Both the position numbers and the translations under genes were made by a program. This document shows, piece by piece, positions 1 to 64,000 of a stretch of DNA of 64,000 bases. The stretch lies in the sequence record PP488543.1; one strand, given 5' to 3'. Origin of the DNA: Escherichia phage BP9. Below the pieces are notes generated by a model that was not told the DNA's origin, did no database searches, and saw nothing but the letters and a program-made list of their open reading frames with translations. Each line of letters begins with the position of its first letter. Positions within the stretch are counted from its first letter, which is position 1.

Positions 1-112
1 CCTTAACCATGACAACATTATCGTTTGCAGATAGCCGTTTTGCTTCCACAATTTTACCGATGCAGTCAACCAAGGAAGGGTATCCTAAATCTGTAAGAAA
101 TTTAACTTTCAT
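1..112 (-). CDS. hypothetical protein, 3' end truncated by window edge
   Basis: Minus-strand ATG at 112 preceded by GGAGG; reads MKVKFLTDLGYPSLVDCIGKIVEAK... and runs off position 1; absent from ORF track because no stop inside window. Confidence 0.4.
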   Translation of the reverse strand, partial: MKVKFLTDLGYPSLVDCIGKIVEAKRLSANDNVVMVK

Positions 113-151
113 GCTACCTCCTACTTCTACCGTCCCTGGTAAGATAAATTA

Positions 152-550
152 TTACTGAACAGAGCGCGGAGCTGGGAAGGATAACTCTTCTAAAGAGAAG
201 ATTTCATTTCCCACAATCCATGTTGCCGGATCATCTTGGTTGACTGGATAGATAATCATCACCTCGTCCGTGTTACATACCCGCTTTTTACCTGTGGAGT
301 TATCAGCAACCAGCATACGCGGTTCTTCAGAAATGCACAGGTAGCCTCCTCGGCCCACTGTTCCTTCCACAGGGTCTTGTCCTTTGATCACGATGATTAT
401 CTTTTCACCTGCGGCAATATTACCTTGCACACTTACCGTTTGACCAACCTTAGAAGTACCAGTCTGGGTTACTTCAAACATTACATCCCGAATTACTGTT
501 GCATAATCGCCAGAAACTTTCTTACCTTCTTTAGTGATCTCAATCTTCAT
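152..550 (-). CDS. hypothetical protein (132 aa)
   Basis: Track ORF in co-directional tightly packed gene block; no recognisable motif. Confidence 0.5.
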   Translation of the reverse strand: MKIEITKEGKKVSGDYATVIRDVMFEVTQTGTSKVGQTVSVQGNIAAGEKIIIVIKGQDPVEGTVGRGGYLCISEEPRMLVADNSTGKKRVCNTDEVMIIYPVNQDDPATWIVGNEIFSLEELSFPAPRSVQ

Positions 551-813
551 ACACTAGGCTCCTTAAATGAATCTATGTAATCAATTAAATCCCAAGCATC
601 CCTATGACCTGTCAGAGGGTATACTTCTCCAAGAGGGATCATAGCAATAAGCCTATCAAAAACCCAGTCTGGACGCAACATTTTATGATGATATTCCCAC
701 TCACCTTCTACAGATTTTTTCTGAGTGATCAGAATCTCTGTGTAGTGTTTCGCCTGTCTTGAGTAAATTGAAAATGACTTGTACATAAATGACCCCCTTG
801 TTGATAACAACAA
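547..813 (-). CDS. hypothetical protein (88 aa)
   Basis: Track ORF; 4-nt overlap with downstream gene suggests translational coupling. Confidence 0.5.
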   Translation of the reverse strand: MLLSTRGSFMYKSFSIYSRQAKHYTEILITQKKSVEGEWEYHHKMLRPDWVFDRLIAMIPLGEVYPLTGHRDAWDLIDYIDSFKEPSV

Positions 814-820
814 TACACAA

Positions 821-1105
821 CTACCAAGTTACTGTCAAGTAGGCAACCGTGTTATTTTTCTCTGGAGAGATGCCAACAACATCTACCTGCAGACCTCCTG
901 CCCTCAAATCCCCAACAATATGCGGGAAGTAATCTGAGAGATGCGAGGGTAGATTTATCGAAAATCCGCATCCCAGAAAGCCTGCTAACGCTTTATTTTG
1001 TATCTCCCCTACAATCGCATCATAAATGGAGTTAAGCTCGTCAGGGAGCGTTACAGGACGTTTTAGCGCCAACTGGTGCAACTTGTCCTTAGCACTCATT
1101 TTCAT
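821..1105 (-). CDS. hypothetical protein
   Basis: Track ORF 821..1174; I prefer the internal ATG at 1105 (MKMSAKDK...) which forms an ATGA overlap with the stop of the upstream methyltransferase gene instead of a 73-nt overlap. Confidence 0.4.
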   Translation of the reverse strand: MKMSAKDKLHQLALKRPVTLPDELNSIYDAIVGEIQNKALAGFLGCGFSINLPSHLSDYFPHIVGDLRAGGLQVDVVGISPEKNNTVAYLTVTW

Positions 1106-1635
1106 TTCAAGTCTACCTCTGGTGGTGCCAACCACATAAATGGCGGCAAGTCTAGACGGTTTTTCTTGTCCCATACAAAATAGGCATATGCCTGCCCATC
1201 CGTTCTACCGTTGGATTGGAATGACGGACGCTTAGATATTGTGATCACAGTGGTAGGTGCATTATCAAGCCACCATTCAAATCTGGCCTTGCTTTCCAGA
1301 AAATTAAGACGCAAAAGCATAATAACTACGTCAGCATCTTTCAACGCCTTGTCTACGAACTCACGGGCCAGACTGTATGGTGGGTTGGTGATAATACAGT
1401 CAACATGGTTGTATTCTGTATTCAGATAGTCAACACCTTCTTGGATTTCTCCCCATGCAGATCCTAACGGCATACGGGAGTAGAACACACCTGAGGCACT
1501 ATTCCTGCAAGGCTCTAAGTAGGTCCAGTCCTCTGGGAACGGAATAAGGTCATACAGCCCTTCTGCACACCACTCCGGTGTCACATACTCATCGTATGCG
1601 TTACGTTGTTCATCAGGTTTTCTAGCACAAGTCAT
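1102..1635 (-). CDS. DNA methyltransferase (amino-MTase, NPPY motif)
   Basis: Catalytic motif IV ITNPPY and upstream Gly-rich SAM-binding-like segment; 177 aa. Confidence 0.6.
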   Translation of the reverse strand: MTCARKPDEQRNAYDEYVTPEWCAEGLYDLIPFPEDWTYLEPCRNSASGVFYSRMPLGSAWGEIQEGVDYLNTEYNHVDCIITNPPYSLAREFVDKALKDADVVIMLLRLNFLESKARFEWWLDNAPTTVITISKRPSFQSNGRTDGQAYAYFVWDKKNRLDLPPFMWLAPPEVDLK

Positions 1636-1653
1636 GCAAATCTCCAGATCATA

Positions 1654-1675
1654 AAAGCCCTCCGAAGAGGGCTTT
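1654..1675 (-). terminator. rho-independent terminator-like hairpin downstream of ClpP-like gene
   Basis: Minus strand reads AAGCCCTC-TTCG-GAGGGCTT followed by TTTAT. Confidence 0.5.
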
Positions 1676-1686
1676 AGAATTAATGT

Positions 1687-2736
1687 TTAAGCTTCTTCGA
1701 CAATTCCTGCACCCAGGATTTTTTCATTGAGCTCTTTTGCTGTTTTAATAATATTGTCCACCAGACGCTTGCGAGTCTTATCTTTTACCTTAACCTCTTC
1801 ACCGCCGTTCAGAGTAGTCTTCAATTGAGACAGAATATCCTGAAGTTCGACGACAGAGAATCGCTGCAGATCTTCTGAAGTAATTTCACCCAGGGCGATC
1901 CGGACGGTCTCGCCACTTTCCATCTGCAGATTCAGGAACACAGTGTGAACATCATCTTTCATACCATTTGCTTTTGCAGACTCAACAGCATGAACCAGCT
2001 CGTCCAGAGATGTGCATTGGTGAATCTCTGGCAGGCCTGCTTCGCCTAGCACACCTTCTTCATCACTTTTTGCCAAAAGCTTTTTCGGTTTCTGTCCATT
2101 CTGAATGCGCTGAATGTTTTCATCGTCCAGAATGATAGCACCAGTTCTAGATGCCAGCTCTTCTCCATCTAACCACACTTCACCGCCAGCTGTGATGGAT
2201 GCGATCTCATCTTCTGTCAGCACCCCACCGTAGTATTTTTCGATCAGGCGTTCAAAACGTTTTTTCCAGTAGCTGACCTGAGTATTCATGTTCACACCGT
2301 TACCATAAGTGCCACCTTGATAGTAGTGGAACATAAATTCTGTGTCCGGAGCCACAGTTCGTTCTTTGCAGCCCAGCCATAAGATTGTTCCTGCCGAGCA
2401 GCACATCCCTTCAGCGTGTACAACAACGCTTGCCTGAGACTCGCGGAATGCCTGCAAATACGCCATAGCAATGTGAACGCAACCACCAGGACTGTTAATG
2501 ATCACCCGAATGCTTTCTTCCGGCTGAGCCATACGGATCGTCTGCAGACGAGACATATGATCTTGTAAGTCTTCCAAATCGTCGATATAAAGAACGTGGT
2601 CAACAACTGGTGTTGGGTAGCTGTATGTTTCCATAATACCACCCGGCATACCGAACATTTTATTACTCATAGGTTCGAAACCGTTCTGTTTTTCTTTCAT
2701 GCCGTGTACCATGGTGCTGCGAGGTGTTAAATTCAT
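1687..2736 (-). CDS. ClpP-family serine protease with C-terminal extension
   Basis: INSPGG motif, Ser in GMCCSAGT and His in MFHYYQGG as in ClpP/S14 proteases; ~150-aa acidic/coiled C-terminal tail. Confidence 0.75.
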   Translation of the reverse strand: MNLTPRSTMVHGMKEKQNGFEPMSNKMFGMPGGIMETYSYPTPVVDHVLYIDDLEDLQDHMSRLQTIRMAQPEESIRVIINSPGGCVHIAMAYLQAFRESQASVVVHAEGMCCSAGTILWLGCKERTVAPDTEFMFHYYQGGTYGNGVNMNTQVSYWKKRFERLIEKYYGGVLTEDEIASITAGGEVWLDGEELASRTGAIILDDENIQRIQNGQKPKKLLAKSDEEGVLGEAGLPEIHQCTSLDELVHAVESAKANGMKDDVHTVFLNLQMESGETVRIALGEITSEDLQRFSVVELQDILSQLKTTLNGGEEVKVKDKTRKRLVDNIIKTAKELNEKILGAGIVEEA

Positions 2737-2796
2737 GAGAAATCCTTAATATTGGAAGTTGAAAGCTATTTATTTAAACCTGATTCACATTTACCT

Positions 2797-3108
2797 TTAT
2801 TTAGCAATCACTATAGAGTACTTACGATTGTCAGAAGCATCACAGCTCAGTGATTGCCAGTCTACCACATACCACGTATCATTGTCAACAATTACTTTAT
2901 CGCCTGTTCTGTAGCAGGTGCTGCTTTCAATAATCCGAGACTCGATAAAGAATCTGTGTCGGCGCTCACGTAGCAACGCTAAGTTGATTATATTACCACC
3001 ACTGTCCTTGATCCATACATTCTTGGATCCTTTATATGCCAGAATTGTCTCGCCGTTATAGACAAACAGGCAGTATATTTTATTCAGTTTCTCTTGTACT
3101 GTAGCCAT
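2797..3108 (-). CDS. hypothetical protein (103 aa)
   Basis: Track ORF, no motif recognised. Confidence 0.5.
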   Translation of the reverse strand: MATVQEKLNKIYCLFVYNGETILAYKGSKNVWIKDSGGNIINLALLRERRHRFFIESRIIESSTCYRTGDKVIVDNDTWYVVDWQSLSCDASDNRKYSIVIAK

Positions 3109-3206
3109 ACTATCTCCTTCTCCTTGTCCTATAATAATATCTAAAGCTTACCTGTTTGTCAAAAACTGTTTTAGATATCTAAGGGTGGAATAACCACCCT
3201 TCTGTG

Positions 3207-3995
3207 TTACTCGGAAACAGGGGTCCAAATATGATTTGCACGATCCTCAATAAGATTGAGTGCAATCTGACGACCCAATCCGGAACGAACGACATCGTCT
3301 GGACTATCAAAGCTGATCATTCCAACCTCAGGATCTGGATGACGAGTAAAGAAATCCGTCACCCATGCAAGGCCAGATTTACCAGGGATGTCACGTTGGC
3401 TATTATCGCCCATGATTACAAGGGTGGCCTGATCAGAGATCCTTGTGATAATTGACAACATTTCTTCCGGATTAGTTTGCTGTGCCTCGTCAATCAGGAC
3501 AAAGCATCGCTCATCGAAACTACGACCACGAATGCTTTCAACTTCACAAATCTCGATACGGCTGTTCTGACCATCTCCCAGCATTGCGGCAAAAGCACCT
3601 TTGCCAACACGACGACAAATCGTGTCCATCATGCTTCTAAGATAGGGCCATAGTTTCTGCATTGCATTTCCAGGTTTAAATCCTGAAGTCTTTCCTGTCT
3701 GAACGTAAGGACGTGCAACAATGATCTTATCAATCTCGTTCTTACGCAGAAGATCACCTGCATATGCAGATGCCATGAATGTCTTACCGGATCCAAACAC
3801 ACCGTTTACAATAATAATCTTACGTGACCCTAGATAATCAAGATACTTTTGCTGCTTCTTATTCATTGGTCGGAGAGCTGGAGCTGTGTGCTCTCGTTCG
3901 TCAGCAAATTTCTCAGCAGCCTTACGCAGGCGATCAGATTTGCGAGCCTCTCTAGCTTCATCACGCATGCGTTTTGTTTCTTTAGCTCGACCCAT
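3207..3995 (-). CDS. phoH: PhoH-like ATPase
   Basis: Walker A GVFGSGKT, Walker B VLIDEAQ and overall PhoH-family pattern; 262 aa. Confidence 0.9.
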   Translation of the reverse strand: MGRAKETKRMRDEAREARKSDRLRKAAEKFADEREHTAPALRPMNKKQQKYLDYLGSRKIIIVNGVFGSGKTFMASAYAGDLLRKNEIDKIIVARPYVQTGKTSGFKPGNAMQKLWPYLRSMMDTICRRVGKGAFAAMLGDGQNSRIEICEVESIRGRSFDERCFVLIDEAQQTNPEEMLSIITRISDQATLVIMGDNSQRDIPGKSGLAWVTDFFTRHPDPEVGMISFDSPDDVVRSGLGRQIALNLIEDRANHIWTPVSE

Positions 3996-4033
3996 GTTGG
4001 GACTCCTTTCAGATTGAGATGTGCCAAGTACGT

Positions 4034-4384
4034 TTACTGCAACAGTTTTTCAATAGCCGCTTCCATGCTGCTTGCAACAGCCTGAACTCGGATATTCATC
4101 TCTTCTTGGTGGATCAGCTCCTTAAGCTCTTTAATGGTAAATTCTTTAGAGAAACCTTCCACCATAATCTTGTGTAAGGCTTCTTGCGTGCCTACTTGCA
4201 AGAACTTTTCCAGTTTGTTGGCAGAGGCTTCTAAATCAGCCCGAATACGAGGGTCATCTGTGCGATTCAGCATTAGACGTAAGCCACCAAGATTAGTAGA
4301 AATAGCGTCTGCATGTTGAGTAACTAACCGTGGCAAAATGAGATCTACAAACTTATTAGCCAAATCGATACGTTCTTGTGTCAC
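4034..4384 (-). CDS. hypothetical protein (116 aa)
   Basis: Track ORF, helical/charged composition. Confidence 0.5.
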   Translation of the reverse strand: MTQERIDLANKFVDLILPRLVTQHADAISTNLGGLRLMLNRTDDPRIRADLEASANKLEKFLQVGTQEALHKIMVEGFSKEFTIKELKELIHQEEMNIRVQAVASSMEAAIEKLLQ

Positions 4385-4558
4385 TGTTGCACCCCCTCTT
4401 CATCCTCATGATGTTTCTTTTCACGCTTGTGTTTTTTCTTAAGCTCAAGCGCAATTTCTTTTTTGTACGCCTTCTTCAAGGCTTTTTTAGCCATTTGGCA
4501 CCTCCTCTGCTTTCATTTTACGATAATTATACCTATCTAAACAAAACTTTGTCAACAA

Positions 4559-5032
4559 CTAGTCTACCTGAACCCAACCGCCTGATACTTTTTTAAACAT
4601 TCTTTGGTTATCACTGCCTCGGAACGGTTTCTTGGTTGGTAAATCTTTTACATACTTACCGTCAATGATGATATCAGCCAGTTTAAGAACATCACTAGAG
4701 ATATGGTCAAATGTGAACCCAGTATATACAAGAATAGTTTTCTTGTCACCAAATTTTTCCTTAATTTTCTCCATCAGGCTAATAATATCTGGCTCATTAT
4801 AGTATGCTAATGGTTCTCCCCCCAGCAGAGAGATACCGCACACAGATGGGTTATCTAAATCTGACAAGATTTTTTGTAAATCTTCTTCAGTGAACTCTCT
4901 CCCCTTATCTTTTGACCAAAATGCCTGATTAAAGCAACCAGGGCAAGCGTGTGGGCACCCAGATACCCACAAGGCAGTTCTAATACCTGGCCCTTCGGTG
5001 TAAGATATTTCTGTGTATCCGGCAATGTTCAT
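4559..5032 (-). CDS. nrdG: anaerobic ribonucleotide reductase activating protein (radical SAM)
   Basis: CPHACPGC radical-SAM cluster motif near N-terminus, 157 aa, immediately downstream of nrdD. Confidence 0.9.
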   Translation of the reverse strand: MNIAGYTEISYTEGPGIRTALWVSGCPHACPGCFNQAFWSKDKGREFTEEDLQKILSDLDNPSVCGISLLGGEPLAYYNEPDIISLMEKIKEKFGDKKTILVYTGFTFDHISSDVLKLADIIIDGKYVKDLPTKKPFRGSDNQRMFKKVSGGWVQVD

Positions 5033-5145
5033 AGATACTCCGCATCACATTTAGGGCAATGCCAAATAAAATCGTCCAGTGCCTTGCACCAACGAAGGTT
5101 GCAACGACAACCACACTTGCAAATTTTATAAATACCTGTAGACAT
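5029..5145 (-). CDS. cysteine-rich micro-protein (38 aa) between nrdD and nrdG
   Basis: Hand translation MSTGIYKICKCGCRCNLRWCKALDDFIWHCPKCDAEYL; AGGAGG 7 nt upstream of ATG; stop overlaps nrdG start as ATGA; below ORF-track length cutoff. Confidence 0.4.
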   Translation of the reverse strand: MSTGIYKICKCGCRCNLRWCKALDDFIWHCPKCDAEYL

Positions 5146-5208
5146 ACTGTACCTCCTAGCTCACTGTGTGTCAATAATATGCCACATCCTTGTGGCTTTT
5201 GTCAAGTA

Positions 5209-7332
5209 TCAGCAACTACAACTTCCATAGTGCTTAACTCGCTCGATAACTTCCGCTTGCTTACCTTTATTGTAAGGACGGGAGTTAGGGCTGGAAAGGT
5301 ATCCGGACACACGTCGAATTACACTGATCGTTCCCTCTTCATGGTTTCCACACTCTGGGCATACAAAGCCTTTAGCTGTTGCACTGAACTCCCCAGAGAA
5401 ACCACACTTAAGACATTTATCCACAGGTTGGTTAATACCAAAATACATAATGTGTTTATACCCGAAGTCAACAAGAGCTTCTAAAGCATCTAAGTTGTTT
5501 TTCAGATTTGGTGTCTCTACATATCCGATGTTTCCACCAGAGGAGATCATAGCAAAACCTTCCTCATACTTCCACTTATCAAAAGGAGAGCTATTGATCC
5601 ATACTGGCTGATGGAAACTGTTGGTGAGATATTCATGCTCGTGCTTCAACACTTCAGGATATTCACGATCCAGACAGGTTGCAGCTTTATAGCATAGACT
5701 CTCAGAAGGGGTGCCGTACAAGCTAAACGCTAGTCTACTTTCCTTCTTGTATCGCTCACAAGCATCTCTCATGTGCTGAAGTATTCCAAGAGCTAAAGCC
5801 TTGTCACCCTCCCTGCCCAAAATCTGACAGGTTTCATACACACCAATATACCCAATACTGATGGAAGCGTACCCTTCATAGAAGAGTTTATCAATACTCT
5901 CTTCAGGATCCAGGCGAGCAAGAGCGCCTTCACACCACATGATAGGGTTCTGCCCTGCCTTTGTTCCTTTTAGACGGTTAACCCTTACAAGGTGAGCCTC
6001 GTATGCAAGACCCAGGTATTCGTCAAGAACTGCAAAGAAATCAACACCTTCCGTTTTAGCTTTTGCCGCAATCATTGGCAGGTTAAGGCTAACAACGCCT
6101 AAGTTAAATCTGCCAAGGTATTTCTCCTCGCCTGTTTCCAAATCATTGTATTTGCTAAGAAAACTCCGGCAACCCATGCTTGTTACTTTACCCTCTGTCG
6201 AGCCTGTCACTTTACGATTTAGTGGAACAGAAACAAAGTCAGGATAAATCCGCTCTGCAGAGCATTCCAGGGCCAATCTTTTCAAATCATAGTTAGGATC
6301 TCCAGGGTTCATGTTGACACCCTCTTCTAGGAAGAACAGCACTTTAGGGAACACAGGTGTGATACGTTCTTCACCAAGACCCATTTTGTGGACTTTCAAG
6401 TAATTTTTGGTAATCATTCTACCAAAGACCGAGGTATCCAGTCCTAAACTTAATGTGATGAATGGAGTTTGCCCGTTGACAGAAGTTAACGTATTGATTT
6501 GATAGAGTAAAGTCTGCATGCTGTCAAATACGTCTTTATCTGTCATTTGCATTGCAACAGTCTCAGCATCTGGCAACCAATGTTCCTGGCAAAATTTAAG
6601 GTTCTTCTCATAGGTCGCTTCAGCATACTGTGCCAGATAATGATCAATATGGCTCATAGTCTGACCTCCATATTGAGCACTAGCTACTGCACTAGAGATT
6701 TGGCTAAGGATTGTTGTTGCAACCCCTATTGACTTCGGCTTACTGACATGGGCGTTACCAATGTTGAATCCGTTTTCCAACATATCTGGATAATTTACCA
6801 AACAACAGTTTGTTAACGGACTGATCAAATAGTCAAGATCATGCACATGGATGAAGCCTTTATTGTGCTCTTCTGAGACACGGTCTGGCAGGATCTGTGT
6901 TGATGCAAGGTGTTTGCTAAGGATGCCTGCAAGCAGGTCACGATGAGTGTGTACATGATTGGTAGGCTTATTTGCGTTTTCTTTTGTAAATTCATCACAA
7001 GTGCGATCCAAGAAGCCACTAATATCTGCAAGCAGTTTTCCACCTGCCTCTCTGTTATTATCTCTTGTCTGCCTATACTGGATGTATTCTCTGGCTGCAC
7101 ATTTTAAACCCATATCCATAAGAGCGTCTTCAACAAGGATATGGATATTTTTTACAGAGATCGTGCACTGGTCGATTGGTAGATTGTTAGCAACAACTTC
7201 ATTAACCGCGCAGGCGATCCGGTAAGCTTCTTCTTCAGTATGTCCAGACTCAAGTAAGGCGGACTCTGCCGCCTTGATCACCTTAATTCCGTTATAGACC
7301 TCTTCTCTACCGTCCCGTTTTACAACTTTCAC
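5209..7332 (-). CDS. nrdD: anaerobic ribonucleoside-triphosphate reductase
   Basis: C-terminal glycyl-radical motif RRVSGYL, zinc-ribbon CLKCGF...CPECG, 707 aa. Confidence 0.92.
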   Translation of the reverse strand: MKVVKRDGREEVYNGIKVIKAAESALLESGHTEEEAYRIACAVNEVVANNLPIDQCTISVKNIHILVEDALMDMGLKCAAREYIQYRQTRDNNREAGGKLLADISGFLDRTCDEFTKENANKPTNHVHTHRDLLAGILSKHLASTQILPDRVSEEHNKGFIHVHDLDYLISPLTNCCLVNYPDMLENGFNIGNAHVSKPKSIGVATTILSQISSAVASAQYGGQTMSHIDHYLAQYAEATYEKNLKFCQEHWLPDAETVAMQMTDKDVFDSMQTLLYQINTLTSVNGQTPFITLSLGLDTSVFGRMITKNYLKVHKMGLGEERITPVFPKVLFFLEEGVNMNPGDPNYDLKRLALECSAERIYPDFVSVPLNRKVTGSTEGKVTSMGCRSFLSKYNDLETGEEKYLGRFNLGVVSLNLPMIAAKAKTEGVDFFAVLDEYLGLAYEAHLVRVNRLKGTKAGQNPIMWCEGALARLDPEESIDKLFYEGYASISIGYIGVYETCQILGREGDKALALGILQHMRDACERYKKESRLAFSLYGTPSESLCYKAATCLDREYPEVLKHEHEYLTNSFHQPVWINSSPFDKWKYEEGFAMISSGGNIGYVETPNLKNNLDALEALVDFGYKHIMYFGINQPVDKCLKCGFSGEFSATAKGFVCPECGNHEEGTISVIRRVSGYLSSPNSRPYNKGKQAEVIERVKHYGSCSC

Positions 7333-7607
7333 TTTTTCTCTCCAAAACCATTCTTAACAAAAGAGATGAAATCATCGGCACCGCCTATATGGGCACTTTC
7401 AAGATTACTTTCTAAGAAGATCTGCGGCAACGTTCTGGGTACGATTGGACTGCACTTCTCAATAAGCTCTTCTTTTGTGTAACCCTCGCCAAGTGTCTTA
7501 TATACAAAAGGCAGACCTTTACTGACTGCAAATTCTTTTGCTCTTACACAATGTGGGCAGTTATCTTTACCGTAAATAATAAAGAAAAAAGATTTTTCAC
7601 AGCTCAT
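7329..7607 (-). CDS. glutaredoxin-like protein
   Basis: CPHC redox motif in YGKDNCPHCVRAKEF, 92 aa, between nrdD and nrdB. Confidence 0.75.
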   Translation of the reverse strand: MSCEKSFFFIIYGKDNCPHCVRAKEFAVSKGLPFVYKTLGEGYTKEELIEKCSPIVPRTLPQIFLESNLESAHIGGADDFISFVKNGFGEKK

Positions 7608-7610
7608 GTA

Positions 7611-8759
7611 TTAAAACTCCCAAATTTCTTCTTCAGCGTCGTTAACAGTTGTGTTGACTCGGTAGTCAGTGTTCGACATTTCTTGGTTCGCCGTCTGTTG
7701 CAATGAAGGTTTCATCCACACCTGCATAAACGGTAGCGGGTCCTTTGTTGGCGGCACAAAGTCTTTGTCGATATCGTAGTAATCATAAATCGGTGAGCAG
7801 TTATAGTCAACCCATTCTTTAAGCAACGGTGAGTTAAGGCCTATAATCGCTCTTCCTTCGCTGAAAATATAGTCGCTCCAACCGTACTCCTTGGTTCGTA
7901 CTTCATCAAGAATCTCTTTTAACTCCCCTTTTATCTCCAGGAAGCTTTTCTCCCATGCTGGATCGTTAAGCAGGATATCAATGATGGCAAAATCACCTTT
8001 CGAATGTAGCATTTCGTCAAGCATGATTTTTTGAACAAGCTGTGCCACCTGAACAAAAATACCCTGTTCAGCTACTGCGAAAGTGCATGCAAAACTTGCA
8101 ATAAACTCAATACTTTCCAGAGCTAAAAGTGCAAAAAGCGCTCTAAGAATGCATTTCCGCACAATATCTTCTTCAACACTAGAAGGATCCAGTCGGTATT
8201 TTGCACCAATAACCTCAAGCTCTTGCATGTATTTGACAATAACGCCAGATCTGCTCAGAACGTTTTGGTTTTCCTGAATCTCTTCTATAATCTCACGGGC
8301 ATTGGGGAGGCATTGTCTAACAATCTCTGAGTAAGTTAGTGCGTGAAGAACTTCAATCTCTGACTGTTTCATCAATAGAGTGAAAAGCTCACTATTAGTG
8401 ATGAATGGTGAAAAGAGGCAGATGATCGATCTTGCCGCAACGCTATCAGCCTCCCATTGCCACATCAAGGTCTGCACCATTACATCATAAGTTGACTTGG
8501 AGCATGTTACAAAATCTGAAATAGATTGTGACAAATCCACTTCATCCTCTGCCCAGTCTTGTTCTTTTTGTTTTTTGTACAGTTCGAACAGTTGCGGATA
8601 TTTTTTGTTGATAGAGTCGTACATACCCATTTGCTGTCCCAGAAACAGCGGATAGTCACCAGTTTTATGAGCGGTGTTCTCAGCATTAAATACAGCCATT
8701 ATTCTACCTCTAAAATGGGGCCGAAGCCCCTTTAAAATTATAGTGCACAGCTTTCGCAA
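7611..8759 (-). CDS. nrdB: ribonucleotide reductase small (beta) subunit, class I
   Basis: Di-iron/ferritin-like ExxH motifs (e.g. DEMLH), 382 aa, adjacent to nrdA. Confidence 0.88.
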   Translation of the reverse strand: MRKLCTIILKGLRPHFRGRIMAVFNAENTAHKTGDYPLFLGQQMGMYDSINKKYPQLFELYKKQKEQDWAEDEVDLSQSISDFVTCSKSTYDVMVQTLMWQWEADSVAARSIICLFSPFITNSELFTLLMKQSEIEVLHALTYSEIVRQCLPNAREIIEEIQENQNVLSRSGVIVKYMQELEVIGAKYRLDPSSVEEDIVRKCILRALFALLALESIEFIASFACTFAVAEQGIFVQVAQLVQKIMLDEMLHSKGDFAIIDILLNDPAWEKSFLEIKGELKEILDEVRTKEYGWSDYIFSEGRAIIGLNSPLLKEWVDYNCSPIYDYYDIDKDFVPPTKDPLPFMQVWMKPSLQQTANQEMSNTDYRVNTTVNDAEEEIWEF

Positions 8760-11053
8760 TACGGATCTTCAACTGAACTATCTGCAATCAAAGGATAGTT
8801 CTTTCTGGTTTCATCTTCAGCCTGTTTCTTGGCATGAAGTTCCTCTGCCAAGGAGTCACCAGCACCAACCCTAGAGTTTAAATAATACCATGTCTTCATT
8901 CCGAATTTAGTGGCACGGATAAGGTACCCTAGCTGCTCCTTCATTGAAATTTTACCATCTTTCAACTTGGTGTAGTCTATGTATAAATCCGCGCTGATTG
9001 CCTGACCTGTGAATTTTTGAATCACAGCATACATATCGATCATGTCGTTAGTATCAACGTCCCAAGCCGAAGTGTAATACTCTTTCAACTCATCATAGTC
9101 AGGAACGATAAACAGCACCTGCCCTTGTGGCGACTTTTTAAAGATAATGTGCTCACGGACAGGATAAACCCCGTTAGTGGTGTTTGTTGCCAGCGAAGAG
9201 CTTTCATTAGGCATATATGCTTCAAGAACGCTATTACGTAGCCCACCATTTTCAACGATTTCTTTACGTAACCCTTCCCAATCCTGTTTAAGAGAAGGAT
9301 CTTTCACCACGCTATCGACCTCTTTGTTATAGGTGTCGATTGGTAACCAACCTTCTGGATATTTTGTTTTATGCATCCACTCGCAGACACCACGCTCTTT
9401 TGCCAACCGTAAACTTGCCTTATGCAAGCTGTAGCTGTGAAGTTCTGCAAGATCGTGAACGAGCTGTTTACTTTCAGGAGATCCGTAAGTAACCTTGTGG
9501 CTGGCAATAAAATGTGCAACATTGGTAAGGCCAACCCCGATGGATCTGCGTTTTTTAACTGTGCTTTCCATATTTTCATACGGATATGTCATGATTTCCA
9601 TAACATTGTCAATCATAAGCACCGTATAGTATGCAACATCCTCATACTCCTCTGGAGTAACCCTCCCAGCTACAAGAGATGACAGAAAGCACAATGCAAC
9701 CTCTCCATCATCAGCATCGTACTTGAAGATATTACGCATATCTGAATAGCCTTTTGTCGGGAGGGCTATTTCTGCACACAGGTTACTTGAATAGATCACA
9801 TCTTTAAAAGGTGTATGTCTATTCATCTCATCTGTCCAGTATACATACAGCCTTCCCACCTCAGTACGCTGCGTGATCAGTTCAACAGCAAGATCTCTGG
9901 CCCGGATCCATGTTTTAGGAATACTGTCATCTTTAGCAATACGATCAACCTCTGCATCAAACTCCTCCATAGACATGGTGAAGATACCCTCATGCAGTTG
10001 AGGCGCGTGCTTATAAGAAACAAGCATCCAATCCAAATTCTTAGCCACACGGTTGATAAACGACCTATTAATACCGATGGAGTAGTCCATGGTGTTGATT
10101 CTTTTTGAAGCAACAGTCATAGGGTTTCTCAAACGGATTAGCTCATCAATCTGCGGGTCCAGTGCAAGGAATGATACTGTTGCAGAACCGCCACGTGATT
10201 GTTGTCTGTTCTCCTTAACACCAGCATCAATACCTCGATAATATGGAATCTTACCCATATGTTTAATAGTGTTACCACGAACACCATCGCCTGCAGATCT
10301 TGAGGATAAGTAGTAGCCGATACCTGCCTGGTTAACCGTCATTGTGTACGCAACTTCACGTGCCACACCAATAGATTTTGCTGTATCGTCAGCTTTTATT
10401 ACACAACAAGATGCATACCCTGTCTTACCTGTGCGCAGCCCGTTTAAGTACGGTGTCGGGGCATTGATCTTTAAGTCGGACAGATAAGTGTATAATTTTA
10501 CAACATCGTTGATACGACGTTCTTTCGGCATATTCTTCATTACAGCCATTGCTATCCCCATAAACATCATCTGGGGAGATTCAAACAAGGTGTCTTTAAG
10601 AGTATCCTTGATCCCGTATTTGTCGCGAAACTGTTTAAGGACTGCATAGCCATAACCGAGATCTTTACTGTGATCAATAACAGTGCCTAAAGTGTTTAAC
10701 TCGGTAAAGCTATAACCCATATCCTCCCAATACCCTTTCTCAACCATGTCGTTGTAAAATGATGGTAAGGAAGGGATCTTTGTAAACCCTCCAAAAGCCT
10801 CTTTATAAATCTGACCAATAAGAACACGACCAGCCATACGGGAATGTGCTTCGTCTTTACGGCTAACACAGGAGTCTATAATAGCTTGGTTAACTTCTTT
10901 GGTTGTACATCCATCATACAGTCGTTTGTATGCATCCAGTGCAATATGTGACCAATTGCCGTTACCGTCGTCACCGAAAATAGCTGCCTTATTTAAACGT
11001 TCTGGATCGAATGCCACTTCACATCCGTTACTTTTAATTACCTTGGTGATCAA
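8738..11053 (-). CDS. nrdA: ribonucleotide reductase large (alpha) subunit, class I
   Basis: N-terminal ATP-cone, active-site NLCAEI, C-terminal Cys pair (CESC), 771 aa. Confidence 0.92.
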   Translation of the reverse strand: MITKVIKSNGCEVAFDPERLNKAAIFGDDGNGNWSHIALDAYKRLYDGCTTKEVNQAIIDSCVSRKDEAHSRMAGRVLIGQIYKEAFGGFTKIPSLPSFYNDMVEKGYWEDMGYSFTELNTLGTVIDHSKDLGYGYAVLKQFRDKYGIKDTLKDTLFESPQMMFMGIAMAVMKNMPKERRINDVVKLYTYLSDLKINAPTPYLNGLRTGKTGYASCCVIKADDTAKSIGVAREVAYTMTVNQAGIGYYLSSRSAGDGVRGNTIKHMGKIPYYRGIDAGVKENRQQSRGGSATVSFLALDPQIDELIRLRNPMTVASKRINTMDYSIGINRSFINRVAKNLDWMLVSYKHAPQLHEGIFTMSMEEFDAEVDRIAKDDSIPKTWIRARDLAVELITQRTEVGRLYVYWTDEMNRHTPFKDVIYSSNLCAEIALPTKGYSDMRNIFKYDADDGEVALCFLSSLVAGRVTPEEYEDVAYYTVLMIDNVMEIMTYPYENMESTVKKRRSIGVGLTNVAHFIASHKVTYGSPESKQLVHDLAELHSYSLHKASLRLAKERGVCEWMHKTKYPEGWLPIDTYNKEVDSVVKDPSLKQDWEGLRKEIVENGGLRNSVLEAYMPNESSSLATNTTNGVYPVREHIIFKKSPQGQVLFIVPDYDELKEYYTSAWDVDTNDMIDMYAVIQKFTGQAISADLYIDYTKLKDGKISMKEQLGYLIRATKFGMKTWYYLNSRVGAGDSLAEELHAKKQAEDETRKNYPLIADSSVEDPYCESCAL

Positions 11054-11280
11054 TTTGCTTCCTCCACTTCATTAACGTATTTATCAAGGCAGGTATCAGT
11101 ATCTTGCTGGATAAAGGTATCCTCTTCTACAGAGATATTTATAATTTTACCTGTATACTCGTCATAATAAACATCATCATACATTTTAATATCGTTTGTC
11201 AGACCGTTGAACCAAAGCCAACCAACATATTCTGCCCGACTTGCAAAACCAAGATCCTTCCACTTGGAGTTATGACTCAT
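11050..11280 (-). CDS. hypothetical protein
   Basis: Track ORF 11050..11358; internal ATG at 11280 (MSHNSKWK) has AAGGTGGTG SD and avoids 68-nt overlap with upstream gene. Confidence 0.45.
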   Translation of the reverse strand: MSHNSKWKDLGFASRAEYVGWLWFNGLTNDIKMYDDVYYDEYTGKIINISVEEDTFIQQDTDTCLDKYVNEVEEAN

Positions 11281-11290
11281 CTTCACCACC

Positions 11291-11791
11291 TTAGCTTTCA
11301 ATACCGAATAATTTTTCCAGGCGATGCAGATCTTCAAAATTGAAAGGTTCATCAACAATATGAATATCTTCAGCCTTTTCAGATTGTTTTGTATACTTTC
11401 TTACATTAACACGATCCTCTACAGGGATATCATACGGAAGATCTTGAACAAGCATTGCCTCACCGGGTGCTTTATCTACATCTAAAATATCTACACCGTT
11501 ATACATTTGTGGGTATCTAAAGTCTGCACGCATGACACCAGCAAATACATCTGCCTTTCGATAATGTGTTGGCTTATTTTTGCATCGAACGTTTTTTCCA
11601 CGAAGAACATCGATATTTTTTAAATCAAACCCCACGGCAAAGAGTGCAGCTCGGAGACCGTTTCGTGTGCGAACGTTAAACCCAGGGACGGTAGATAGGA
11701 AATCCAAAGTAACTGAAATAAATGTCTTTTTAGGAATCATAACATTACTCATATCTGTCTCCATTTCTGGCTCACCAACAAAGTGAGCCAT
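11291..11791 (-). CDS. hypothetical protein (166 aa)
   Basis: Track ORF, no motif recognised. Confidence 0.5.
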   Translation of the reverse strand: MAHFVGEPEMETDMSNVMIPKKTFISVTLDFLSTVPGFNVRTRNGLRAALFAVGFDLKNIDVLRGKNVRCKNKPTHYRKADVFAGVMRADFRYPQMYNGVDILDVDKAPGEAMLVQDLPYDIPVEDRVNVRKYTKQSEKAEDIHIVDEPFNFEDLHRLEKLFGIES

Positions 11792-11850
11792 TATTATAGA
11801 TTATCTGATACTATTAGTCAACACAAAAGTTACCTATCGCTGTGATAGGA

Positions 11851-12834
11851 TTAACCTTTCACGAAGTGGTTATTAAGCAGTTGTCTGTGCTGAACCCACC
11901 CACAAAAGTTGGCAGACCAGAATTTACCATCACGGTCTTGATGGGTTACACCTTCCTGCCAAACACAGCTGTCTTGTGTGATTTCACATGAAGATAGATA
12001 GTAGTTTAAACGTTCCATTGCGTTATCGTGATCCATAGGTGTTGCCTGGTGCTCGTAAGGGCTTGCATGAATACGATCCCCACCAATCAATTTCTTAGCC
12101 ACACTGTCTGCCTTTTCAAACGTGCTGTCAATATTTCGATAAGATACTTGTGCACAGCAACTGGCACTGATAGACAGAGCTTCTTTAGTATCGAGGATGC
12201 AGAGCTTTCCTTCTGTGTCACGTACAGCGTAGTTAAACTCTCCGTCCAAATAAACGTGCTCTACATATGGGGTGTGCCATTGACCCGGTTTAAGGATCTC
12301 AGGGGTGCTATTCACAAGAGCTTCCCACATGCAATTAGCCAACATCTGAATCGTAGGATCCGCATCGTGCCAGCAACGGAGGTGGAAAAAATTATTCCAC
12401 TCGGTGCTTGTTACAACTGTTTTCATGCGTTGAAAAGGCTCCACTAAGCGGTTACATACTTGCTTATGGTAACCAGCAAGGGCGAACTTCTCTGCATGCC
12501 AAGCGGCGTTTTTTGCAGCTTCTTTCCAAAATTCTTCAGGAGTTAACTCCATGTCAGTGTACTCTACACGGATCTTTTGATCGTGTTCCCCACCATCTTC
12601 CATCCCTCGCTTATTTGCACCGAAGCGAACTGGCATTGCAGGATTCTCCACAATCTGTTGCAGCATCTTGCCGACAGGAACTGCACGGGAAGACATGGCG
12701 TTTCGGCTGAATACTCGATGCGTCATAAGCTCTGAGTGAATAATTCGAGGATACTCTAGCTCAAAAGTGGTGATTCGCTTACCTTTCTCGGAAATGCTGT
12801 CAGCAATGATCTTTGCAGTGCACAGTTTTAGCAT
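11851..12834 (-). CDS. possible flavin-dependent thymidylate synthase (ThyX-like)
   Basis: Segment THRVFSRNAMSSR resembles ThyX RHRx7SxR signature; sits in nucleotide-metabolism block; assignment tentative. Confidence 0.45.
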   Translation of the reverse strand: MLKLCTAKIIADSISEKGKRITTFELEYPRIIHSELMTHRVFSRNAMSSRAVPVGKMLQQIVENPAMPVRFGANKRGMEDGGEHDQKIRVEYTDMELTPEEFWKEAAKNAAWHAEKFALAGYHKQVCNRLVEPFQRMKTVVTSTEWNNFFHLRCWHDADPTIQMLANCMWEALVNSTPEILKPGQWHTPYVEHVYLDGEFNYAVRDTEGKLCILDTKEALSISASCCAQVSYRNIDSTFEKADSVAKKLIGGDRIHASPYEHQATPMDHDNAMERLNYYLSSCEITQDSCVWQEGVTHQDRDGKFWSANFCGWVQHRQLLNNHFVKG

Positions 12835-13034
12835 TATTTAGCTCTCCTTGTTTTAATTTTGGAAATTTCGTCTGGGTTTATGTTGGCCTTAAATGCAAGG
12901 TATCTGTTGAACATATCGGAGCACATGTCTTGGGTGATCCTGGAGGCATACACCAGCTTACCTCCCAGATCATACACCTCTAGCCAGTCACCGTATCTGA
13001 CTACAGGATCGCCACCTTTAGAACATCTGCCCAT
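12834..13034 (-). CDS. hypothetical protein (66 aa)
   Basis: Track ORF. Confidence 0.4.
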   Translation of the reverse strand: MGRCSKGGDPVVRYGDWLEVYDLGGKLVYASRITQDMCSDMFNRYLAFKANINPDEISKIKTRRAK

Positions 13035-13035
13035 T

Positions 13036-13629
13036 TCAAATACCTTCTAAAAACTTTCCTATTTTATACCAGCTATTAGCGGTATAGTCAACACTGACCT
13101 TTAACTCCTCGAATTGCTCATAAGGCGTATCTTTTAGGATTTTAATAACTTCAGGTCGTGAAGCGAATTGGTTCAGGTATTCATGCCTGTCGTCAATTAT
13201 AACATCTACAGCCACATTTCCTTTGAAATGTGTGGCGTAGAAGCCGTGACCCTGGGTGTGATCGTCCAGATCCATAAAATCACTGGTCCAACGCTTTAAG
13301 AACCTTGATTTAGATGCAAGGTGACCTTTCTTGCATACCGAGATAAATGCAAGCTTGTGACCACGAGCCACCAAATCTTTCATAACCTCTATAGCCCCCT
13401 CTTCAGGCTTAAGAAAGTCGTAGAGGAACGGATCACTCCAGAAATCAAAAGGTCCTATGATGTTTTCTTTGGGGCGATCAGGCCAATACTTTGACAGATC
13501 GTAATACATCAGACCATTAGAAGGTTTAGCGACTGTCTTACTGGCTGGACCATACAAACGCTCCAACCACTCCCACCATGCTGTTCCTGAATCTACCAGT
13601 GTCAAATCTACATCAATTCCGATTAACAT
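13036..13629 (-). CDS. HAD-superfamily hydrolase, possible 5'-(deoxy)nucleotidase
   Basis: N-terminal DxDxT-type motif GIDVDLT typical of HAD phosphatases. Confidence 0.5.
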   Translation of the reverse strand: MLIGIDVDLTLVDSGTAWWEWLERLYGPASKTVAKPSNGLMYYDLSKYWPDRPKENIIGPFDFWSDPFLYDFLKPEEGAIEVMKDLVARGHKLAFISVCKKGHLASKSRFLKRWTSDFMDLDDHTQGHGFYATHFKGNVAVDVIIDDRHEYLNQFASRPEVIKILKDTPYEQFEELKVSVDYTANSWYKIGKFLEGI

Positions 13630-14240
13630 TCTTCTTTGGCCTCTTTAGCATCAATATACTTGCACACAATCTCCGATGCACATTCCCAAGGTGCACCTTC
13701 AGGGTTTACAACATCAAACTCAATCCCTTTTATTCCGTTCTTTTCCAGACTTAGGTAGGTTCTGGAATCATTTCCCCAGTCATATCCGACACGGTGAATA
13801 CGGAACAACAACAGATCTCCACCTGTGCTGTAGGCGTACTCGCTAAGGCATGCCAGCTCCTCTTTGAAGCCGCCATCGGAGTAAACAACAACCCCTTTAC
13901 CTTTAGGGAAATCTTTCTTCAAAGATTTGACTGTGGCTTTACCGAAAGCATCCTCACCAAAAATAGGTTTAATCAGATTTTCACTACAATGGATCATCCA
14001 TTCTCGCGGAGAGACATGCTTGCCGTCTATCATTAAGAAAGGGCAAGGATCTTCTTTGTAGTGGCGGTCATAAAGTGCATTCCAAAGTTGAGGAGTTACA
14101 CCAGCTGCCTTAATTGCCACACTAAAGAGCATCTCCTTAACCTCACGGTGGTGTGAGTTAGGAATAGCTTCCAACAAGAGATCTGCAATGTGATCCTTGC
14201 CGCTGCTAGGTGGGGCGTTAAGAACAATAATATCCATCAA
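13623..14240 (-). CDS. deoxynucleoside monophosphate kinase-like P-loop protein
   Basis: P-loop NAPPSSGKD near N-terminus, resembling phage dNMP kinases. Confidence 0.55.
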   Translation of the reverse strand: MMDIIVLNAPPSSGKDHIADLLLEAIPNSHHREVKEMLFSVAIKAAGVTPQLWNALYDRHYKEDPCPFLMIDGKHVSPREWMIHCSENLIKPIFGEDAFGKATVKSLKKDFPKGKGVVVYSDGGFKEELACLSEYAYSTGGDLLLFRIHRVGYDWGNDSRTYLSLEKNGIKGIEFDVVNPEGAPWECASEIVCKYIDAKEAKEEC

Positions 14241-14440
14241 AAACCTCCGTGGTATTCTTCAACTGCATCAATAATACTTTTACACTTATCTACCAGCTCG
14301 TTAGCCACTACAGCATCATCTTCCCAAACAGCTTCCTCAATCTGATCAAGCAATGATCGCATCTTACCCATCATTTCTGGGATAAAGTTTTCTGAAAAGC
14401 TGTCTGGAATTGTTAACTTTAGTGTCATTGCGGTCTCCAA
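14237..14440 (-). CDS. hypothetical protein (67 aa)
   Basis: Track ORF. Confidence 0.4.
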   Translation of the reverse strand: METAMTLKLTIPDSFSENFIPEMMGKMRSLLDQIEEAVWEDDAVVANELVDKCKSIIDAVEEYHGGF

Positions 14441-14455
14441 TCATACTATGCGTTA

Positions 14456-14914
14456 TTAGAAGTTTGTTTTTACACGTCCCTTTTCATCAACTTCGTTGTT
14501 AGCTAAAAGCGTTACAAAGTCTGTGAAACGGACATGAAGAACTCTTTTATTATCAAGGTATCCTAAAGCCACCCCTGAGAAATTTAGCATCAAAGGGGCT
14601 AAAGAAGCTTTAGCACTGAAATGCTGTTGTTCTACCCTTCCAACACCCTTAGTATAGGATGGGTTGAGATTGTAAGTTCTGAATCCAAGTTTTGTTGGGG
14701 CTTTAGAATTAAAAACAACTTTGTAGCGTTTCTTACTCAACTTATGCTCCAGGATAAGCATTCCCTTATCGCCCTTGATAAGTTGAAAATCTGTAAAGTG
14801 CTCTTTTAAGACGAAAGGTAGTGCCAGTCCCATCGCCTGCCCCCTTTGTACCGCTGTCTCACCAAAAGCTTTCGCATCAGTGAGTTCTTTGGTCAAGTCT
14901 ATGCTTTTGATCAT
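14456..14914 (-). CDS. hypothetical protein (152 aa)
   Basis: Track ORF. Confidence 0.5.
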   Translation of the reverse strand: MIKSIDLTKELTDAKAFGETAVQRGQAMGLALPFVLKEHFTDFQLIKGDKGMLILEHKLSKKRYKVVFNSKAPTKLGFRTYNLNPSYTKGVGRVEQQHFSAKASLAPLMLNFSGVALGYLDNKRVLHVRFTDFVTLLANNEVDEKGRVKTNF

Positions 14915-15695
14915 ACCTGGTCTCCAAAATGTATTGTAGTTCTTTCTTACCTATACTCTTCATTCCAGCAGTCTTACCTGCTTCTTCTTGAAAAGAAGAA
15001 TAGCATTCAGCAAACACTCTGTCAACACCGTCAACTAAAGATTTTATGAAATATGTCGATTCTTCAGATTTTGGGTCATCATCCCCCAATACTTTTCCAG
15101 CATTATACCCAACACGTCTTACACAGAAGTCGTAGTCATCTGGAGTGCTAAAAGAAAATAACTTATTCTCTCCAATCTCTACAGGATCCCTATTACACGC
15201 CTTTTTCTCCCAAATTTGGAAAACACATGGCACGTCGTAAGGTTTGCCATTAAGTAAAAACGAATTCTTAGGGCACCTTTCGCTGTAGACAAGGTGCATC
15301 GACATGTCCAGTTTGTTTGCAAAAAATATTTTTTCAAATGTCCGTGGCAAGATGAAGGCTATAGCCCCTCCAAGCTCTAGCAATGATGCACAATGGTTGA
15401 AGAATTTGCAAGCTAAAGATGAATTCTTGCCAAATGGTGGGTTACCTATGAAGACATCTGCCTTGGGATGAACCTCCAAGAAGTTTGCCTGAATGCACGG
15501 TGTTGGTCCTTCAAATTCAGGATCTGGTACTAAATCGTACGACAGTATCTCTGAAAATAGTTTTGAAAAAGAACCCCTTCCAGCAGAAGGCTCAACGTAT
15601 GCACAATTCCCATACTTATCTTTTACTTTACCAACAAGATATTCTGCATACTCAGGGTTTGTGTAATATTTGTCGTTGGACTCTTTCTTACTCAA
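14877..15695 (-). CDS. DNA N6-adenine methyltransferase
   Basis: Motifs DKYYTNP, SAM-binding EPSAGRGSF and catalytic GNPPFG. Confidence 0.8.
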   Translation of the reverse strand: MSKKESNDKYYTNPEYAEYLVGKVKDKYGNCAYVEPSAGRGSFSKLFSEILSYDLVPDPEFEGPTPCIQANFLEVHPKADVFIGNPPFGKNSSLACKFFNHCASLLELGGAIAFILPRTFEKIFFANKLDMSMHLVYSERCPKNSFLLNGKPYDVPCVFQIWEKKACNRDPVEIGENKLFSFSTPDDYDFCVRRVGYNAGKVLGDDDPKSEESTYFIKSLVDGVDRVFAECYSSFQEEAGKTAGMKSIGKKELQYILETRYDQKHRLDQRTH

Positions 15696-15739
15696 AGTGC
15701 CTCCAAAAGGAAAGGGAGGCTTGCGCCTCCCTATACTTG

Positions 15740-16723
15740 TTAGATTATCTGAATCAGAGTGTTTTTCATCTCTTCTCGGGTACGGATGTTGTTACGATCA
15801 CGAACAACAGATCCACAACCTTCGCAGCGGTATGTTTTAAATGCACTCAGCTGAGTATATGCCAAAGCTTCTTCCTCGTGAAGGTGTTCTCCACCACAGC
15901 GTGGGCAACGAACCTTTGGCTCCTCGTCCTGGTAGTACAATGACATGTTTGGGTGCTGCTTAGCAAACGGGCGAGCCAGTAAATACAGTCCTTCCAGAGA
16001 TAGGATATCACCAACATTGTACTCCCGCATCTGTTTAAACGCCTCAAGATCGCCGTGAACACACTTGATCCACATTTCAAATGTGTGGTCAATCAGTTTC
16101 TGTCTGGCAAGTTGGAAGTATTTGCATGCATACTCCAAAGTGTTTGCATTCAAACGGAATGCCTTCTTGATCATTTTGAGGGTGTCAACCTCTTTGTATG
16201 GGCTTGTTGGCGGCAACCCGTGAAATGCAAATCGTTGGTTGGCCCACCCACAGTCAAAACCTGAATTGTGGGCTACTGCGACATCACATTTATCCAGATA
16301 ATACCACAAATCCTGAATCAATTCGAGATCATTGTGAATATCTTCGCCCCACATTTTATAATCAGGAAGAGCACAGTCAACCACACTAGGACTGTCTAAC
16401 CACTTACCTGCGAAAGTTAGCATATAGGGCATAACTTCAATACCACAGGTTTGAATGTTGGTCTTATAGTGCCCAAAGAACCAGCCGTTTGTTGGGGATG
16501 TCTCTGTATCATACACCCAAACTTTAGCACCTTTGTGCTCTTCAAGGAAGCGCTCCGTTGCTTCTCCTACAATCTCTGACATATTCTCTTGTGCACGTTT
16601 AAGCTGTAGTCGGATCCAGCTCTCACGTGACTCACGGCCTAAAAATTCACGAGCAATTTGTCTATTAGTGTATCCCTGTTGCTTTAGTGTTAAAATTTGC
16701 TCAAGAGTTAACTTTGTCATCAT
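15740..16723 (-). CDS. DEDD-family 3'-5' exonuclease with N-terminal HTH and C-terminal Zn ribbon
   Basis: Exo motifs VYDTETSP, VAHNSGFD, HGDL..D; CPRCGG...CEGCG. Confidence 0.75.
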   Translation of the reverse strand: MMTKLTLEQILTLKQQGYTNRQIAREFLGRESRESWIRLQLKRAQENMSEIVGEATERFLEEHKGAKVWVYDTETSPTNGWFFGHYKTNIQTCGIEVMPYMLTFAGKWLDSPSVVDCALPDYKMWGEDIHNDLELIQDLWYYLDKCDVAVAHNSGFDCGWANQRFAFHGLPPTSPYKEVDTLKMIKKAFRLNANTLEYACKYFQLARQKLIDHTFEMWIKCVHGDLEAFKQMREYNVGDILSLEGLYLLARPFAKQHPNMSLYYQDEEPKVRCPRCGGEHLHEEEALAYTQLSAFKTYRCEGCGSVVRDRNNIRTREEMKNTLIQII

Positions 16724-16735
16724 CGTTAAGATTCC

Positions 16736-16957
16736 TTAGTAAAACTGAAGAATGTCTTTTAAAGCGAAGTCACGATATTCGCCCTTGTCTACATCGAAGG
16801 CACGCATCAACCACTGCTCTTCTTTATGATACTCTGTAGAGCCAAACCATAAATTAGGCTCAGTAACGCAGCGATCTGCAACAACACCTTTCCAGTTACG
16901 GTATTTCATCCTGATCAGGACTGAGTCGCAAGGATTGAATACCTTTTTCATCCCCAT
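16736..16957 (-). CDS. hypothetical protein (73 aa)
   Basis: Track ORF. Confidence 0.4.
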   Translation of the reverse strand: MGMKKVFNPCDSVLIRMKYRNWKGVVADRCVTEPNLWFGSTEYHKEEQWLMRAFDVDKGEYRDFALKDILQFY

Positions 16958-17501
16958 AGAAATCTCTCTCCTCAGTTTTCTTTATAAACTCCTGCATGTA
17001 GAACTCAATAGCCTCATGCTTGGTGCACTCCGGATTAATGACAAGATTGAGATCTGATTCTGCTCGTGCAATAATCGTAGCTTTAGAGCATCTCCTCAAG
17101 AACTTTGTCATATCATCTCTGTAGTTTTTGTGGAGCGGGAAGTCGCTGTAGTCTTTCTCCAAATAGTCAGCCATCCGGCGCAACGCCTCTGATAAACTGC
17201 AATCTGTATACTCGTTACAGTATTTCATCCAGTATTTAAGCACATACCCCTCAAAGGTATTAGTGCATTGAGACAAAACACCCCTGCAACGACCAGTCAG
17301 ATGATCATGATCTAAACAAGGCTTACGAAGTGGCTCGCACAAGATCGGATCAAGACCATCCTGCTCCTCTGACAATTCTTTTCGAAAGTTGGCTATGTCC
17401 TTAGAATCTTTTAACCACCCGTTATGAACTGGGGCTTTGACAGCTTTCTTTCTTATTTTACGCTTTGCGATAATCCCTCCAGATGAGCCCTGCCTATCCA
17501 A
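16896..17501 (-). CDS. recombination endonuclease VII-like Holliday junction resolvase
   Basis: Signature CLDHDHLTGRCRGVLSQCTN..EG matching T4 gp49 CxxC..HDHxxG..RG..C pattern. Confidence 0.8.
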   Translation of the reverse strand: MDRQGSSGGIIAKRKIRKKAVKAPVHNGWLKDSKDIANFRKELSEEQDGLDPILCEPLRKPCLDHDHLTGRCRGVLSQCTNTFEGYVLKYWMKYCNEYTDCSLSEALRRMADYLEKDYSDFPLHKNYRDDMTKFLRRCSKATIIARAESDLNLVINPECTKHEAIEFYMQEFIKKTEERDFYGDEKGIQSLRLSPDQDEIP

Positions 17502-18082
17502 TAAGCATCTGCGAGATCGGCCTTACCTTGTACCAAATTGATTCCGTCTAGGAACCCAGGTTCAGATACTTCGCAGGCCTTAACCATCAACTTTTTATCC
17601 ATTGTAACAGGTTTCTTCACAGTATGCTCTTTACCTGTCTTTTTGTCAAGCTTTTTCTTCTCCTCAAAAGCAAGTTCTTCAGGAAGATGACTGCGAGCAA
17701 ACTTTTTGGCGGTTGTTGGTGTCACTGTGTGGACCTTAAACAGGCCGTCATTTGCACAATCAGCTAAGGCATCCCAAAGCATAATTTCAAGACCGTAAAA
17801 CAACCCGGCCAGTTCACGTGTGGCATCCCCGCGTGATCCAAAGGAAAGCCCTTCCATAACCACGGTGTCCACTCCGTGCGTGTGGATATAATATCTGACC
17901 TGTTTGCAGATCCAGTCAATACGCTCAGCAGCTGTTGCAAAAGAAACCGTCCCTGGTTTCTTCTCTTTTGCAGATGAGCTTTGAGTTCGTAACACAACCT
18001 TATGAACAGGCTTTCCATCGTCCCATACAACGCAAGCTGTGTGTGTCAACGACTGGTCTATGGATAATAGACGCTCTCTCAT
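17453..18082 (-). CDS. RuvC-fold (RNase H-like) nuclease, possible junction resolvase
   Basis: N-terminal LSIDQS..TACVVWD, VVMEG and C-terminal DLADAYWIG resemble RuvC-fold catalytic segments; tentative. Confidence 0.45.
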   Translation of the reverse strand: MRERLLSIDQSLTHTACVVWDDGKPVHKVVLRTQSSSAKEKKPGTVSFATAAERIDWICKQVRYYIHTHGVDTVVMEGLSFGSRGDATRELAGLFYGLEIMLWDALADCANDGLFKVHTVTPTTAKKFARSHLPEELAFEEKKKLDKKTGKEHTVKKPVTMDKKLMVKACEVSEPGFLDGINLVQGKADLADAYWIGRAHLEGLSQSVK

Positions 18083-18414
18083 ACCCCCTCATCCTCCTCT
18101 CCTTCATCAGGAGCATAAGCCTTATCTTTGAACAAGACGAGAGAGCAAAGCTTAACATCTGTTTCCACACTGGTGAACATGCATAACCGCTCGCCCTCAA
18201 TCAGTTCACAATCCTCTTTTAAAACAGCAGACCATACACGGTCATCTGCGTAATCATCAGTGTACAGGATGTATGAAATGGTGTCATCTTCATACAACCG
18301 CCACATACCTGTGGCAACAACGAATGTATTTTTTGTTTTAAGTGTCCCTGTTGTATGATCATCCTCAAAAACAGCTTCCATAATTGCACTATCTACAGAA
18401 TTTTTAGTCATCAA
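18079..18414 (-). CDS. hypothetical protein (111 aa)
   Basis: Track ORF. Confidence 0.45.
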   Translation of the reverse strand: MMTKNSVDSAIMEAVFEDDHTTGTLKTKNTFVVATGMWRLYEDDTISYILYTDDYADDRVWSAVLKEDCELIEGERLCMFTSVETDVKLCSLVLFKDKAYAPDEGEEDEGV

Positions 18415-19550
18415 ATTGCTCCAACATTTCTAAGAACGTTAACAAGTTTTGTTTGATCATTGAATGTCCGCTTCATATACAAACAGTCAAAAATTATACT
18501 CATCCATTGACCTACGGAAATTCTACGATCAATACCATTGAAGTCAGTATACTTAACAACACCTTTCGGGAACCACTTCTTGTACTGATCAATAATAGCC
18601 ACCCACATCTCCTTTGGAGTGCTGCACTGAGACAGTAGGTAGAATGCTGAGGCATCTCCGAACTTACCCTTACCGATAAGTCCTTGATACGGCTTAATGT
18701 TGTCAGCAGAGTCACCACACAGCATTTGGTATCCGAAGAACAGCATTCCGTAACCACCAACCTCTCCATTAGGCTTCATGAAGATGTTCCCCATACCGTT
18801 ATCGATCAGCATAGGGGTTTCCCTTACAAAATCACCCTTATCGTTTCGCATGGGATCGAACACAAGCCCAGGTAGTGTTCTTTGGTCCTTATCAATAGAG
18901 ATAATAAACTTGTTGAACTTACCTGTTTTTTGGTAGTGGTTCCAACCTTCAAATTGCTGAATAGCTAACCAGTCGTCAGCCTCGATACCGTTGATCACTT
19001 GAGCATTATACTGCTTTTGGAGATACTGTCTTGCATCTCCAAGCAGCAGTGGTCGAAGAGTATTGTTACGGTTGGCTTTATATCTTTCCGGCATGGGAAG
19101 ATCTAGTCTGAAATTACCTGTGCCTCCAAGTACCCCCACGCACCGATCTTCCGGAATACCGAGATAATTAAGGACTGCATTAGCTTTACACTTAATTGTG
19201 TGCAAGCAGTTCTCTACAGGATCAGGGGTTTGGATATCCAAGACATCGAAATCTTCTCGTGTCCACGGAATAAACTCCTTGCCAGCCTTTTTACATGCAG
19301 CTTCACGGTTGGTATTCTCAGCTTTTAACCAACCACCAACGGTGTTCTTCTGCCGCCCCCAGAACTCTGTTCGTGTTTTAAACATCTTCTTACGTCCGGA
19401 GGCTTTGTGTGTTACCTCAATTGTCCTTTTTTCACAACTTGCTGCAGCTTGATATGCAACCTGATCGAAGTCATAATAAACTATAGCGTCAGGTTCAAGA
19501 AGATCAGCCAGACAATCTATGGACTCAATAAGTGGATATTCTCTACTCAA
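18411..19550 (-). CDS. 5'-3' exonuclease / flap endonuclease (RNase H-like)
   Basis: GIEADDWLA and H3TH-like LCGDSADNIKPYQGLIGKG motifs of FEN family. Confidence 0.75.
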   Translation of the reverse strand: MSREYPLIESIDCLADLLEPDAIVYYDFDQVAYQAAASCEKRTIEVTHKASGRKKMFKTRTEFWGRQKNTVGGWLKAENTNREAACKKAGKEFIPWTREDFDVLDIQTPDPVENCLHTIKCKANAVLNYLGIPEDRCVGVLGGTGNFRLDLPMPERYKANRNNTLRPLLLGDARQYLQKQYNAQVINGIEADDWLAIQQFEGWNHYQKTGKFNKFIISIDKDQRTLPGLVFDPMRNDKGDFVRETPMLIDNGMGNIFMKPNGEVGGYGMLFFGYQMLCGDSADNIKPYQGLIGKGKFGDASAFYLLSQCSTPKEMWVAIIDQYKKWFPKGVVKYTDFNGIDRRISVGQWMSIIFDCLYMKRTFNDQTKLVNVLRNVGAI

Positions 19551-19851
19551 AGACCCTCCTGTTAGTTATTCTGCAAGATGGTTGGATGCTGTAATGGAAT
19601 GCATCATCACTCTCTGCAATAAGTGACTCAACATCCCAATACTTTTCAAAAAGGAACGGATTAGACCCCCAGTGGTGGGTTATTTTCATCAAGGAGTCTG
19701 GTATCATATAACCACAGATCTTAATTACATCGCCAGGTTGAATTGTGTTTTCATGAAGGTTGCTTGCCTTCTTCAGAATCATACCCTTGTGATTCTCGTT
19801 TGCATACAACTGGACGATATCTTTATCTTCAACAATAAAAATTTTAAGCAT
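19543..19851 (-). CDS. hypothetical protein (102 aa)
   Basis: Track ORF. Confidence 0.45.
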   Translation of the reverse strand: MLKIFIVEDKDIVQLYANENHKGMILKKASNLHENTIQPGDVIKICGYMIPDSLMKITHHWGSNPFLFEKYWDVESLIAESDDAFHYSIQPSCRITNRRVFE

Positions 19852-19903
19852 ACCTAGTTCTCCTAGTTAATAAATAGTTAACTGATAATATCAGATCAGA
19901 GAC

Positions 19904-20203
19904 TCATTTGTCAAGACTTTTAGTCTTTCTTGGAGAGCTTTTTGTTGATCTTTTTCTTTTGTGGTAAATTCCAAGTGCAGCATTTTCTTGGGCACACGTT
20001 TTAACGGTTTTTAGATCAGAGCTTTCAGCTTTAGGTAGGTTAAGCTCCCACCAACCCAACCAGTAAAGCTCTGATTCCGACAGCTGCTCAGATTCAGACT
20101 TCCGATACAAGGCTTGCATACCTCTGATGATATCGTCCAAAGGTGTATCGAATACAAAAGCTGTCTTATCAAATTTCTCTTTTACAGGTTTCTTAGCCAT
20201 CAA
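19904..20203 (-). CDS. hypothetical protein (99 aa)
   Basis: Track ORF. Confidence 0.45.
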   Translation of the reverse strand: MMAKKPVKEKFDKTAFVFDTPLDDIIRGMQALYRKSESEQLSESELYWLGWWELNLPKAESSDLKTVKTCAQENAALGIYHKRKRSTKSSPRKTKSLDK

Positions 20204-20657
20204 GGTAACCCTCTATCCACGAAAAGTCAGTTTTCCATTCTGGAACTTTACTAAGCTCACGCCACTCTGCAAAGCAGTCTCGGTAATACGCCTCTGCCAT
20301 ACCCTTGGTGATCTTATTCACCTTAGCCAACTGATTAACTGCCTGAGCATACTTTCCACGGATATTTGCTAACCCAGGATGCACCGATGTGTGACAATCT
20401 GGGCACAACGCTATCAGTCCGACAAGCCGGATCACTCCTTCTTCGAAAGTGTAAAGTTCATGACACTCCACTGGATGTTTGCTGCCTTTACCTCCGCACA
20501 CCTCGCAAGTGTAGTTGGCTTCTCTGTAGCACTTCTTACGGATCTTATCCCACTCACTCTTCTTCACAGCGTTTCGGAGGTTATTATACCAAGCTGTTTC
20601 TGGGATCAGTTGCACAATAAGCCTGCGTTCAGACTTCATTAAACGTCCGTCTTCCAC
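20193..20657 (-). CDS. HNH-type endonuclease-like zinc-finger protein
   Basis: CEVCGG..ECHEL...ALCPDCHTSVH pattern (CxxC, His, CxxCH) typical of HNH nucleases. Confidence 0.5.
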   Translation of the reverse strand: MEDGRLMKSERRLIVQLIPETAWYNNLRNAVKKSEWDKIRKKCYREANYTCEVCGGKGSKHPVECHELYTFEEGVIRLVGLIALCPDCHTSVHPGLANIRGKYAQAVNQLAKVNKITKGMAEAYYRDCFAEWRELSKVPEWKTDFSWIEGYLDG

Positions 20658-20666
20658 GTATTCTCC

Positions 20667-20873
20667 TCATTCAAAGAAATGGGTGCGAGGACAAGATCCA
20701 GCCTCGCCTTGTTTCACAAGCTCGTAGAGCTCACCTTGACTTGTCTCATAAAGGCAAATACGTTTACCATTGTCCCGATATACATCGACAAGATACGCTG
20801 TTTCACCTGCAAACACGACACCACAGGCCAGACATGCTGCCATGAACAAAATTGCCAACAGAAAATCTTTCAT
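20667..20873 (-). CDS. small membrane or lipoprotein, possibly lysis-associated
   Basis: 68 aa, N-terminal hydrophobic segment LLAILFMAACLACGVVFAG; directly downstream of endolysin. Confidence 0.5.
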   Translation of the reverse strand: MKDFLLAILFMAACLACGVVFAGETAYLVDVYRDNGKRICLYETSQGELYELVKQGEAGSCPRTHFFE

Positions 20874-20904
20874 GGTTAAGACCTCCTAAACATTTTATGA
20901 GGTA

Positions 20905-20933
20905 ACAATACCACGTCCGTGTGGTTATGTCAA
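20905..20933 (-). promoter_or_regulatory. sigma70-like promoter candidate for small membrane-protein gene
   Basis: Minus strand TTGACA-N17-TATTGT about 30 nt upstream of ATG at 20873. Confidence 0.4.
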
Positions 20934-20936
20934 TGA

Positions 20937-21407
20937 TCAATCAAGGACAACACCGCCTGCTTTTTTAAACACCTCGATCAACTTCTCGATCTTCTGTTCA
21001 TGCTGACCATATCCAGCACCAGGTAACGAAGCCCAGCGGGAACGGCATTTATGGATAGCCTGGTGAATACGACCTTCATCAATATCATCGAGCGCCTTAC
21101 ACTCACGGATCAGTTGCAACGCAATCTTGTCCTGGCTGGCAGGTCCAAAATCTGGTAATCCTAGCTGTTTCATATAGTGTTTAGCAAACTTCTCCAAAAT
21201 CTGGTAACGCCCAGCAGCAGAAGAGGTAAGTTTAGCATTTAGCTTAACGTAAACACCTGGATGCTTGCTGTAATCGCTGAACAGATTGCCACCGACTATG
21301 ACATCGTATCCACGATCCTTGGTAGGTTGTCTACCATTATCTGTGCCTTCTGAATATGCGATCATATCCAAGAAAGCTTTTCGTTGAACATTTTTATCAA
21401 GTTTCAT
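20937..21407 (-). CDS. endolysin, phage lambda R-like lytic transglycosylase
   Basis: Recalled alignment to lambda R along whole length: QRKAFLDM..SEGTDNGRQ..GYDVIVGG..AGRYQ..ASLPGAGYGQ. Confidence 0.9.
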   Translation of the reverse strand: MKLDKNVQRKAFLDMIAYSEGTDNGRQPTKDRGYDVIVGGNLFSDYSKHPGVYVKLNAKLTSSAAGRYQILEKFAKHYMKQLGLPDFGPASQDKIALQLIRECKALDDIDEGRIHQAIHKCRSRWASLPGAGYGQHEQKIEKLIEVFKKAGGVVLD

Positions 21408-21530
21408 TTTTCATACTCTCCAGTTTACTCATAACTAACCCGATCAACAACACTACACAGTGTGGTTATGTAGGTGCCGATTGAAAACCATCATTCAATT
21501 GGCTACCGTTACCTACTGAACCTTCCTACA

Positions 21531-22814
21531 TCATTCAAGCACCTCCCAAGTATCTGGGTTAACATTTCGGACGCAGATACCGACAGGGAATTGGTAGTTG
21601 TTGTCTTCTGTCCTTGCTTGGTATTTGAAGGTGACAAACTTGCCGATCATTTCCTGCATCCTGTCATAGCTACGCTCCTCGTGCGTGCCTTTCATCTTCA
21701 TTTTAACAACAATACCTTCCTTGTCAACGCAGATAAGAACACCTTCATCATTCTTATCTTTCTCAACGTCAATAACTTTCACCTCTGCGTCGTTGAACTT
21801 TTTCCATTTCAATGCTTCAGATGTTCGCTGACCGTACTCGTATTTACCGCAGAAATTACGCATGATAGTACCTTCATATCCTTCGGACATGAATATACCA
21901 ACAGATTCTTCGCAATGATCAACTGTGTACGCAAGCTCTGCGTCAACAACCTTGATATGGTCAAGCATCAGAGTGGTAACGGTATCCTCTGCATCCATAA
22001 GATCCTTGCAGCGTCCAGACTCTGTTTCTGGATCCCACCACACCTTGTCGCTAGGAATATCAAAAATGTGATACTCCAGATCGTAGCTACAGTACCCACC
22101 GTAACGCAAATCATCACGAACAGGCTCAACATCGACAGGAATATCTATCTTGTTGAAGTTTTTGTATGTTGATAAGCCTGCCTTAATTGCTGCATGACGG
22201 CGTTTTTTATCTGCCTCATAGTCTTTATCGATCTCGGCCTGAATCTCTTCCTGTGTGCGCCACCGTTTTGCAAGAGACACTATTTTCTGCAAAGGAAGAC
22301 CATGAATGTATAGTTCCCCATCAAGTTGTTTAATCCCAGTGGTGGAATGGAAAGAACGAAGTTGCTCTAAAAGCTTTCCTTGAATAGGGTAGGACTTATT
22401 ACCACGGGAAATAAATTTAGGCTCACCATTTTGGAAAACAACAAGCAGACGAAGGCCATCTAACTTACGCAAGATCCAGCAAGGTAATTTAAGTGCCTTG
22501 CCACGCTTCAGGTAGTCATGCACCAGCATTGGTAAAAGGTCAACACCCTGCTCGCAATCTTCCATGTTTTCAACATACCCCAGACGGACTTGTTTTTCCC
22601 ACTTACTGATCGCTTCCAGCTCGGCCTGTTGCTCAGCTGTAGTTTCATTGGCACGACCCACGTTCTTAGGTGTGCAGATCGTCTCTTTGTATTGCAGTTT
22701 ACCATCAAGCTTACCAAACTCTACGATAACCTTATCACCATCCGTGAATACTTTCCACTGTTGGTAGCTGCCATCTTTATTCAGTGCGTACAGTGTTGTT
22801 TTGATCTGATGCAT
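21531..22814 (-). CDS. ATP-dependent DNA ligase
   Basis: Nucleotidyltransferase motif I RKLDGLR (KxDG), motif IV EGTIMR, motif V KWKKF; 427 aa. Confidence 0.65.
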   Translation of the reverse strand: MHQIKTTLYALNKDGSYQQWKVFTDGDKVIVEFGKLDGKLQYKETICTPKNVGRANETTAEQQAELEAISKWEKQVRLGYVENMEDCEQGVDLLPMLVHDYLKRGKALKLPCWILRKLDGLRLLVVFQNGEPKFISRGNKSYPIQGKLLEQLRSFHSTTGIKQLDGELYIHGLPLQKIVSLAKRWRTQEEIQAEIDKDYEADKKRRHAAIKAGLSTYKNFNKIDIPVDVEPVRDDLRYGGYCSYDLEYHIFDIPSDKVWWDPETESGRCKDLMDAEDTVTTLMLDHIKVVDAELAYTVDHCEESVGIFMSEGYEGTIMRNFCGKYEYGQRTSEALKWKKFNDAEVKVIDVEKDKNDEGVLICVDKEGIVVKMKMKGTHEERSYDRMQEMIGKFVTFKYQARTEDNNYQFPVGICVRNVNPDTWEVLE

Positions 22815-23083
22815 TACTCGGCCTCTTCCTTAAAAATTTTAAACATCTCTTCTTTACTCATTACCAACCAGTCTCCCATAAAGTCAACTAGCCAATCTCC
22901 CTGGTACAAGACAAGGTTACCAAACGGCTCTACAAGCTCACACATGCGACGAAGATCTCTGGTCCGAACAGGTGACGATGTAAACACACCTGTATCAATC
23001 CACCGTTGCAGATCAGATACTGATGAAGAGCTTCCGTCAAACTGGTGGGCTTCTACAGGTTTAGCAAGATTAAATAACGGCAT
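22814..23083 (-). CDS. hypothetical protein (89 aa)
   Basis: Track ORF. Confidence 0.45.
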   Translation of the reverse strand: MPLFNLAKPVEAHQFDGSSSSVSDLQRWIDTGVFTSSPVRTRDLRRMCELVEPFGNLVLYQGDWLVDFMGDWLVMSKEEMFKIFKEEAE

Positions 23084-23378
23084 TGCAGTCCTCCTTCTGT
23101 AGTAGGTCTTTTATAGGATAAACAAGTAAGTGTGGATCGGAATAACGTATAGTCCTATTCTGCCACACTATGAACTTTATTACAACCAAATTTACAATAT
23201 CTTTATCACCATGCAGCCCAACACACACATTTGTCCATATTTTGTGGTTGAAGATCTTGCTATCGATGTAGATTTTAGTGTCAAACTTATCTTCCATTCT
23301 ACCTATAAGTTTGATCAGCTCCTTCATCTGGTCGCCAAACACAGCATCTTTTTCAAGATCTCTGGAATGCTTGTACAT
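23070..23378 (-). CDS. hypothetical protein (102 aa)
   Basis: Track ORF. Confidence 0.45.
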   Translation of the reverse strand: MYKHSRDLEKDAVFGDQMKELIKLIGRMEDKFDTKIYIDSKIFNHKIWTNVCVGLHGDKDIVNLVVIKFIVWQNRTIRYSDPHLLVYPIKDLLQKEDCNAVI

Positions 23379-23440
23379 AACTAACTACCTCACTGCATAC
23401 TTTCCATAATAAGTAAAGCCGGGTAATCCCGGCTATGTTG

Positions 23441-24154
23441 TTAAATATACTCTGTTACATCCTTGAAGCTCGAAGGCTTCATGATCTTACCTTTGCTGTC
23501 AAGGAATATAATAACTTTATTGCCGTTGTAGAACTCCTCTTTAGCAACGAAACCTTCGTAGCGACCACCAAAACGACGCTCAAGATCTTTAATCTCCAAC
23601 TCGATGAGTTGTTCAGCAGGCATATCTGCACTGGCACCGTGTGAATACCGTAGATGGTTGATCCGTGCAAACTTACTGTCATTAGATTTGAGAACCTTCC
23701 GCATCATCCCACACACATCGCCGCGAAGCTGGAACAGCAAAGCTGTTGACAACTCCGCTAAGCGGTAAGCTGACGCTCTTTGCTTGGATGTGTTTTTCGC
23801 AGCGATCAGTGTATCATAGAACTCACCGATCTTGAACTTAAGACCTCGTGGATTATCAAACAGGTTTGACCACTTTTCGTGATTGTCATTAACAAGATAA
23901 GCTGCATAACTTGTGACAACGTGAAGATCGCAGGCCTCTTTTAGCAGGTGATCTCCACCATCACCTTTCTCCAGCTCTTCCAAAACCTCATTGAACTCTT
24001 CCTCAATGAAGCTAAGCTGTAATTCGAATGGTGTGTATGATTTTTTCACTTTAGCTGCCACACGGTTCCAGTTTTCCACCCAGTTGGCAGACCAAAGGTA
24101 GTTTTCAGGCTGGGACAGTTTTTCAAGGTTGTCGATTAATTTGGTGTTCAGCAT
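23441..24154 (-). CDS. hypothetical protein, weak MazG-like nucleotide pyrophosphohydrolase resemblance
   Basis: Glu-rich helix FIEEEFNEVLEELEKGD; resemblance is weak. Confidence 0.4.
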   Translation of the reverse strand: MLNTKLIDNLEKLSQPENYLWSANWVENWNRVAAKVKKSYTPFELQLSFIEEEFNEVLEELEKGDGGDHLLKEACDLHVVTSYAAYLVNDNHEKWSNLFDNPRGLKFKIGEFYDTLIAAKNTSKQRASAYRLAELSTALLFQLRGDVCGMMRKVLKSNDSKFARINHLRYSHGASADMPAEQLIELEIKDLERRFGGRYEGFVAKEEFYNGNKVIIFLDSKGKIMKPSSFKDVTEYI

Positions 24155-24167
24155 TAAAGGTCTCCTT

Positions 24168-24929
24168 TTAAAGTTCCATAAAGTTTTCTACAGTTTCAAT
24201 AAATGCTTTATCAGAGAAAGCGTCAACAGCACCGTTAAACCATACAGGGATCCCGCGATCCTCATATTGATAAAGGTCGCTACGTGAAATGCCACTTCCA
24301 TCTGCACTCTGCGAATCATACTTGTTTACAATCAGCAGCTTTGTGCCTTTACAAGTAGCAGGAAACAATTCCCAGTTAAAATTAATAACTGTGTTAGAAC
24401 AACCTACCAGGATCACCATATCATTGCTTGTGAGAGATGTCAACAGGTCATACATGTCTGTATACTTAGGAGCAACCTCACCGAAGAACACTACATTGGG
24501 CTTAACCCAGGTATACTTGCCTGTATCTACCTCCGTGTATCCGATATTTTTAATTACATCATTACCTTCATCATCTTCGTAGGTGATTTCAGGCAAATAC
24601 CCGTGGACATGTAAAATATCTTCATGTTTTACACCAGCACGCTCCAGCAAATCATCTACATTGGTGGTAAGGTTGATCACACGACCAGACCAGCGGGAAT
24701 ACCACTCAGCGATCCGAAGATGTGCAAGGTTAGGATCAACACTGCCCAGAGCTACACGACGTGCATTGTAAAAATCATGCACCTTATAGTAGTTCTTGGC
24801 AAAGGTGTGGATGTTGCACACCTCATCGATGCTGAAATTCTCCCACATTGCAGTGCTACCAGATCGGAAAGTGGGAATACCAGATTCAGCGCTCAAACCC
24901 GCACCGGATATAATAATCAGTCGTCGCAT
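24168..24929 (-). CDS. Sir2 (sirtuin)-family NAD-dependent enzyme
   Basis: Rossmann NAD motif ISGAGLSAESGIPTFRSG, TTNVDDLLERAG and catalytic HVHG; no Cys4 zinc module seen. Confidence 0.75.
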   Translation of the reverse strand: MRRLIIISGAGLSAESGIPTFRSGSTAMWENFSIDEVCNIHTFAKNYYKVHDFYNARRVALGSVDPNLAHLRIAEWYSRWSGRVINLTTNVDDLLERAGVKHEDILHVHGYLPEITYEDDEGNDVIKNIGYTEVDTGKYTWVKPNVVFFGEVAPKYTDMYDLLTSLTSNDMVILVGCSNTVINFNWELFPATCKGTKLLIVNKYDSQSADGSGISRSDLYQYEDRGIPVWFNGAVDAFSDKAFIETVENFMEL

Positions 24930-24937
24930 AAGTGCCC

Positions 24938-25288
24938 TCAGTAGATGTTTTGTTTAATCTCTATTCCAAACTTTTTAAACGAGTCAGCTGCAAGCATGAA
25001 TTTACGAGCCGCTGATGGATTAGAAGTATGCACGAAAATCTTCACGTTGTCAACTACAGGAGGCTTACCAAATACAAATTTTTCCTCCAACATAGATAGG
25101 CAATCGTACCCTTCGAATACCTCTCCAAGGTCGTTGTCCATATGCCACTCAGAAACGCGTCTGTAGAGCTTTTTATTATCGTTAATAAAATCCATAAACT
25201 CGGAGGAATTCTTTAGCCAAATAGCGTCTGGGAGCCCATAATTTGAAGGATCTCTCAGATCATCCAGCCACACAATCAACTTCTTCAT
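24938..25288 (-). CDS. hypothetical protein (116 aa) in RNA-repair cluster
   Basis: Track ORF; 4-nt overlap with RNA ligase gene implies co-translation. Confidence 0.5.
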   Translation of the reverse strand: MKKLIVWLDDLRDPSNYGLPDAIWLKNSSEFMDFINDNKKLYRRVSEWHMDNDLGEVFEGYDCLSMLEEKFVFGKPPVVDNVKIFVHTSNPSAARKFMLAADSFKKFGIEIKQNIY

Positions 25289-26220
25289 TGCATATAGTCC
25301 TCGTTGTGGAAATAGTGGTCAAGTATCTCACGGCGTTCCTGCTCCAGGAGGCAGTTCCACACATCTTCTGTGTAATTGCTACGAATGAAGTTTACCATGC
25401 CGTAAAACTCTTCATCAACACGTTTAAAGATATCATCATCCCAAATCTTCCAAGCTTTACCCCTCATTACGGCCTTCCGTGCCAGATAGTATGGAGACTT
25501 GATCTTCAGCTGCAGGTCGTAAGGGTAGTAAGGCTTACGGATCATATACCCTTCACCTCTTGTTTCTGCAGCTAATTCTTTTGCATAGCTGAACGGAATT
25601 TCACGCACAGTGTGAGGACGTTTTGCACCAAGGTATTTGGCAATCCCATCTAAAGCTGCTTCTGGTAGCATTATTCCAGAATCATTATATCTGCAACCTA
25701 TCAAATATGCGCCATGATCTTCTTGAACAATATGCGGATCTGAAGGGTGACAAATTTCAAACATGAATGTCATGTTTTCATTGCCCATAACCTTCTTGAT
25801 AAGATCTAAATTACCACATTGCTCCTGGATGGTTTCCTTTGCGAGGTTACAATATGGAGAATCAAGAGATCCGGTTGTTGAGAACAATAGTTCACCTTTA
25901 TGAGATGATACCACACCGAGGAATCCGTTCTTTTTCTCTACCGCAGTCACAAGTTTACTGTCCGGTAGGTTGGTGGAGTTTTCTCCCAAGTTAAACACTT
26001 TTGTGAAGGGCCATGCCACAACATTTCCTTCATTCCCGACAACAATGCCTCGGCACTCCAGTAAACGAGGGGACAAATGCCATAAATTGTTGTAAAATAC
26101 TTTTCTAGCATATTTATAGATCTTTAACCCGAGATCTGGGTAATATCTGCTGGTTACAAGACCTTTGTCAACTAGGTCGTCTGCATTAAAATACTTCATC
26201 ATACGTTCCTCATTTGTCAT
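25285..26220 (-). CDS. probable RNA ligase (nucleotidyltransferase superfamily, Rnl-like)
   Basis: Motif I EKKNG (KxNG), motif IV EGYMIR, motif V KIKSPYY; 311 aa; adjacent to kinase and phosphatase genes. Confidence 0.6.
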   Translation of the reverse strand: MTNEERMMKYFNADDLVDKGLVTSRYYPDLGLKIYKYARKVFYNNLWHLSPRLLECRGIVVGNEGNVVAWPFTKVFNLGENSTNLPDSKLVTAVEKKNGFLGVVSSHKGELLFSTTGSLDSPYCNLAKETIQEQCGNLDLIKKVMGNENMTFMFEICHPSDPHIVQEDHGAYLIGCRYNDSGIMLPEAALDGIAKYLGAKRPHTVREIPFSYAKELAAETRGEGYMIRKPYYPYDLQLKIKSPYYLARKAVMRGKAWKIWDDDIFKRVDEEFYGMVNFIRSNYTEDVWNCLLEQERREILDHYFHNEDYMQ

Positions 26221-26263
26221 TTTGTCAGTCTATCCTGCCACACAAATAACCTAGTGTCAACAC

Positions 26264-26292
26264 TTGAAATTAACAAAACAGTTAGGTATACT
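26264..26292 (+). promoter_or_regulatory. sigma70-like promoter for kinase/phosphoesterase operon
   Basis: TTGAAA (26264-26269) N17 TATACT (26287-26292), about 29 nt upstream of ATG 26321. Confidence 0.5.
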
Positions 26293-26320
26293 ATCGTTGA
26301 AATTAAAACGGAGGGTCACT

Positions 26321-26728
26321 ATGTCTAAAATGCTATATATCGTGCGTGGTCTACCAGGGTCTGGCAAATCAACACTGGCAAATGCGCTATCTTTAGAGGG
26401 TCTGTATCCACATTTTGAGAACGACATGTTCTGGTACGACGATGATGGAAATTACAACTGGGATGCAAGTAAAGTCACACTTGCAGCAAAATGGTGCAAA
26501 GATAACGTAGAAGATATGATGCGTATGGGATACGACCGTATCGTGGTAAGTAATACGTTTACAAAAGAAAAATATGTGCAAAAATATATTGACATGGCAA
26601 TCAGTTATGGGTATAGTTATACCGTAATCGTGGTTGAAAACCGCCACGGTAATAAAAGCATTCATGCTTCAGACGAGGTTGTGGATCGTATGGAACGCCA
26701 ACTTAAAAACTGCATTAAACTTAAATGA
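26321..26728 (+). CDS. polynucleotide kinase-like P-loop kinase
   Basis: P-loop GLPGSGKST right after start MSKMLYIV; GGAGGG SD 5 nt upstream; track ORF begins at TTG 26264 but ATG 26321 preferred. Confidence 0.65.
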   Translation: MSKMLYIVRGLPGSGKSTLANALSLEGLYPHFENDMFWYDDDGNYNWDASKVTLAAKWCKDNVEDMMRMGYDRIVVSNTFTKEKYVQKYIDMAISYGYSYTVIVVENRHGNKSIHASDEVVDRMERQLKNCIKLK

Positions 26729-26735
26729 GGAATGT

Positions 26736-33899: not shown

Positions 33900-35456
33900 G
33901 TGTCCAAAAAGAACCGCAGGAAACACAACGCCACAGCCAAAACTGTGAATAAATCTGGGAACGCAGGCGCACCAACTCATAATGTTCGTATGAGTGAGAT
34001 CGGTTCTGGCGCACTTTCCCAAATTATGGCAGAATCGCAATCTATGATGGTTGAGGAATTGCGTTGGCCTCAGCTGATTGCCACAGTGGAGACTATGAAA
34101 TGTGATTCCACAGTTGCTACTGCCTTAGATACAAAATATGTTTTCATCACGAAAGCATTCAATGATTTTAAGATCCTTTATAATGTTAAAAGTGAAGACT
34201 CTAAGAAAGCTGCCGAGCTTATAGAGTATTCTTTGCGTAATTTGGCAAACCAACAAACTCTTCGAGATATTGCAAGAAGCGCAGCTACCTTTAACGAGTA
34301 TGGTTTTTCACTGTTTGAGAAAGTATACCGCAGAGAGAAAGAAGGTAAATATGCCGGGATGCTTCTTATTGATAAAATTGCATTCCGACCTCAGGCCAGT
34401 TTGTCCAGATCAGAGCCGTTTGTCTTTGACAAGAATAGTAGAGCACTGACAGGTATTTATCAGTCACCTAATGCATTTCTAAACACTCAGAATGCACGCT
34501 GGGCTGGACCTCTTGCTGCAATGCCTTCAAAAGGCTTTAATGAGCCTGAAATTTTCATCCCTGCTAAAAAGCTTATGCTCATGACCCTGTCAGGAACAGA
34601 ATCTAACCCTGCAGGTGTGTCACCTATGATAGGTTGCTACAGATCTTTCCGTGAGAAAGTTCTGATTGAAAACCTTGAGGTTGTTGGCTGTTCCAAAGAC
34701 CTTGGTGGTGTGCTTGAGCTGAAAATTCCTTCCAATATTTTGAACAAGGCCAGCATTGACCCGAATTCAATGGAGGGGAGAATGGTTGCAGACCTTATGC
34801 TTGACGCAGCAAACGCCCATAGTGGTGAGCAAAGTTTCTTTATACTTCCGTCTGATAGAGATAAGTCTGGTAAAGAGCTTTACTCCATGACCCTGAAGGG
34901 GGTTGACGGTATGGGTAAGCAGTATTCCACTAAAGATTTGATTGATGCCCGTAAGAAGGCGATTCTTGACCGTTTCGGTGCTGGCTTTATTAACCTCGGT
35001 AACGATAACGTTGGATCCTTCTCTCTGTCTGAGTCAAAACAGTCTATCCATGGTCATTTTGTTCAGCGTGATATAGATATTATCACTGAAGCCTTCAATA
35101 AAGATCTTATTCCACAGCTTCTGGCATTGAATGGTATCATCCTTGAAGATGATGATATGCCTAAACTGAAACCTGGTCTGATTGAAGAAGTGGATATGGA
35201 GAGCTTCTCCAAGTTTGTCCAGAGGATCGGTGCTGTAGGTTACTTGCCAAAAACTCCTGCAGTAATTAATAAGATTCTTGAAGTAGGTGGGTTTGATGAA
35301 AGATTTGACGAGGACATGGATCAGGAAGAGCTGATGAAGCTCTTGGGCCAGGATATCAGTAGGGCTGGTGATGGAATGGCTGCAGGATCCACTGGTAACG
35401 GCACTTCTAAGATGTCATCAACCAGAGATAATTCCATATCCAACATGGAAAATTAA
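33900..35456 (+). CDS. portal protein
   Basis: 518 aa, GTG start, immediately downstream of large terminase; position and size typical of portal. Confidence 0.7.
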   Translation: MSKKNRRKHNATAKTVNKSGNAGAPTHNVRMSEIGSGALSQIMAESQSMMVEELRWPQLIATVETMKCDSTVATALDTKYVFITKAFNDFKILYNVKSEDSKKAAELIEYSLRNLANQQTLRDIARSAATFNEYGFSLFEKVYRREKEGKYAGMLLIDKIAFRPQASLSRSEPFVFDKNSRALTGIYQSPNAFLNTQNARWAGPLAAMPSKGFNEPEIFIPAKKLMLMTLSGTESNPAGVSPMIGCYRSFREKVLIENLEVVGCSKDLGGVLELKIPSNILNKASIDPNSMEGRMVADLMLDAANAHSGEQSFFILPSDRDKSGKELYSMTLKGVDGMGKQYSTKDLIDARKKAILDRFGAGFINLGNDNVGSFSLSESKQSIHGHFVQRDIDIITEAFNKDLIPQLLALNGIILEDDDMPKLKPGLIEEVDMESFSKFVQRIGAVGYLPKTPAVINKILEVGGFDERFDEDMDQEELMKLLGQDISRAGDGMAAGSTGNGTSKMSSTRDNSISNMEN

Positions 35457-35523
35457 AAATTATCAACACAGGTGGTTGCAAAACCTCCTTTGGCGTGATA
35501 AAATAATCCACATGGGGAATAAG

Positions 35524-35943
35524 ATGCCACAGGAAGAAATGATTTCCTACGAAATCATCTACGAACCTGACACTAAAGATGCTCACGGTGAGTGGATGAG
35601 TAAAGACACCATCAAAAAGGCTAAAGATAACTGGGACGCAGCATACGCCGCAGGCCTAGTTTCTGAGAACCTTTTCCACTTGACCTCTACAGATGCTTTC
35701 ACCATTGAAAAGACGTGGATTCAAGAAGAGTTTGATGTTGTAGTGATTGGCACTGAGCAGGTCATCAAGGCTGGCTCTTGGGTTGCTAAAGTTAAATACA
35801 ATAATCCTGAACTATGGGAAGCTAAGAAGGCTGGCATTGTTGGTGGCCTAAGCATTCAGGCAACAGGTAATGTTGATGAAGAAACTGGTGAAATTACCAA
35901 CGTAAACTTCGGGATCAGTGTTGTAGAAGAGGGCAATGAATAA
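35524..35943 (+). CDS. hypothetical head-module protein
   Basis: ATG 35524 (MPQEEMISYEI); track ORF starts at 35368 overlapping portal; an alternative ATG at 35512 is possible. Confidence 0.4.
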   Translation: MPQEEMISYEIIYEPDTKDAHGEWMSKDTIKKAKDNWDAAYAAGLVSENLFHLTSTDAFTIEKTWIQEEFDVVVIGTEQVIKAGSWVAKVKYNNPELWEAKKAGIVGGLSIQATGNVDEETGEITNVNFGISVVEEGNE

Positions 35944-36920
35944 TGTCTGAAAAAACGATTACTATTAAAGAGAAGGGGATTGCCCTGTGCCATAAGGCGC
36001 AAGGCTATAGCGCTAACAACAGACCTGTATCTCTTTTGATGAAGAGTGATCTTAAGCCTGAGCAGTTAACAGACGATATTGTTAAGGCACTTCGCCAAGT
36101 TACTGTGGAGCTTAGTTTTGAAGAATACCTGCGTCGTTTCTTCGATATGTGGTATGATGATGCTAAAGCACTTGCACACATGCTTGGTTTTGAGATTGAA
36201 GAGGAGGCTTGGGCTAAAGAGCATCCTGATTGGGAATGGGCGCAAGCTGACGCAGAGTCTTGTATTGCATGGCTGGAAGAGCGTTGTGATAACGTGACCA
36301 TTCATAAAGCTGCAAAAGAAGGTAAGCAGCTTAGTGTGGTAGATCAGTACAGCCTGTTAAAAACACAACAGATTTTTGAACAAGTAACCGCTGATCTCTT
36401 CGATAAAGAAGGGAACCTGATCAAGGCGGTACAGGAACCTGCTGAGGTGGATAAAACTACCGAGGTGGATGATGTTGCAAAATCCGCAAATACCGAGGAG
36501 AATCCGGTGGACGTAACCAAAACTAAAGAGTATCTGGATCTGCTGAAGCAAGTAGAAGAGCTGAAAGCAACCCAGAGTAAAGCTGAAGAAATCATCAAGG
36601 CCCAGGTTGAAGTTGAAAAAGCTAAAATGCTGACTAAGGCTCAAGCTTTAAGCTTTGTTGGTGAAGAAGATCACGCAACCCTGGTTGACTTCATGCTGGA
36701 GAAAGCTAACGAACCTATCGTAGCTATGCTGGAGAAAGCTCAAGCAAAAATTGAAGAGCTGGAAGCAGAGGTGCATAAAACTAAAGAAGAGTTTGCCACC
36801 ACTGAACATGGTAATGATGGCGAACCTGTTGTGGATGATGTTGCAAAATCCGCAGAAGAAATTCTTGCTGAAAACGTTGCAAAAGCACTTGCTCGTGCAC
36901 GTGCAGAATCTAACAAATAA
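35943..36920 (+). CDS. scaffolding protein (putative)
   Basis: Acidic, helical, coiled-coil-rich 325-aa protein between portal and capsid genes; internal repeat VDDVAKSA occurs twice. Confidence 0.55.
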   Translation: MSEKTITIKEKGIALCHKAQGYSANNRPVSLLMKSDLKPEQLTDDIVKALRQVTVELSFEEYLRRFFDMWYDDAKALAHMLGFEIEEEAWAKEHPDWEWAQADAESCIAWLEERCDNVTIHKAAKEGKQLSVVDQYSLLKTQQIFEQVTADLFDKEGNLIKAVQEPAEVDKTTEVDDVAKSANTEENPVDVTKTKEYLDLLKQVEELKATQSKAEEIIKAQVEVEKAKMLTKAQALSFVGEEDHATLVDFMLEKANEPIVAMLEKAQAKIEELEAEVHKTKEEFATTEHGNDGEPVVDDVAKSAEEILAENVAKALARARAESNK

Positions 36921-36940
36921 GACATTAACGGGGGAAATAA

Positions 36941-37330
36941 ATGATTACCGCTCAATATTCTGATATCGTGCTCGGCAAAGTTGATTCTAGCGATGCTGGC
37001 TACAATTTTAAAGAGATGGAAATTACACTGACAGAGCACCATCATGCTGGTACTGTTGTAACAAAAACTGGCACTATCGCTAACGATGATGGCTCAGACG
37101 TTTATGGCGTTCTCGTAGACCGAGCTCTGGTAAAAGATGCAGGAAAAGTTCATCTCGCTGAGCCTCTGCAAACAGGTCAGAAATATAAACTGGTTGTTGC
37201 AGTTCACGGTGTTACCTTTGCAAAAGATAAGCTGCTGGGGTCTAACGGTGAAGCAGCTAAGCAGGCTGTTCTTGAAAAGCTGGAAGCTCTGGGTAACAAA
37301 GTTCACGTCCAGACTCTTGGTGAAGAGTAA
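36941..37330 (+). CDS. small head protein, possibly decoration protein
   Basis: 129 aa immediately upstream of capsid gene; positional inference only. Confidence 0.35.
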   Translation: MITAQYSDIVLGKVDSSDAGYNFKEMEITLTEHHHAGTVVTKTGTIANDDGSDVYGVLVDRALVKDAGKVHLAEPLQTGQKYKLVVAVHGVTFAKDKLLGSNGEAAKQAVLEKLEALGNKVHVQTLGEE

Positions 37331-37378
37331 GCCCTAAATTGTTCGGGAAAATATTTAAGTTTTACTTTGGAGAAATAA

Positions 37379-38386
37379 ATGATTACTCGTAAAGATGAAT
37401 TTGGCATTGTTGATTTAGGTGCTACTCTGGACCTTGTTCCGCGCCAATTCCGACTGATCACCGGTATGGATCTGTTCGAAACCCGTCTCGGCACCTCAAC
37501 AATTGCTCAGATCGAGCGTGTTGATGAAGTTGTAACCGACATTCCGGCACGCCGTCGTGGTGGTGAGCGTAACTACGTTGGTAATGAACGTGCTCAGGTT
37601 AAAAACCTGAACATCCCGTTCTTCCCTCTGGATAAAGGTATCACTGCTGCAGATGTCCAGAACTTCCGTCGTTACTTCACTCCTGATGCTCCAAAAACTG
37701 TTCAGGACGTAGTAACCCGCGTTGTTCGCCGTATCCGTGTTTCCCATGAAGCACTGCGTGAGAAAGCGCTGTTCCAGGCTATTCTGGGTAAATCCTATGC
37801 ACCTGGTGACACAACCTGTCAGTATGACTACTACACTCTGTGGGGTGTGTCTCAGAAGTCTGTTGAGATCGACCCTGCAAAAGCAGATCAGGATCCTATG
37901 GAGGTTCTGGAAGAAGCTCGTCTGCACATCGCACTGCAAGCTGGTGATAACGCAGCTGGCTATCGCATTGTAGCTCTGTGCTCACCGGAGTTCTTCAGTG
38001 CTGTTACTCATCACCCGCTGGTAGAACTGGCATACACCTATTACGGCTCTGCTCAGGAACCTCTGCGTCGCCGTCTGGGTGCTGGCGGTCAAGACAGCGT
38101 ATATCGTGTGTTTGAGCATAAAGGTATCACCTTTATCGAAGATATCTCTGGCAATATTCCTAAGAAAGAAGCTCGCATTCTGCCGATGGGTATTGATCAG
38201 ATGTTCCAGCTGCACTTTGCTCCGGCAGACGATGTTAACGAAGCAAACACTCCAGCACAGGAACTGTACATGTGGTACAAACACTCTGCATACCTGCGTG
38301 AAGAGAAGATTGAATCTGAAACTTCCATGCTGGCAGTTAACACCCGCCCAGAGCTGGTTGTTAAAGCAACTCTGAAAGGTGACTAA
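37379..38386 (+). CDS. major capsid protein (putative)
   Basis: 335 aa, codon usage of a highly expressed gene, followed by strong terminator, in head module. Confidence 0.6.
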   Translation: MITRKDEFGIVDLGATLDLVPRQFRLITGMDLFETRLGTSTIAQIERVDEVVTDIPARRRGGERNYVGNERAQVKNLNIPFFPLDKGITAADVQNFRRYFTPDAPKTVQDVVTRVVRRIRVSHEALREKALFQAILGKSYAPGDTTCQYDYYTLWGVSQKSVEIDPAKADQDPMEVLEEARLHIALQAGDNAAGYRIVALCSPEFFSAVTHHPLVELAYTYYGSAQEPLRRRLGAGGQDSVYRVFEHKGITFIEDISGNIPKKEARILPMGIDQMFQLHFAPADDVNEANTPAQELYMWYKHSAYLREEKIESETSMLAVNTRPELVVKATLKGD

Positions 38387-38410
38387 TCACTAAGGTGATT
38401 CATCCCATAT

Positions 38411-38440
38411 GGGGAGGGGGTTCTCCCCCTCCCCTTTTTT
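38411..38440 (+). terminator. strong rho-independent terminator after capsid gene
   Basis: GGGGAGGGGG-TTCT-CCCCCTCCCC followed by TTTTTT. Confidence 0.8.
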
Positions 38441-38468
38441 ATTTATTAGGGTTTAACAGGAGTGTCCC

Positions 38469-39314
38469 GTGAAGAGAGCCGTATATCCAGTTGAGTATGA
38501 TCCTCTATTAAGAGTTTTCAACAATCAGTTAAGTTTTTATCAATTTTTAGCACAATATAACCCAGAAATCAATGTTGGTTTATCAGCCCTGCTGCCACCA
38601 ACAGAATTCGTTATCGGCAGTGTTCACTATCCATGTAGAACGATTGTAGACTTCTTCGAGAAGATTGCAAAACACACAGGCCTGCCAATTGATACTGGTA
38701 TTTCAACTATCCGTATGGGTGTTATTCTTCTGTTCTTCACAGAGAACCTTGATGAAAGCACTTTAACACTGCAAAGTGGGGATGTCAATATCACACTCAC
38801 CCCGTCAGTGTTTAAAGAGGTAGATGCGGCTTTCCAAGTTTCCGTGGCAGAGGGCCATCTATGGGACCCTGTAGGGATGCCTAAAAAGGTGACCATAAAC
38901 GATGAGCAATGCAACGTTGTTTATGAAGAAGATACCCAAACTTTCACCATTGAGTGGCCTAAGAAACGTTCTCAGGTTGTAAATCTTGGGCTGGTCTCTA
39001 CGATAGCTCCACCGCCTCAACCAGAGCCGGAGCCGCCTGTAGGTCCTACTGAACCTGGTGGTGGTGAAGAATCCCAAGGTCCGACTGTACCGGAGGGAGG
39101 CACTGAGCAGGATCCTGAACAGGCACAAGAATCAAGATCTTCTCGCAGTGATGTTGATGCCCTACTACAGCAGGCCGCAGCTCTTAACAACGAAGATGAC
39201 AAAAGTGGTTCAAAAGATGCACTCCAAACCTTCGCCAAAGAGCACGGTGTTACCTTAAGTAAGGCAAAAACTTTCCAAAATATGATGAAAGATTTTGAGG
39301 CTGCACTGGCATAA
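38469..39314 (+). CDS. hypothetical structural protein with Pro/Glu-rich linker
   Basis: GTG start; central PPPQPEPEPPVGPTEPGGGE linker. Confidence 0.45.
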   Translation: MKRAVYPVEYDPLLRVFNNQLSFYQFLAQYNPEINVGLSALLPPTEFVIGSVHYPCRTIVDFFEKIAKHTGLPIDTGISTIRMGVILLFFTENLDESTLTLQSGDVNITLTPSVFKEVDAAFQVSVAEGHLWDPVGMPKKVTINDEQCNVVYEEDTQTFTIEWPKKRSQVVNLGLVSTIAPPPQPEPEPPVGPTEPGGGEESQGPTVPEGGTEQDPEQAQESRSSRSDVDALLQQAAALNNEDDKSGSKDALQTFAKEHGVTLSKAKTFQNMMKDFEAALA

Positions 39315-39373
39315 TTTTGTTAAGGCCCCTTCCAAATTAGGAATGGGGCTTTATTTTTACGAGGTATTTTCAA

Positions 39374-39994
39374 ATGGCATGGTATGAAGATGAAGAGATT
39401 ATCCCGTCCCCGCCTAACCATGATGGTGCAGTAGATACCCCAGAAGAACCACCAAAAGAAGATCCTGTACCTCCGGAACCTGATCCAGACCAACCTCTTA
39501 TTAATATTATGAGGTTGTTGCTTGGCAATGTTGATGAGGAAACCCTCCCTGACGAGGTAATTAAAACATTCCTTGACATGGAGAAGTTGAAACTAAATTA
39601 TCCGGCAGATCCTGATAAGCTGCCTCTGCTTAAGTACAATGTGCTTGTGCAGCTTGTGCGGTGGCTGATGATGCAGGAAGTGTCCAGCGGTAATGCAAGT
39701 ATAACTTCCCGTCTGGAAAAAATAGGTGATGAGACCATAGAGATTCGTGGTGGATCTTCCTACGCCCAATGGAAAGATTTCCTTGATTGGCTGCTGGCAC
39801 ACCCAGACTATGTAGATTCTGAGTTAGATGCTTACAGCAGAATGATTATCATTGGTGGTGTCCGTGTAGACGAAGGAATTCGGGTTAAATTTAATGAAAA
39901 CAGCAACGGACCGTTCGATGTCCAGGGGATTACACCTATCAGTGGTCTAAATAACCAACCTCCTCGCCACCCAAGACGCAAACGCAGTTTTTAA
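39374..39994 (+). CDS. hypothetical head-tail module protein
   Basis: Track ORF, 206 aa. Confidence 0.45.
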   Translation: MAWYEDEEIIPSPPNHDGAVDTPEEPPKEDPVPPEPDPDQPLINIMRLLLGNVDEETLPDEVIKTFLDMEKLKLNYPADPDKLPLLKYNVLVQLVRWLMMQEVSSGNASITSRLEKIGDETIEIRGGSSYAQWKDFLDWLLAHPDYVDSELDAYSRMIIIGGVRVDEGIRVKFNENSNGPFDVQGITPISGLNNQPPRHPRRKRSF

Positions 39995-40000
39995 AAATTG

Positions 40001-40029
40001 TTGCTTTTGATGTATCTTTGTGGTAAAAT
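40001..40029 (+). promoter_or_regulatory. extended -10 promoter candidate
   Basis: TTGCTT N17 TAAAAT with TGG immediately upstream (TGGTAAAATA at 40021-40030). Confidence 0.45.
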
Positions 40030-40047
40030 ACATTAGTGAGGGATATA

Positions 40048-40506
40048 ATGCTAAAGGTTAAATGTCAAACAAGGTTCAACCTAAAGCGTTTAGATCGCTT
40101 CTACAAAGAACTTGTGAGACTTGAAAGTAAAACAATAACCTACGGCTTTTATGACGAACCTCACCCGTCAGGCTTAAATATGGCAACATTGGCAGCCATT
40201 CACAACTTCGGTTGGAACGGGCTGCCTGTTCGCAATTTCATGGAGACAGCCTTTGCATTTCACAGCACTCAACTACAGACCTTGACAGAAAAATTGTTGA
40301 GAGCTATGGCTAGAGGATCAAGTGCAGAGGCTATTCTTAAGCAGATGGGGGACACAGGGGCCAAAGCTATCCAGTTTGTTATTGAGGCTGGGCAGTTTAG
40401 TAATCCTACTGTTAGCGAGCAGTGGGCACAAGAGAAAGGCTTCAACGAGGCTATGCGGCATTACGATGTGCTGCTTGAATCTGCAACCTTTAAAATCGGA
40501 CAGTAA
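40048..40506 (+). CDS. hypothetical head-tail module protein
   Basis: ATG 40048 with GAGGGA SD; track uses GTG 40036. Confidence 0.4.
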   Translation: MLKVKCQTRFNLKRLDRFYKELVRLESKTITYGFYDEPHPSGLNMATLAAIHNFGWNGLPVRNFMETAFAFHSTQLQTLTEKLLRAMARGSSAEAILKQMGDTGAKAIQFVIEAGQFSNPTVSEQWAQEKGFNEAMRHYDVLLESATFKIGQ

Positions 40507-40520
40507 AATAAGGGGGTTGA

Positions 40521-40946
40521 GTGGCAGCAGGTTATAAGCTGATAGGAAAGAACAGACTAATACCTCGTAAAACATTCAAAGGTCGCCACAGAGTGTATAA
40601 CAAAACAGTTGGTGGCCCTTTTGCCAACGAGGGGTTAGAACTTGAGTATGAAGAGTTTGATGTCTTAGAGTGTGTTGTGCAGCCGTTGACAGGAAGGGCG
40701 GCTAAAGATTACTCCTCTCAAATAAACCCTGAAGGTGACAGACAGTACGAGGCTTTTACAGTTTACTCCTCAACCAAGTTGTATAGTCCGGATGAAGGAA
40801 CATACGCAATGGCTGATCAAATTCAACTTCCTGACATCCGTGGTGACTTGAAATGGTTTACCGTTTTAAAATGCGATGCATATGTTACCTCTGGTGGTGG
40901 GAGATATAGATTTTTTGTGGTAGAAGAGCCTGAAGGAGAAAACTAA
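40521..40946 (+). CDS. hypothetical head-tail module protein
   Basis: GTG start with AGGGGG SD. Confidence 0.4.
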   Translation: MAAGYKLIGKNRLIPRKTFKGRHRVYNKTVGGPFANEGLELEYEEFDVLECVVQPLTGRAAKDYSSQINPEGDRQYEAFTVYSSTKLYSPDEGTYAMADQIQLPDIRGDLKWFTVLKCDAYVTSGGGRYRFFVVEEPEGEN

Positions 40947-41497
40947 TGGAAGCTTTCGAAAAAGTTTTTTCTGATCTTGAAACAACCATTGCTAAGCTTG
41001 TCAAGGTTGCCACAGGAAGAACTGTAGTTCTGGCAGAAAGCTCTACCATACCGAAGCCGGAAGGTGAGTTTGTACTTTTACAAACCTTGGCGATCAATCC
41101 TACCACTTGGGAAGATAATGAGTTTCAAGATGCGGAGGGTAATGCTTACGTCACCCACAGCTATACTGTTACCTATCTGCTAACAGCTTATCGTGGCAGG
41201 GCATATGCTGCACTTAGCAGAGTATTGCAAGCAATAAATCTTCCAATGTTTTATGACAAGTATTTCCCTCTGGGGTCGTGCTTTGCCTACTCTAACAATT
41301 CAACAATCTCACCTCAAAGAGTGCCGTTGAATAAGCAGACGTATGAAAATAGAGCCACTGTGATGCTGACATTTAACGTAAGGTTTGTTGAAACAGACAT
41401 TGGGGCTTTTGAGGATCTTCAGGGAATTAAGGCTGAAATAACCACACACTTCCCTTCACCCAATTCTGGTAAAGCGGTTACAGACAGTGGTCAGTAA
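40946..41497 (+). CDS. hypothetical protein, possible neck or tail-terminator protein
   Basis: 183 aa directly upstream of sheath-like gene. Confidence 0.4.
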   Translation: MEAFEKVFSDLETTIAKLVKVATGRTVVLAESSTIPKPEGEFVLLQTLAINPTTWEDNEFQDAEGNAYVTHSYTVTYLLTAYRGRAYAALSRVLQAINLPMFYDKYFPLGSCFAYSNNSTISPQRVPLNKQTYENRATVMLTFNVRFVETDIGAFEDLQGIKAEITTHFPSPNSGKAVTDSGQ

Positions 41498-41569
41498 TCG
41501 TTATAATTGTGTAGTGTAATGATTACACTGCGTGTTTGATATCCGTGCACAGATATTAAGAGGAAACAA

Positions 41570-42946
41570 ATGCCATATTTAGATAAGGTGGTAGATGTTA
41601 CAGTTAACCTCGGAACCCAGCCTATTGACACTGTAGGTTTCGAAACTCCCCTGTTCATCGCTATCCACAACAACTTTACTGAGCGAGCTCGCGTATATGC
41701 GGAGCTGGATCAGATGGTGGAAGATGGTTTCGCACAAGGCTCTGCAGCGTATGAGTTTGCAGCAAAAGCTTTTGGTGGTGTATTCCCTCCACAATACGTT
41801 ATGATCGGCAGACAGGCCAAAGAAAAGACCACTGTAGATTTTAAAGGTATTGCTGCCGCAGCTGATACCGATGTCGTAATGACTATTGCAAAAGGTAGCT
41901 ACAATACTTCTTTGATAGTGCCTATCTCTGGTGGAACAGGTGCAACTCAGATTGCAGAGTCAATGAAGACTAAAATTGAAGCAGATGATAGCTTGAACGA
42001 TATCACTGTAGAGGCTGCTGAAGGTGTTCTCACCATCACTGGTAACTGCACTGTTGGTTATCATACTGGTAACTACACAATCAAAAATATCGCCAATGCT
42101 GAAAAACCTTCTACAGTAGTTGATAAGATCAATGCTGAGCGTGACAATTGGTACTTCCTGTGCCATGAAGACCACACCGACATTGAAGCATGTGCCAAGT
42201 GGGCTCAGGCTAACTATAAGCTGCATGTCTACTCTACTGCAGAAGATGTGACTGGCAAAGATAATAACATCGCCACCAAACTGATGGCTGCACAGTATGA
42301 CAGTGTCGGCATGTACGATCCTCGTGCTGATAAAGATTTTCCAGAGGGTGGTATCGTAGGCGCTATGGCATCCAACGATCCGTCTTACGGTGACAGCTTG
42401 CACTTAAAACAGATGCCGGGTGTGATTGCACCATCTCTGACTTTAACTCAGCGCATGGCGATTTGGGAAAACCACGTTAACTTCTATAGAATGATTAACG
42501 GTGTTGGTGCTTTCTGGGAAGGTAAGTGTGCTTCAGGTCAGTATGCAGACGCTATTCGTTTTGCACACTGGATCAAGTTCAGATCTGAAGAATCTATGTT
42601 TGGGTACATGCATCGCCGCTCCAACATGGGTTTAAGCATGAAGATGTCTGATGATGATCTTCCGGTTATCAAGTCTGTCTTGATGAACAACCCAATCAAC
42701 ACTGGCATTAAGAATGGTGCGATCCTGACAGGTTTCGACGAAGACAATAATGTATTCTACGACCCGATCATTACAGTTCCTAAACGTGCAGAAATCCCAA
42801 CTAATCAGTTGGCTGCTCGTGTTCTGGAAGGTGTGAAAGTAGAACTGGTGTATAACAACGCCCTGCACTTCGTTCGTATCCGGATCAACGTCCTTCTGGA
42901 CAAAGTTGGTTCTAAATCCACCAATGCTGTTGCAATGACTGAATAA
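41570..42946 (+). CDS. tail sheath-like major tail protein
   Basis: 458 aa followed by 157-aa tube-like protein, frameshifted chaperone and tape measure; assignment by size and order. Confidence 0.5.
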   Translation: MPYLDKVVDVTVNLGTQPIDTVGFETPLFIAIHNNFTERARVYAELDQMVEDGFAQGSAAYEFAAKAFGGVFPPQYVMIGRQAKEKTTVDFKGIAAAADTDVVMTIAKGSYNTSLIVPISGGTGATQIAESMKTKIEADDSLNDITVEAAEGVLTITGNCTVGYHTGNYTIKNIANAEKPSTVVDKINAERDNWYFLCHEDHTDIEACAKWAQANYKLHVYSTAEDVTGKDNNIATKLMAAQYDSVGMYDPRADKDFPEGGIVGAMASNDPSYGDSLHLKQMPGVIAPSLTLTQRMAIWENHVNFYRMINGVGAFWEGKCASGQYADAIRFAHWIKFRSEESMFGYMHRRSNMGLSMKMSDDDLPVIKSVLMNNPINTGIKNGAILTGFDEDNNVFYDPIITVPKRAEIPTNQLAARVLEGVKVELVYNNALHFVRIRINVLLDKVGSKSTNAVAMTE

Positions 42947-42956
42947 GGAAGCCTAG

Positions 42957-43430
42957 ATGGAAACTCAAATTTTAACTCCTTATGCGTATGACCCTAAAAA
43001 GGTCAAACTGTATCTGATGCAGCAGCGTGTCACTGGCTTCGCTGCTGACACCAAGATTGTTGTTTCAAGAAACGAAGACAACATTTATCCTCACGTTGGT
43101 GTGGATGGTGAAATGTCTGCGGCTCTGTCCCGTAACCAATCTGGTGTTATGACTGTATCTTTGCAGAACACTTCTGTATGGAACGCTTACCTTTCTGACT
43201 GGCAGAAACAGGCATCGATCACTGGCCTGGTATTCTTCCCGGTTCTGCTGGAAGGTAGCCAGGGCCCCGGTATTTCCACAATCGGTTGGATCCAGAAACA
43301 GCCTGACCTGACTTACGGAACCGAAGTAGGTCAACTGGACTGGGATATCGGTATTCTGGATGCATGGCTCAACCGTGACAACATCACTGGTGCTCTCACT
43401 GGCCTCGCAGGTCTTGCAGGTATTATCTAA
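42957..43430 (+). CDS. tail tube-like protein
   Basis: 157 aa directly after sheath-like gene, followed by terminator. Confidence 0.5.
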   Translation: METQILTPYAYDPKKVKLYLMQQRVTGFAADTKIVVSRNEDNIYPHVGVDGEMSAALSRNQSGVMTVSLQNTSVWNAYLSDWQKQASITGLVFFPVLLEGSQGPGISTIGWIQKQPDLTYGTEVGQLDWDIGILDAWLNRDNITGALTGLAGLAGII

Positions 43431-43448
43431 GGGCACACTTTAGCATAG

Positions 43449-43473
43449 GCCTCACCTTCGGGTGGGGCTTTTT
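43449..43473 (+). terminator. rho-independent terminator
   Basis: GCCTCACC-TTCG-GGTGGGGC followed by TTTTT. Confidence 0.7.
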
Positions 43474-43520
43474 GCTTTTATGGTTTTGACACACGTTCTT
43501 GAATTGCTTGAAAGGTTAAA

Positions 43521-43549
43521 TTGACAATGCACCATAATCATGGTAAAAT
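43521..43549 (+). promoter_or_regulatory. sigma70-like promoter with extended -10
   Basis: TTGACA (43521-43526) N17 TAAAAT (43544-43549) within TGGTAAAATA. Confidence 0.6.
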
Positions 43550-43592
43550 ACACAAATATGGTGCACAACATGACTAATAAGGATGCTATAAA

Positions 43593-44066
43593 ATGGCTAT
43601 AAACTTTAGACCTACAACAGAGATTGATTTAGCAGGGCACAACTTTGTGATCACCCACTGGGGACCGATGAAAGCAATGAAAAATATGCCTAAAATCGGT
43701 AAGATTGTGGCTGTCCCGCTAGGTGCTATCGGTGGATCTATTATCTCAGGTGGTCAGAATATGGCAGAGGTCCTTCCTACTGCTCTGGCTTACCTGTTCC
43801 AAGAACTTGATGATAACTCTATTGAAGAGTTATTTAAAATTTTGTTCGAAGATATTACCGTAGATGGTGTGGATAAGCTTAACCCGGATGTTGTGTTTGC
43901 AGGGCATCTGCTGGAGATGATTAAGCTGGCAGGTAAGGTTCTGGAGGTTAACTACGGCTGTTTTTTCACACAAGACGGTTTAGGAAGCCTTCTGGAGATG
44001 TTACAGCAGATGGGTATGATTCAGCAGGTGAACAACCTGGATCAGACTCCGGAAGAGCAGGAATAA
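43593..44066 (+). CDS. tail assembly chaperone (gpG/gpE-like), zero-frame product
   Basis: 157 aa between tube and tape-measure genes; contains slippery heptamer. Confidence 0.6.
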   Translation: MAINFRPTTEIDLAGHNFVITHWGPMKAMKNMPKIGKIVAVPLGAIGGSIISGGQNMAEVLPTALAYLFQELDDNSIEELFKILFEDITVDGVDKLNPDVVFAGHLLEMIKLAGKVLEVNYGCFFTQDGLGSLLEMLQQMGMIQQVNNLDQTPEEQE

Positions 44067-44326
44067 GCAAGGTTGTTGTGAGGGCCAGTGAGTGGGCAGC
44101 CAAGAACAGTTCACTAAACTGGTTCGACTTTCTTTGGTGCAGGGTGCTCAAGAATTTCAAAGGGGAAAATTTTGAATCGCTAAATCTTGCAGATATGGCG
44201 TATTTCCTGAAGCTCTGTGAGTATCTTGATATCGAAGAATTCCTAGATACCGTCCAAAACAGGGAAATGGAGCGGGAGCAGAAGGCTGCCGCAGCTGCTG
44301 CGAAAGCTAAGCGCAGGAGAGGATAA
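43967..44326 (+). CDS. -1 frameshift extension of tail assembly chaperone (gpGT/E+E'-like)
   Basis: -1 frame open from 43952 to 44326 and overlaps chaperone 3' end; slippery TTTTTTC at 43961-43967 in correct register; predicted fusion about 244 aa. Confidence 0.55.
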   Translation, partial: HTRRFRKPSGDVTADGYDSAGEQPGSDSGRAGISKVVVRASEWAAKNSSLNWFDFLWCRVLKNFKGENFESLNLADMAYFLKLCEYLDIEEFLDTVQNREMEREQKAAAAAAKAKRRRG

Positions 44327-44331
44327 TCTAA

Positions 44332-44369
44332 GGGCCGGATTCCTTTTCTGGGATCTGGCCCTTTTTATT
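44332..44369 (+). terminator. terminator-like hairpin
   Basis: AGGGCC...GGCCCT stem followed by TTTTTATTA. Confidence 0.4.
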
Positions 44370-44380
44370 ATGAGGAAACC

Positions 44381-46717
44381 ATGGCTACAAACAAAATAGT
44401 TGCCACAACAGTCAACAAGATTGGCTTTGAGATAGAGAACTCCTCCTACAAAAAAGCTGTAGAGAAAATTCGCAGTATTGGGAGGGAGTTCAGGAAACTG
44501 GGCGAAGATTTTAACTCAGCCAACCCCATGAGTAGATGGCAGGCGGTAGCTGTTAAAACCCAGCAGACAATGCAGCGGGTTGCCAGACAGCAATCTCAGG
44601 CAAATGCTAAGCTGCACAGGGAGAGCGTAGCACAGGCCAAGAAAGAGGCTGCAGTAAGGGCTGCAATAGAACGTAGGGAGAATGCGAGACGTAAACAAGC
44701 TGTAGGTAATCTTACCGCTAAAAATCCAGAAATGGCTAGGATGCGTAAGTTCTACCAGCAGCAAGCTAAAGAGGCCAAAAAGGCTGCCAAATCTGCACCA
44801 GTGTCTTACGGTGGTTATAAGGCACCTAAGGCAAGAGTTCTTGCTAACGCCAAGTCTTTCAGATATATTCCAGGCAACCCGAACATGGGTGGGGTGGCTT
44901 CAGATCCTAATCTTGTTAAAGCCCAGACCGCTGCCATGAACCGTTATCACAGACAGCTAAGAAGGGACGGTAAAGCTGGTATGGATAATAGGCTTATGTC
45001 GGATCGTGAGGCAAGAAGAACCCACCTCTACAACTCCGCGATAAGACTTTCTGCCAAGTATGGTGCCGGATTCCGTGGAAGCTTGCCAGGATACTCAGAG
45101 TTAGAGTCCAGGTTTGCTCGCGGGGAGATGAAAAAGTCAACATTTAACGCCCACTTGTCAGCGCTGCAGTCTGGATTTAAAAGCGCCACCAGCCAAACGC
45201 TTACACTAGGCGATGCCATGAGAGACTTACGTAGATCTGTTATTAATGCAACAGCTGCGTATACAGCTTTTTCTGGATTTGCTGCGGTTAACAGATCCGG
45301 TCACATGATGGAGGGGGCAAGTGCTGCTCTTACTGCTGTTACTGGAGATCCAAACAAAGCCAACAGTGAGGTTGCGTTTGTCCAGCAAGAGGCTATGCGT
45401 CTTGGTTTTGATCTCAAATCTGGTCTTCAAGGTTACGCCCAGATGTCGGTAAACGCCAAAAACCAGATGACAAATCAGGAAGTGCATGAGCTGTTTTCTG
45501 CATACTCCCAGTATGCTGCTGCTTATGGTGCTGATGAGGTAAAATATCAGCGCGGTATCATGGCAATCCAGCAGATGCTTGGCAAGGGACAAGTAATGTC
45601 CGAGGAACTGAAGCAACAGCTTGCTGAAGCATTACCTGGTGCATACGAACCTTTTATCAAGGCCACCAAAGAGGCTTTTGGTCTTTCTGAACTCTCCATG
45701 GATCAGTTCATGGACATGATGAAGAAAGGTGAGGTTAAAACAGCCAAGATCATGAAGTATGTGGCTAAGTACATGAACGAGGCATCTGCAGCTGGTTATG
45801 AAAGAATGCAGAAGTCTAACGTGCTGGCAGAAAACAGACTGAAAACCTTCATTGAACTGACTCGTCAGAAACTGTTCACCCGTTGGTCTGACGAACTAAC
45901 AGAGTTCTATTATACACTAATCCGCACTGGTGAGACTCTGCAATTTGTGTGGGATGCCTCTGGTGATTTTGTTAGCGGGTTTGTGAGAGGCCTTAACTGG
46001 GTAGTTGGTGAACTAAACAACACTATAGTCAAGATCCGCATGTTTTTCCTTGAATGGGGGATTAAATGGGGATTCATAACAGCTAAGACGAAGGAATATT
46101 CTGAAGAGCTTCATGACACCTTTAGCTATGCTAGATGGGCAGGGTTTGCTGCTGCCATCATGCTGGTAGTCAACGCCCTAACAAAAGGTTTTGTCATGGC
46201 ATCCATGCTTGTAAAAACCTTTAAATTCCTTAACTCTTTAAGAGGTGCAGCTGGAGCAGCTGGTGTCGCTACTGCAGAAGGATCTGGTGGTGGAGCTCCG
46301 GCAGGAAAAGGTGGAGGTGGCCTCAAGACACCTGGTGGCAAAGTTGGTCTGCTTGGTAAGCTGGGTATTATCGGTACAATATTAAGCGCAGGGGAATTAT
46401 TTAATGACCGTTTCAACCCACTAAGTGAAAGAAATCAGCAGCTGGACACTATCAGCGATATGATTCGCAAAGATATCATATCAGGAGGTAACGGGTTTGT
46501 TAATCCTTTGGACACCTTACCGGGCGGGACTCTTCCGTTGCCAGGTGGCCCCGGTTTTGCTTCTCAATTAAGAACTATGGAAATGCTACCTTTAGAGATC
46601 AGTGATGGGAAAATCACGATTTCAATAGATGAGGGTGAGTTTAACAAAATATTTGATGCAAAACTTGAGTGGGAGAACAATAAAGATATCAACTTCATGT
46701 CTACCGACCTTTGGTAA
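44381..46717 (+). CDS. tail tape measure protein
   Basis: 778 aa, helical N-terminus, Gly-rich hydrophobic central segment, position after chaperone frameshift. Confidence 0.85.
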   Translation: MATNKIVATTVNKIGFEIENSSYKKAVEKIRSIGREFRKLGEDFNSANPMSRWQAVAVKTQQTMQRVARQQSQANAKLHRESVAQAKKEAAVRAAIERRENARRKQAVGNLTAKNPEMARMRKFYQQQAKEAKKAAKSAPVSYGGYKAPKARVLANAKSFRYIPGNPNMGGVASDPNLVKAQTAAMNRYHRQLRRDGKAGMDNRLMSDREARRTHLYNSAIRLSAKYGAGFRGSLPGYSELESRFARGEMKKSTFNAHLSALQSGFKSATSQTLTLGDAMRDLRRSVINATAAYTAFSGFAAVNRSGHMMEGASAALTAVTGDPNKANSEVAFVQQEAMRLGFDLKSGLQGYAQMSVNAKNQMTNQEVHELFSAYSQYAAAYGADEVKYQRGIMAIQQMLGKGQVMSEELKQQLAEALPGAYEPFIKATKEAFGLSELSMDQFMDMMKKGEVKTAKIMKYVAKYMNEASAAGYERMQKSNVLAENRLKTFIELTRQKLFTRWSDELTEFYYTLIRTGETLQFVWDASGDFVSGFVRGLNWVVGELNNTIVKIRMFFLEWGIKWGFITAKTKEYSEELHDTFSYARWAGFAAAIMLVVNALTKGFVMASMLVKTFKFLNSLRGAAGAAGVATAEGSGGGAPAGKGGGGLKTPGGKVGLLGKLGIIGTILSAGELFNDRFNPLSERNQQLDTISDMIRKDIISGGNGFVNPLDTLPGGTLPLPGGPGFASQLRTMEMLPLEISDGKITISIDEGEFNKIFDAKLEWENNKDINFMSTDLW

Positions 46718-46728
46718 TAAACTGTGCA

Positions 46729-46757
46729 GGGGGCTCCGGCCCCCTTTATTTTATCGG
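46729..46757 (+). terminator. rho-independent terminator-like hairpin
   Basis: GGGGGCTCCGGCCCCC followed by TTTATTTTAT. Confidence 0.5.
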
Positions 46758-46821
46758 TGTTGTAAAAACAGCTATTTTATGATACAATATCTAGATGGTA
46801 TCGGAGTGTCCTGGAGAGGTT

Positions 46822-47706
46822 ATGCCAAGCAATATAGTTGATGAAAAAGACCTGTACAAGCCTCAAGAGGTTAAATCTCCAAAGGCTGAAAAGGCAGAGC
46901 AGCAAACTGAAAGCGATGTAAAGTACACTATGTTTGTCAGCGGTCTTAACTATGGTGGTCGCAATACGGAGATGAAGGGTAAAAACTTTACTAACGATCT
47001 TGCCATTATCTTCGACCAGGTTGAGAACTATTCTTTCAAACATTCTGTTGATAAGACTGATTTTGCAGTGGAAGATAAATCTACCCTGTCAGACCACGCT
47101 GTAATTAAAGATGGTGTATTTTCTTTTACTGGTAGGGTAAATACATCACCACATATAATCTATGAGCAAAACTACATTGACAGGAATACTGACTCTAAAA
47201 ACCCTGCAGCATCTATGCGACCGGGCGCTGCACTGGAGGCTTTGACTGAAATCATTAATAAGCGCCAATTGGTTTCTTTGGTTACCGAGGAAAGACTCCT
47301 TGAGAACTACATTATAACCAGCCTTTCTGCCAGCAAGTCTGTTGGCGAAGGTGCTGCAATGGTTTTTGATGTAGAGCTTACAGAGTTCCGCACATTCTAC
47401 TTGAACAAGGTTGTTAATGCAACTGTATACAGCAATCCTAAGAAAGTAGGCAAGACCCAACAAAAAGGTGCTGTCAACGACTGTAAGAATGGTAGTAACG
47501 TAGGTAACAAGAGGGACACAGGAGCATTCGCAGACACTGCATCCACAAACGCTGCAGAGGAGTGGCAGCCATACAAATCTATGATGTGGACAGATGAAAA
47601 CGGTGTTACCCAATCGGCTGCGGATTGGTATTATCAGGAATATGGAAGACCTTCTACCATAGTCCCATCTGAGCAGGGAAACTACAACAAAGTTAACGGG
47701 AAATAA
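46822..47706 (+). CDS. tail or baseplate protein (post-tape-measure)
   Basis: Track ORF 46795..47706; ATG 46822 (MPSNIVDEK) preferred because GGAGAGG precedes it. Confidence 0.45.
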   Translation: MPSNIVDEKDLYKPQEVKSPKAEKAEQQTESDVKYTMFVSGLNYGGRNTEMKGKNFTNDLAIIFDQVENYSFKHSVDKTDFAVEDKSTLSDHAVIKDGVFSFTGRVNTSPHIIYEQNYIDRNTDSKNPAASMRPGAALEALTEIINKRQLVSLVTEERLLENYIITSLSASKSVGEGAAMVFDVELTEFRTFYLNKVVNATVYSNPKKVGKTQQKGAVNDCKNGSNVGNKRDTGAFADTASTNAAEEWQPYKSMMWTDENGVTQSAADWYYQEYGRPSTIVPSEQGNYNKVNGK

Positions 47707-47718
47707 GGGGAGCGTATA

Positions 47719-48099
47719 ATGGAGCTTAAAGATTGGTGCATAATCACCTTTGTGTGGGACATTGACGGCTTTCCTGATCAAACCATGCGTGTTGTTTTAG
47801 ACAACGAAACGTATGAAATGCGTATGCAATGGAATGAGAGGGATGAGTCTTGGTGGTTATCTCTTGGTCCAGTAGGTGACAGCCCTTTAGTAACCAGAAA
47901 AGTAACAGCTTGTCAAGATATCTTAGACGGACTGCATTATAGAGACGATTTACCGAAAGGTAGATTGATGGCACTGTCGTTTAAAGATGATCAATATTGG
48001 GGCAGGGTTGGAAGATACAACCTTGGAGCAAGATCCGAGCTACAACTTGTATACGGCACTCCAGTTGATCTTTACAAGGAACAGCAAGGGTTAGAATAA
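47719..48099 (+). CDS. hypothetical tail protein
   Basis: 126 aa, in tail module. Confidence 0.45.
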   Translation: MELKDWCIITFVWDIDGFPDQTMRVVLDNETYEMRMQWNERDESWWLSLGPVGDSPLVTRKVTACQDILDGLHYRDDLPKGRLMALSFKDDQYWGRVGRYNLGARSELQLVYGTPVDLYKEQQGLE

Positions 48100-49103
48100 T
48101 GGCAGAGTACAGACGTAGAACATGGCGATTATTGTTTGGTCGTCCTGTAGAACATGGCGGTAAATCAAAAACCAATATCCCAAAATCTGTTGAAAAGAAA
48201 GGGGAGAGTGATTCCGGAGTTTATGAAGTTAGCTCAGACACTGGTGCTGCCAATATAGAGTTTGACATACAAAAGGACAATACCAAAGAGCCAAACAAAG
48301 GTTATGTGACAGTTTACAACCTGTCCGACGATACAGTTAACTATCTGGATATGCATCAGGCTGATGCTCTTGCAGTTATGTTTGAAGCTGGCTATGATAA
48401 TGAGAACCAGTTGATATTCTCCGGAACTGTGGAGTTTGTTGAAGACAGATGGGAAGGTCCTACCAGAAAAACTAAGTTCATCTTTGGGGATGGCACTGAG
48501 AACATCATTAAGTGCCAAAGCACAAGATCTTATCAGAAAGGCACACCTCTGAACTCTGTGCTTAATGACTTACTGAAGGATATGAACTTGCCAAAAGGTA
48601 GGGTTGTTGGTTTTGGAAACCAGACTTTGCAATACTCTATGGCTTTCTCTGGAAACACTGCAGAGAACCTCCGCAGGTTTGCAAGGCTGACCAACTCAAC
48701 ATTTAGCGTTCAGGATGGGGCTTTGTATTGGACCAAGGTTGGAAAAAGGTTCAAAGACTCTGTGTTTGAAATAAGCGCAGAGTCTGGGATGCACGGATCT
48801 CCTACCCCTAAAAACCCAGAACCTGCTAAAAAACGAAAAGCTAAAGCTGCTGCCAAAGGTGGTTCGACATCTAAAAAGAAAAAGAAAAACCCGAGAGAGG
48901 ATGTTGGCCTTACTGTAACCACATGCCTTAACGGAGCTATCCTCCCAGAGTCCACTATTTATCTTAAAAGCAAGCAATATACAGGCTTCTATAAGGTGAT
49001 CACGGTGCATCATAAGGGCACCATAGAAGGTGGTGATTACACTACAGAGCTTGGCCTTGGGGAAACAGTGGGTGGAGTTGTTGACAAAACTGAGGAGGTA
49101 TAA
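48099..49103 (+). CDS. baseplate hub-like protein (putative)
   Basis: 334 aa, immediately upstream of spike-like gene, start overlaps previous stop; positional inference. Confidence 0.4.
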   Translation: MAEYRRRTWRLLFGRPVEHGGKSKTNIPKSVEKKGESDSGVYEVSSDTGAANIEFDIQKDNTKEPNKGYVTVYNLSDDTVNYLDMHQADALAVMFEAGYDNENQLIFSGTVEFVEDRWEGPTRKTKFIFGDGTENIIKCQSTRSYQKGTPLNSVLNDLLKDMNLPKGRVVGFGNQTLQYSMAFSGNTAENLRRFARLTNSTFSVQDGALYWTKVGKRFKDSVFEISAESGMHGSPTPKNPEPAKKRKAKAAAKGGSTSKKKKKNPREDVGLTVTTCLNGAILPESTIYLKSKQYTGFYKVITVHHKGTIEGGDYTTELGLGETVGGVVDKTEEV

Positions 49104-49780
49104 TGGCAATAAATAGGAAAGATGCTGCTGTAAGATCCTTCATAGAAAAAATAATGAGGGACTACCACACCAGTATCAGGGCCAGAGTTGTCAGTGTAGA
49201 CTACAGTATCCCTTCTGCATCTGTGCAGCCAATAGCTGAAACCACGTTTGATGACGGAGATGTGGAGAGATACCCCCTTATCTATGACGTTCCAATTCAG
49301 GTGATGTCTGCAAACAGCGGAAAGGCAAGGTTAACACTTCCTATTAAGGCCGGAGATGTTGTAGGATTGCAGTTTTCAGAGAGGAATGAAAACAATAACG
49401 ACGATCAACAAACTCACGGCCTGTTTCCAGGGTGGGCAATCACCTCCGTTCATTCAGACTCAAACGCTTTACAGATCGATCCTGATAACGTAGAGTTATG
49501 GAATGATAGGGTTTATTTTAAACTGACACCTTCTGGCGATTTTGAGCTTCAGACACCGGGTGGAACATTACGGTGCGACAGCAGCGGGGAGTTTTCTTTC
49601 ACTAACGGTGCTGCCAATTTGCGAGCTGCTGTGGATGGAAATATCAGAATGAATGGTGCCACAATAGACCCATCTGGTAGAATTATAACTGCTGCTGGCG
49701 TGGATTTGGATTCATTCTATGCAGAATATAAAGGTCATACCCACTCTTGCCCTGATGGCGAGACAAGTGGACCGCACTAA
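49103..49780 (+). CDS. baseplate central spike protein (gpV/gp5-like)
   Basis: 225 aa; C-terminal YKGHTHSCPDGETSGPH resembles the HxH metal-binding apex of phage spike proteins. Confidence 0.5.
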   Translation: MAINRKDAAVRSFIEKIMRDYHTSIRARVVSVDYSIPSASVQPIAETTFDDGDVERYPLIYDVPIQVMSANSGKARLTLPIKAGDVVGLQFSERNENNNDDQQTHGLFPGWAITSVHSDSNALQIDPDNVELWNDRVYFKLTPSGDFELQTPGGTLRCDSSGEFSFTNGAANLRAAVDGNIRMNGATIDPSGRIITAAGVDLDSFYAEYKGHTHSCPDGETSGPH

Positions 49781-49792
49781 TAGAGGGCTTTC

Positions 49793-50509
49793 ATGGCTAC
49801 GCTTTATAGTGATATATTGATGGACCCACAGACAGGCGATTTGGCGATAGACAAAGGTCTTGAGTTGATAGATTCAAACCAGGTAAGTCTGCGCCAGCGC
49901 TTGTGGATGAGATTTAATACGTGGAAGGGGAGCTGGTACTTTGACGAGCTGTTTGGCTTCCCTTATATGGACTTTCTCAGCAAGAAGGTCATGAAGACTG
50001 TTCTTGATAACAAGATTATGGAAGTGGCAAGACAAGAGCCGGATGTGCTAAACATCATAAACTTCCAATCTACCATGGATAGAAGATCGAGAACATACCA
50101 AGCGTTCTTTGAGGTTGTTACCAAAGAGAACGAGATTGTAAGGCTGGCTTTTGTAGGTCTTGATCAGTTCACCTACCCACAGCCTGATTCTGGGACAACC
50201 TCCCTCTGTGATGATGAGGGTTGGATTAAGTGGGCTAATAAACTGTACTATCTGATCAACTTCAGATTGCCTAGAACCGGAGATGCCACATGGTGGAACC
50301 AGTATGCTGGTCCTGAGATGGAAAACCCGATCCCTGTAGGCTCTCTGTTGACTCAGGATAAAGATCTGCTGATGACTGAGGCAGAACAAACCATTAACCG
50401 CAATACCTGGACGCTTGCTCCAGATGAGCGCGAATACTCTGGTGTTATTGCTACCTCCAATGATGAGGCTATTGCCAACCAGTCTGGTCGTGCTATTGAT
50501 GTTAACTAA
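49793..50509 (+). CDS. baseplate-associated protein (putative)
   Basis: 238 aa, tail module. Confidence 0.4.
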   Translation: MATLYSDILMDPQTGDLAIDKGLELIDSNQVSLRQRLWMRFNTWKGSWYFDELFGFPYMDFLSKKVMKTVLDNKIMEVARQEPDVLNIINFQSTMDRRSRTYQAFFEVVTKENEIVRLAFVGLDQFTYPQPDSGTTSLCDDEGWIKWANKLYYLINFRLPRTGDATWWNQYAGPEMENPIPVGSLLTQDKDLLMTEAEQTINRNTWTLAPDEREYSGVIATSNDEAIANQSGRAIDVN

Positions 50510-50518
50510 GGAGAAATC

Positions 50519-51187
50519 ATGGCTGTAGCTTATCCTACAATACCAATTCCAGATCTTGAAGATGCAGAAACAGTCCTGAGTGATGACTTCTTGGTTGTCA
50601 ACCAGACTGATGGGACAAGAAAGGCTAAGATTGACGATGTTGTCAACGATCTTAGCATCACTAAGATAGTCTATTTCACAGAGGGTGGTTATCTTAAGAG
50701 CAAGAAGGACTTTGCTTATGATCCAGAAACTAAGCGCTACTACACGTGGAACGGGGATTATCCTAAAATAATCCTCCCAGACTCCACTGTAGAGGGTGCT
50801 GGGGGTGTGTCTGCAAATGCCTGGTCTGTTTTTGGTGAGCTTGCTGCAACTTCTTCTGGCAGAATAGTTGATTACGGATCTATCGGTGGTCAGCTTGATA
50901 TGGATCTTGAAGTTGCGGATACCTTTAAGGTTCGACTAACTTCAAATACCACAATCTCTTTTGAAAATCAAACAGAAGGTCTTGAAGGGGTGGCGAGAAC
51001 TATAACCGTATGCATTACTCAGACCTCTGGCGGCAACAAAGTCTATTGGCCAGGTAATGTTAAATGGTCCTACGGAAGAGATCCTATCCTAACATTTACA
51101 GCTGGTGCAACAGACATTTTCAAGTTGGAAACCTACGACAACGGGTTAACTTGGTACGGGGCACTGATTATCGCAGGAGCTATCTAA
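50519..51187 (+). CDS. short tail-fiber-related protein sharing N-terminal anchor domain with large fiber
   Basis: N-terminus IPIPDLEDAETVLSDDFLVVNQTDGTRKAKIDDVV parallels N-terminus of 53823..57635. Confidence 0.5.
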   Translation: MAVAYPTIPIPDLEDAETVLSDDFLVVNQTDGTRKAKIDDVVNDLSITKIVYFTEGGYLKSKKDFAYDPETKRYYTWNGDYPKIILPDSTVEGAGGVSANAWSVFGELAATSSGRIVDYGSIGGQLDMDLEVADTFKVRLTSNTTISFENQTEGLEGVARTITVCITQTSGGNKVYWPGNVKWSYGRDPILTFTAGATDIFKLETYDNGLTWYGALIIAGAI

Positions 51188-51188
51188 G

Positions 51189-53786
51189 ATGCGTATTCAA
51201 CATAACATTGATAACGTATTTCAGATGATTGAGGGGCACAGGAAGTGCCTCGATAACAACACAGGCATTACCAATCTCCCTACGCAGAACAAGCTGGTAA
51301 ACCCTGATGGTCTTATAGCTGCAGGGTGGGCAGGTAATAAGATAAATAATGATTGGGCAATGCATGAGTCCCAAGCTGTGTTGATTCTGGGATACATTGA
51401 AGCATACAGGGCATCGAAAAGCGATTTCTATCTGGATAGGGCAAAAGATGCTTGGGAAGCTTACAATAGTCATCTTCTGGGTGCATATGCAGTAGAAAGT
51501 AAAATGCAAAGATTGTCCCACTACCCTCTATCTACAGATGGGGTTCCATCACATGGTGGGTTTAAAGATGTGGTGGTGTCTTTTACCAATGGTAGAGGAA
51601 AAATCCCAGCTGGATCTCCGACATGGGGAGAATACCTGGACAAGGCATTCCAAGCGTATAACGGTGTGTTAGGAAGAAACACGGTAGACTCCGATGTTTA
51701 CGGTGGCACAGATGCTAACCCAGATTGGACAACATCCGGATTAAGTTGGTGGGTTGAGTGGTATATAGCATGGGATGGTAACCGCTATTGGGCTAACGGT
51801 AGCATAGCCGACAGTGGGCATACGTCTGTAGAGTTCGGCACAATCCAATTACAAGATAAGGGTGTTACAGGAAGCCACAAGGTAACCTATTGTGTAAGAT
51901 TACCTCAAGAGCAGGGTGGATCGGTGATACCTGCAGGATCCCCTGTAATTGTGAATCCTATAAACGTGGTTGCAGACAATCAAGCCCCAGAGTTGGACGG
52001 GGAAGAAATGTGGTGTGACGCTTGTTATCAACTCTACACCTTGACAGGTGAGGAAAAGTATTACACCGCGTTTAAACAGTCTTACAACAAGTTGCTTAAT
52101 TTCAGTGATATAAACGCCTACGACAAACTGTTTAGAAAGACCACGTTGATTAAGGCACCATTTACAGATGGTGCTTGTCTTGTTGCAGGAACAGTTCCTG
52201 TCATGATCAGGGATAGTGACGGGTATATCAATTTTAGAATGAACGCACGCCAGCCTTGCGAAATAATTCAAAAAGGGACTACATACAAAATAGGCAGAGA
52301 TGCTGAAATTGTTATGAATTTCGGAGGAGAAGGGGTTCTGTTCCAGCCACATTTCATCCTTAATGATGGCAACAATAACAAAAAACAGTACAGGATAGGT
52401 GTTCCTTTTGGAGGTGCAGAGGTAACAGAAATAGTTGCCAAGGTTACTGATTTCGTAGAGGTAGTTGGTAAAGACGGTAATCCGTACCTCTTACCTAAAG
52501 AGGAAAACATTGCCGTGAGCGGTGGTGCCAGTGTTAGTATGCAGTACGATACCGACATTTACAACCACTCTGACAACTTCACCCGTTGTAATATAGCAAG
52601 GGGCAAAGTAACTTTCAATTTTGGAAGAGAGATTTCTTTAAACTCAGTAACTTATCGATCAGATGATGAGATGGTAAGGGTCAAATTTCTTGACAAAGAC
52701 AGGTGGTTATGGTATGCTGATCTATATGCCACTAATGGACAATGGATAACAGAAACTCTTACTCTAGGAGATTTCAAACTAGATCCGACACAACCTCATC
52801 ACACCGAAGAAGAGATTAAACCTTTCTTTGCTAATCCTAAGGGGCTCACCTCTGTAGATTTCAGCCTAAGCGACAGGCAGATAGGTAATGGCTTGTTTGA
52901 CCTATATTGTGTCAACACACTGCCGCAATTTTATATTGCAGATAGAGATGCTTATCTAATCTGGTTTAGCGTATGGATGGCAAGCAAGACAGAATCAACC
53001 GCTAGGGTTGGCGATTGCTATGTCAGAAACTACAAGCAAGGCGCATACAGGCACACACCGGGTGTGTTCCCTGCCGGAAAGGTGATAGATAAGGAAAACT
53101 ATCTCTTAGAGGAAAAGCCAAATTGGCCCTACCCTGGCATGCAATATCCAGCAGTCTACTGCATGGGTGCAGAAAACATAGATCGCCATAGATTGTCAAA
53201 TACAATAGGCTTTCTGTATGACGCTCAAGTCTGGTATAATAATACATTTAAGACAGAGGGTCCAGTTGCCTCGCGTTATGTATGGCAGAGAGGTAATGAA
53301 GGGCTGACTGGTTGGTGGGAGATGGTAGATAACTCTAAACTCCAGTCAAGATCTTTTGTTGCTGCGTGCCGCACAATATATGAGCTCAAGAAACATAAAG
53401 AACCTGTTGATGAAAGACTATTCCTGTTCTGCCAGAAATGGGCATGGTTCCTCAACAGATTCCAGTCATCTCATTCAGGAAATCTGCCCACAGACTTTAA
53501 CACCTCTGGGGGATATTCTTATCAAGACAGAGGAGACAGGATGTGGGTGGTAGGTGAATGGCTTGCAGGTTGCTGCTGGCTAGGTCTGTGCGGGTATTCA
53601 GAGACAATACCTCAAATAGATATTGTTGTGGAAGCCTGTGTGAAGCTACTGCAAAAGCACCACTTCATTAATGGGGATAATATTTTAAACGGCTGCTGGG
53701 CAGTTTCTGATCCGGTTGGCTATCACTCTGGCGAAATCCTTCGCGGTCTGGGCCTTTATGCTCAATACCGTGGATTGTACCTTTAA
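51189..53786 (+). CDS. large tail-associated protein (865 aa)
   Basis: Track ORF between the two fiber-anchor-domain genes; no confident motif. Confidence 0.45.
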   Translation: MRIQHNIDNVFQMIEGHRKCLDNNTGITNLPTQNKLVNPDGLIAAGWAGNKINNDWAMHESQAVLILGYIEAYRASKSDFYLDRAKDAWEAYNSHLLGAYAVESKMQRLSHYPLSTDGVPSHGGFKDVVVSFTNGRGKIPAGSPTWGEYLDKAFQAYNGVLGRNTVDSDVYGGTDANPDWTTSGLSWWVEWYIAWDGNRYWANGSIADSGHTSVEFGTIQLQDKGVTGSHKVTYCVRLPQEQGGSVIPAGSPVIVNPINVVADNQAPELDGEEMWCDACYQLYTLTGEEKYYTAFKQSYNKLLNFSDINAYDKLFRKTTLIKAPFTDGACLVAGTVPVMIRDSDGYINFRMNARQPCEIIQKGTTYKIGRDAEIVMNFGGEGVLFQPHFILNDGNNNKKQYRIGVPFGGAEVTEIVAKVTDFVEVVGKDGNPYLLPKEENIAVSGGASVSMQYDTDIYNHSDNFTRCNIARGKVTFNFGREISLNSVTYRSDDEMVRVKFLDKDRWLWYADLYATNGQWITETLTLGDFKLDPTQPHHTEEEIKPFFANPKGLTSVDFSLSDRQIGNGLFDLYCVNTLPQFYIADRDAYLIWFSVWMASKTESTARVGDCYVRNYKQGAYRHTPGVFPAGKVIDKENYLLEEKPNWPYPGMQYPAVYCMGAENIDRHRLSNTIGFLYDAQVWYNNTFKTEGPVASRYVWQRGNEGLTGWWEMVDNSKLQSRSFVAACRTIYELKKHKEPVDERLFLFCQKWAWFLNRFQSSHSGNLPTDFNTSGGYSYQDRGDRMWVVGEWLAGCCWLGLCGYSETIPQIDIVVEACVKLLQKHHFINGDNILNGCWAVSDPVGYHSGEILRGLGLYAQYRGLYL

Positions 53787-53822
53787 CATAGGGGGGCTGT
53801 TTGCCCCCTTTCAGGAGAAAGA

Positions 53823-56800
53823 ATGGCTGATATTAAAGTTGTCAGAATTGAATCTCTTCCTGCCACTACCGCAGTGACAGAGGATGATTACCTGGTTGTT
53901 CAACAACCAGACCTGACCCGTCGTGTAAAAATTGGCGATGTTGTCCATGTTGATGGGACTGTTTCTCATGTAATCTCCTTTAAGGAAGGTGGTAAGTTAA
54001 ACGGCCCAATGGATTTTGCCTACTTCGAAGAGGAAGACCTCTACCTGCGTTGGAAAGGCGAATTTCCGCACACTGTTCCTGCACTATCTTCACCGTACTC
54101 CGATGGCGGGATTACTGACGCTGCATGGATGGTATATACTGACCCGTCCTTAAGGGAGGAGCTGGAATCTACCATTGGCGCATCCATGATCATGACAGCC
54201 GAAGGGCAGTCTGTCCAGGATGTAATGGATGTTACTGTTCAGACAGCTAACGATGCCAAAGCACTTGCACAGCGTGTAGATTTTGGTACAGTGCACACTG
54301 TAGGCGATGTTATTCACCTTGATAACTTTGTTGGCCCTGCAGTTATTGAAGAGGGAAGAACTACCAACTACCCTTCTGTAGCAGCTGGTGAAAAATTTCT
54401 GAACGGTGTGGTATCTCGTCGTGATACTACAACTGTTGATGGTATTTTCCGTGGCGCTACCTCCGGAGCAATGTATACCATTGCAGTAACCAACGGTGTA
54501 GCAACAACAAAAAGAATAGCACTTCGTGATGAATTTAAACGCCTGGAGGCAAACAACCAAACAAGAACAATTATCCGTGCTGGAGATGATTTAAACACGG
54601 CAGGGTACTTGCAGCTTGATGCAACAGGCCGTTGGGGTATGTGGAACCAACAAACAGCTTCTTGGCAGCCTCTTGCTATAGAGCAGGGCGGCACAGGGGC
54701 TAGAGATGCCGCTGGAATCCGTACCAATATCGGTGCTTTCTATAAGCAACGTGCAGCCCTTGAGCCAAATTTCAATATCAATAACTTGACTGGTAATCAG
54801 GATGGTATATACTACCAGCCGATGACTGCTTATGCAACTGAGGCAAATGGTTATCCTGCAGGTTCTGGTGCTGGTCACTTGATTGTTTGGCAGAACAATG
54901 CTAACGGTGGTACAGGTTGTCGTCAGGAATACTATCCATTCTCCAACGTAGATGTTTGGTATTTGAGAACCTATCAGGCCAACACAAATCAGTGGACTGC
55001 ATGGCAGCCGATGGTCAGACCTCGTAACGATGATACCTTTAGAGCGCACATCGGTCTCGGGTCTAGAAACTCCCCTACCTTCGGGCACCTTTACCTGTCT
55101 CAAAGCTCTGCGGATGTTAAGTCAGCATCAGGTATTGTTAACGGAGACAAATACAACGCTGACGGTGTCCTTGAGCATGGGTATAGGATCTACTCTGAGG
55201 TAAGGAACGACAATAAGGCTTGGTTGACAATCCACCTGCACAAAGGTGCAAAAGGATCTGAAACTCATAGATATTTAGGCTTCCGTGAGGATGGGGTCTT
55301 AGATTGTCCTAAATATATGCAGGTTGGTGATCTGAACGGTCAGATGGCAAACTGGGGACTTGGAGAATGGATCCGCAGTTCAGGAGCAGAAAGAGGTTTC
55401 TGGGGATCTAAGAAAGCCGCCAAGATGGTCATCTGGGATGGCGGTATGGACGAGCAAGGTGAAGGAACGCTTGAGTGGGGTGTTTATAACAACCGGAAAG
55501 CCAAATGGGAACCACTACCGATAGCTTGTGGTGGTACCAGTGCCAGGACTGTAGGGGATGCTCAAGCACAATTCAGAATCCCTCTGGCAGCAGGTACTAG
55601 ACCATATGTAAACCTGCCTAGAACTGCAGCTATGCAGGACGGTAAGTATTATCCTATTATCGTCAGAACTGACCCCAACTTTGCAGCAACTATCGGGACA
55701 GATTTAACCATTGTCACCAGATCTTCTTCTGGCGGCGACCCAATGAACTGTGCTACACTACAGTGTCACTACAGAATTGGTGGCTGGACAGACAGAGGTG
55801 ATTCTTTCCAAGGGGTTATTAATTTCTACCAAAACGAGAAAGCAATCCTCGGATGTGTATCTCCAACCAGAGGTAAGCAGGAGTATGTTGCATTCTATGT
55901 AGAGGCACGTGCATTCCCTGTTACAGTATATGCTGGCGCTACTGTAATAGAAGTGTCAACCAGGGAGGTTGATTGGCAGGTAGGCAACGTGGAAGGTAAC
56001 CAAGATGGTGTCAAGTTCTGTGCTCCTCTGGCATCTGCAGATTTGAGTCTTGCAATCAAAGGTGATGATGTAACAAACACTAGACCTCTGGTTGAGTTCA
56101 AAGGGACATCAGGTTTCTACACTGGTGGTGGAACTATGTGGCACTACCTGGGAACTCCTGAACGCTATGCAGTGATGAGCAAAATGAACATGCCTAAAGT
56201 CGAGCTTTGGGCAGACGGTATTGACTACATTTGTCCTGGTAGTCAGACCACTAGAAAAGCACTGTTCTCTAACGCAGGGTTCCAAGCTGCATCGGAAGGA
56301 ACAGAGGATCTGATCAACAACACCTTTACCTCTAAATGTGGTAATGGTGCAAGACTACAAGGCCAGGCAGAGTTCAGATCTACTCCAGAGGCTGGTCAAG
56401 TTATTGTTCGTGATGTTGTAGGCACAGCTCATAGATTCTATAACTTCAACAAAGATGGCACTTTCTCAGCCCCTGGTGGTTTTGTATGTCATACTGGTGC
56501 AGACTGGAACAACCAGTTTGGGCCTAACAACCCTTCTAAAATAATGGCAGGCAATGTCAACGGACCTGAAGGATCGATGGTTGTTGGTGGGTTGTCTGTG
56601 GCGTTTTCTGGAAACTATGCCTTCCAAATGGCTGGTCGCCTTGATCAGTTATACACCAGATCTATCGAGGGTGGTAACCATAGGGCATGGAACAAAGTTA
56701 TTCAGCACCGTGGTCAAGGTCTGGGGACAGAAGACCTTAATGACTACGATGGTAGCCGTGAAGGTTTCTATCACCAGGGTTCAAACGCTGACGCACTTGT

Positions 56801-57635
56801 AATAGCTCGTCACTACCCTGCTCCGTACGCTGGTACGCTGCTTGTTTACAAAAACACAGCCAACAGACCGCAAGGTTGTGTGCAGGAATACATTACCTAT
56901 TTTGGTGACAGATATACTCGTGCTGGTAACTACGTTGGCGATGTCTTTACTTGGGAAGAATGGAGACACGATGCTGGTAAGGGCATTCAGTTAAGACCTA
57001 ATTACACTTTCGGTGAAAACAGTACTCAGCTGGAAATTCATGTTGGTGCTAATGGTCTTCCATCCAACGCCGATAACTTACCTACCAACAATGCTATACT
57101 CCATTATTGGGGTAACGGCAGTGCAGGGACTCGTCCAAACGTGTTAGAGTTTAAGGTTCTTGACGAGTCTCAATCGGCTTATGTATGGCATTGCGGTACC
57201 TTGCCGGATAAATCAAGATATCTTTCTGTAAACGGTGCTGTGAATTGCACATCTGTCAATCAGAGTTCTGACAGAGATCTGAAAGATAACATAGCTGTTA
57301 TTCCTGATGCGTTAGAAGCTATCCGGAAGATGAGGGGTTATACTTACACTCTTAAAGAGAACGGTATGCCTTATGCAGGTGTTATAGCACAAGAAGTTCT
57401 TGAAGCGCTGCCGGAAGCAGTTAGCTCTTTCGTGCAAAGAAAGGAAATCCCAAACCCTGATCAGGATGGAACTCCTTTAATAACAGAGGAAAGATTCTAC
57501 AGCGTGGATTACGCAGCTGTAACAGGCTTGCTTGTCCAGGTTTGCAGGGAACAGGATGATAAAATAACCGCCCTTGAGGAGCAGGTTAAAAAATTGACAG
57601 AGGTTGTTACTGGGTTGCAAGAGAAACTGAAGTAA
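53823..57635 (+). CDS. tail fiber protein with C-terminal intramolecular chaperone domain
   Basis: 1270 aa; C-terminal SSDRDLKDNIAVIPDALEAIRKMRGYTYTLKENG matches S74-type auto-cleaving chaperone domains. Confidence 0.8.
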   Translation: MADIKVVRIESLPATTAVTEDDYLVVQQPDLTRRVKIGDVVHVDGTVSHVISFKEGGKLNGPMDFAYFEEEDLYLRWKGEFPHTVPALSSPYSDGGITDAAWMVYTDPSLREELESTIGASMIMTAEGQSVQDVMDVTVQTANDAKALAQRVDFGTVHTVGDVIHLDNFVGPAVIEEGRTTNYPSVAAGEKFLNGVVSRRDTTTVDGIFRGATSGAMYTIAVTNGVATTKRIALRDEFKRLEANNQTRTIIRAGDDLNTAGYLQLDATGRWGMWNQQTASWQPLAIEQGGTGARDAAGIRTNIGAFYKQRAALEPNFNINNLTGNQDGIYYQPMTAYATEANGYPAGSGAGHLIVWQNNANGGTGCRQEYYPFSNVDVWYLRTYQANTNQWTAWQPMVRPRNDDTFRAHIGLGSRNSPTFGHLYLSQSSADVKSASGIVNGDKYNADGVLEHGYRIYSEVRNDNKAWLTIHLHKGAKGSETHRYLGFREDGVLDCPKYMQVGDLNGQMANWGLGEWIRSSGAERGFWGSKKAAKMVIWDGGMDEQGEGTLEWGVYNNRKAKWEPLPIACGGTSARTVGDAQAQFRIPLAAGTRPYVNLPRTAAMQDGKYYPIIVRTDPNFAATIGTDLTIVTRSSSGGDPMNCATLQCHYRIGGWTDRGDSFQGVINFYQNEKAILGCVSPTRGKQEYVAFYVEARAFPVTVYAGATVIEVSTREVDWQVGNVEGNQDGVKFCAPLASADLSLAIKGDDVTNTRPLVEFKGTSGFYTGGGTMWHYLGTPERYAVMSKMNMPKVELWADGIDYICPGSQTTRKALFSNAGFQAASEGTEDLINNTFTSKCGNGARLQGQAEFRSTPEAGQVIVRDVVGTAHRFYNFNKDGTFSAPGGFVCHTGADWNNQFGPNNPSKIMAGNVNGPEGSMVVGGLSVAFSGNYAFQMAGRLDQLYTRSIEGGNHRAWNKVIQHRGQGLGTEDLNDYDGSREGFYHQGSNADALVIARHYPAPYAGTLLVYKNTANRPQGCVQEYITYFGDRYTRAGNYVGDVFTWEEWRHDAGKGIQLRPNYTFGENSTQLEIHVGANGLPSNADNLPTNNAILHYWGNGSAGTRPNVLEFKVLDESQSAYVWHCGTLPDKSRYLSVNGAVNCTSVNQSSDRDLKDNIAVIPDALEAIRKMRGYTYTLKENGMPYAGVIAQEVLEALPEAVSSFVQRKEIPNPDQDGTPLITEERFYSVDYAAVTGLLVQVCREQDDKITALEEQVKKLTEVVTGLQEKLK

Positions 57636-57642
57636 CTGTTTT

Positions 57643-57667
57643 GCCCCCGCTTCGGCGGGGGCTTTTT
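57643..57667 (+). terminator. rho-independent terminator after tail fiber gene
   Basis: GCCCCCGC-TTCG-GCGGGGGC followed by TTTTT. Confidence 0.8.
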
Positions 57668-57674
57668 GTTTGTA

Positions 57675-57703
57675 TTGCGTATTAACTCAAAATCTGGTAA
57701 AAT
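57675..57703 (+). promoter_or_regulatory. extended -10 promoter candidate
   Basis: TGGTAAAATA at 57695-57704 with weak -35 TTGCGT 17 nt upstream; 30 nt before ATG 57735. Confidence 0.45.
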
Positions 57704-57734
57704 AACTATCATGATTGTTTAACCGGGAGGCACA

Positions 57735-58325
57735 ATGTTTTTATGGGAAAGGCCTAGATACCTTCCAGATATTAGATTGGAGCTGCTGGCAGATATTGTT
57801 ACGTTTAAAAGTCCGTTTACAGGTAAAACGCAAAAAGTAACCTATGCCACACCTAACTGGAAAGGCACTTTGACGGTTTCCAATATCAGCGAGTCACAGT
57901 TGCTAGAGCTTAAGAGCTTTGTTGATCAGGTGTATAAAGATGGAAACATCTTTCTTATTAAAACTTACGGTCACTCAGTAACAGCTAATGAGCCAATCGC
58001 CCTCGGGCCTACTGGTAACGATGATTTTTTGAGGACGGTTGGGTGGGAGCCAAACAGAGACATAGCCAGAGCTGGGGATAAAATATCTGTCAATGATGAA
58101 TTGAAAGTGGTAACAGCTCCAGTGCGTAGCGATGGTGTTGGGTCTGCTGTTATAAGCATATCTCCAAGACTTAGAAAACCTATTGCCGCAGGGGACACTA
58201 TGAAGATAATAACTCAATCCCCGAAGGGTAGGTTTCATATCAGAGATATTTATAAAATTAAGCAAAAAGTCGATGCTATGCAAAAAGGGGATAATATAGT
58301 TATCAACTTCTTTGAGGATTTCTAA
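57735..58325 (+). CDS. hypothetical tail protein
   Basis: 196 aa. Confidence 0.45.
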   Translation: MFLWERPRYLPDIRLELLADIVTFKSPFTGKTQKVTYATPNWKGTLTVSNISESQLLELKSFVDQVYKDGNIFLIKTYGHSVTANEPIALGPTGNDDFLRTVGWEPNRDIARAGDKISVNDELKVVTAPVRSDGVGSAVISISPRLRKPIAAGDTMKIITQSPKGRFHIRDIYKIKQKVDAMQKGDNIVINFFEDF

Positions 58326-58430
58326 GATGATCAGAGCGCCATTAGATAATTTATTTCTTGAAAGCTGGAGCTTGATGGTGTTGAGATCTTAATTGCTGCA
58401 AAGCTGGAGCTACCGACAGGAACTGTCAGG

Positions 58431-58877
58431 GTGTGCTCAGGCACTGGTGTTGTAGTAATTGAGGGGCAACATTTTATAGGGATAGGTGGGTCAGCAACAT
58501 TAACCGCTGTGTCTGAGAAAGATGCCACCAACTTCGGATCTGTGGTAGCGACATTGAACGGGTTTGATCCTAAGTATGTGGGTGATCTGCTGAAGACGGA
58601 GTATTCTGGTTGTCGTGCCACGTTGTACATTACCGCTATGGAGAATGGTCTGCCTGTTACAACTAATGGCTTGTTTGACGGCCTTATAACAGATATGGCT
58701 ATTCAGACGGGTGAGAATAGCGCTTTGTCCATATCCATCTCTTCCATCTTCAACAGTTGGTTAAGAGGTTTTCCTTATCGGTACACGGAGGAAAGCCACA
58801 GCTCAAGAAACGATAACGACAGATTTTTTAAATATGTGGATCAGGTGGCGAGCCGCCCGATCATTTGGGAGGTTTAA
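58431..58877 (+). CDS. hypothetical tail protein
   Basis: GTG start; preceded by 105-nt gap containing a 12-nt direct repeat. Confidence 0.4.
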   Translation: MCSGTGVVVIEGQHFIGIGGSATLTAVSEKDATNFGSVVATLNGFDPKYVGDLLKTEYSGCRATLYITAMENGLPVTTNGLFDGLITDMAIQTGENSALSISISSIFNSWLRGFPYRYTEESHSSRNDNDRFFKYVDQVASRPIIWEV

Positions 58878-59302
58878 TGAGCACACATCCTCGTCTAGTG
58901 GACTGGCAAGAAAGATTGTGGAAAGTGTTTGACGAAGAGGCCACCATACCTTTTGAATGGGGATTCCACGATTGTTGCACCTTTGCAGCTAAGTGTGTTG
59001 ATGCCCAATACGGAACAGATTTTCTTTCTAACTTCGAAGGAACGTATAAAACAGAGTTGGAAAGCAAAAGATGGTGCATGCTCCGTTTCAAAACCACACA
59101 CCTGCCTACTATTTTTGATCTCTTTATGACTCGGCTGGATACTCCTAAACAGGTTCAGCGTGGAGATATTGTCATTTTCGAAGGTCTGAACGGCCTCACC
59201 GCTGGTGTGTTCTGGAACAACCAGATTTGGGCGAAAGGTGATAAAGGGGTCTTTATGTTCGATATGAAAGATTCTATCGTTGTTGATGTCTGGAGGTATT
59301 AA
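58877..59302 (+). CDS. hypothetical tail-associated protein with Cys-His motif (possible NlpC/P60-like)
   Basis: ATG 58877 with GGGAGG SD (track starts at 58865); GFHDCCTF and GDIVIF segments; tentative. Confidence 0.35.
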   Translation: MSTHPRLVDWQERLWKVFDEEATIPFEWGFHDCCTFAAKCVDAQYGTDFLSNFEGTYKTELESKRWCMLRFKTTHLPTIFDLFMTRLDTPKQVQRGDIVIFEGLNGLTAGVFWNNQIWAKGDKGVFMFDMKDSIVVDVWRY

Positions 59303-62300
59303 TGCCAATTGCAATGATTGATAACATCGTTGCTTCTGCAAGATCTTCAAGTTATGACTGGAACGCATCCAAGGCAGCTCTGGCTGACAGCCTGAACACT
59401 GTTACCACCAGAACTCTGGATAAGATTTTTGAGGGTAACAAATCTTACAGAAGTCAGCAAGATAGACAAAAGCTTCTCAGATCTTCTGCTGCACCCTGCT
59501 CTGTAGTGTATGGAAAGACACGCACATCTGGATTGCTTGCGTTTTTGGAGCAGGATAGAGACAAAACCCTCCATTGTGCTATTGTTCTTGCCAATCACCC
59601 TCTGGAAGGTATAGAAGATATACTTATCGATGGTAATCCTATTTCCTCGTATGGAGATTTGGTATCGTGGGAGTTACATAACGACAGAAAAACGGCTGAT
59701 CCTTTCATGGGGACACACTGCCCATCGTGGTCACCAGACATGATAGGTAGAGGGATCAGTTGGCTACGTGCCAGCTTCAAGTTCGACCCTAACAAGTTTC
59801 CTTTTGGGTTGCCAAACGTTACACTCGTTAAGGTTGGTAAAAAATGCTATGATCCTCGTATCAGTAAAGAGGTGTACACCAATAACGCATCCTTGGTGAT
59901 CCTGGACTATTTAAGAACGTACCTTAAATGTCCTGACGAAACCATCAACTGGGAGTCCTTTAAGGAGGCTGCCAACATATGCGACGAGGCGGTAAAAAAC
60001 GCTGACGGAACCAGTGAGCGACGTTACACCATTAACGGTGAGTTTGACATGGATGAGGCCCCAGCAAGTATTATGGCAGAAATGCTGAAAGCTTGCGGTG
60101 CAGACCTTAGTTATGTTGCTGGTAAGTATGGTTTGCTGGTTGGTGCATACTATGGTCCGGCAACAATGACATTGAGTGAGGACTGTGTCTGTGGTGAGGT
60201 TAAGATCTATCCGGAAGCCTCATTTGACAAAAGATCTAACACAATAACTGGCAGATTCACTAGTCCGACCAAAGGGTATTCTGAAACAGATTTCCCATCA
60301 GTGTTTGTCCCAGAGTGGATAGAGAAGGATGGAGAAAGAAAGATAATCGATATAGACTATCGCTTTGTTACCAGTCCTTATCAAGCTCAACGTGTTTCTG
60401 CAATCTTCTTAAGACGTGCTAGAGCTGGCAGGATTATTGAAGTCACCTGCAATATGCGAGGTTTTAAATTTAAGCCTGGCCGTTACGTTACAATGAATCT
60501 CCCAAGTATTGGTATAGTAGGCCAAGAAATGAGGGTTCTTGAATGGGAGTTCACCAAAAAGGGTGGTGTCAAGGTAAAACTTCGTCAAGATGCTAAAGAG
60601 TGGAATGATGCCACAGGGCAACTTCCGGATTCTGGTGATGTAGATATTCCGATATCTCCATCTGGTGTAGCTCAACCGCAAAACTTCAGATACTCCGTCC
60701 TCCAAGCTGGGGAAATAACTCACGGTGTTCTGGCTTGGGACAACGTTGGGACTTACGCTCAAAATATTGTGCAGGTAAGAAAGAACGGAGAGATTGTTTG
60801 GACAGCACAGACAGTTGAGCAGTTTGTCCGAGTAGAAGGCTTGACCAAAGGGTCATACACAGCAACCGTGGTTGCAACATCTTATAAAGGTGGTGTATCT
60901 CCAGAAGCGTACTGCGAGTTTAACATTCAGGCACCTGAAGCTCCTGTTTCTGTAGAGGTTAAGCAGGGATACTTTGCTATCACCTTGATTCCACACAGCA
61001 GGGATTTAGCAAGTGTAAGCACCCAGTATGACTTTTGGACATCTGGTATGACAAGGTTGCCCGACACCAGCGATGCAACCGTTACTTCAAACGCCACCCG
61101 TATGGGTGTTGGTTCAACTTGGACATCCGAAGGTCTGCAGAACGATAAGGTTTATTATTGGTATATTCGAACCACAAACGCTTTTGGTAGCTCTCAGTTT
61201 GTAGAGTGTGCTGCACGCTGCTATACCTCCATTGAGGATTTGATGCCTCAGATAGATGCTGAATTCAAAAAGACAGAAACTTATAAAGAGTTGATGAGCA
61301 CTTTGGATTCCTCTATTGAAGAGGTTGAAAATCGTGTCACAGAACTTAACAGGTACATGGATGGTAGAGTTGACGAGGCTTTTGACCACATGGAAGGTGA
61401 GTTCTCTAGAGTAGACAAGCTGTATGCTCAGTTGGGAGATAGGGTTGGAATATTCATCCAAGAAACCCACGACAACTTCCAGGACGTTAATGGAACGCTT
61501 ACCACTCTAGATCAGAAACTGGTAGCCACTCAGAACAAGTTTGCAGATGATCTTTCTAAAGAAAGTGGCAAGCTTGCTTCTCTAATCCAGACCACTAACA
61601 AAGCTACAACCGATCTGTTAAATCAGAAAACTGAAGCTTTGGACGAGAAGATTGTTTCAACCAGGGGTGAGTTGGAAGATGCTTTAGCGCAGGAAAGCTC
61701 TGAGCTGAACTCCCTGATTGTATCAACCAATAAAACGACTACAGATCTCCTTAATCGGAAAACCGAGGCTTTAGACAATAAGCTGACGGCAACGAAAGGT
61801 GAGTTGACCAACAATCTGCAGAATGAGAGTGCTAAACTATCGTCCTTGATTGAGTCAACCAACAAATCCACCACTGATCTTCTTAATAAGAAAACAGAGG
61901 CGTTGGATGAAAAACTGGTTGCTGCACAGGGCGAGTTGACTGAGCAGATCGGAGATGTTGAAAAAGGCTATCTGGCTGGTGATAAGAGCCTAGAGGGCAA
62001 GTTGAATACTCAAAGATCTGAGTTGGATGCGAGCATTCTGAGCACTAACCAGGCCACTGTGGACTTGCTGAACAGAACTTCTGAGACTCTTGACCAGAAG
62101 ATTAGCCAGACCAACGCCACAGTGTCCAAAAACTACACCACGCTTGATGGTAAGATAAACACCGCCAAGTCTGATCTTAATACGTTGATTTCTACCACCA
62201 ACAAGGCCACAACTGACCTGTTGAATCAGAAAACGGCAGCTTTGACTGAGCAGTTAACCACTGCTAAAGGGCAGATTACAACCAACACCAATAATATTAC

Positions 62301-63447
62301 TGGGTTGGACAATAAGCTGACTCAGACGAAGAAAGACTTGTCTGCGAATATTTCTGAAACTAATAACGCCACTGTTGATCTGATTAACGGCACAGCGTCA
62401 GCTATTCGTCAAGAACTTGCTGTTGCTAAGCAGGAGATCATTGATGGTGTTGGCGATGTGTCCGAGATCAGGGCTGCAGTAGCTACAACAGCTAAGGCTG
62501 TGACCGACTTAGAGGGTAAAGTAAATGCTCAGTGGGGTACAAAAATACAGGTAGACTCCGCAGGGAATAAATATGTTGCAGGTATCCAGTTGGGGATGGA
62601 AGGGTCTGGGGGCCAAGTTCAATCCTACTTCATGGTTAGTGCAAACAATTTTGCGGTATACAATCCTGGCAATGGAACAGCAACCCTTGCTTTCGCAATC
62701 AAGAACAACCAAGCGTTCTTGAAAGACGCTTTTATAGAGAATGGCACGATCTCCTCTGCCAAGATCGCACAAGAAATTTCGTCAAACAACTACGATGGCA
62801 ACGGGTACCATAAATACGGTTGGTATATTAACAAGAACGGGCACGCCCAATTTATGGATGTGTGGGTGAAAGGCAACATCAACGCCAGTTCTGGTAACTT
62901 CACAGGGGCAGTTAACGCCACTAGTGGTACCTTCCGTGGGGATGTTTATGCCAATAATGGTAGCTTTAGAGGCACCATAGATGCAACCGGAGGTACCTTC
63001 CGTGGTCGTGTAGAAGCTTCTGTTATCCGTGCCAACCAGTTCGAAGGTGCAATTGTTGCACACAGGACTTACGGGGATTGTGCTCCAGTATATAACTCTC
63101 AGCAAAGGGTTTGCCGTTGGAGGTGGAGATACGTAGATAACGTTTCAGGTCAGGGTAAGAACGTAACATTCTTCTTTAAACTGAACGGTACTCTTGCCAG
63201 CTCCCAACTGAATGCATGGATAGCTGGTCATCAGATCCTTGCTGGCAAGAAGTATTTTAACGACAACAACGGCATGTGTGCGGTAGGGATAACAGGTCTG
63301 GGTGAACAAACTATAGACATTGTTATCGAGATTTACACACCGTGGTCAACGTCGAGCGTGACAGGTGTCACAATCTCCTGTCCCACTGTGATAGTAAGTC
63401 GTTCAAACTCTAGCTTCCAGGGACCTTGGAACGAGTCTCACGACTAA
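59302..63447 (+). CDS. large distal tail / host-specificity protein with lambda J-like segments and coiled-coil repeat array
   Basis: 1381 aa; GYFAIT...YYWYIRTTNAFGSSQFVE and AQWGTKIQVDSAGNKYVAGIQLG parallel lambda J GYFQIT...YYFYIRSVN...FVE and AMWAVKIE..HYVAGIGL; about six 42-aa tandem repeats. Confidence 0.65.
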   Translation: MPIAMIDNIVASARSSSYDWNASKAALADSLNTVTTRTLDKIFEGNKSYRSQQDRQKLLRSSAAPCSVVYGKTRTSGLLAFLEQDRDKTLHCAIVLANHPLEGIEDILIDGNPISSYGDLVSWELHNDRKTADPFMGTHCPSWSPDMIGRGISWLRASFKFDPNKFPFGLPNVTLVKVGKKCYDPRISKEVYTNNASLVILDYLRTYLKCPDETINWESFKEAANICDEAVKNADGTSERRYTINGEFDMDEAPASIMAEMLKACGADLSYVAGKYGLLVGAYYGPATMTLSEDCVCGEVKIYPEASFDKRSNTITGRFTSPTKGYSETDFPSVFVPEWIEKDGERKIIDIDYRFVTSPYQAQRVSAIFLRRARAGRIIEVTCNMRGFKFKPGRYVTMNLPSIGIVGQEMRVLEWEFTKKGGVKVKLRQDAKEWNDATGQLPDSGDVDIPISPSGVAQPQNFRYSVLQAGEITHGVLAWDNVGTYAQNIVQVRKNGEIVWTAQTVEQFVRVEGLTKGSYTATVVATSYKGGVSPEAYCEFNIQAPEAPVSVEVKQGYFAITLIPHSRDLASVSTQYDFWTSGMTRLPDTSDATVTSNATRMGVGSTWTSEGLQNDKVYYWYIRTTNAFGSSQFVECAARCYTSIEDLMPQIDAEFKKTETYKELMSTLDSSIEEVENRVTELNRYMDGRVDEAFDHMEGEFSRVDKLYAQLGDRVGIFIQETHDNFQDVNGTLTTLDQKLVATQNKFADDLSKESGKLASLIQTTNKATTDLLNQKTEALDEKIVSTRGELEDALAQESSELNSLIVSTNKTTTDLLNRKTEALDNKLTATKGELTNNLQNESAKLSSLIESTNKSTTDLLNKKTEALDEKLVAAQGELTEQIGDVEKGYLAGDKSLEGKLNTQRSELDASILSTNQATVDLLNRTSETLDQKISQTNATVSKNYTTLDGKINTAKSDLNTLISTTNKATTDLLNQKTAALTEQLTTAKGQITTNTNNITGLDNKLTQTKKDLSANISETNNATVDLINGTASAIRQELAVAKQEIIDGVGDVSEIRAAVATTAKAVTDLEGKVNAQWGTKIQVDSAGNKYVAGIQLGMEGSGGQVQSYFMVSANNFAVYNPGNGTATLAFAIKNNQAFLKDAFIENGTISSAKIAQEISSNNYDGNGYHKYGWYINKNGHAQFMDVWVKGNINASSGNFTGAVNATSGTFRGDVYANNGSFRGTIDATGGTFRGRVEASVIRANQFEGAIVAHRTYGDCAPVYNSQQRVCRWRWRYVDNVSGQGKNVTFFFKLNGTLASSQLNAWIAGHQILAGKKYFNDNNGMCAVGITGLGEQTIDIVIEIYTPWSTSSVTGVTISCPTVIVSRSNSSFQGPWNESHD

Positions 63448-63455
63448 CCTTTAAA

Positions 63456-63480
63456 GCCCCGCTTCGGCGGGGTTTATTTT
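63456..63480 (+). terminator. rho-independent terminator
   Basis: AGCCCCGC-TTCG-GCGGGGT followed by TTATTTTTAT. Confidence 0.75.
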
Positions 63481-63490
63481 TATGCTCAGA

Positions 63491-63519
63491 TTGACTATTG
63501 TTACAAAATTTGGTAAAAT
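63491..63519 (+). promoter_or_regulatory. sigma70-like promoter with extended -10
   Basis: TTGACT (63491-63496) N17 TAAAAT within TGGTAAAATA (63511-63520). Confidence 0.6.
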
Positions 63520-63552
63520 ACCTTGTAGAGATTTTCATACCGGAGGAGTGAC

Positions 63553-64000
63553 GTGGCTAAGTATGGATTGACAGAGGCTGGTTTCGTTATACCAACCCTA
63601 AATGACCTAATCGTTGAAACTAAGCAAAGCCTGATCCGTGCTTTTGGCGAAAACTTCAACGTACAGAGTAACTCCGTTGCAGATAAGCTGACCACTATCT
63701 TCAACGAGCGAGAGTATCAACTTATTCTTATGGCAGCATCTGTATACGCATCACAGACGCTGTATGGGGCAGAAGGTATTTACCTAGATGAGCTTCTTGG
63801 AAGACAGGGTATTTACCGAAGAGGCCGTTCTAAATCATCAGGTACCTGCCAGTTGACAATCAACACAACTGTGCCGTACAATATGATTTATGATTCCAAA
63901 ACTTATACGCTGGACAGTGGCAACTTTGTTCTTAGCAACGATGTGCAAGTAGCAGGGAATCTTATTGCTCACAGAATAAATGCTCCAGACCTAAGGATTG
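63553..64000 (+). CDS. hypothetical structural protein, 3' end truncated by window edge
   Basis: GTG 63553 with GGAGGA SD; frame open to end of window (MAKYGLTEAGFVIPTLNDL...); not in track because no stop in window. Confidence 0.4.
   Translation, partial: MAKYGLTEAGFVIPTLNDLIVETKQSLIRAFGENFNVQSNSVADKLTTIFNEREYQLILMAASVYASQTLYGAEGIYLDELLGRQGIYRRGRSKSSGTCQLTINTTVPYNMIYDSKTYTLDSGNFVLSNDVQVAGNLIAHRINAPDLRI

What the first reader, a model, noticed from the sequence alone, without database searches (positions are those of the whole stretch)
5029..5145. Cysteine-rich 38-aa micro-ORF between nrdD and nrdG
An unlisted minus-strand ORF with a strong SD (AGGAGG, 7-nt spacer) encodes a peptide with 8 Cys and 1 His in CxC/CxC/C..C/CPKC spacing, and its stop overlaps the nrdG start codon. 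It could be a metal-binding factor linked to the anaerobic reductase and its radical-SAM activase.
Basis: seen in the sequence. Interest (0 to 1): 0.5.

Follow-up and report, generated by a model that had tools for sequence, protein, structure and literature searches.

The report
Conserved zinc-ribbon micro-gene before nrdG
The 38-codon reading frame is a real, strongly conserved phage gene for a tiny cysteine-rich zinc-ribbon protein, but relatives show it is a portable small-gene cassette of unknown role, not a dedicated helper of the neighbouring anaerobic ribonucleotide reductase.

Summary
The window comes from an rV5-like E. coli myophage (Vequintavirus). The ORF at 5029..5145 (-) exists as described, with two corrections: it has 7 Cys, not 8, and the SD spacer is 6 nt, not 7. 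It is a genuine coding gene. It matches PHROG 20137 over its full length and is already annotated as hypothetical in many GenBank records. It is intact in about 120 phage genomes, with pN/pS 0.11 in its own frame against 1.0 and 1.9 in the other two. All 7 Cys are invariant, and every copy has its own SD. AlphaFold and Foldseek give a three-stranded zinc ribbon (CX1-2C-X18-CX2C) carrying three extra invariant Cys.

The proposed link to NrdD/NrdG is weak. The gene stays nearly unchanged in front of three NrdG alleles that are only about 52-55% identical to each other. In 33 genomes, including rV5 itself, two other ORFs separate it from nrdG. It is absent from every other nrdDG phage examined, including a sister genus. 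It also occurs, about 80% identical, in SP6-like podophages that lack nrdDG, where it overlaps the DNA ligase start inside a variable small-ORF slot.

Best reading: an autonomous, horizontally mobile metal-binding microprotein, probably aimed at a host or otherwise common target. Modest interest.

The parts
5029..5145 (-). Micro-gene CDS, 38 aa, a 7-Cys zinc-ribbon microprotein (PHROG 20137)
   Evidence: ORF listing. PHROG 20137 E=1.8e-31 over 38/38 positions. Purifying selection, pN/pS 0.11. Zinc-ribbon model.
5152..5157 (-). Shine-Dalgarno AGGAGG, 6 nt before the ATG
   Evidence: Sequence. An SD 6-8 nt upstream is present in all nine copies inspected, in four different upstream contexts.
5176..5205 (-). 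Sigma-70-like promoter TTGACA-18-CATATT with TG before the -10, upstream of micro-gene and nrdG
   Evidence: Consensus scan, 10 of 12 matches. This is a consensus match only; function is inferred.
5181..5196 (-). GCCACA-AGGA-TGTGGC hairpin followed by a T-rich tail; terminator-like element after nrdD, lying inside the promoter spacer
   Evidence: Terminator scan. The hairpin is retained upstream of the homing-endonuclease insertion in typing phage 14.
5029..5041 (-). 3' end of the cassette: GGAG (5041..5038), a 5-nt spacer, then ATGA. It supplies the SD and start codon for the downstream gene and encodes the invariant C-terminal E-Y-L.
   Evidence: Sequence. The same ...CGGAGTAYYTRTGAAYAT junction is found in front of nrdG alleles A and C and in front of DNA ligase in SP6-like phages.
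4559..5032 (-). nrdG, class III RNR activase (radical SAM), 157 aa; a neighbour, not shown to be a partner
   Evidence: Pfam Fer4_12 E=9e-43 and Radical_SAM. PHROG 626.
5209..7332 (-). nrdD, class III RNR catalytic subunit, 707 aa, intact; a neighbour
   Evidence: Pfam NRDD E=1.8e-160, Gly_radical, ATP-cone.

Best explanation
The ORF is a bona fide phage gene encoding a 36-54-aa single-domain zinc-ribbon microprotein. The inferred metal site is C9/C11 (first knuckle, CxC or CxxC) plus C30/C33 (CPxC), 18 residues apart. These bracket a beta-hairpin. Three further invariant cysteines (C13, C15, C20) probably form a second metal, redox or intermolecular site.

The gene is a self-contained, horizontally mobile cassette. 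It carries its own SD, and its 3' end (…GGAGTAYYTATGA) provides the SD and start codon for whatever gene follows. Its sequence is almost constant in front of three divergent nrdG alleles, in front of unrelated small ORFs, and in front of DNA ligase in a different phage family. What those infections share, as far as the hosts are recorded, is E. coli. I therefore infer that the protein works independently of its neighbours, as a small metal-stabilised binding module directed at a common target such as a host protein or a nucleic acid, during early or middle infection.

Shown: coding status, conservation, contexts, and the predicted fold. Inferred: metal binding, ligand assignment, autonomy from NrdG, and a host-directed target.
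For: Coding status.
- pN/pS is 0.11 in the ORF frame against 1.03 and 1.90 in the other frames. Variable sites by codon position are 9/2/19. Six of the seven Cys codons lie in the aligned core, and five of them (C11, C13, C15, C20, C33) show synonymous TGT/TGC changes in Vequintavirus-type and SP6-type copies alike; the sixth (C30) varies in one Vequintavirus-like contig only.
- The ORF is intact in about 120 phage records at 80% identity or more.
- The family has only 14 clusters among 5.8 billion proteins, and all 7 Cys are invariant in the 12 intact clusters; the other two are a frameshifted and a deletion-fusion variant.
- An SD precedes every copy.
- There is no notable RNA structure; z = -0.54.

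Fold.
- Two independent AF2 models (the 38-aa and 54-aa variants) give the same three-strand topology, with pLDDT 70 and 66.
- The top Foldseek PDB hits for both models are zinc ribbons: Rpb9, ZifS, and the ribbon of a NUDIX hydrolase. TMq is 0.7-0.75 and rmsd 1.0-1.4 A over 32-34 residues.
- The only weak sequence hits are zinc-ribbon knuckles: the HVO_0758-type CPxCG protein and eL43.

Autonomy from NrdG.
- 33 records, including rV5 itself, have micro-gene, 34-aa ORF, 78-aa ORF, then an nrdG allele that is 51.6% identical. The micro-protein there differs at only one or two residues.
- Contigs L007 and L008 have NrdG 52-55% identical, yet the micro core is 79-82% identical.
- In the SP6-like phage ACG-C91 and two metagenomic relatives, the gene sits between a DUF3310 nucleotide kinase and an ATP-dependent DNA ligase, again with the ATGA overlap. 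There is no NrdD or NrdG in that genome.
- That slot holds alternative cassettes in sister phages.
- The nrdD and nrdG genes of Certrevirus CB7 and of the Phapecoctavirus phage ukendt (NrdG 48% identical) overlap directly, with no micro-gene. T4-like, FelixO1-like and jumbo phages carry unrelated, non-Cys-rich ORFs in the intervening stretch.
Against: - There is no direct evidence of translation, of metal content or of any binding partner.
- Within Vequintavirus the gene is always located between nrdD and nrdG. It shares a promoter-like site with nrdG, and in about 84 genomes it is translationally coupled to nrdG. That is what an operon partner would look like.
- The E. coli host has its own NrdDG, so the SP6-like context does not formally exclude an activase-related role.
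- Seven invariant Cys are more than a structural zinc ribbon needs, and could indicate redox or Fe-S chemistry.
- High conservation could partly reflect recent horizontal spread rather than constraint from a common target.
- AF2 confidence is only moderate, and the Foldseek E-values are not significant because the protein is so short.
Confidence: 0.5

Rival explanations
1. Accessory factor of the class III RNR. A rubredoxin-like or Fe-S mini-protein delivers electrons or metal to the NrdG [4Fe-4S] cluster, or chaperones NrdD-NrdG activation. In SP6-like phages it would act on the host NrdDG.
For: - It lies between nrdD and nrdG in all Vequintavirus-type copies (about 119 records) and survives homing-endonuclease insertions and nrdG allele replacement.
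- It shares a promoter-like site with nrdG and has the ATGA coupling.
- It has seven invariant Cys.
- The CX(1-2)C…(W)xCPxC knuckles resemble the rubredoxin type (own knowledge).
- RNR operons in bacteria often carry small redox helpers: YfaE, NrdH, NrdI (established knowledge).
Against: - It does not co-vary with NrdG across three alleles about 50% identical to each other.
- It is uncoupled from nrdG in 33 genomes.
- A tblastn search of all 50,697 phage records at E<=10 found it outside Vequintavirus only in the SP6-like phage ACG-C91, although more than 2,100 records encode a divergent NrdG, including sister genus Certrevirus.
- It is present, in the same coupled layout, in front of DNA ligase in nrdDG-less podophages, where it is one of three interchangeable cassettes.
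- There is no Pfam or NCBIfam hit to rubredoxin, ferredoxin, NrdH or NrdI.
Confidence: 0.2
2. A Com-like translational regulator. The small zinc-finger protein binds its own mRNA near the conserved 3' junction and controls translation of the overlapping downstream gene, as phage Mu Com does for mom.
For: - It is a zinc-ribbon protein whose gene overlaps the start of the next gene in most contexts.
- The conserved junction CGGAGTAYYTATGAAYAT travels with the cassette in front of different genes.
- The Mu com/mom analogy comes from my own knowledge.
Against: - There is no Pfam hit to any family, including Com-type zinc ribbons.
- No stable RNA structure sequesters the region; z = -0.54.
- In rV5-type genomes the junction is replaced (…TACTTATAAGC) while the protein is unchanged.
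- nrdG has an ordinary exposed GGAG SD.
Confidence: 0.08
3. An upstream ORF that serves only for translational coupling or ribosome delivery to nrdG; the peptide itself has no function.
For: The 4-nt ATGA overlap with nrdG, and with ligase in the SP6-like phages.
Against: - The amino-acid sequence is under strong purifying selection, with all Cys invariant despite synonymous changes.
- The gene is kept intact where it is not coupled to nrdG.
- nrdG has its own SD.
Confidence: 0.03
4. Not a gene: an intergenic promoter/terminator region that happens to be open, as implied by records that leave it unannotated or mark a terminator inside it.
For: - The Murica record annotates a terminator inside the ORF.
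- The scan finds a weak terminator-like hairpin at 5092..5076.
- Several records omit the CDS.
Against: The frame-specific substitution pattern, the conserved SD, conservation of the frame across different DNA backgrounds including a replaced 5' half in typing phage 14, and the full-length PHROG match.
Confidence: 0.02

Closest known systems
Zinc-ribbon domains (Rpb9/TFIIS type; small stand-alone zinc fingers such as T. thermophilus ZifS and the haloarchaeal CPxCG micro-proteins, HVO_0758 family)
   Same: Two Cys knuckles 18 residues apart flank a beta-hairpin, followed by a third strand. These are the best structural matches: TMq 0.7-0.75, rmsd 1.0-1.4 A. The weak knuckle-level sequence hits point the same way. 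Like the stand-alone examples, it is a single-domain microprotein.
   Different: There is no significant sequence homology. The first knuckle is CxC in most members rather than CxxC. Three additional invariant Cys (C13, C15, C20) have no counterpart. The family is restricted to two groups of E. coli phages.
Rubredoxin / desulforedoxin (small Fe(Cys)4 redox proteins)
   Same: Very small size, Cys4 knuckle geometry, and an aromatic residue before CPxC (own knowledge).
   Different: No HMM match to rubredoxin families. The metal is unknown. The topology matches zinc ribbons best.
Small redox helpers encoded in RNR operons (YfaE [2Fe-2S] ferredoxin, NrdH, NrdI)
   Same: A small protein encoded next to RNR genes; potential metal or redox chemistry.
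   Different: Unrelated folds and no homology. Unlike those helpers, this gene does not track RNR genes across genomes: it is absent from other nrdDG phages and present in nrdDG-less phages.
Phage Mu Com (zinc-finger translational activator whose gene overlaps mom)
   Same: A small Cys4 zinc-finger protein encoded immediately upstream of, and overlapping, the next gene (own knowledge).
   Different: No sequence similarity detected, no inhibitory RNA hairpin, and the downstream genes differ between genomes.
Host-directed zinc-finger microproteins of plasmids and phages (TraR / lambda Orf73, which bind RNA polymerase; PMC9239242)
   Same: A precedent that short Cys4 proteins of mobile elements act on a conserved host machine and therefore stay conserved across unrelated elements.
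   Different: TraR and Orf73 are distant DksA homologues according to PMC9239242; that they have a different, coiled-coil fold is my own knowledge. No homology was found, and no target is known here.

Membership tests
PHROG 20137 (phage orthologous group labelled 'ribonucleotide reductase') | Full-length HMM match | tested here: met
   E=1.8e-31 over 38/38 positions; the 54-aa variant scores E=7.8e-21. The functional label looks like guilt by association with the neighbouring genes, since there is no RNR domain.
Zinc-ribbon fold | Two Cys-x(1-2/2)-Cys knuckles separated by a beta-hairpin, followed by a third strand | tested here: met
   Motif C9-x-C11 (CxxC in the 41-54-aa variants) …18 residues… C30-P-x-C33. 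AF2 strands 16-20, 25-30 and 35-37, with the same topology in the 54-aa variant. The top Foldseek hits are zinc ribbons. Model confidence is moderate (pLDDT 66-70).
Zinc-ribbon fold | Binds one Zn(II) through four Cys | not testable with these tools
   Needs metal analysis of purified protein.
Rubredoxin family | Match to the rubredoxin profile (CxxCG…CPxCG within a conserved core of about 50 aa) | tested here: not met
   No Pfam or NCBIfam family at E<=1 (38-aa form; 54-aa form in NCBIfam) or at E<=0.1 (54-aa form in Pfam).
Class III RNR accessory protein (hypothetical class) | Co-occurrence with nrdD/nrdG across genomes | tested here: not met
   Present in nrdDG-less SP6-like phages. Absent from CB7, the Phapecoctavirus phage ukendt, and T4-like, FelixO1-like and jumbo phages that have nrdDG.
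Class III RNR accessory protein (hypothetical class) | Co-variation with, or physical interaction with, NrdG or NrdD | tested here: inconclusive
   There is no co-variation: the micro core stays 79-97% identical while NrdG is 52-55% identical. Physical interaction cannot be tested with these tools.
Mu Com-like translational activators | Sequence homology to Com, and a translation-blocking hairpin at the downstream start | tested here: not met
   No Pfam hit. RNA fold z = -0.54.
NrdD C-terminal zinc ribbon (possible origin by duplication) | Detectable profile similarity | tested here: not met
   hhalign probability 11%, with only knuckle-level similarity.

The most novel reading that the evidence does not exclude
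The seven invariant cysteines build two centres: a rubredoxin-like Cys4 site, and a three-Cys site completed by a partner. The microprotein would then be a phage-encoded minimal redox or metal-delivery factor for glycyl-radical activases (phage or host NrdG), boosting anaerobic dNTP supply in the gut. That would explain both its fixed place beside nrdG in rV5-like phages and its spread to nrdDG-less coliphages that rely on the host enzyme.
Probability: 0.12. Interest if true: 0.65.

Novelty: new member of a known kind. Interest (0 to 1): 0.3.

Why it matters
As it stands, this is one more uncharacterised zinc-ribbon microprotein of the kind phage genomes are full of. It is already present in databases as a hypothetical protein.

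Two things make it mildly useful.
- It is a clean example of a 36-54-aa gene that can be validated purely by comparative genomics, and that several annotation pipelines miss or overwrite with a 'terminator'.
- It moves between a myophage genus and an SP6-like podophage genus as a precise cassette that brings the SD and start codon for the next gene. It is also better conserved than its enzyme neighbours. Both point to a conserved target worth identifying.

If it turned out to service glycyl-radical activases, it would be a new class of RNR accessory factor.

Tried and rejected
- Remote homology. An HMM of the family against 1.84 billion representatives found only the family itself plus one spurious repeat protein.
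- Derivation from the NrdD C-terminal zinc ribbon: only generic knuckle similarity.
- Homology to the 38-aa zinc ribbon that occupies the same slot in phage K1E: not supported; hhalign aligns only CPxC.
- The idea that the extra Cys pair with a Cys-rich NrdD C-terminal tail (…GSCSC or …DCCPLSK): the tail is absent in L007 and L008, which still carry the micro-gene.
- A recurrent 'Cys-rich ORF at the nrdD-nrdG junction' theme in other phages: not found; the ORFs there are unrelated and not Cys-rich.
- Functional RNA element or terminator instead of a gene: no significant structure, and the substitution pattern is that of a coding sequence.
- Literature. No paper in the library discusses this ORF, and no Vequintavirus Ribo-seq or transcriptome covering it was found.
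- Co-folding with NrdG could not be done: the tool takes single chains and only native sequences.

Full report
**What the window is.** The segment 4300-5600 is 96-98.5% identical to many Escherichia phages of the genus Vequintavirus (rV5-like myophages). On the minus strand the local gene order is as follows:
- nrdB-like gene;
- glutaredoxin (7329..7607);
- nrdD (5209..7332; Pfam NRDD, Gly_radical, ATP-cone);
- the micro-ORF (5029..5145);
- nrdG (4559..5032; Fer4_12/Radical_SAM);
- a 37-aa Lys-rich ORF;
- a 116-aa ORF;
- a 262-aa ORF that aligns with the gene annotated PhoH-like in related records.

**The observation.** The ORF is there exactly as given: ATG at 5145, 38 codons, and a stop TGA that shares ATGA with the nrdG start. 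The SD AGGAGG is at 5157..5152, 6 nt (not 7) from the ATG. The peptide MSTGIYKICKCGCRCNLRWCKALDDFIWHCPKCDAEYL has 7 Cys (not 8) and one His. It is the most Cys-rich of all 634 ORFs of at least 30 aa in the window, at 18% against a mean of 2.9%. A sigma-70-like promoter (TTGACA-18-CATATT, 5205..5176) and a terminator-like hairpin after nrdD (5196..5181) lie just upstream.

**Is it a gene?** Yes.
- It matches PHROG 20137 over its full length (E=1.8e-31). Many GenBank records annotate it as a hypothetical protein or, by association, 'ribonucleotide reductase'. Other records omit it or place a terminator inside it.
- tblastn finds it intact in about 120 phage records at 80% identity or more.
- A profile search of 5.8 billion proteins returns only 14 clusters. 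A full HMM scan of 1.84 billion representatives returns only the family itself plus one spurious repeat protein. It is therefore a narrow ORFan family.
- Members are 36, 38, 41 or 53-54 aa long. The long forms add a disordered Lys/Glu-rich N-terminal tail. All seven Cys are invariant, as are G12, L17, R18, W19, L23, D24, D25, I27, W28, P31, E36, Y37 and L38. His29 alternates with Tyr.
- On ten distinct DNA copies, pN/pS is 0.11 in the ORF frame against 1.03 and 1.90 in the other two frames. Variable sites fall 9/2/19 on codon positions 1/2/3, and the Cys codons themselves toggle between TGT and TGC.
- Every copy, in four different upstream sequence contexts, has an SD 6-8 nt before its ATG.
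- In O157 typing phage 14 the 5' half of the gene has been replaced along with a homing-endonuclease insertion, yet the frame and Cys pattern are kept (CKHCGCKC).
- The RNA has no unusual structure; z = -0.54.

**What the protein looks like.** AlphaFold2 models of the 38-aa and the 54-aa variants give the same three-stranded sheet, at moderate confidence (pLDDT 70 and 66); the extra N-terminal tail of the long form is of low confidence. For both models the best PDB matches are zinc ribbons: the Rpb9 ribbon, the small zinc-finger protein ZifS, and the ribbon of a NUDIX hydrolase. TMq is 0.7-0.75 and rmsd 1.0-1.4 A over 32-34 residues. The E-values are not significant, as expected for 38 residues. 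In the viral structure library, only the family's own member and a crowd of uncharacterised small zinc fingers appear. The weak sequence hits are also zinc-ribbon knuckles: the CPxCG micro-protein 8q5b/HVO_0758 and eL43 'IWHCPKCG'.

The canonical ligand set is therefore inferred to be C9/C11 (CxC, or CxxC in the longer variants) and C30/C33, 18 residues apart. Three invariant Cys (C13, C15, C20) are unaccounted for. They may form a second or intermolecular metal site, but this cannot be decided here.

**Is it tied to NrdD/NrdG?** The comparative evidence says not specifically.
- (a) Vequintavirus genomes come in two arrangements. In the window type (about 84 records), the micro-gene overlaps nrdG. 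In the rV5 type (33 records, including the type phage and PMBT16), the micro-gene is followed by a 34-aa and a 78-aa ORF, then a different nrdG allele only 51.6% identical. The micro-protein there differs at one or two residues.
- (b) Two more divergent Vequintavirus-like contigs carry a third NrdG allele (52-55% identical), while the micro core stays 79-82% identical. The micro-gene is thus better conserved than its neighbour and does not co-vary with it.
- (c) In the same subfamily, Certrevirus CB7 has nrdD overlapping nrdG directly, with no micro-gene. The same holds for the Phapecoctavirus phage ukendt, whose NrdG is 48% identical. T4-like, FelixO1-like and jumbo phages carry unrelated, non-Cys-rich ORFs, or nothing, at the junction.
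- (d) The family also occurs in SP6-like podophages (Vectrevirus ACG-C91 and two metagenomic variants), about 80% identical at the protein level. It lies between the DUF3310 nucleotide kinase and the ATP-dependent DNA ligase and overlaps the ligase ATG through the same …GGAGTATTTATGAATAT junction.
- ACG-C91 has no NrdD or NrdG.
- In sister Vectrevirus genomes the same slot holds other cassettes: a different 38-aa Cys4 zinc ribbon in K1E, not demonstrably homologous, and a 57-aa Cys-free ORF in vB_EcoP_B. All of them end in ATGA on the ligase start.
- (e) The nrdD-nrdG interval is an insertion hotspot. Free-standing T5orf172/DUF723 and HNH-type endonuclease genes sit between nrdD and the micro-gene in several genomes. 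Position alone is therefore weak evidence.

**Best explanation and rivals.** I conclude that this is a real, autonomous, horizontally mobile micro-gene encoding a metal-binding zinc-ribbon protein. Its 3' end doubles as the translation-initiation region for whatever follows it. Its sequence is nearly constant across three NrdG alleles and a ligase context, and the hosts recorded for these phages are almost all E. coli. The most economical inference is therefore a target common to all those infections, such as a host protein or a nucleic acid, rather than the neighbouring enzyme (overall confidence about 0.5; gene reality about 0.95; zinc-ribbon fold about 0.85).

The points in its favour are the gene's fixed location in Vequintavirus, the surplus of invariant Cys, and the host's own NrdDG. 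It is not the parsimonious reading. A Com-like translational regulator (about 0.08), a pure coupling uORF (about 0.03) and a non-gene (about 0.02) are disfavoured for the reasons listed under the rivals.

**Novelty and interest.** The ORF is already in GenBank and PHROGs as an uncharacterised protein, and its fold class is common in phages. I rate it a new, uncharacterised member of a known kind, with modest interest (0.3). The notable points are the seven invariant Cys in 36-38 residues, the precise cassette transfer between a myophage and a podophage lineage, and conservation that exceeds that of the adjacent enzymes.

Noticed in passing
window 4300-5600, versus GenBank MG0656xx records: Eighteen or nineteen records named 'Campylobacter phage' (for example C15, A12a, C7) are 96-97% identical to E. 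coli Vequintavirus over this region and carry the micro-gene. They are probably mislabelled or are co-isolated coliphages.
   Followed up: no
window 5209-5230 (the NrdD C-terminus); L010 890-911: NrdD ends in a short Cys-containing tail: …KHYGSCSC* in the window type and …KHVGNVDCCPLSK* in the rV5/PMBT16 type. The tail is absent from the NrdD of L007, L008, Phapecoctavirus (ukendt), T4-like and jumbo phages. Its function is unknown, and it does not co-occur strictly with the micro-gene.
   Followed up: partly
window 4381-4494 (-), promoter 4526-4555: A 37-aa Lys-rich ORF (MAKKALKKAYKKEIALELKKKHKREKKHHEDEEGVQQ, PHROG 7670) lies directly after nrdG. It has a perfect TTGACA-18-TATAAT promoter and a 4-nt overlap with the next ORF, 4034..4384 (PHROG 7650).
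   Followed up: no
L017 599-715 (phage K1E); L018 599-772 (vB_EcoP_B); L004 3998-4108 (ACG-C91): In SP6-like Vectrevirus genomes, the slot between the nucleotide kinase and the DNA ligase holds at least three mutually exclusive small ORFs: the 7-Cys family, another 38-aa CX2CX18CX2C zinc ribbon, and a 57-aa Cys-free ORF. Each ends in ATGA on the ligase start codon.
   Followed up: partly
L005 279-1439; L010 1090-1947; L007 3279-3971; L001 1556-2089: Free-standing homing-endonuclease-like genes (DUF723 repeats with T5orf172/MUG113; DUF723 with HNH_3; HNH) are inserted between nrdD and the micro-gene, or split nrdD, in various Vequintavirus genomes. The window's nrdD is intact, and no such gene lies in its 63-nt nrdD-to-micro-gene spacer. 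In typing phage 14 the insertion coincides with replacement of the 5' half of the micro-gene.
   Followed up: partly
P0004 (phage Alma) and P0014 (ENA contig): Two rare variants are disrupted. One has a C-terminal frameshift that reads into the next ORF. The other has a deletion that fuses residues 1-20 to the C-terminus of the 78-aa PHROG 3249 protein. Either the gene is occasionally lost, or these are assembly errors.
   Followed up: no
PHROG 20137 and PHROG 13972 labels: These small-ORF families carry enzyme names ('ribonucleotide reductase', 'DNA ligase') that seem to be inherited from neighbouring genes rather than from any domain content. This is a possible source of annotation error.
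   Followed up: no

Follow-up and report, generated by a model that had tools for sequence, protein, structure and literature searches.

The gene described here lies in a 64,000-nucleotide stretch of the Escherichia phage BP9 genome (PP488543.1; the window), and its source genome is of the rV5-like Escherichia myovirus type. The open reading frame encodes a protein of the Sir2 (sirtuin) family (Table 1). It scored 96.8 bits with the Pfam SIR2 profile (PF02146; cutoff 24, E=1.9e-27, 178 of the 180 profile positions), and the phrog_2162 profile covered residues 1-252 at E=1.6e-108. These profiles, together with the fold comparison given below, bear out the phage Sir2 identity proposed in a previous sequence-only reading of this DNA. 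Homologs were found in about 1,000 phage records, T5 included; identity is 92-100% to annotated Vequintavirus genes, 57% to T5.102, and 41-50% to the Vibrio-phage records. The gene is under strong purifying selection (dN/dS 0.03-0.10). The cutoffs of the NCBIfam CobB equivalog and subfamily profiles (NF040867, NF001753, and others) were not reached (best score 121.9 bits, cutoff 243; NF040867, 102.8 bits, cutoff 320). By sequence, the phage protein is thus a relative of CobB and not a CobB ortholog, since it falls below every NCBIfam CobB cutoff. It is acidic, as is CobB (pI 4.83 and net charge -13, versus 5.42 and -11); the median pI of the phage family is 5.14, and computation of charge and pI revealed no basic, RNA-binding character.

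The genes for the Rnl1-type ligase, the cREC protein, the sirtuin, and the MazG-like enzyme share one orientation and are tightly packed, while the kinase and metallophosphoesterase genes lie on the opposite strand. The cREC gene, whose start overlaps the Rnl1 stop (ATGA), is directly upstream of the sirtuin gene with a gap of 8 nt; the MazG-like gene follows 13 nt past the sirtuin stop and has its own ribosome-binding site, AGGAG. A terminator is annotated in phage Murica at the place corresponding to the hairpin that ends the unit. A phage tRNA array is located about 3 kb from the cluster, and a promoter scan of the cluster gave consensus-level matches only. The Pfam and phrog profiles for Rnl1, cREC, and the kinase confirm the RNA-repair neighbors that had been noted from the sequence. 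A phmmer search of the RNA ligase against the PDB returned no significant match, whether to T4 Rnl1-like or to 2'-PO4-requiring Trl1-like enzymes, and profile searches of the cluster detected no macrodomain or other ADP-ribose-removing partner.

Table 1. Coordinates of the sirtuin gene, its motifs, and neighboring features within the window
Feature	Position	Strand	Basis
Sir2-family (sirtuin) gene, 253 aa, zinc-less phrog_2162 member	24168..24929	-	ORF, profiles, and model
NAD-binding GAGxS and cofactor-binding loop, residues 9-24 including F21-R22	24858..24905	-	Matches E. coli CobB in alignment
Y54-N-A-R57, class III YxxR motif	24759..24770	-	Aligned with CobB FYNARR
TTNVD, residues 88-92, nicotinamide/ribose pocket	24654..24668	-	N90 and D92 retained; canonical Gln replaced by Thr89
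HVHG with catalytic His109	24600..24611	-	H109 and G110 invariant; aligned to CobB catalytic His
Degenerate zinc-ribbon module, residues 111-142	24504..24599	-	Aligned relatives with and without zinc ligands
KPNVVFFGE, residues 143-151, substrate-binding loop that also walls the hydrophobic tunnel for acyl-lysine	24477..24503	-	Common to CobB
cREC protein (cyclic-phosphate processing receiver domain), 116 aa	24938..25288	-	Pfam PF20274, 1.7e-14; phrog_1479
Rnl1-type RNA ligase, 311 aa	25285..26220	-	Pfam RNA_lig_T4_1, 9.3e-15; phrog_562, 3.9e-66
MazG-like nucleotide pyrophosphohydrolase, 237 aa	23441..24154	-	phrog_671, 5.8e-22; likewise annotated in phage Murica
Terminator-like hairpin ending the Rnl1-cREC-Sir2-MazG unit	23417..23434	-	7-bp stem, 6 GC, then T-rich tail
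P-loop (polynucleotide-kinase-like) kinase, divergent	26321..26728	+	Pfam AAA_33, 3.5e-10; phrog_2071, phrog_505 'polynucleotide kinase'
Calcineurin-like metallophosphoesterase	26736..27290	+	Pfam Metallophos, 2.5e-6; phrog_547, 1.3e-51

Active site and the degenerate zinc module

The AF2 model of the protein (pLDDT 90) returned CobB and Sir2Af1 as its top structural matches, and CobB, SIRT5, and Sir2Af1 led the PDB sequence search as well as both fold searches. Identity to CobB and Sir2Af1 is 26-28%, and to SirTM 14%. The sequence-only reading had named a structure prediction and a comparison among SIR2 proteins as a check; the outcome is a predicted SIR2 fold with the deacylase type (CobB/Sir2Af1) on top. 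The model thus indicates a sirtuin three-dimensional fold, to which the class III enzymes are the closest neighbors in both sequence and structure.

Conservation was evaluated in 120 homologs (49-94% identity), with E. coli CobB as the aligned reference. G9-A10-G11-x-S13, N90, D92, H109-G110, G176-x-S178, and N202 have counterparts in CobB and vary little or not at all, and F21 and R22 are unchanged. Y54, R57, and R58 are also invariant and common to CobB. In CobB and SIRT5, the YxxR motif binds the acyl carboxylate. T89, N90, V91, and D92 do not vary within the close family; among representatives, Thr at the Gln position tracks zinc loss (26 with Thr and no zinc plus 43 with Gln and zinc, versus 7 and 5 in the mixed classes). 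In the tunnel motif, K143, P144, F148, F149, and E151 are invariant, and V146 and G150 almost so. Judged by alignment, the NAD+ site, the catalytic His, the hydrophobic motif of the acyl-lysine tunnel, and the anion-binding YxxR are all intact.

The absence of a CxxC...CxxC ribbon, noted earlier from the sequence, is likewise confirmed: no Cys occurs in residues 111-146, the first CxxC knuckle is replaced by Y117...D120, and the second (CPxCG) is deleted. A clade-specific [IV]-G130-Y131 motif is retained inside the degenerate module, and the module region is modeled as a three-stranded sheet (110-118, 124-128, 142-146; pLDDT about 95). The loss of zinc ligands is, on alignment, a derived state in this lineage, and the model is best explained by degeneration of the ribbon into this cysteine-free sheet. 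The zinc site is typical of sirtuins but not catalytic (PMC8556138), and its loss would be a simplification of structure that leaves the chemistry unchanged. From the conserved residues, we infer a sirtuin that is competent for catalysis and belongs to a class III-like clade related to CobB.

Distribution of the family and its gene contexts

The phage records are best explained by a spread of this clade through large virulent phages that infect Gammaproteobacteria. In BP9, all five partners of the neighborhood published as type 2 (ligase, cREC, kinase, MazG, and phosphoesterase) lie less than 3 kb from the sirtuin gene, and the same set was found at loci L007, L028-30, L033, L036, L047, and L060. 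The Rnl1/cREC/kinase/Metallophos/MazG linkage occurs in rV5-, PVP-SE1-, and phAPEC8-like phages, and it persists in the latter two despite identities of 25-63% and a reshuffled gene order. Other phages show different partners: HAD_SAK_2 is found near the sirtuin gene in T5-like phages (4e-20 in T5), with DUF7415 also present in T5, and a jumbo phage (L065) combines the sirtuin with Thg1 (6.5e-26) and RlaP (3.7e-69). The linkage to RNA-end-processing genes thus takes at least three or four arrangements. A search of the T5 genome detected no homologs of Rnl1, cREC, the kinase, or MazG. Among viral loci without RNA-repair matches, L038 and L049 contain only DUFs and one AAA_28 kinase, and L053 contains a weak Metallophos match.

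Chromosomal relatives (41-58% identity) that are zinc-less and carry TTNVD and FYNxRR occur in Marinobacterium and other bacteria. RNA-repair neighbors were found at none of the 80 bacterial loci; the Marinobacterium copies show partial synteny among ordinary cellular genes, which gives no hint at function. The longer relatives contain only SIR2 domains, plus one WG_beta_rep. A Sir2-metallophosphoesterase pair common to phages and bacteria was considered and rejected, as the metallophosphoesterase beside the bacterial relative P0126 shows no specific relationship to the phage enzyme (E=0.61); this context was not found at the Marinobacterium loci.

Candidate activities

Canonical lysine deacylation is slightly favored over removal of RNA 2'-phosphate, with a probability of roughly 45%. 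The enzyme would follow the ordinary sirtuin mechanism on an acyl-lysine acceptor, and the zinc loss would be structural only. The substrate oxygen would attack C1' of the nicotinamide ribose of NAD+ as nicotinamide departs, and His109 would activate a ribose hydroxyl for the second step. The acceptor would most likely be a protein acyl-lysine, either acetylated or carrying a negatively charged acyl group (succinyl, malonyl), and the products would be deacylated lysine, nicotinamide, and O-acyl-ADP-ribose. Because the sirtuin accompanies RNA-end-healing genes in several phage lineages, its targets are probably phage or host proteins of translation or RNA repair, not the whole proteome. The residues of sirtuin chemistry kept in the 120 homologs and CobB, the invariant class III Y54-x-x-R57, the conserved VVFFGE tunnel motif, and an acidity like that of CobB, not RNA-binding in character, argue for this reading. 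Residue evidence separates the readings poorly, since any NAD+-dependent ADP-ribosyl transfer needs the same residues. The sirtuin also occurs in cellular relatives without RNA-repair neighbors and in T5 without a detectable Rnl1, cREC, kinase, or MazG homolog, suggesting that the shared activity is most simply a protein deacylase. On the other side, the repeated linkage to RNA-end processing is unexpected for a generic deacylase, the score is far under the NCBIfam CobB cutoffs, and the Q-to-T change in TQNID, the [IV]GY motif, the C-terminal extension, and the zinc loss could mark a change of substrate. The experimental work found in the literature on phage sirtuins is transcript profiling only, with no biochemistry for any member of the clade. 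The sequence-only reading had suggested that the protein modifies host factors; this agrees with a published prediction (PMC5107563) and is slightly favored here in the form of deacylation.

A less probable but possible reading makes RNA the physiological acceptor, the first such case for a sirtuin, with the enzyme acting as a functional analog of Tpt1/KptA in NAD+-dependent removal of RNA 2'-phosphate, or transferring ADP-ribose to another kind of RNA end. Tpt1/KptA works by a two-step transfer of ADP-ribose from NAD+, and the two steps of sirtuin chemistry run parallel to it. The phage sirtuin might replace it in tRNA repair against host anticodon nucleases, with YxxR binding the phosphate and zinc trimmed to open the cleft. 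Host nucleases would leave 2',3'-cyclic phosphate ends, which cREC or the metallophosphoesterase would open to a 2'-phosphate; the sirtuin would move the ADP-ribose of NAD+ onto this phosphate. His109 would then activate the ribose 2''-OH, which would release the phosphate in the form of ADP-ribose 1''-2'' cyclic phosphate. The RNA would be left with a 2'-OH at its end or junction, before or after sealing by Rnl1, and the ADP-ribose product would be cleared by the MazG-like enzyme. Such a pathway is consistent with the tight unit of the sirtuin with Rnl1, cREC, and MazG opposite the kinase and metallophosphoesterase, with the persistence of this linkage at 25-63% identity and in changed gene order, with independent RNA-repair partners elsewhere (HAD_SAK_2 in T5, Thg1 and RlaP at L065), with the nearby tRNA array, and with an invariant Arg57 that could bind phosphate. 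It fits less well with T5, which has the sirtuin but no detectable ligase, cREC, or kinase of this kind, and with cellular relatives outside any RNA-repair context. The protein is as strongly acidic as CobB, and passage of an RNA backbone through the invariant, narrow, hydrophobic VVFFGE tunnel is hard to picture; the operon also holds two candidate phosphoesterases able to strip the phosphate outright. No canonical sirtuin is known to accept an RNA phosphate. The idea of RNA-end processing, also raised from the sequence, agrees with the published prediction for exactly this neighborhood (PMC9503650) and is kept as a tentative analogy.

Mono-ADP-ribosylation of a protein or nucleic-acid end, as catalyzed by SirTM and weakly by SIRT4/SIRT6, is unlikely. 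Its effect would be to put a tag on RNA ends or to steer host translation or RNA metabolism elsewhere; the intact NAD+ site would permit it, T89, at a position that contacts ribose, might change what becomes of the intermediate, and one zinc-bearing relative (P0135) adjoins a lipoate-protein ligase, a SirTM-like context. Retention of the His with loss of zinc is, however, the reverse of SirTM-type enzymes, in which zinc is kept, the catalytic His is replaced by Gln, and a macrodomain is linked (PMC8120803); the cluster lacks such an ADP-ribose-removing partner, and identity is lower to SirTM (14%) than to CobB and Sir2Af1 (26-28%).

An NAD+ glycohydrolase that depletes the pool like defense SIR2 effectors, or disturbs NAD-based host immunity, is more doubtful still. 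PADLOC gave one chance-level match (E=0.012 over 34 residues), and Pfam SIR2_2 scored 13.5 bits, short of its cutoff of 24.5; in fold and motifs the protein is of the deacylase type. The protein is a single domain with no fused or adjacent SLOG, HerA, Argonaute, STAND, or large C-terminal domain that could act as sensor or partner, and NAD+ depletion would hurt a virulent phage. The proposal that it counters NAD-depleting immunity found no support, since a sirtuin consumes NAD+ whereas known phage counter-measures rebuild it (PMC13464706). A decaying or purely structural remnant inactivated by zinc loss is very improbable in view of the dN/dS values, the catalytic residues invariant across the phage records, the confidently modeled zinc-free module, and transcription of the Vibrio-phage homolog during infection (PMC5107563).

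The family is very widespread, and its carriers include the model phage T5 and many E. coli, Salmonella, and Klebsiella phages that are candidates for therapy. If its members are deacylases, phages edit their own or the host acyl-proteome during infection; if they are Tpt1 analogs, sirtuin chemistry reaches nucleic acids and provides a new counter-defense step against tRNA-cleaving immunity.

Comparison with known systems

CobB, SIRT5, Sir2Af1, and PfSir2A are 26-33% identical to the phage sirtuin. Compared with CobB and the class III enzymes, the phage protein lacks zinc ligands, has TTNVD in place of TQNID, an [IV]GY motif, and a C-terminal extension, and is encoded by a phage within an RNA-repair cluster. 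It belongs to phrog_2162 and shares its zinc-less module with T5.102 ('putative Sir2-like protein') and the rV5, PVP-SE1, and phAPEC8 homologs; the lineages differ in their neighbors, with Rnl1/cREC/kinase here and HAD_SAK_2 and DUF7415 in T5. The defense-type SIR2 NADases (ThsA, DSR1/2, SIR2-HerA, SIR2-APAZ, and Avs5), also without a zinc ribbon, are distant members of the same superfamily; assignment to them was rejected on HMM scores, fold ranking, and missing partners. Identity with SirTM was rejected on the retained His109, the absence of zinc, and a cluster without a macrodomain. The Sir2 content of the NARP3 paper is limited to host Sir2-HerA.

Two published descriptions are closest. 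Skliros et al. 2016 (PMC5107563) described Sir2/CobB of the Vibrio schizoT4-like phages phiSt2, phiGrn1, and KVP40, reporting a finger domain that lacks the zinc ligand, conservation of both the catalytic His and the acetyl-lysine tunnel, and transcripts in the course of infection; they proposed a deacylase, salt-bridge stabilization, and Acs activation, and did not analyze an RNA-repair context. Iyer, Burroughs, Anantharaman and Aravind 2022 (PMC9503650) described RNA-repair-associated phage sirtuins, including the type 2 neighborhood of 'Escherichia phage V5' (sirtuin, T4-like RNA ligase, cREC, nucleotide kinase, MazG pyrophosphatase, and calcineurin-like phosphoesterase). This arrangement, checked independently by profiles, is exactly that of BP9. 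Their KptA-like 2'-phosphate removal is a prediction. The paper places Tpt1/KptA alongside RNA ligases and end-healing enzymes of phages; it is silent on the zinc loss, on relatives in cells, and on the missing ligase of T5. The ART fold of Tpt1/KptA is unrelated to the Rossmann fold of sirtuins, and any likeness would be one of analogy only. The zinc loss has therefore been known since 2016 and the RNA-repair neighborhood with its hypothesis since 2022, and the BP9 finding is a correct re-discovery of these in silico descriptions.

Sir2 identity and loss of the zinc module

The gene lies exactly where the sequence-only reading had placed it, and the three motifs quoted there were found at residues 9-24, 90-99 and 107-110. 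Its product matched Pfam SIR2 (1.9e-27, 178 of 180 profile positions), phrog_2162 'Sir2' (1.6e-108) and, in a search of PDB sequences, E. coli CobB (3.7e-21). Structure prediction and fold comparison, the check proposed in that reading, returned a Sir2 fold: the AlphaFold model (pLDDT 90, pTM 0.88) had CobB as its best Foldseek match (TM-score 0.75 by query, 0.83-0.84 by target), and the structures nearest to it were CobB and SIRT5 acyl-peptide complexes. Because these independent measures agree, the Sir2 assignment is secure. The dN/dS values against two relatives were 0.03 and 0.10, indicating strong purifying selection. The gene is real and conserved, and the protein is probably active.

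The sirtuin was aligned with CobB and 119 homologues (49-94% identity). The NAD-site and catalytic residues G9-A10-G11-x-S13, F21-R22, N90, D92, H109-G110, F149-G150-E151, G176-x-S178 and N202 were invariant or nearly so, as was the class III motif Y54-x-x-R57. In CobB and SIRT5, YxxR binds succinyl- and malonyl-lysine by their carboxylate. The VVFFGE hydrophobic tunnel motif and the YxxR anion pocket were invariant in the family alignment. The sole canonical residue changed is the Gln of TQNID, replaced by Thr89 across the whole close family; residues 88-92 (24654-24668) thus read TTNVD against the TQNID that is near-universal in sirtuins, and position 89 contacts the NAD ribose. With a pI of 4.83 and a net charge of -13 (family median pI 5.14), the protein is about as acidic as CobB (pI 5.42, net charge -11). 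These residues securely mark an active-looking sirtuin, with predicted canonical NAD+ binding and the His for the second catalytic step present.

The zinc ribbon is indeed missing, as had been noticed from the sequence: the cysteines are at 38, 177 and 193, with none between the catalytic-His and FGE motifs, where other sirtuins have CxxC...CxxC. When 1.84 billion representative proteins were searched exhaustively (E up to 0.001), 5,477 relatives emerged, and many among the best 150 combine the clade-specific [IV]-G-Y module motif with an intact CxxC...CxxC, for example the zinc-bearing P0135, WCMDCKNIFEIGYSKYDLKKCEKCGSKWIKPYIVF. When zinc-bearing and zinc-less members were aligned, the first knuckle was found substituted in the query's lineage (Y117 and D120 in the query, variable in others) and the second (CPxCG) deleted, between identical flanks, HxHG...[IV]GY...KPNVVFFGE. 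In the AlphaFold model, three strands (110-118, 124-128 and 142-146; pLDDT about 95) occupy the ribbon's place. The zinc loss is therefore a derived degeneration within a CobB-like clade, not another kind of SIR2 domain. Thr89 tracks this loss among 50%-identity representatives (26 Thr without zinc and 43 Gln with zinc, against 7 Gln without and 5 Thr with), an association that may reflect only shared ancestry.

Gene neighbourhood and distribution

The window belongs to an rV5-like Escherichia myovirus (Vequintavirus). Profile matches bore out the RNA-repair neighbours noticed in the sequence-only reading; among them are an Rnl1-type ligase, cREC and a P-loop kinase. On the minus strand, Rnl1, cREC, sirtuin and MazG follow one another: the first two genes overlap by 4 nt, and the next two junctions leave 8 and 13 nt between genes. 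Phage Murica has the same layout, with a terminator annotated at the equivalent position.

Features around the sirtuin gene
Feature	Position	Strand	Remarks
Phage tRNA array	30207-31146		about 3 kb beyond
Calcineurin-like phosphoesterase	26736-27290		divergent from sirtuin unit
Polynucleotide-kinase-like P-loop kinase	26321-26728		divergent from sirtuin unit
Rnl1-type RNA ligase	25285-26220	-	PF09511 9.3e-15
cREC 'cyclic-phosphate processing receiver domain'	24938-25288	-	PF20274 1.7e-14
Sir2-family (sirtuin) gene	24168-24929	-	253 aa, ATG start, GAGGG ribosome-binding site just 5'
MazG-like pyrophosphohydrolase	23441-24154	-	phrog_671 5.8e-22
Terminator-like hairpin	23417-23434		end of Rnl1-cREC-sirtuin-MazG unit

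Within the tRNA array, ARAGORN called a 99-nt tRNA-like gene (30803-30901, +) whose anticodon has four bases (atcc) and to which no amino acid was assigned; its Murica counterpart is annotated 'tRNA-OTHER, Asp|Gly', and it could be intron-bearing, or an unusual or defective tRNA. The Murica annotation also places a tRNA-Tyr between tRNA-Arg and tRNA-Ser. The homologous sequence in the window (~30413-30499, +) has a GTA anticodon and an intact acceptor stem, carries several substitutions in the D-arm region and received no ARAGORN call; before it lies a 127-nt insertion (30286-30412) absent in Murica.

Across 4.5 kb, vB_EcoM_YN3 is 99% identical to the window, and 117 records span 80% or more of this stretch, almost every one with 90% identity or higher. 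A search with 23000-27500 also matched 18 'Campylobacter phage' records at about 96.5% over 4.5 kb (C. jejuni as host in 16 of the 18; those listed are unannotated MG0656xx records). Since this near-identity spans very different hosts, it suggests host mislabelling or contaminating coliphages. Sirtuin homologues occur in about 1,004 phage records, including T5 (T5.102, 57% identity, annotated 'putative Sir2-like protein'), PVP-SE1-like and phAPEC8-like phages, Klebsiella and Salmonella T5-like phages, and large Vibrio and Erwinia phages.

Sixty viral and 80 bacterial loci with sirtuin relatives were searched with the neighbour genes of the window and of T5. In PVP-SE1-like phages all five neighbours remain together inside about 5 kb (25-63% identity, altered order); phAPEC8-like phages retain four of five, with no cREC found. 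About 30 T5-like loci have instead, just downstream of the sirtuin, a HAD_SAK_2 'Swiss Army Knife RNA repair' phosphatase (T5.105, 4e-20) followed by two tandem DUF7415 genes (T5.106 and T5.107 in T5, L001:6651-7478; also L034, L035 and L057). Some phages in which the search detected no HAD_SAK homologue still have a DUF7415 homologue beside the sirtuin, and DUF7415 may be an unrecognised partner. In a jumbo-phage locus (L065), the sirtuin lies less than 3 kb from the RNA-repair enzymes Thg1 (6.5e-26) and RlaP (3.7e-69); a nucleoside 2-deoxyribosyltransferase-like gene (PF15891, 1.2e-33) directly follows it (L065:7001-11642, 279-kb contig). RNA-repair or T5-type neighbours were absent from about 15 of the fetched viral loci and from all 80 bacterial ones. 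One viral locus without RNA-repair neighbours encodes an AAA_28-family kinase (L049:8707-9246, 3.4e-15) about 1 kb from the sirtuin. AAA_28 includes NadR-type ribosylnicotinamide kinases, which would point to a possible connection with NAD salvage.

Among cellular organisms, the nearest relatives (41-48% identity) occur throughout the genus Marinobacterium and in a few other bacteria. They too are zinc-less, carry TTNVD and FYNxRR, and lie amid ordinary chromosomal genes. Zinc-less TTNVD relatives were found in many Marinobacterium species, Haliea and a Bacilli MAG (L067-L088), and a zinc-bearing TQNID relative on a Paracoccus plasmid; this distribution suggests phage-to-cell or cell-to-phage transfer of the clade. 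In about 110 kb of the 121.7-kb T5 genome, all of it but the terminal repeat and a 1.4-kb part of nrdA/hegH, no homologue of the window's Rnl1, cREC, kinase, metallophosphoesterase or MazG was detectable.

Acceptor of the sirtuin

The favoured reading, with a probability of roughly 0.45, is that the sirtuin would act as a protein deacylase with acyl-lysine as acceptor. It is favoured by the invariant VVFFGE and YxxR motifs, the acyl-peptide complexes nearest in structure and the CobB-like acidity, and because deacylation is the simplest activity that rV5-like operons, ligase-less T5 and Marinobacterium chromosomes could share. The conserved residues do not separate the acceptors sharply, since this NAD site would be required for every NAD+-dependent transfer of ADP-ribose.

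Removal of RNA 2'-phosphates, as by Tpt1, is the next candidate and a doubtful one, despite the recurrent linkage to differing RNA-end-healing enzymes in several lineages and the formal likeness of sirtuin and Tpt1 chemistries. The T5 and cellular cases temper it, as 50-57%-identical orthologues would work without such a phage RNA ligase, or without an RNA-repair context. Moreover, the operon's two phosphoesterases could clear the phosphate unaided, and RNA would probably be hard to thread through the lysine tunnel. An ADP-ribosyltransferase is improbable, and an NADase or manipulator of the NAD pool somewhat more so; an inactive remnant is very improbable.

Comparison with known systems

A model of the homologous Sir2/CobB from the Vibrio phages phiSt2, phiGrn1 and KVP40 was published by Skliros et al. 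2016 (PMC5107563), who already noted the missing zinc ligand. Iyer et al. 2022 (PMC9503650), who described the neighbourhood seen here, proposed the sirtuin as a KptA/Tpt1-like remover of RNA 2'-phosphates, without mentioning zinc loss; the RNA-end idea of the sequence-only reading coincides with this prediction. No biochemical or genetic study of any family member was found in the literature. As zinc loss and neighbourhood have both been published, the finding is, as far as in-silico work goes, already known. This study adds that the loss arose by knuckle substitution and deletion, is derived in a clade with zinc-bearing members, and accompanies a Gln-to-Thr change in the NAD-ribose motif; it also adds the cellular zinc-less relatives outside RNA-repair contexts and a T5 without a partner ligase of the window's type.

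The earlier framing through defence-type zinc-less SIR2 domains found no support: PADLOC gave no meaningful match, and Pfam SIR2_2 fell under the cutoff. SirTM, the macrodomain-linked ADP-ribosylating sirtuin, retains zinc and has Gln in place of the catalytic His (PMC8120803); the query is the reverse, with His kept and zinc lost, and was rejected as a SirTM. The jumbo-phage arrangement is absent from the three neighbourhood types of Iyer et al. (PMC9503650). P0135 (51% identity) is encoded two genes downstream of a lipoate-protein ligase (LplA-B_cat; L003:2060-5427), on a contig that also has a Mycoplasma-type MpPF1 gene; this arrangement brings to mind the LplA2-SirTM operons, as well as CobB/SrtN with their lipoamidase activity.

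What the first reader, a model, noticed from the sequence alone, without database searches (positions are those of the whole stretch)
43952..44326. Programmed -1 ribosomal frameshift in the tail assembly chaperone gene
The chaperone ORF contains the slippery heptamer T TTT TTC at 43961-43967 in the correct register, and the -1 frame is open from 43952 to 44326, extending to just before the tape-measure gene. This matches the conserved G/GT-type chaperone frameshift, but the ORF track shows only two separate ORFs.
Basis: partly seen in the sequence, partly recalled or inferred. Interest (0 to 1): 0.5.

Follow-up and report, generated by a model that had tools for sequence, protein, structure and literature searches.

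The report
Tail chaperone -1 ribosomal frameshift site
This rV5-like coliphage almost certainly makes a long and a short tail assembly chaperone from one gene by a -1 ribosomal slip at T_TTT_TTC; this is the textbook lambda G/GT arrangement, real and well conserved but left unannotated in this phage group.

Summary
T_TTT_TTC lies at 43961-43967 in the X_XXY_YYZ register of the chaperone ORF (43593-44066). The -1 frame is open from 43952 to 44326, between the tail tube gene and the tape-measure gene.

The window is an rV5-like Vequintavirus. On its own the heptamer is weak evidence: about 0.1 would be expected by chance in the 38-codon overlap. Comparison settles it.

- In 42 distinct homologous sites (chaperone identity down to 23-28%), the three synonymous positions that create the heptamer never vary. 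NNT-TTT-TTC occurs 42/42 times, across TGT, CCT, AGT and TCT. The invariant Tyr two codons upstream is TAC 27 / TAT 15.
- One lineage (Rheinheimera phages) lost this heptamer and carries G_GGA_AAG three codons downstream.
- The -1 frame stays open for 76-132 codons in all 55 distinct loci and encodes a conserved domain.
- An Arg-Phe-Arg motif right after the slip is kept through different Arg codons.
- No start codon for the downstream ORF is conserved. Several relatives have none.

The homologous site in Felix O1-like phage Moogle is already annotated as a joined CDS, and a 2025 paper describes it in two sister families. None of the roughly 20 rV5-like and related (Vequintavirinae/Stephanstirmvirinae) records I opened annotates it. 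Verdict: interpretation supported, known kind, low novelty. There is no experimental proof.

The parts
42957..43430 (+). Tail tube gene (context: upstream neighbour of the chaperone)
   Evidence: ORF. Pfam KPP10_Orf10 and PHROG 280 virion structural protein. Annotated as tail tube or virion structural protein in relatives.
43447..43470 (+). Terminator-like hairpin followed by a T run, after the tube gene
   Evidence: A terminator is annotated at the equivalent place in phage Murica.
43521..43549 (+). Sigma-70-like promoter (TTGACA, 17 nt spacer, TAAAAT, with TG extension) in front of the chaperone gene
   Evidence: Matches 11 of 12 consensus positions. Annotated as promoter P51 in the rV5 RefSeq record. 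This is a consensus match only.
43593..44066 (+). Short chaperone form (TAC-N, the gpG analogue): 157 aa, 17.3 kDa, zero-frame product
   Evidence: ORF. Pfam PF21822 Phage_TAC_15 E=2.3e-23 over residues 15-129; PHROG 3840 tail assembly chaperone E=5e-69. Mass.
43943..43947 (+). GGAGG, a Shine-Dalgarno-like candidate 5' stimulator, 13 nt upstream of the heptamer
   Evidence: Sequence. GGAGG, GGAG or GAGG sits at a fixed 13-14 nt spacing in 30 of 44 distinct relatives. This is confounded with the conserved Leu-Glu-Val coding, so a stimulatory role is inferred, not shown.
43961..43967 (+). Slippery heptamer T_TTT_TTC (Cys123-Phe124-Phe125), the proposed -1 shift site
   Evidence: Invariant at its synonymous positions in 42/42 distinct homologous sites. 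U_UU.U_UU.C is among the efficient E. coli heptamers (PMC4066793).
43967..44326 (+). The -1 frame extension (gpT analogue), 119 codons plus stop. It comprises an Arg-Phe-Arg motif, a Gly/Ser/Asp-rich linker, then a conserved domain of about 70 aa. Joined to 43593-43967 it gives the 244-aa, 27.1-kDa long form (TAC-NC).
   Evidence: Translation. Alignment of 24 lineages. PHROG 10409 (unknown function) E=1.9e-51 for the 82-aa ORF and 8.5e-51 for the 119-aa extension. Masses.
44078..44326 (+). The 82-aa ORF as called by gene finders (GTG start). On this reading it is the 3' part of the frameshifted coding sequence, not a separate gene.
   Evidence: Annotated as a hypothetical protein in relatives. 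The start codon is not conserved and cuts into the conserved ISKVV segment.
44330..44363 (+). Terminator-like hairpin (14 bp) followed by a T run, between the chaperone unit and the tape-measure gene
   Evidence: Annotated as a rho-independent terminator in rV5 and Murica.
44381..46717 (+). Tape measure protein gene (context: downstream neighbour)
   Evidence: ORF. Pfam TMP_3 E=1.6e-18.

Best explanation
A programmed -1 ribosomal frameshift produces two tail assembly chaperones from one mRNA.

Most ribosomes read 43593-44066 and make the 157-aa short form. A minority pause with tRNA-Phe on UUU in the P site and tRNA-Phe on UUC in the A site. Both tRNAs slip back one base on U_UUU_UUC (43961-67), re-pair with UUU/UUU, and the ribosome continues in the -1 frame to 44326. 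The product is a 244-aa protein with the same N-terminal chaperone domain (residues 1-125) followed by Arg-Phe-Arg, a flexible Gly/Ser/Asp linker and a conserved C-terminal domain.

By analogy with lambda gpG/gpGT, the shared N-terminal domain would coat the tape-measure protein. The -1-encoded domain would recruit the tail tube protein. The fixed translational ratio would set the stoichiometry needed for tail assembly, and neither form would end up in the virion.

Shown here: the sequence anatomy, the nucleotide-level conservation of the site, selection on the -1 frame, and the lack of an independent start.

Inferred: the actual slip and its efficiency, the stimulatory role of the upstream GGAGG, and the binding partners.
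For: 1. Anatomy. The heptamer is in register and the -1 ORF spans from 9 nt upstream of it to 55 nt before the tape-measure start. The genes lie between the tube and tape-measure genes.
2. Synonymous-site conservation. In 42 distinct neighbourhoods the codon before Phe-Phe always ends in T although it is TGT, CCT, AGT or TCT. Phe1 is always TTT and Phe2 always TTC. The invariant Tyr nearby is TAC 27 / TAT 15, the nearby Gly is GGC 30 / GGA 4 / GGT 3, and the window uses TTT and TTC about 50:50.
3. Site turnover. Rheinheimera phage Barba5A lacks Phe-Phe and has lambda's own heptamer G_GGA_AAG in register three codons downstream, still inside the -1 overlap.
4. Open frame. The -1 frame is open for 76-132 codons after the site in 55/55 distinct loci. 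Stop density in the -1 frame upstream is 656 per 7,184 codons, and the +1 frame closes within 10-127 nt.
5. Frame switch in conservation. In 22 Vequintavirinae-type sequences, the 8 codons after the heptamer are best conserved in the -1 frame (0.64, against 0.55 for frame 0). Upstream, frame 0 wins (0.70 against 0.39). Arg-Phe-Arg is kept through AGG, AGA, CGC and CGG codons while the zero-frame residues change.
6. No conserved start. Klebsiella, Erwinia, Pectobacterium and Pantoea relatives and two metagenomic relatives have no ATG, GTG or TTG between the heptamer and the conserved Trp. Gene callers pick starts at ten different positions.
7. Heptamer efficiency. U_UU.U_UU.C is among the efficient, under-represented heptamers in E. 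coli (PMC4066793).
8. Homologous precedent. The homologous Phage_TAC_15 gene of phage Moogle carries the same Asn-Phe-Gly-Ser-Phe-Phe / T_TTT_TTC motif and is deposited as a joined 'tape measure chaperone' CDS. A conserved GTTTTT frameshift is described for Vandenendeviridae and Andersonviridae (PMC12846349).
Against: - There is no experimental evidence of the fusion protein for any rV5-like phage. The rV5 proteomics paper does not mention these genes, and chaperones are not expected in virions.
- No convincing downstream stem-loop or pseudoknot exists in this phage: z=-1.3 over 100 nt, z=0.1 over 53 nt, and the structure starts 19 nt away. Rfam finds nothing.
- The slip site lies 33 codons before the zero-frame stop, further than in lambda.
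- The Phe-Phe motif is itself conserved at the protein level, so part of the nucleotide conservation is not independent of coding.
- A GTG with a weak AAGG lies 12 nt after the chaperone stop, so some independent or coupled translation of an 82-aa product cannot be excluded in this particular phage.
Confidence: 0.86

Rival explanations
1. These are two separate genes. The downstream ORF is translated on its own from GTG 44078, by a weak ribosome-binding site or by termination-reinitiation after the chaperone stop. The heptamer is a by-product of the conserved Cys-Phe-Phe residues.
For: GTG 44078 lies 12 nt after the TAA of the chaperone, with AAGG 5 nt upstream. Nearly all public records annotate two separate ORFs.
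Against: - The start is not conserved. The 70%-identical relative L025 has TTG without a Shine-Dalgarno sequence, and six lineages have no ATG, GTG or TTG at all before the conserved Trp.
- Conserved -1 residues (Arg-Phe-Arg, ISKVV) lie upstream of 44078.
- The -1 frame is kept open through the roughly 100-nt overlap in all 55 loci.
- Synonymous sites of the heptamer are invariant.
- One lineage has a replacement heptamer.
Confidence: 0.05
2. The long form arises from transcriptional slippage of RNA polymerase on the T6 run, which would give mRNAs with one U fewer or two U more, rather than from ribosomal slippage.
For: The site is a homopolymer run of six T, which is conserved as a run. Poly-T/A runs are known slippage sites, and UUUUUUU is avoided in all frames in E. 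coli (PMC4066793). A non-frameshift route has been proposed for the chaperones of T4-like phages (cited in PMC12846349).
Against: - Efficient bacterial transcriptional slippage is described for runs of about 9 A or T (PMC5009743). Six is short.
- The Rheinheimera lineage uses G_GGA_AAG, which has no long homopolymer.
- An SD-like element sits at a fixed 13-14 nt spacing in 30/44 relatives. Some relatives have hairpins 6-9 nt downstream. Both are features of ribosomal stimulators.
Confidence: 0.05
3. Frameshifting occurs, but elsewhere in the 115-nt overlap, at a non-canonical site closer to the chaperone stop.
For: In lambda the shift is at the very end of G. The overlap extends 99 nt beyond the heptamer.
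Against: - There is no other canonical heptamer in register anywhere in the ORF.
- Conservation of the -1 peptide starts immediately after the heptamer.
- The -1 frame opens only 9 nt before the heptamer in this phage, and the heptamer is the invariant element.
Confidence: 0.03

Closest known systems
Phage lambda gpG/gpGT tail assembly chaperones (Levin, Hendrix & Casjens 1993; Xu, Hendrix & Duda 2004, 2013, 2014; summarised in PMC5009743)
   Same: - Two overlapping ORFs lie between the major tail (tube) gene and the tape-measure gene.
- The downstream ORF is in the -1 frame and lacks its own conserved start.
- A canonical heptamer sits in register.
- A short abundant form and a long rare form share the N-terminal domain.
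- One relative here (Rheinheimera phage) even uses lambda's G_GGA_AAG.
   Different: - No detectable sequence relationship to gpG; the chaperone belongs to Pfam Phage_TAC_15.
- This is a contractile-tailed (myovirus) phage.
- The heptamer is U_UUU_UUC.
- The shift is 33 codons before the zero-frame stop, so the short form has its own conserved 32-aa acidic tail that the long form lacks.
- The ratio and the binding partners are untested.
Felix O1-like phages (Andersonviridae), e.g. Citrobacter phage Moogle 'tape measure chaperone' joined CDS (KM236239; PMC4319497)
   Same: - Same Pfam family: PF21822, E=7.5e-20 for Moogle and 2.3e-23 here.
- BLASTP E=8e-07 between the two proteins.
- Same aligned motif: N-F-G-S-F-F in Moogle, N-Y-G-C-F-F here.
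- Same heptamer T_TTT_TTC in register.
- Same -1 extension ending just before the tape-measure gene.
   Different: - Only 24% identity.
- The Moogle site is 15 codons before the stop rather than 33.
- The Moogle frameshift is annotated in GenBank, whereas none of the rV5-like or related records opened here annotates it.
Pakpunavirus/Vandenendeviridae TAC-N/TAC-NC frameshift with invariant GTTTTT motif (phage Adele, PMC12846349, 2025)
   Same: - Same argument and the same kind of site: a poly-T slippery motif near the end of TAC-N.
- An uninterrupted -1 frame across divergent genera.
- A downstream 'hypothetical protein' reinterpreted as the C-terminal domain.
- The paper notes that these families are related to Vequintavirinae.
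   Different: That paper tests Vandenendeviridae and Andersonviridae only. It makes no claim about the chaperone locus of Vequintavirinae or Stephanstirmvirinae. I did not compare the sequences directly.
Phage P2 E / E+E' tail chaperone frameshift (Christie et al. 2002; recalled from memory, not checked here)
   Same: It is a myovirus chaperone pair upstream of the tape-measure gene, made by a -1 shift on a run of six T. As I recall the heptamer is T_TTT_TTG.
   Different: I expect a different protein family and a temperate P2-type tail module; I did not compare the sequences.

Membership tests
G/GT-type tail assembly chaperone pair with programmed -1 frameshift (Xu, Hendrix & Duda 2004) | The gene pair lies directly between the major tail/tube gene and the tape-measure gene | tested here: met
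   Tube 42957-43430, chaperone 43593-44066, -1 ORF to 44326, tape measure 44381-46717.
G/GT-type tail assembly chaperone pair with programmed -1 frameshift (Xu, Hendrix & Duda 2004) | The downstream ORF overlaps the 3' end of the upstream ORF in the -1 frame, and this arrangement is conserved in relatives | tested here: met
   The overlap is 115 nt here. In relatives it is 85-247 nt, with a 140-296 nt extension in 55 distinct loci, and the +1 frame is closed.
G/GT-type tail assembly chaperone pair with programmed -1 frameshift (Xu, Hendrix & Duda 2004) | A canonical slippery heptamer X_XXY_YYZ lies in the zero-frame register inside the overlap | tested here: met
   T_TTT_TTC at 43961-67. It is invariant in 42/42 distinct sites, with G_GGA_AAG in one further lineage.
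G/GT-type tail assembly chaperone pair with programmed -1 frameshift (Xu, Hendrix & Duda 2004) | The downstream ORF has no translation start of its own | tested here: inconclusive
   This phage has GTG 44078 with a weak AAGG upstream. That start is not conserved, and six lineages have no possible start at all.
G/GT-type tail assembly chaperone pair with programmed -1 frameshift (Xu, Hendrix & Duda 2004) | Two proteins sharing an N-terminus are made at a fixed low ratio (about 30:1 in lambda), both are needed for tail assembly, and both are absent from virions | not testable with these tools
   This needs western blotting or mass spectrometry and genetics. The lambda ratio is taken from PMC5009743.
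Pfam PF21822 Phage_TAC_15 (the chaperone family that includes the annotated frameshifting gene of phage Moogle) | Score above the curated gathering threshold (22 bits) over the whole domain | tested here: met
   83.6 bits, E=2.3e-23, residues 15-129 matching profile positions 2-125 of 127. Moogle scores 72.2 bits. The domain ends at the slip site.
Felix O1/Pakpunavirus-type TAC-N/TAC-NC locus (GTTTTT motif; PMC12846349) | An invariant G/N-TTTTT motif lies near the 3' end of TAC-N, with an uninterrupted -1 frame to just before the tape-measure gene | tested here: met
   The sequence is tgTTTTTTC here. The same heptamer and aligned motif occur in Moogle.
-1 frameshift cassettes with a 3' stimulatory RNA structure (dnaX- and IS-type) | A stable stem-loop or pseudoknot begins 5-9 nt downstream of the heptamer | tested here: not met
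   Window: z=0.1 over 53 nt and z=-1.3 over 100 nt, with the structure starting 19 nt away. Close relatives have z near 0. Only distant lineages (L014, L056, L069) have strong hairpins, z=-4 to -5. Rfam gives no hit.
-1 frameshift cassettes with a 5' Shine-Dalgarno-like stimulator (dnaX- and IS-type) | An SD-like sequence lies about 10-14 nt upstream of the heptamer (spacing recalled from Larsen et al. 1994, not checked) | tested here: inconclusive
   GGAGG lies at 43943-47 with a 13-nt spacer. GGAGG, GGAG or GAGG is present at 13-14 nt in 30/44 relatives, but this overlaps the conserved Leu-Glu-Val codons.

The most novel reading that the evidence does not exclude
The Phage_TAC_15 family may use a variant of the G/GT design. 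[quoted passage not shown] The two forms would then carry alternative conserved C-terminal modules: a 32-aa acidic tail in the short form and a 119-aa linker plus domain in the long form. Different lineages would drive the same heptamer with interchangeable stimulators. In rV5-like phages this would be a 5' SD-like GGAGG at 13 nt with no 3' structure; Aeromonas-phage and some metagenomic lineages would use a strong 3' hairpin; Rheinheimera phages have a different heptamer. The short-form tail would then have a function of its own, for example occupying or regulating the site that the long form uses.
Probability: 0.25. Interest if true: 0.35.

Novelty: new member of a known kind. Interest (0 to 1): 0.25.

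Why it matters
The main value is for annotation. About 350 phage records in the collection searched hold a match to the -1 region, including rV5-, PVP-SE1-, phiTE-, phAPEC8- and phi92-like therapeutic and biocontrol phages. In the roughly 20 records I opened, this region is either a free-standing 'hypothetical protein' with an arbitrary start or is not annotated at all. It should be annotated as the C-terminal part of a frameshifted tail assembly chaperone.

The result also extends a frameshift site already recognised in Felix O1-like and Pakpunavirus phages to Vequintavirinae, Stephanstirmvirinae, Plateaulakevirus and Barbavirus. That makes the site ancient across this whole myovirus supergroup. 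The family offers a natural series for studying how stimulators and heptamers are exchanged around a fixed frameshift. It does not change the understanding of tail assembly or of recoding.

Tried and rejected
- **Downstream stimulatory structure.** I folded 53 and 100 nt of the window and 45/70 nt of 28 relatives against shuffles. Nothing is significant in the rV5 clade. Only some distant lineages have hairpins.
- **Rfam scan of 43400-44400** at E<=1: no hit.
- **Sequence search of the PDB** with profiles of the chaperone and of the -1 domain: no meaningful hit.
- **Natural in-frame fusions of the two domains.** The word-indexed search gave 3 short hits. The exhaustive search gave 17 hits. The 12 short ones (43-102 aa) start at different internal positions. 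The five long proteins (737-1311 aa) match only 38-57 residues each and look spurious. No fusion was found.
I did not pursue single-domain predictions, since they would not change the verdict.
- **Ungapped frame-by-frame identity across all clades** was uninformative because of indels between clades, and one set of labels was wrong. I redid it within the indel-free clade.
- **Literature search for a published rV5, Vequintavirus, phi92 or PVP-SE1 frameshift** found none.
- **Annotated joins in three records where only 'tail assembly chaperone' lay under the -1 match:** the downstream ORF was simply unannotated there.
Full report
**What the window is**

The 1.3 kb around the finding is 100% identical to Escherichia phage VB-EcoM-WM and about 99% identical to rV5 and more than 100 other Vequintavirus genomes. 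The local gene order is:

- tail sheath, 41570-42946
- tail tube, 42957-43430
- a 157-aa ORF, 43593-44066
- an 82-aa ORF, 44078-44326
- tape-measure protein, 44381-46717

The 157-aa protein is a tail assembly chaperone. It matches Pfam PF21822 Phage_TAC_15 at E=2.3e-23 over residues 15-129, and PHROG 3840 at E=5e-69. The tape-measure protein matches Pfam TMP_3. The 82-aa ORF matches only PHROGs of unknown function.

**Checking the observation**

- Zero-frame codons TGT (43959-61), TTT (43962-64) and TTC (43965-67) encode Cys123-Phe124-Phe125. T_TTT_TTC at 43961-67 is therefore in the X_XXY_YYZ register.
- The -1 frame has TAA at 43949-51 and is then open from 43952 to the TAA at 44324-26.
- This is the only in-register canonical heptamer in the chaperone ORF.
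- The +1 frame closes 25 nt after the chaperone stop.
- A shift at the heptamer would give a 244-aa, 27.1-kDa protein, against 17.3 kDa for the short form.

Taken alone this is weak evidence. In the long ORFs of the window, in-register heptamers occur at 44 of 15,724 codon positions. About 0.11 would be expected by chance in the 38-codon overlap.

**Comparative test**

I collected 14 annotated GenBank loci chosen to span the tblastn hit list. They cover Vequintavirus, Seunavirus, Mydovirus-like, Henunavirus, Avunavirus, W70, Certrevirus, Phapecoctavirus, Justusliebigvirus, 'Sichuanvirus', Plateaulakevirus and Barbavirus, with chaperone identity from 55% down to 28%. I added 56 IMG/VR loci. That scan selected on the protein motif ending in Phe-Phe, so it is informative about codon choice but not about the presence of Phe-Phe.

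The results were as follows.

1. **Synonymous sites of the heptamer never vary.** In 42 distinct 82-nt neighbourhoods the codon before Phe-Phe is TGT (18), CCT (11), TCT (7) or AGT (6). That is three different amino acids and four codons, and all end in T. Phe1 is TTT 42/42 and Phe2 is TTC 42/42. The invariant Tyr two codons upstream is TAC 27 / TAT 15, the Gly is GGC 30 / GGA 4 / GGT 3, and the Asn is AAC 34 / AAT 4. The window itself uses TTT:TTC at 341:323 and TGT:TGC at 106:106. Codon bias therefore does not explain the pattern.
2. **One lineage replaced the heptamer.** Rheinheimera phage Barba5A has His-Tyr-Gly-Cys-Leu-Thr instead of Asn-Tyr-Gly-Cys-Phe-Phe, so it has no T6C. It carries G_GGA_AAG in register three codons further on, inside its -1 overlap. 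Its -1 peptide (VFRIPSGDSG) aligns with the window's RFRKPSGDVT. Replacement of one canonical heptamer by another is what selection for frameshifting itself predicts.
3. **The -1 frame stays open.** After the heptamer it runs for 76-132 codons in all 55 distinct loci. Within the chaperone gene upstream of the heptamer, the -1 frame has 656 stops in 7,184 codons, about one per 11 codons. The +1 frame extends only 10-127 nt past the chaperone stop.
4. **The -1 product is a conserved protein.** It has an Arg-Phe-Arg motif right after the slip, a variable Gly/Ser/Asp/Pro-rich linker, and a domain of about 70 aa with a nearly invariant Trp.
5. **Conservation switches frame at the heptamer.** In the 22 distinct Vequintavirinae-type sequences without indels, the 8 codons after the heptamer are better conserved in the -1 frame (mean pairwise identity 0.64) than in frame 0 (0.55) or +1 (0.46). 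In the 12 codons before it, frame 0 wins (0.70 against 0.39-0.42). Arg-Phe-Arg is held through CGG-TTT-AGG, AGG-TTT-AGA, CGG-TTT-CGC and CGG-TTT-CGG, while the zero-frame residues change among Leu-Gly, Leu-Asp, Phe-Ala and Phe-Gly.
6. **No start codon is conserved for the downstream ORF.** The window's GTG 44078 has a weak AAGG upstream and cuts into the conserved ISKVV segment. The 70%-identical relative has TTG without a Shine-Dalgarno sequence. Six lineages have no ATG, GTG or TTG anywhere between the heptamer and the conserved Trp: Klebsiella K54_rec2, Erwinia SNUABM_55, Pectobacterium POP18, Pantoea F5M2A, L058 and L056.
7. **Gene callers disagree on the start.** An exhaustive search of 1.8 billion representative proteins finds the domain only as orphan ORFs of 43-102 aa that begin at ten different internal positions. 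GenBank annotators place the start anywhere from inside the chaperone to the middle of the domain. The rV5 RefSeq ORF50 starts at a CTG equivalent to 43958.

**Mechanism**

The best explanation is a tandem -1 slip of the P- and A-site tRNA-Phe on U_UUU_UUC.

- Sharma et al. (PMC4066793) place H_HH.U_UU.Y among the most efficient heptamers in E. coli. They list U_UU.U_UU.C among patterns that shift above 0.1% without stimulators, are under-represented in E. coli genes, and are used by IS elements.
- I found no convincing 3' stimulator in this phage. The 53 nt after the site fold no better than shuffles (z=0.1). The 100-nt fold has z=-1.3 and starts 19 nt downstream. Close relatives are the same. 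Rfam finds nothing.
- Some distant lineages do have strong hairpins 6-9 nt after the heptamer: Aeromonas phage phiA009 and L056 (z=-4 to -5), and L069 (z=-5).
- Upstream, GGAGG at 43943-47 lies 13 nt before the heptamer. GGAGG, GGAG or GAGG is present at a fixed 13-14 nt in 30 of 44 distinct relatives.
[quoted passage not shown] The stimulatory spacing of about 10-14 nt is from my memory of Larsen et al. 1994.
- This element overlaps conserved Leu-Glu-Val codons. I therefore treat it as a candidate stimulator only.

By analogy with lambda, gpG:gpGT is about 30:1, the G domain binds the tape-measure protein and the T domain binds the major tail protein (PMC5009743). The short and long forms here would cooperate in the same way. 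That step is inference.

**Rivals**

- **Independent translation from GTG 44078.** This cannot be excluded as a minor extra route in this phage. It is not the conserved way the domain is made.
- **Transcriptional slippage on T6.** This is unlikely. Efficient bacterial slippage is described for runs of about nine, the Rheinheimera heptamer has no such run, and the flanking features look like ribosomal stimulators.
- **A shift elsewhere in the overlap.** The absence of any other heptamer and the conservation of the -1 peptide directly after this one argue against it.

**Comparison with what is known**

This is the classic G/GT design. More specifically, the chaperone belongs to the same Pfam family as the chaperone of the Felix O1-like phage Moogle (72 bits; BLASTP E=8e-07 with NYGCFF aligned to NFGSFF).

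- Moogle has the same in-register T_TTT_TTC. GenBank carries a two-piece joined 'tape measure chaperone' CDS there, and the genome announcement mentions it (PMC4319497).
- A 2025 paper argues for a conserved -1 frameshift with an invariant GTTTTT motif in Vandenendeviridae and Andersonviridae. It notes that these families are related to Vequintavirinae. It makes no claim about the chaperone locus of Vequintavirinae or Stephanstirmvirinae (PMC12846349).
- Of the roughly 20 Vequintavirinae and Stephanstirmvirinae records I opened, none annotates a join. The feature names listed under about 120 hits show no duplicated chaperone entry.
- I found no paper describing the frameshift for these groups.

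One respect differs from lambda. The branch point is 33 codons before the zero-frame stop, at the end of the Pfam domain. The short form therefore has its own conserved 32-aa acidic tail (pI 4.05), and the long form replaces it with a basic 119-aa extension.

**Verdict**

It is a new, unannotated member of a well-known kind, with a homologous site already annotated in a sister family. Interest is low and lies mainly in correcting annotation.

Noticed in passing
window 43447-43470, 43521-43549, 44330-44363: The chaperone/-1 ORF pair looks like its own small transcription unit. A terminator-like hairpin follows the tube gene. A near-consensus sigma-70 promoter (TTGACA, 17 nt spacer, TG-TAAAAT) precedes the chaperone. 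A 14-bp terminator-like hairpin sits between the -1 ORF and the tape-measure gene. The rV5 and Murica records annotate the same elements. This could tune chaperone dosage relative to the tube and tape-measure proteins.
   Followed up: partly
L015 (Rheinheimera phage Barba5A) 1518-1524; also about 115 Barba phage records: This lineage has lost the Phe-Phe / T_TTT_TTC site and carries lambda's heptamer G_GGA_AAG three codons downstream. It also has a reverse-strand 'DNA binding protein' gene (L015 1820-2458) inserted between the -1 ORF and the tape-measure gene.
   Followed up: partly
L014 1548-1600, L056 1521-1570, L069 1560-1600, L070/L073/L077: Distant relatives (Aeromonas phage phiA009 and several metagenomic contigs) have strong hairpins starting 6-9 nt after the heptamer (z=-4 to -5). 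The rV5, PVP-SE1 and phiTE clades have none. This suggests lineage-specific exchange of frameshift stimulators.
   Followed up: partly
L013 1572-1581, L016, L017, L048, L057-L068: Stephanstirmvirinae-type relatives have two overlapping in-register heptamers, C_CCU_UUU and U_UUU_UUC (CCCTTTTTTC). Both are on the efficient list for E. coli.
   Followed up: no
window 30207-31146: The tRNA cluster is called differently by the two tools. ARAGORN reports six genes, including a 99-nt 'tRNA-???' with a four-base anticodon (30803-30901) and a tRNA-Ser (30614-30704). Rfam does not confirm either at gathering score. Rfam finds a tRNA at 30412-30496 that ARAGORN misses. No tRNA-Phe is encoded in the window.
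   Followed up: partly
GenBank MG0656xx records (hits H3-H6, H16-H19): About 20 records labelled 'Campylobacter phage' (host Campylobacter jejuni) are 99% identical to rV5-like coliphages across this region. Others match phi92-like phages. These look like mislabelled or contaminant assemblies.
   Followed up: no
L004 (rV5 RefSeq NC_011041) 1566-1934, equivalent to window 43958-44326: The rV5 reference annotates ORF50 as a 369-nt gene starting at a CTG inside the chaperone gene. This captures almost the whole -1 ORF but treats it as an independent overlapping gene. Other records start it anywhere up to the middle of the conserved domain, or omit it.
   Followed up: yes

What the first reader, a model, noticed from the sequence alone, without database searches (positions are those of the whole stretch)
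61540..62420. Tandem 42-aa coiled-coil repeats inside the lambda J-like distal tail protein
About six consecutive repeats of the pattern L.SLI.STNK.TTDLLN.KTEALD.KL...G.L lie in the middle of the 1381-aa protein, between a J-like FN3 segment and a J-like C-terminal segment. Such arrays are length-variable by recombination and may tune fiber reach or host range.
Basis: seen in the sequence. Interest (0 to 1): 0.45.

Follow-up and report, generated by a model that had tools for sequence, protein, structure and literature searches.

The report
Repeat-built helical stalk in phage fibre
The repeats are real and build a long helical rod inside a lambda-J-like tail fibre protein of an rV5-type E. coli phage; related phages carry three old versions of this rod with 6, 4 or 3 repeats, swapped by recombination, which is an ordinary feature of phage fibres with a neat population twist.

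Summary
The gene 59302-63447 (+) encodes a 1381-aa J-like protein. Six related units start at aa 758, 802, 846, 908, 959 and 1013 (nt 61573-62523). The period is 44 aa (132 nt, four 11-residue hendecads), not 42. Units 3-6 are 51-62 aa long.

The units lie in a proline-free stretch of about 400 aa (aa 655-1058) whose hydrophobic period is 3.64. This stretch sits between the J-type Ig/FN3 domains and the tail-tip domain. Lambda J has only about 6 residues there.

The window is a Vequintavirus, an rV5-like myophage. Within the genus the stalk exists as three discrete alleles:
- 6 units, 1381 aa
- 4 units, 1279 aa, which includes rV5 gp37
- 3 units, 1199 aa

The gene flanks are 95-100% identical (dS about 0.1-0.2). 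The stalk is 57-74% identical, with saturated dS and dN/dS of 0.06-0.11. The alleles are therefore old, under purifying selection, and moved between phage backgrounds by recombination.

Units share at most 11 identical bases, and copy number was the same in every sequence examined within each allele. The array is therefore not a slippage-prone locus.

An effect of stalk length on fibre reach or host range is plausible but untested. This is an ordinary kind of feature and a modestly interesting case.

The parts
59302..63447 (+). J-like tail fibre gene, 1381 aa; orthologue of rV5 gp37, six-unit allele
   Evidence: ORF. PHROG 31 'central tail fiber J', E = 5.6e-160. Pfam Ig_J, Ig_J_second and Phage_Tail_Tip. 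99.9% nt identity to Escherichia phage VB-EcoM-WM. rV5 gp37 is 1279 aa and was detected in virions by mass spectrometry (PMC3606486).
60778..61257 (+). Two J-type Ig/FN3-like domains (aa 493-652)
   Evidence: Pfam PF24421 and PF24489. Aligns to lambda J residues 666-844.
61252..61293 (+). Conserved N-terminal junction motif IDAEFKKTETYKEL (aa 651-664) at the start of the stalk
   Evidence: Conserved in all three Vequintavirus alleles and in the J proteins of siphoviruses WildeMaa and 9g.
61264..62475 (+). Proline-free helical stalk (aa 655-1058), the predicted trimeric coiled-coil rod
   Evidence: No proline. Hydrophobic period 3.64 with power 280, against a shuffle maximum of 109. Local period 3.6-3.75 from about aa 655 to 1060. 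The AF2 monomer model is helical over aa 644-1081 but has low confidence.
61573..61704 (+). Repeat unit 1 (aa 758-801, 44 aa)
61705..61836 (+). Repeat unit 2 (aa 802-845, 44 aa)
61837..62022 (+). Repeat unit 3 (aa 846-907, 62 aa). It includes a Gly-rich extension, GDVEKGYLAGDKSLEG, where the helical periodicity dips
62023..62175 (+). Repeat unit 4 (aa 908-958, 51 aa), diverged
62176..62337 (+). Repeat unit 5 (aa 959-1012, 54 aa)
62338..62523 (+). Repeat unit 6 (aa 1013-1074, 62 aa), the most diverged; it runs into the junction with the tip domain
61324..62415 (+). Allelic cassette, where the six-unit and four-unit alleles diverge. Against the three-unit allele the diverged block is 61131-62621
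   Evidence: 526 differences in 1091 columns inside the block, against 87 in 3182 outside it. Identity profiles. dS 1.6-2.3 inside against 0.11-0.14 outside.
62497..62538 (+). Conserved C-terminal junction motif AVTDLEGKVNAQWG (aa 1066-1079)
   Evidence: Conserved across the alleles and in the Queuovirinae J proteins.
62476..62898 (+). Phage_Tail_Tip domain (aa 1059-1199)
   Evidence: Pfam PF09327, E = 7.6e-39. Aligns to lambda J, the F2-pyocin fibre and gp24 in the PDB.
62899..63444 (+). C-terminal domain (aa 1200-1381) with no family assignment; 98-100% identical between the stalk alleles
   Evidence: No Pfam hit. Conservation shown.
57735..59302 (+). Upstream partner genes of the module: Dit-like (57735-58325), 'tail protein' (58326-58877, frameshifted in this window) and DUF6950 (58877-59302)
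   Evidence: PHROG 1302, 2048 and 2134; Pfam DUF6950. Homologous, gene for gene, to the tail-tip module of Queuovirinae siphoviruses.

Best explanation
The region encodes a rod-like stalk of about 400 residues inside a trimeric J-type tail fibre protein of an rV5-like myophage (genus Vequintavirus).

The stalk is an amphipathic alpha-helix whose core residues recur every 3.64 residues. It consists mostly of 11-residue hendecads, so three chains should pack into a nearly straight parallel coiled coil. It grew by tandem duplication of a 44-residue module (four hendecads). Six copies remain, now strongly diverged.

The rod separates the N-terminal hub-like and FN3 part, which anchors the protein in the tail, from the conserved C-terminal tip domains. 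It would be up to about 60 nm long if fully extended.

In the genus the stalk occurs as three old alleles with 6, 4 or 3 units (406, 304 and 224 residues). They are kept intact by purifying selection. They pass between phage lineages by homologous recombination in the nearly identical flanking sequence, not by slippage inside the array.

The likely role is a spacer that sets how far the tip domain reaches. The alleles would differ by about 12 to 27 nm.

Shown: the repeats, the periodicity, the allele series, the mosaic pattern and the purifying selection.
Inferred: the trimeric coiled coil, the extended rod geometry and the spacer function.
For: Repeats and period:
- Lag-44 self-similarity lies far above shuffles, with sub-peaks at 11, 22, 33 and 66.

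Helical signature:
- No proline in aa 655-1074.
- Hydrophobic period is 3.67 in aa 758-889 and 3.64 over aa 655-1074, with power 280 against a shuffle maximum of 109.
- The periodicity starts at about aa 640 and ends at about aa 1065.
- AF2 predicts helix for aa 644-1081 with three short breaks, though mean pLDDT is only 45.
- There are weak matches to the Apolipoprotein 11/22-mer family and to the trimeric coiled-coil tail needle gp26, PDB 4lin.
- RBPseg AF2-multimer models of a Vequintavirinae fibre in class TC5 show 'large coiled-coil domains' with a central-fibre-like N-terminus (PMC12143355). The paper's text does not give the accession of that fibre, so its identity with this protein is my inference from the architecture.

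Trimer:
- Lambda J occurs as 3 chains per PDB entry.

Insertion relative to lambda:
- Lambda J passes from FN3 (residue 844) to the tip domain (residue 850).
- The closest siphovirus J proteins have about 100 residues there.

Alleles:
- Genes of 4146, 3840 and 3600 nt carry 6, 4 and 3 units in 116 phage genomes.
- Flank dS is 0.11-0.23. Stalk dS is 1.6-3.9 with dN/dS 0.06-0.11.

Recombination:
- The window's flanks are closer to the four-unit phage magaca (96.9% nt) than to the six-unit phage NHEP1 (93.7%).
- Its stalk is 96.3% identical to NHEP1 and 73.7% identical to magaca.

Stability:
- Exact nucleotide runs between units are at most 11 nt.
- Copy number is the same in every sequence examined within each allele.
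Against: - There is no experimental or high-confidence structure for the stalk. The AF2 monomer model is poor (pLDDT 45), and a monomer model cannot show whether the rod is extended or folded back into a helical bundle.
- Periodicity dips at aa 864-918, and there are several Gly-rich spots, so the rod may be jointed.
- The position of this protein in the myovirus virion is unknown. Cryo-EM of two Vequintavirus phages resolved three other fibres and not this one (PMC12143355).
- No phenotype has been linked to stalk length.
- The high threonine content (14%) is unusual for a helix, although it is common in fibre coiled coils.
Confidence: 0.75

Rival explanations
1. The array is a currently unstable, recombination-prone repeat. 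Unequal crossing-over between units changes copy number often, giving length heterogeneity within populations.
For: Relatives differ by exactly two in-register units: 88 aa at the junction between unit 1 and unit 3.
Against: - Units are 42-69% identical at the DNA level. The longest shared exact run is 11 nt, and dS between units is saturated.
- Tandem Repeats Finder detects nothing.
- All 119 four-unit clusters, all 14 listed six-unit members and the five near-complete three-unit members have the same unit count and positions.
- The two-unit difference sits in a cassette that is about 26% diverged as a whole.
Confidence: 0.05
2. The units are binding modules rather than pure spacer. Each 44-residue unit would offer a docking surface for another virion protein, such as one of the many other fibre or spike proteins of these phages. 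Unit number would then set how many partners attach.
For: - The consensus TNKxTTDLLNxKTEALDxKL is kept in units 1, 2, 3 and 5, including residues at positions expected to face outward, although synonymous sites between units are saturated.
- These phages carry many fibre proteins whose attachment points are unknown (PMC8594841; PMC12143355).
Against: - No partner is known.
- Units 4 and 6 have lost much of the motif.
- Polar residues near the core are common in trimeric fibre coiled coils (own knowledge), so their conservation may be structural.
- The three-unit allele is only about 51% identical in protein in the stalk.
Confidence: 0.12
3. Stalk length has no functional consequence. The three alleles are neutral variants of a tolerant linker that persist by drift and by hitch-hiking during recombination of neighbouring fibre genes.
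For: - Linker length between the last Ig domain and the tip domain ranges from about 32 to about 2470 residues across J-like proteins, so the architecture tolerates almost any length.
- The neighbouring 1270-aa fibre gene is also strongly mosaic.
Against: - dN/dS of 0.06-0.11 in the stalk shows that the sequence is constrained.
- Only three discrete lengths are seen in over a hundred genomes, each with sharp boundaries inside the gene.
- The six-unit allele has spread into backgrounds whose flanks are more diverged than the stalk.
- These points fit selection on whole alleles but do not prove it.
Confidence: 0.25
4. The segment is not helical and forms a beta-structured fibre, such as a triple beta-helix or beta-spiral. 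Such folds also use Thr/Asn/Ser-rich repeats.
For: High Thr, Asn and Ser content. The AF2 model has low confidence.
Against: - Hydrophobic period is 3.64, not about 2.
- There is no proline, and glycines are sparse and mostly single.
- AF2 predicts helix throughout.
- Sequence matches are to helical families only.
- Published multimer models of a Vequintavirinae fibre with this architecture show coiled coil.
Confidence: 0.03

Closest known systems
rV5 gp37 and the other Vequintavirus orthologues (annotated 'tip attachment protein J', 'central tail fiber J' or 'lateral tail fiber protein with fibronectin type III domain')
   Same: Same gene. The N-terminal 650 and C-terminal 300 residues are 98-100% identical in protein. 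gp37 is a virion component by mass spectrometry (PMC3606486). 'Very strong' allelic variation at what I infer to be this gene's position was noted in the BASEL paper (PMC8594841, S5C Fig legend).
   Different: rV5 gp37 and most relatives have the four-unit stalk (1279 aa) or the three-unit stalk (1199 aa). The window has the rarer six-unit stalk, found in about 12-14 of 116 records. The BASEL paper suggested that the variable genes encode distal, host-contacting parts. Here the variation is confined to the helical stalk, and the distal domains are conserved.
Bacteriophage lambda tip attachment protein J (PDB 8iyk and related entries)
   Same: The FN3/Ig domains and the tail-tip domain align (E = 3.4e-28). 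It is a trimer, and it has the same order of domains.
   Different: Lambda J has about 6 residues between FN3 and the tip domain, where this protein has about 400. Lambda is a siphovirus in which J closes the tail tube. This phage is a myovirus that also has its own annotated hub and spike genes. Pfam does not detect the N-terminal hub region (Phage-tail_3, E = 0.11).
J-like tail tip proteins of Queuovirinae siphoviruses (phage 9g gp68; Seuratvirus WildeMaa bas23_0020)
   Same: These are the closest relatives outside the genus, at 50% protein identity over aa 48-867. The three upstream genes are homologous as well, at 31-45% identity. The junction motifs at both ends of the stalk are the same.
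   Different: Their stalk is only about 100 residues and lacks the 44-residue unit. It carries a short QGxLIDx heptad repeat instead. The C-terminal receptor-side domain differs.
Coiled-coil-bearing J-like fibres in the RBPseg structural atlas (classes TC5, TC3/4/9)
   Same: [quoted passage not shown] TC5 includes a Vequintavirinae fibre (PMC12143355).
   Different: The passages read do not describe the 44-residue hendecad repeat, the unit counts or the allele series. The models are predictions.
Solved J-like fibres with a helical segment before the tip domain (F2-pyocin tail fibre 25vf; gp24 23gd; 'putative tail fiber protein' 9l9p_S)
   Same: They align to the last ~100 residues of the stalk plus the tip domain (E = 8e-18 to 9e-14). 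9l9p_S itself contains a tandem helical repeat just before the tip domain.
   Different: Their repeat sequences and periods differ, and they are not orthologous in the stalk.
P22-type tail needle gp26 family (PDB 4lin)
   Same: A trimeric phage coiled-coil rod built of repeated segments. It gives a weak sequence match (E = 0.0025). Needle length varies between relatives through coiled-coil insertions (own knowledge).
   Different: It is a different protein family with a different position and role (tail plug and needle). There are no shared domains.
Stalks of trimeric autotransporter adhesins and other repeat-built coiled-coil spacers (own knowledge, not tested here)
   Same: A parallel trimeric coiled coil with non-heptad periodicities and polar core residues. 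It is built from repeated segments whose number differs between strains and sets the reach of a terminal binding domain.
   Different: These are bacterial surface proteins with no homology. This is an analogy only.

Membership tests
Lambda J-like central tail fibre / tip attachment protein (PHROG 31) | J-type Ig/FN3-like domains | tested here: met
   Pfam Ig_J_second scores 106 bits against a cut-off of 27. Ig_J scores 24.5 bits, below its cut-off of 29. Lambda J residues 666-844 align.
Lambda J-like central tail fibre / tip attachment protein (PHROG 31) | Phage_Tail_Tip (DUF1983) domain after the FN3 region | tested here: met
   PF09327 scores 133 bits against a cut-off of 22, covering aa 1059-1199. 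PDB matches to J proteins.
Lambda J-like central tail fibre / tip attachment protein (PHROG 31) | N-terminal hub-forming region homologous to J or the T5 hub | tested here: inconclusive
   Pfam Phage-tail_3 gives only E = 0.11. No PDB sequence match covers aa 1-490. However, PHROG 31 covers aa 143-1239 at E = 5.6e-160, and aa 48-867 are 50% identical to the Queuovirinae J proteins.
Lambda J-like central tail fibre / tip attachment protein (PHROG 31) | Gene context: follows the Dit-like and small tail-tip genes, downstream of the tape measure gene | tested here: inconclusive
   The Dit-like, tail protein and DUF6950 genes precede it exactly as in 9g and WildeMaa. The tape measure gene is not adjacent. 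Annotated hub, spike and three fibre genes lie between.
Lambda J-like central tail fibre / tip attachment protein (PHROG 31) | Forms the trimeric tip that closes a non-contractile tail tube | not testable with these tools
   The phage is a myovirus with separately annotated hub and spike genes. The location of this protein in the virion is unknown.
Alpha-helical coiled coil, hendecad type | Amphipathic periodicity between 3.5 and 3.67 sustained over the segment | tested here: met
   3.67 in aa 758-889 and 3.64 in aa 655-1074, well above shuffles. Sliding-window map.
Alpha-helical coiled coil, hendecad type | Predicted continuous helix without helix breakers | tested here: met
   No proline in 420 residues. 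AF2 assigns helix to aa 644-1081 with three short breaks, but at low confidence (pLDDT 45).
Alpha-helical coiled coil, hendecad type | Knobs-into-holes packing of parallel chains (a trimer here) | not testable with these tools
   Only monomer prediction was available. The trimer is inferred from lambda J, which has 3 chains per PDB entry.
Recombination-prone tandem repeat (contingency-type length-variable array) | Near-identical DNA repeats that allow slippage or unequal crossing-over | tested here: not met
   Units are 42-69% identical, and the longest exact run is 11 nt. Tandem Repeats Finder finds nothing.
Recombination-prone tandem repeat (contingency-type length-variable array) | Copy number differs among very close relatives | tested here: not met
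   Copy number is the same in every sequence examined within each allele. It differs only between alleles that are 26-43% diverged in DNA.
Apolipoprotein A1/A4/E (Pfam PF01442) | Score above the Pfam gathering threshold | tested here: not met
   32 bits against a cut-off of 90. The match reflects only the shared 11/22-residue amphipathic periodicity.
P22 gp26 tail needle | Significant homology over the needle domains | tested here: not met
   There is only one weak local match in the coiled-coil part (E = 0.0025, 20.6 bits).

The most novel reading that the evidence does not exclude
The three stalk alleles could be a balanced polymorphism of a molecular ruler. A conserved tip domain would be held at three set distances from the baseplate, differing by about 12-27 nm. 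Each distance would suit hosts with surface glycan layers of a different thickness. The alleles would be kept for a long time by host-dependent selection and shuffled between lineages as cassettes.

A further twist is that the ruler sits in a complete siphovirus-type tail-tip module (Dit, two small proteins, J). These myoviruses carry this module in addition to their own hub and spike, so a central-fibre machine would have been re-used as an accessory fibre.
Probability: 0.15. Interest if true: 0.6.

Novelty: new member of a known kind. Interest (0 to 1): 0.3.

Why it matters
Repeat-built coiled-coil stalks are a common way for phage fibres and bacterial adhesins to set the reach of a binding domain, so the feature itself is ordinary.

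The useful point is that nature supplies a clean allele series here. The anchor and tip domains are the same, and the rod has 6, 4 or 3 units, in easily grown E. coli phages (the BASEL collection, rV5, FFH2). That makes the effect of fibre length on adsorption and host range directly testable by allele swaps.

It also refines an earlier reading of this locus. The 'allelic variation' that I infer was noted at this gene lies in the stalk, not in the host-contacting end.

For engineering, the conserved junction motifs mark natural splice points for changing fibre length.

Tried and rejected
- Tandem Repeats Finder on 59000-64000 found no array in the region. The repeat is visible only at the protein level.
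It was rerun with aa 490-1381.
- The unit profile was searched against 150 diverse J-like representatives. There were no convincing hits outside Vequintavirus, so no donor of the unit was found.
- The AF2 monomer model of aa 640-1381, made with a shallow alignment, had mean pLDDT 45. I used it only for secondary structure. I ran no fold search because the matches would be meaningless.
- The phi92 cryo-EM paper was checked for an equivalent protein. None is mentioned in the sections and search terms I read.
- The receptor-prediction preprint assigns the NGR-binding role to a different fibre, the one with the deacetylase domain, and is not informative for this gene.
- GC and GC3 content of the stalk against its flanks shows no compositional anomaly pointing to a foreign origin.
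- An IMG/VR scan added only one six-unit locus and two four-unit loci, and no new alleles.
- The antisense ORFs inside the region (61623-61874 and 61114-61470, minus strand) were considered and dismissed. They lie inside a gene under strong purifying selection, and the first falls in the segment that is absent from the four-unit and three-unit alleles.
- Pr121LW looked like a fourth length class. The extra 127 nt lies near the 3' end of the gene, not in the stalk.

Full report
**What is there**

The finding lies in ORF 59302-63447 (+), which encodes 1381 aa. Pfam places Ig_J at aa 493-545, Ig_J_second at aa 547-652 and Phage_Tail_Tip at aa 1059-1199. PHROG 31 'central tail fiber J' matches at E = 5.6e-160. 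Lambda J (PDB 8iyk) aligns to aa 497-678 and 1065-1218.

The window is an rV5-like myophage of the genus Vequintavirus. The gene is 99.9% identical to that of Escherichia phage VB-EcoM-WM, and 116 phage records match it. The orthologue in rV5 is gp37 (1279 aa), a virion protein by mass spectrometry (PMC3606486).

**The repeat**

Six units start at aa 758, 802, 846, 908, 959 and 1013. Their lengths are 44, 44, 62, 51, 54 and 62 aa, spanning nt 61573-62523.

Self-similarity at lag 44 is 0.52 over aa 641-1070, against a maximum of -0.03 in 500 shuffles. It is 2.74 in aa 746-890, with further peaks at 22, 66, 77, 11 and 33. Unit 1 alone finds units 3, 2 and 5 at E = 2e-10 to 4e-7, unit 4 at 0.011, and unit 6 only at about 1.

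The period is therefore 44 aa (132 nt), not 42. It is a multiple of 11, not of 7. At the DNA level the units are weakly similar, and Tandem Repeats Finder sees nothing.

**Helical nature**

Residues 655-1074 contain no proline. Their hydrophobicity has one dominant period. It is 3.67 in the three regular units and 3.64 over the whole stretch, with power 280 against a shuffle maximum of 109.

A sliding-window map shows that this signal begins at about aa 640, runs at 3.6-3.75 to about aa 1060, dips at aa 864-918, and is absent from the flanking beta-rich domains. Written in rows of 11, the units place Leu, Ile or Thr at positions a, d, e and h. That is the hendecad pattern of a nearly unsupercoiled coiled coil (established knowledge of coiled-coil periodicities).

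An AF2 monomer model with a shallow alignment was poor (mean pLDDT 45). It assigned helix to aa 644-1081 with three short breaks, which I count as weak support.

Sequence matches of the stalk are only to helical families. Apolipoprotein scores 32 bits, below its cut-off of 90. The coiled-coil tail needle gp26 matches at E = 0.0025.

Published AF2-multimer models describe a Vequintavirinae fibre (class TC5) with 'large coiled-coil domains', a central-fibre-like N-terminus and a beta-helical C-terminus (PMC12143355). The text does not name that fibre, so its identity with this protein is my inference from the architecture. A trimer is inferred from lambda J, which has three chains per PDB entry.

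**Comparison with relatives outside the genus**

Lambda J passes from FN3 (residue 844) directly to the tip domain (residue 850).

Across 150 diverse representatives of the family, the linker between the last Ig domain and the tip domain ranges from about 32 to about 2470 residues. It is usually proline-poor, with period 3.5-3.6. It often carries its own internal repeats, with periods of 29, 32, 36, 37, 44 or 122.

Solved J-like fibres align into the last ~100 residues of the stalk plus the tip domain. These are the F2-pyocin fibre, gp24 and 9l9p_S. One of them has its own tandem helical repeat there.

A repeat-built helical stalk is thus a family habit. The particular 44-residue unit was found only in Vequintavirus proteins.

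The closest relatives outside the genus are the J proteins of Queuovirinae siphoviruses (9g, WildeMaa), at 50% identity over aa 48-867. Their stalk is about 100 residues, lies between the same junction motifs (IDAEFKxTETYKEL and AVTDLEGxVNAQWG), and lacks the unit.

**The allele series**

Within the genus the gene comes in three sizes:
- 4146 nt, 1381 aa, 6 units: about 12-14 records, including WM, YN3, ECML-10, NHEP1, ECP32 and several records labelled 'Campylobacter phage'.
- 3840 nt, 1279 aa, 4 units: about 57 records, including rV5 derivatives, magaca, RudolfGeigy and MaxBurger.
- 3600 nt, 1199 aa, 3 units: about 45 records, including FFH2, DrSchubert, MaxTheCat and Murica.

The four-unit form lacks exactly two units in register (88 aa) plus 14 aa upstream. 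The three-unit form differs further, by gaps of 4, 18, 11 and 47 aa.

Outside the stalk the genes are nearly identical. Against magaca there are 87 differences in 3182 columns outside 61324-62415 and 526 in 1091 columns inside it. Against DrSchubert the diverged block is 61131-62621.

| Comparison | Flank dS | Stalk dS | Stalk dN/dS | Source |
|---|---|---|---|---|
| six-unit vs four-unit | 0.11-0.14 | 1.6-2.3 | 0.06-0.07 | |
| six-unit vs three-unit | 0.16-0.23 | 2.0-3.9 | 0.11-0.18 | |

The alleles are therefore far older than the backgrounds they sit in, and they are under purifying selection.

Their distribution disagrees with the flanks. The window's flanks are closer to the four-unit phage magaca (96.9% nt) than to the six-unit phages NHEP1 and ECP32 (about 93.7%). 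Its stalk is 96-97% identical to NHEP1 and ECP32 and 74% identical to magaca. In places the stalk is 100% identical to NHEP1 and ECP32 while the flanks are 90-93%. This is cassette exchange by homologous recombination in the conserved flanks.

**Stability**

Between units the longest exact nucleotide run is 11 nt, and dS is saturated. All 119 four-unit clusters have 4 units. All 14 listed members of the six-unit cluster have 6 units at identical positions, and the five near-complete three-unit members have 3. No five-unit or seven-unit form appeared in the phage records, the protein clusters or IMG/VR. The array is a fossil of old duplications, not an unstable repeat.

**Mechanism**

The best-supported reading is a trimeric, hendecad-rich coiled-coil rod that spaces the conserved tip domains from the anchor part. 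At about 0.148 nm per residue the three alleles would measure about 60, 45 and 33 nm if fully extended. This is an inference, because the rod may be jointed at the Gly-rich segment in unit 3.

The tip and C-terminal domains are 98-100% identical across the alleles. Any functional effect of the alleles must therefore be geometric.

The BASEL paper noted 'very strong' allelic variation at a position along the rV5 fibre locus that I infer to be this gene. It suggested that such genes encode distal, host-contacting parts (PMC8594841). My data place the variation in the stalk instead.

The rivals are a neutral linker, docking sites for other proteins, an unstable repeat and a beta structure. They are weighed in their own section.

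**Context worth noting**

A relative's annotation shows a tape measure gene, a hub gene and a spike gene of the myovirus type further upstream. The four genes Dit-like, tail protein, DUF6950 and J-like are homologous, gene for gene, to the tail-tip module of Queuovirinae siphoviruses. These myophages thus carry a second, siphovirus-type tip module. Where it sits in the virion is unknown.

**Verdict**

An effect on reach or host range is untested. This is a known kind of feature, a coiled-coil stalk of variable length in J-like fibres, in a gene already present in public records. It comes with a tidy natural allele series that would make fibre-length effects testable.

Noticed in passing
window 57735-63447; L010 4271-8970; L011 4263-8937; L009: The four consecutive genes Dit-like, 'tail protein', DUF6950 and J-like are homologous, gene for gene, to the tail-tip module of Queuovirinae siphoviruses (9g, WildeMaa). 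Identities are 31-50%, and gene sizes are similar. The myophage also has its own annotated tape measure, hub and spike genes upstream. So a complete siphovirus-type tip module sits in a contractile-tailed phage, and its place in the virion is unknown.
   Followed up: partly
window about 58360 (gene 58326-58877): A one-base deletion in an A-run (GAAAAG becomes GAAAG), relative to all six relatives compared, frameshifts the 183-aa 'tail protein' gene (PHROG 2048). In the window only a 148-aa ORF starting at GTG 58431 remains. This is either a homopolymer sequencing error or a real disruption.
   Followed up: partly
window 55300-57300 (in the 1270-aa fibre gene 53823-57635): The upstream fibre gene (Tail_spike_N plus a Peptidase_S74 chaperone domain) is strongly mosaic. 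Identity falls to 53-85% against some relatives while staying at 96-100% against others (YN3, ECP32), with different partners in different segments.
   Followed up: no
public records MG0656xx (for example L006): Eighteen records labelled 'Campylobacter phage' (UNVERIFIED, host C. jejuni) are Vequintavirus genomes 92-97% identical to this E. coli phage gene. The host label looks doubtful.
   Followed up: no
L008 (phage Pr121LW), near the 3' end of the J-like gene: A 127-nt insertion relative to all other alleles lies about 180 nt before the stop codon. The ORF in that record is broken, giving 1139 aa. This is either a small inserted element or an assembly artefact.
   Followed up: no
proteins P0272 (1199 aa) and P0281 (1139 aa): Two members of the six-unit cluster are truncated after the tail-tip domain but keep all six units. 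One ends exactly at aa 1199, which is the boundary before the C-terminal domain. They could be frameshifts or contig ends.
   Followed up: no
representatives P0125, P0126, P0129, P0130, P0134 (2265-3530 aa): Some J-like proteins with the same N-terminal architecture carry 1300-2470 residues between the Ig domains and the tip domain. Two of them also show a weak lag-44 signal, although they do not match the Vequintavirus unit profile.
   Followed up: no
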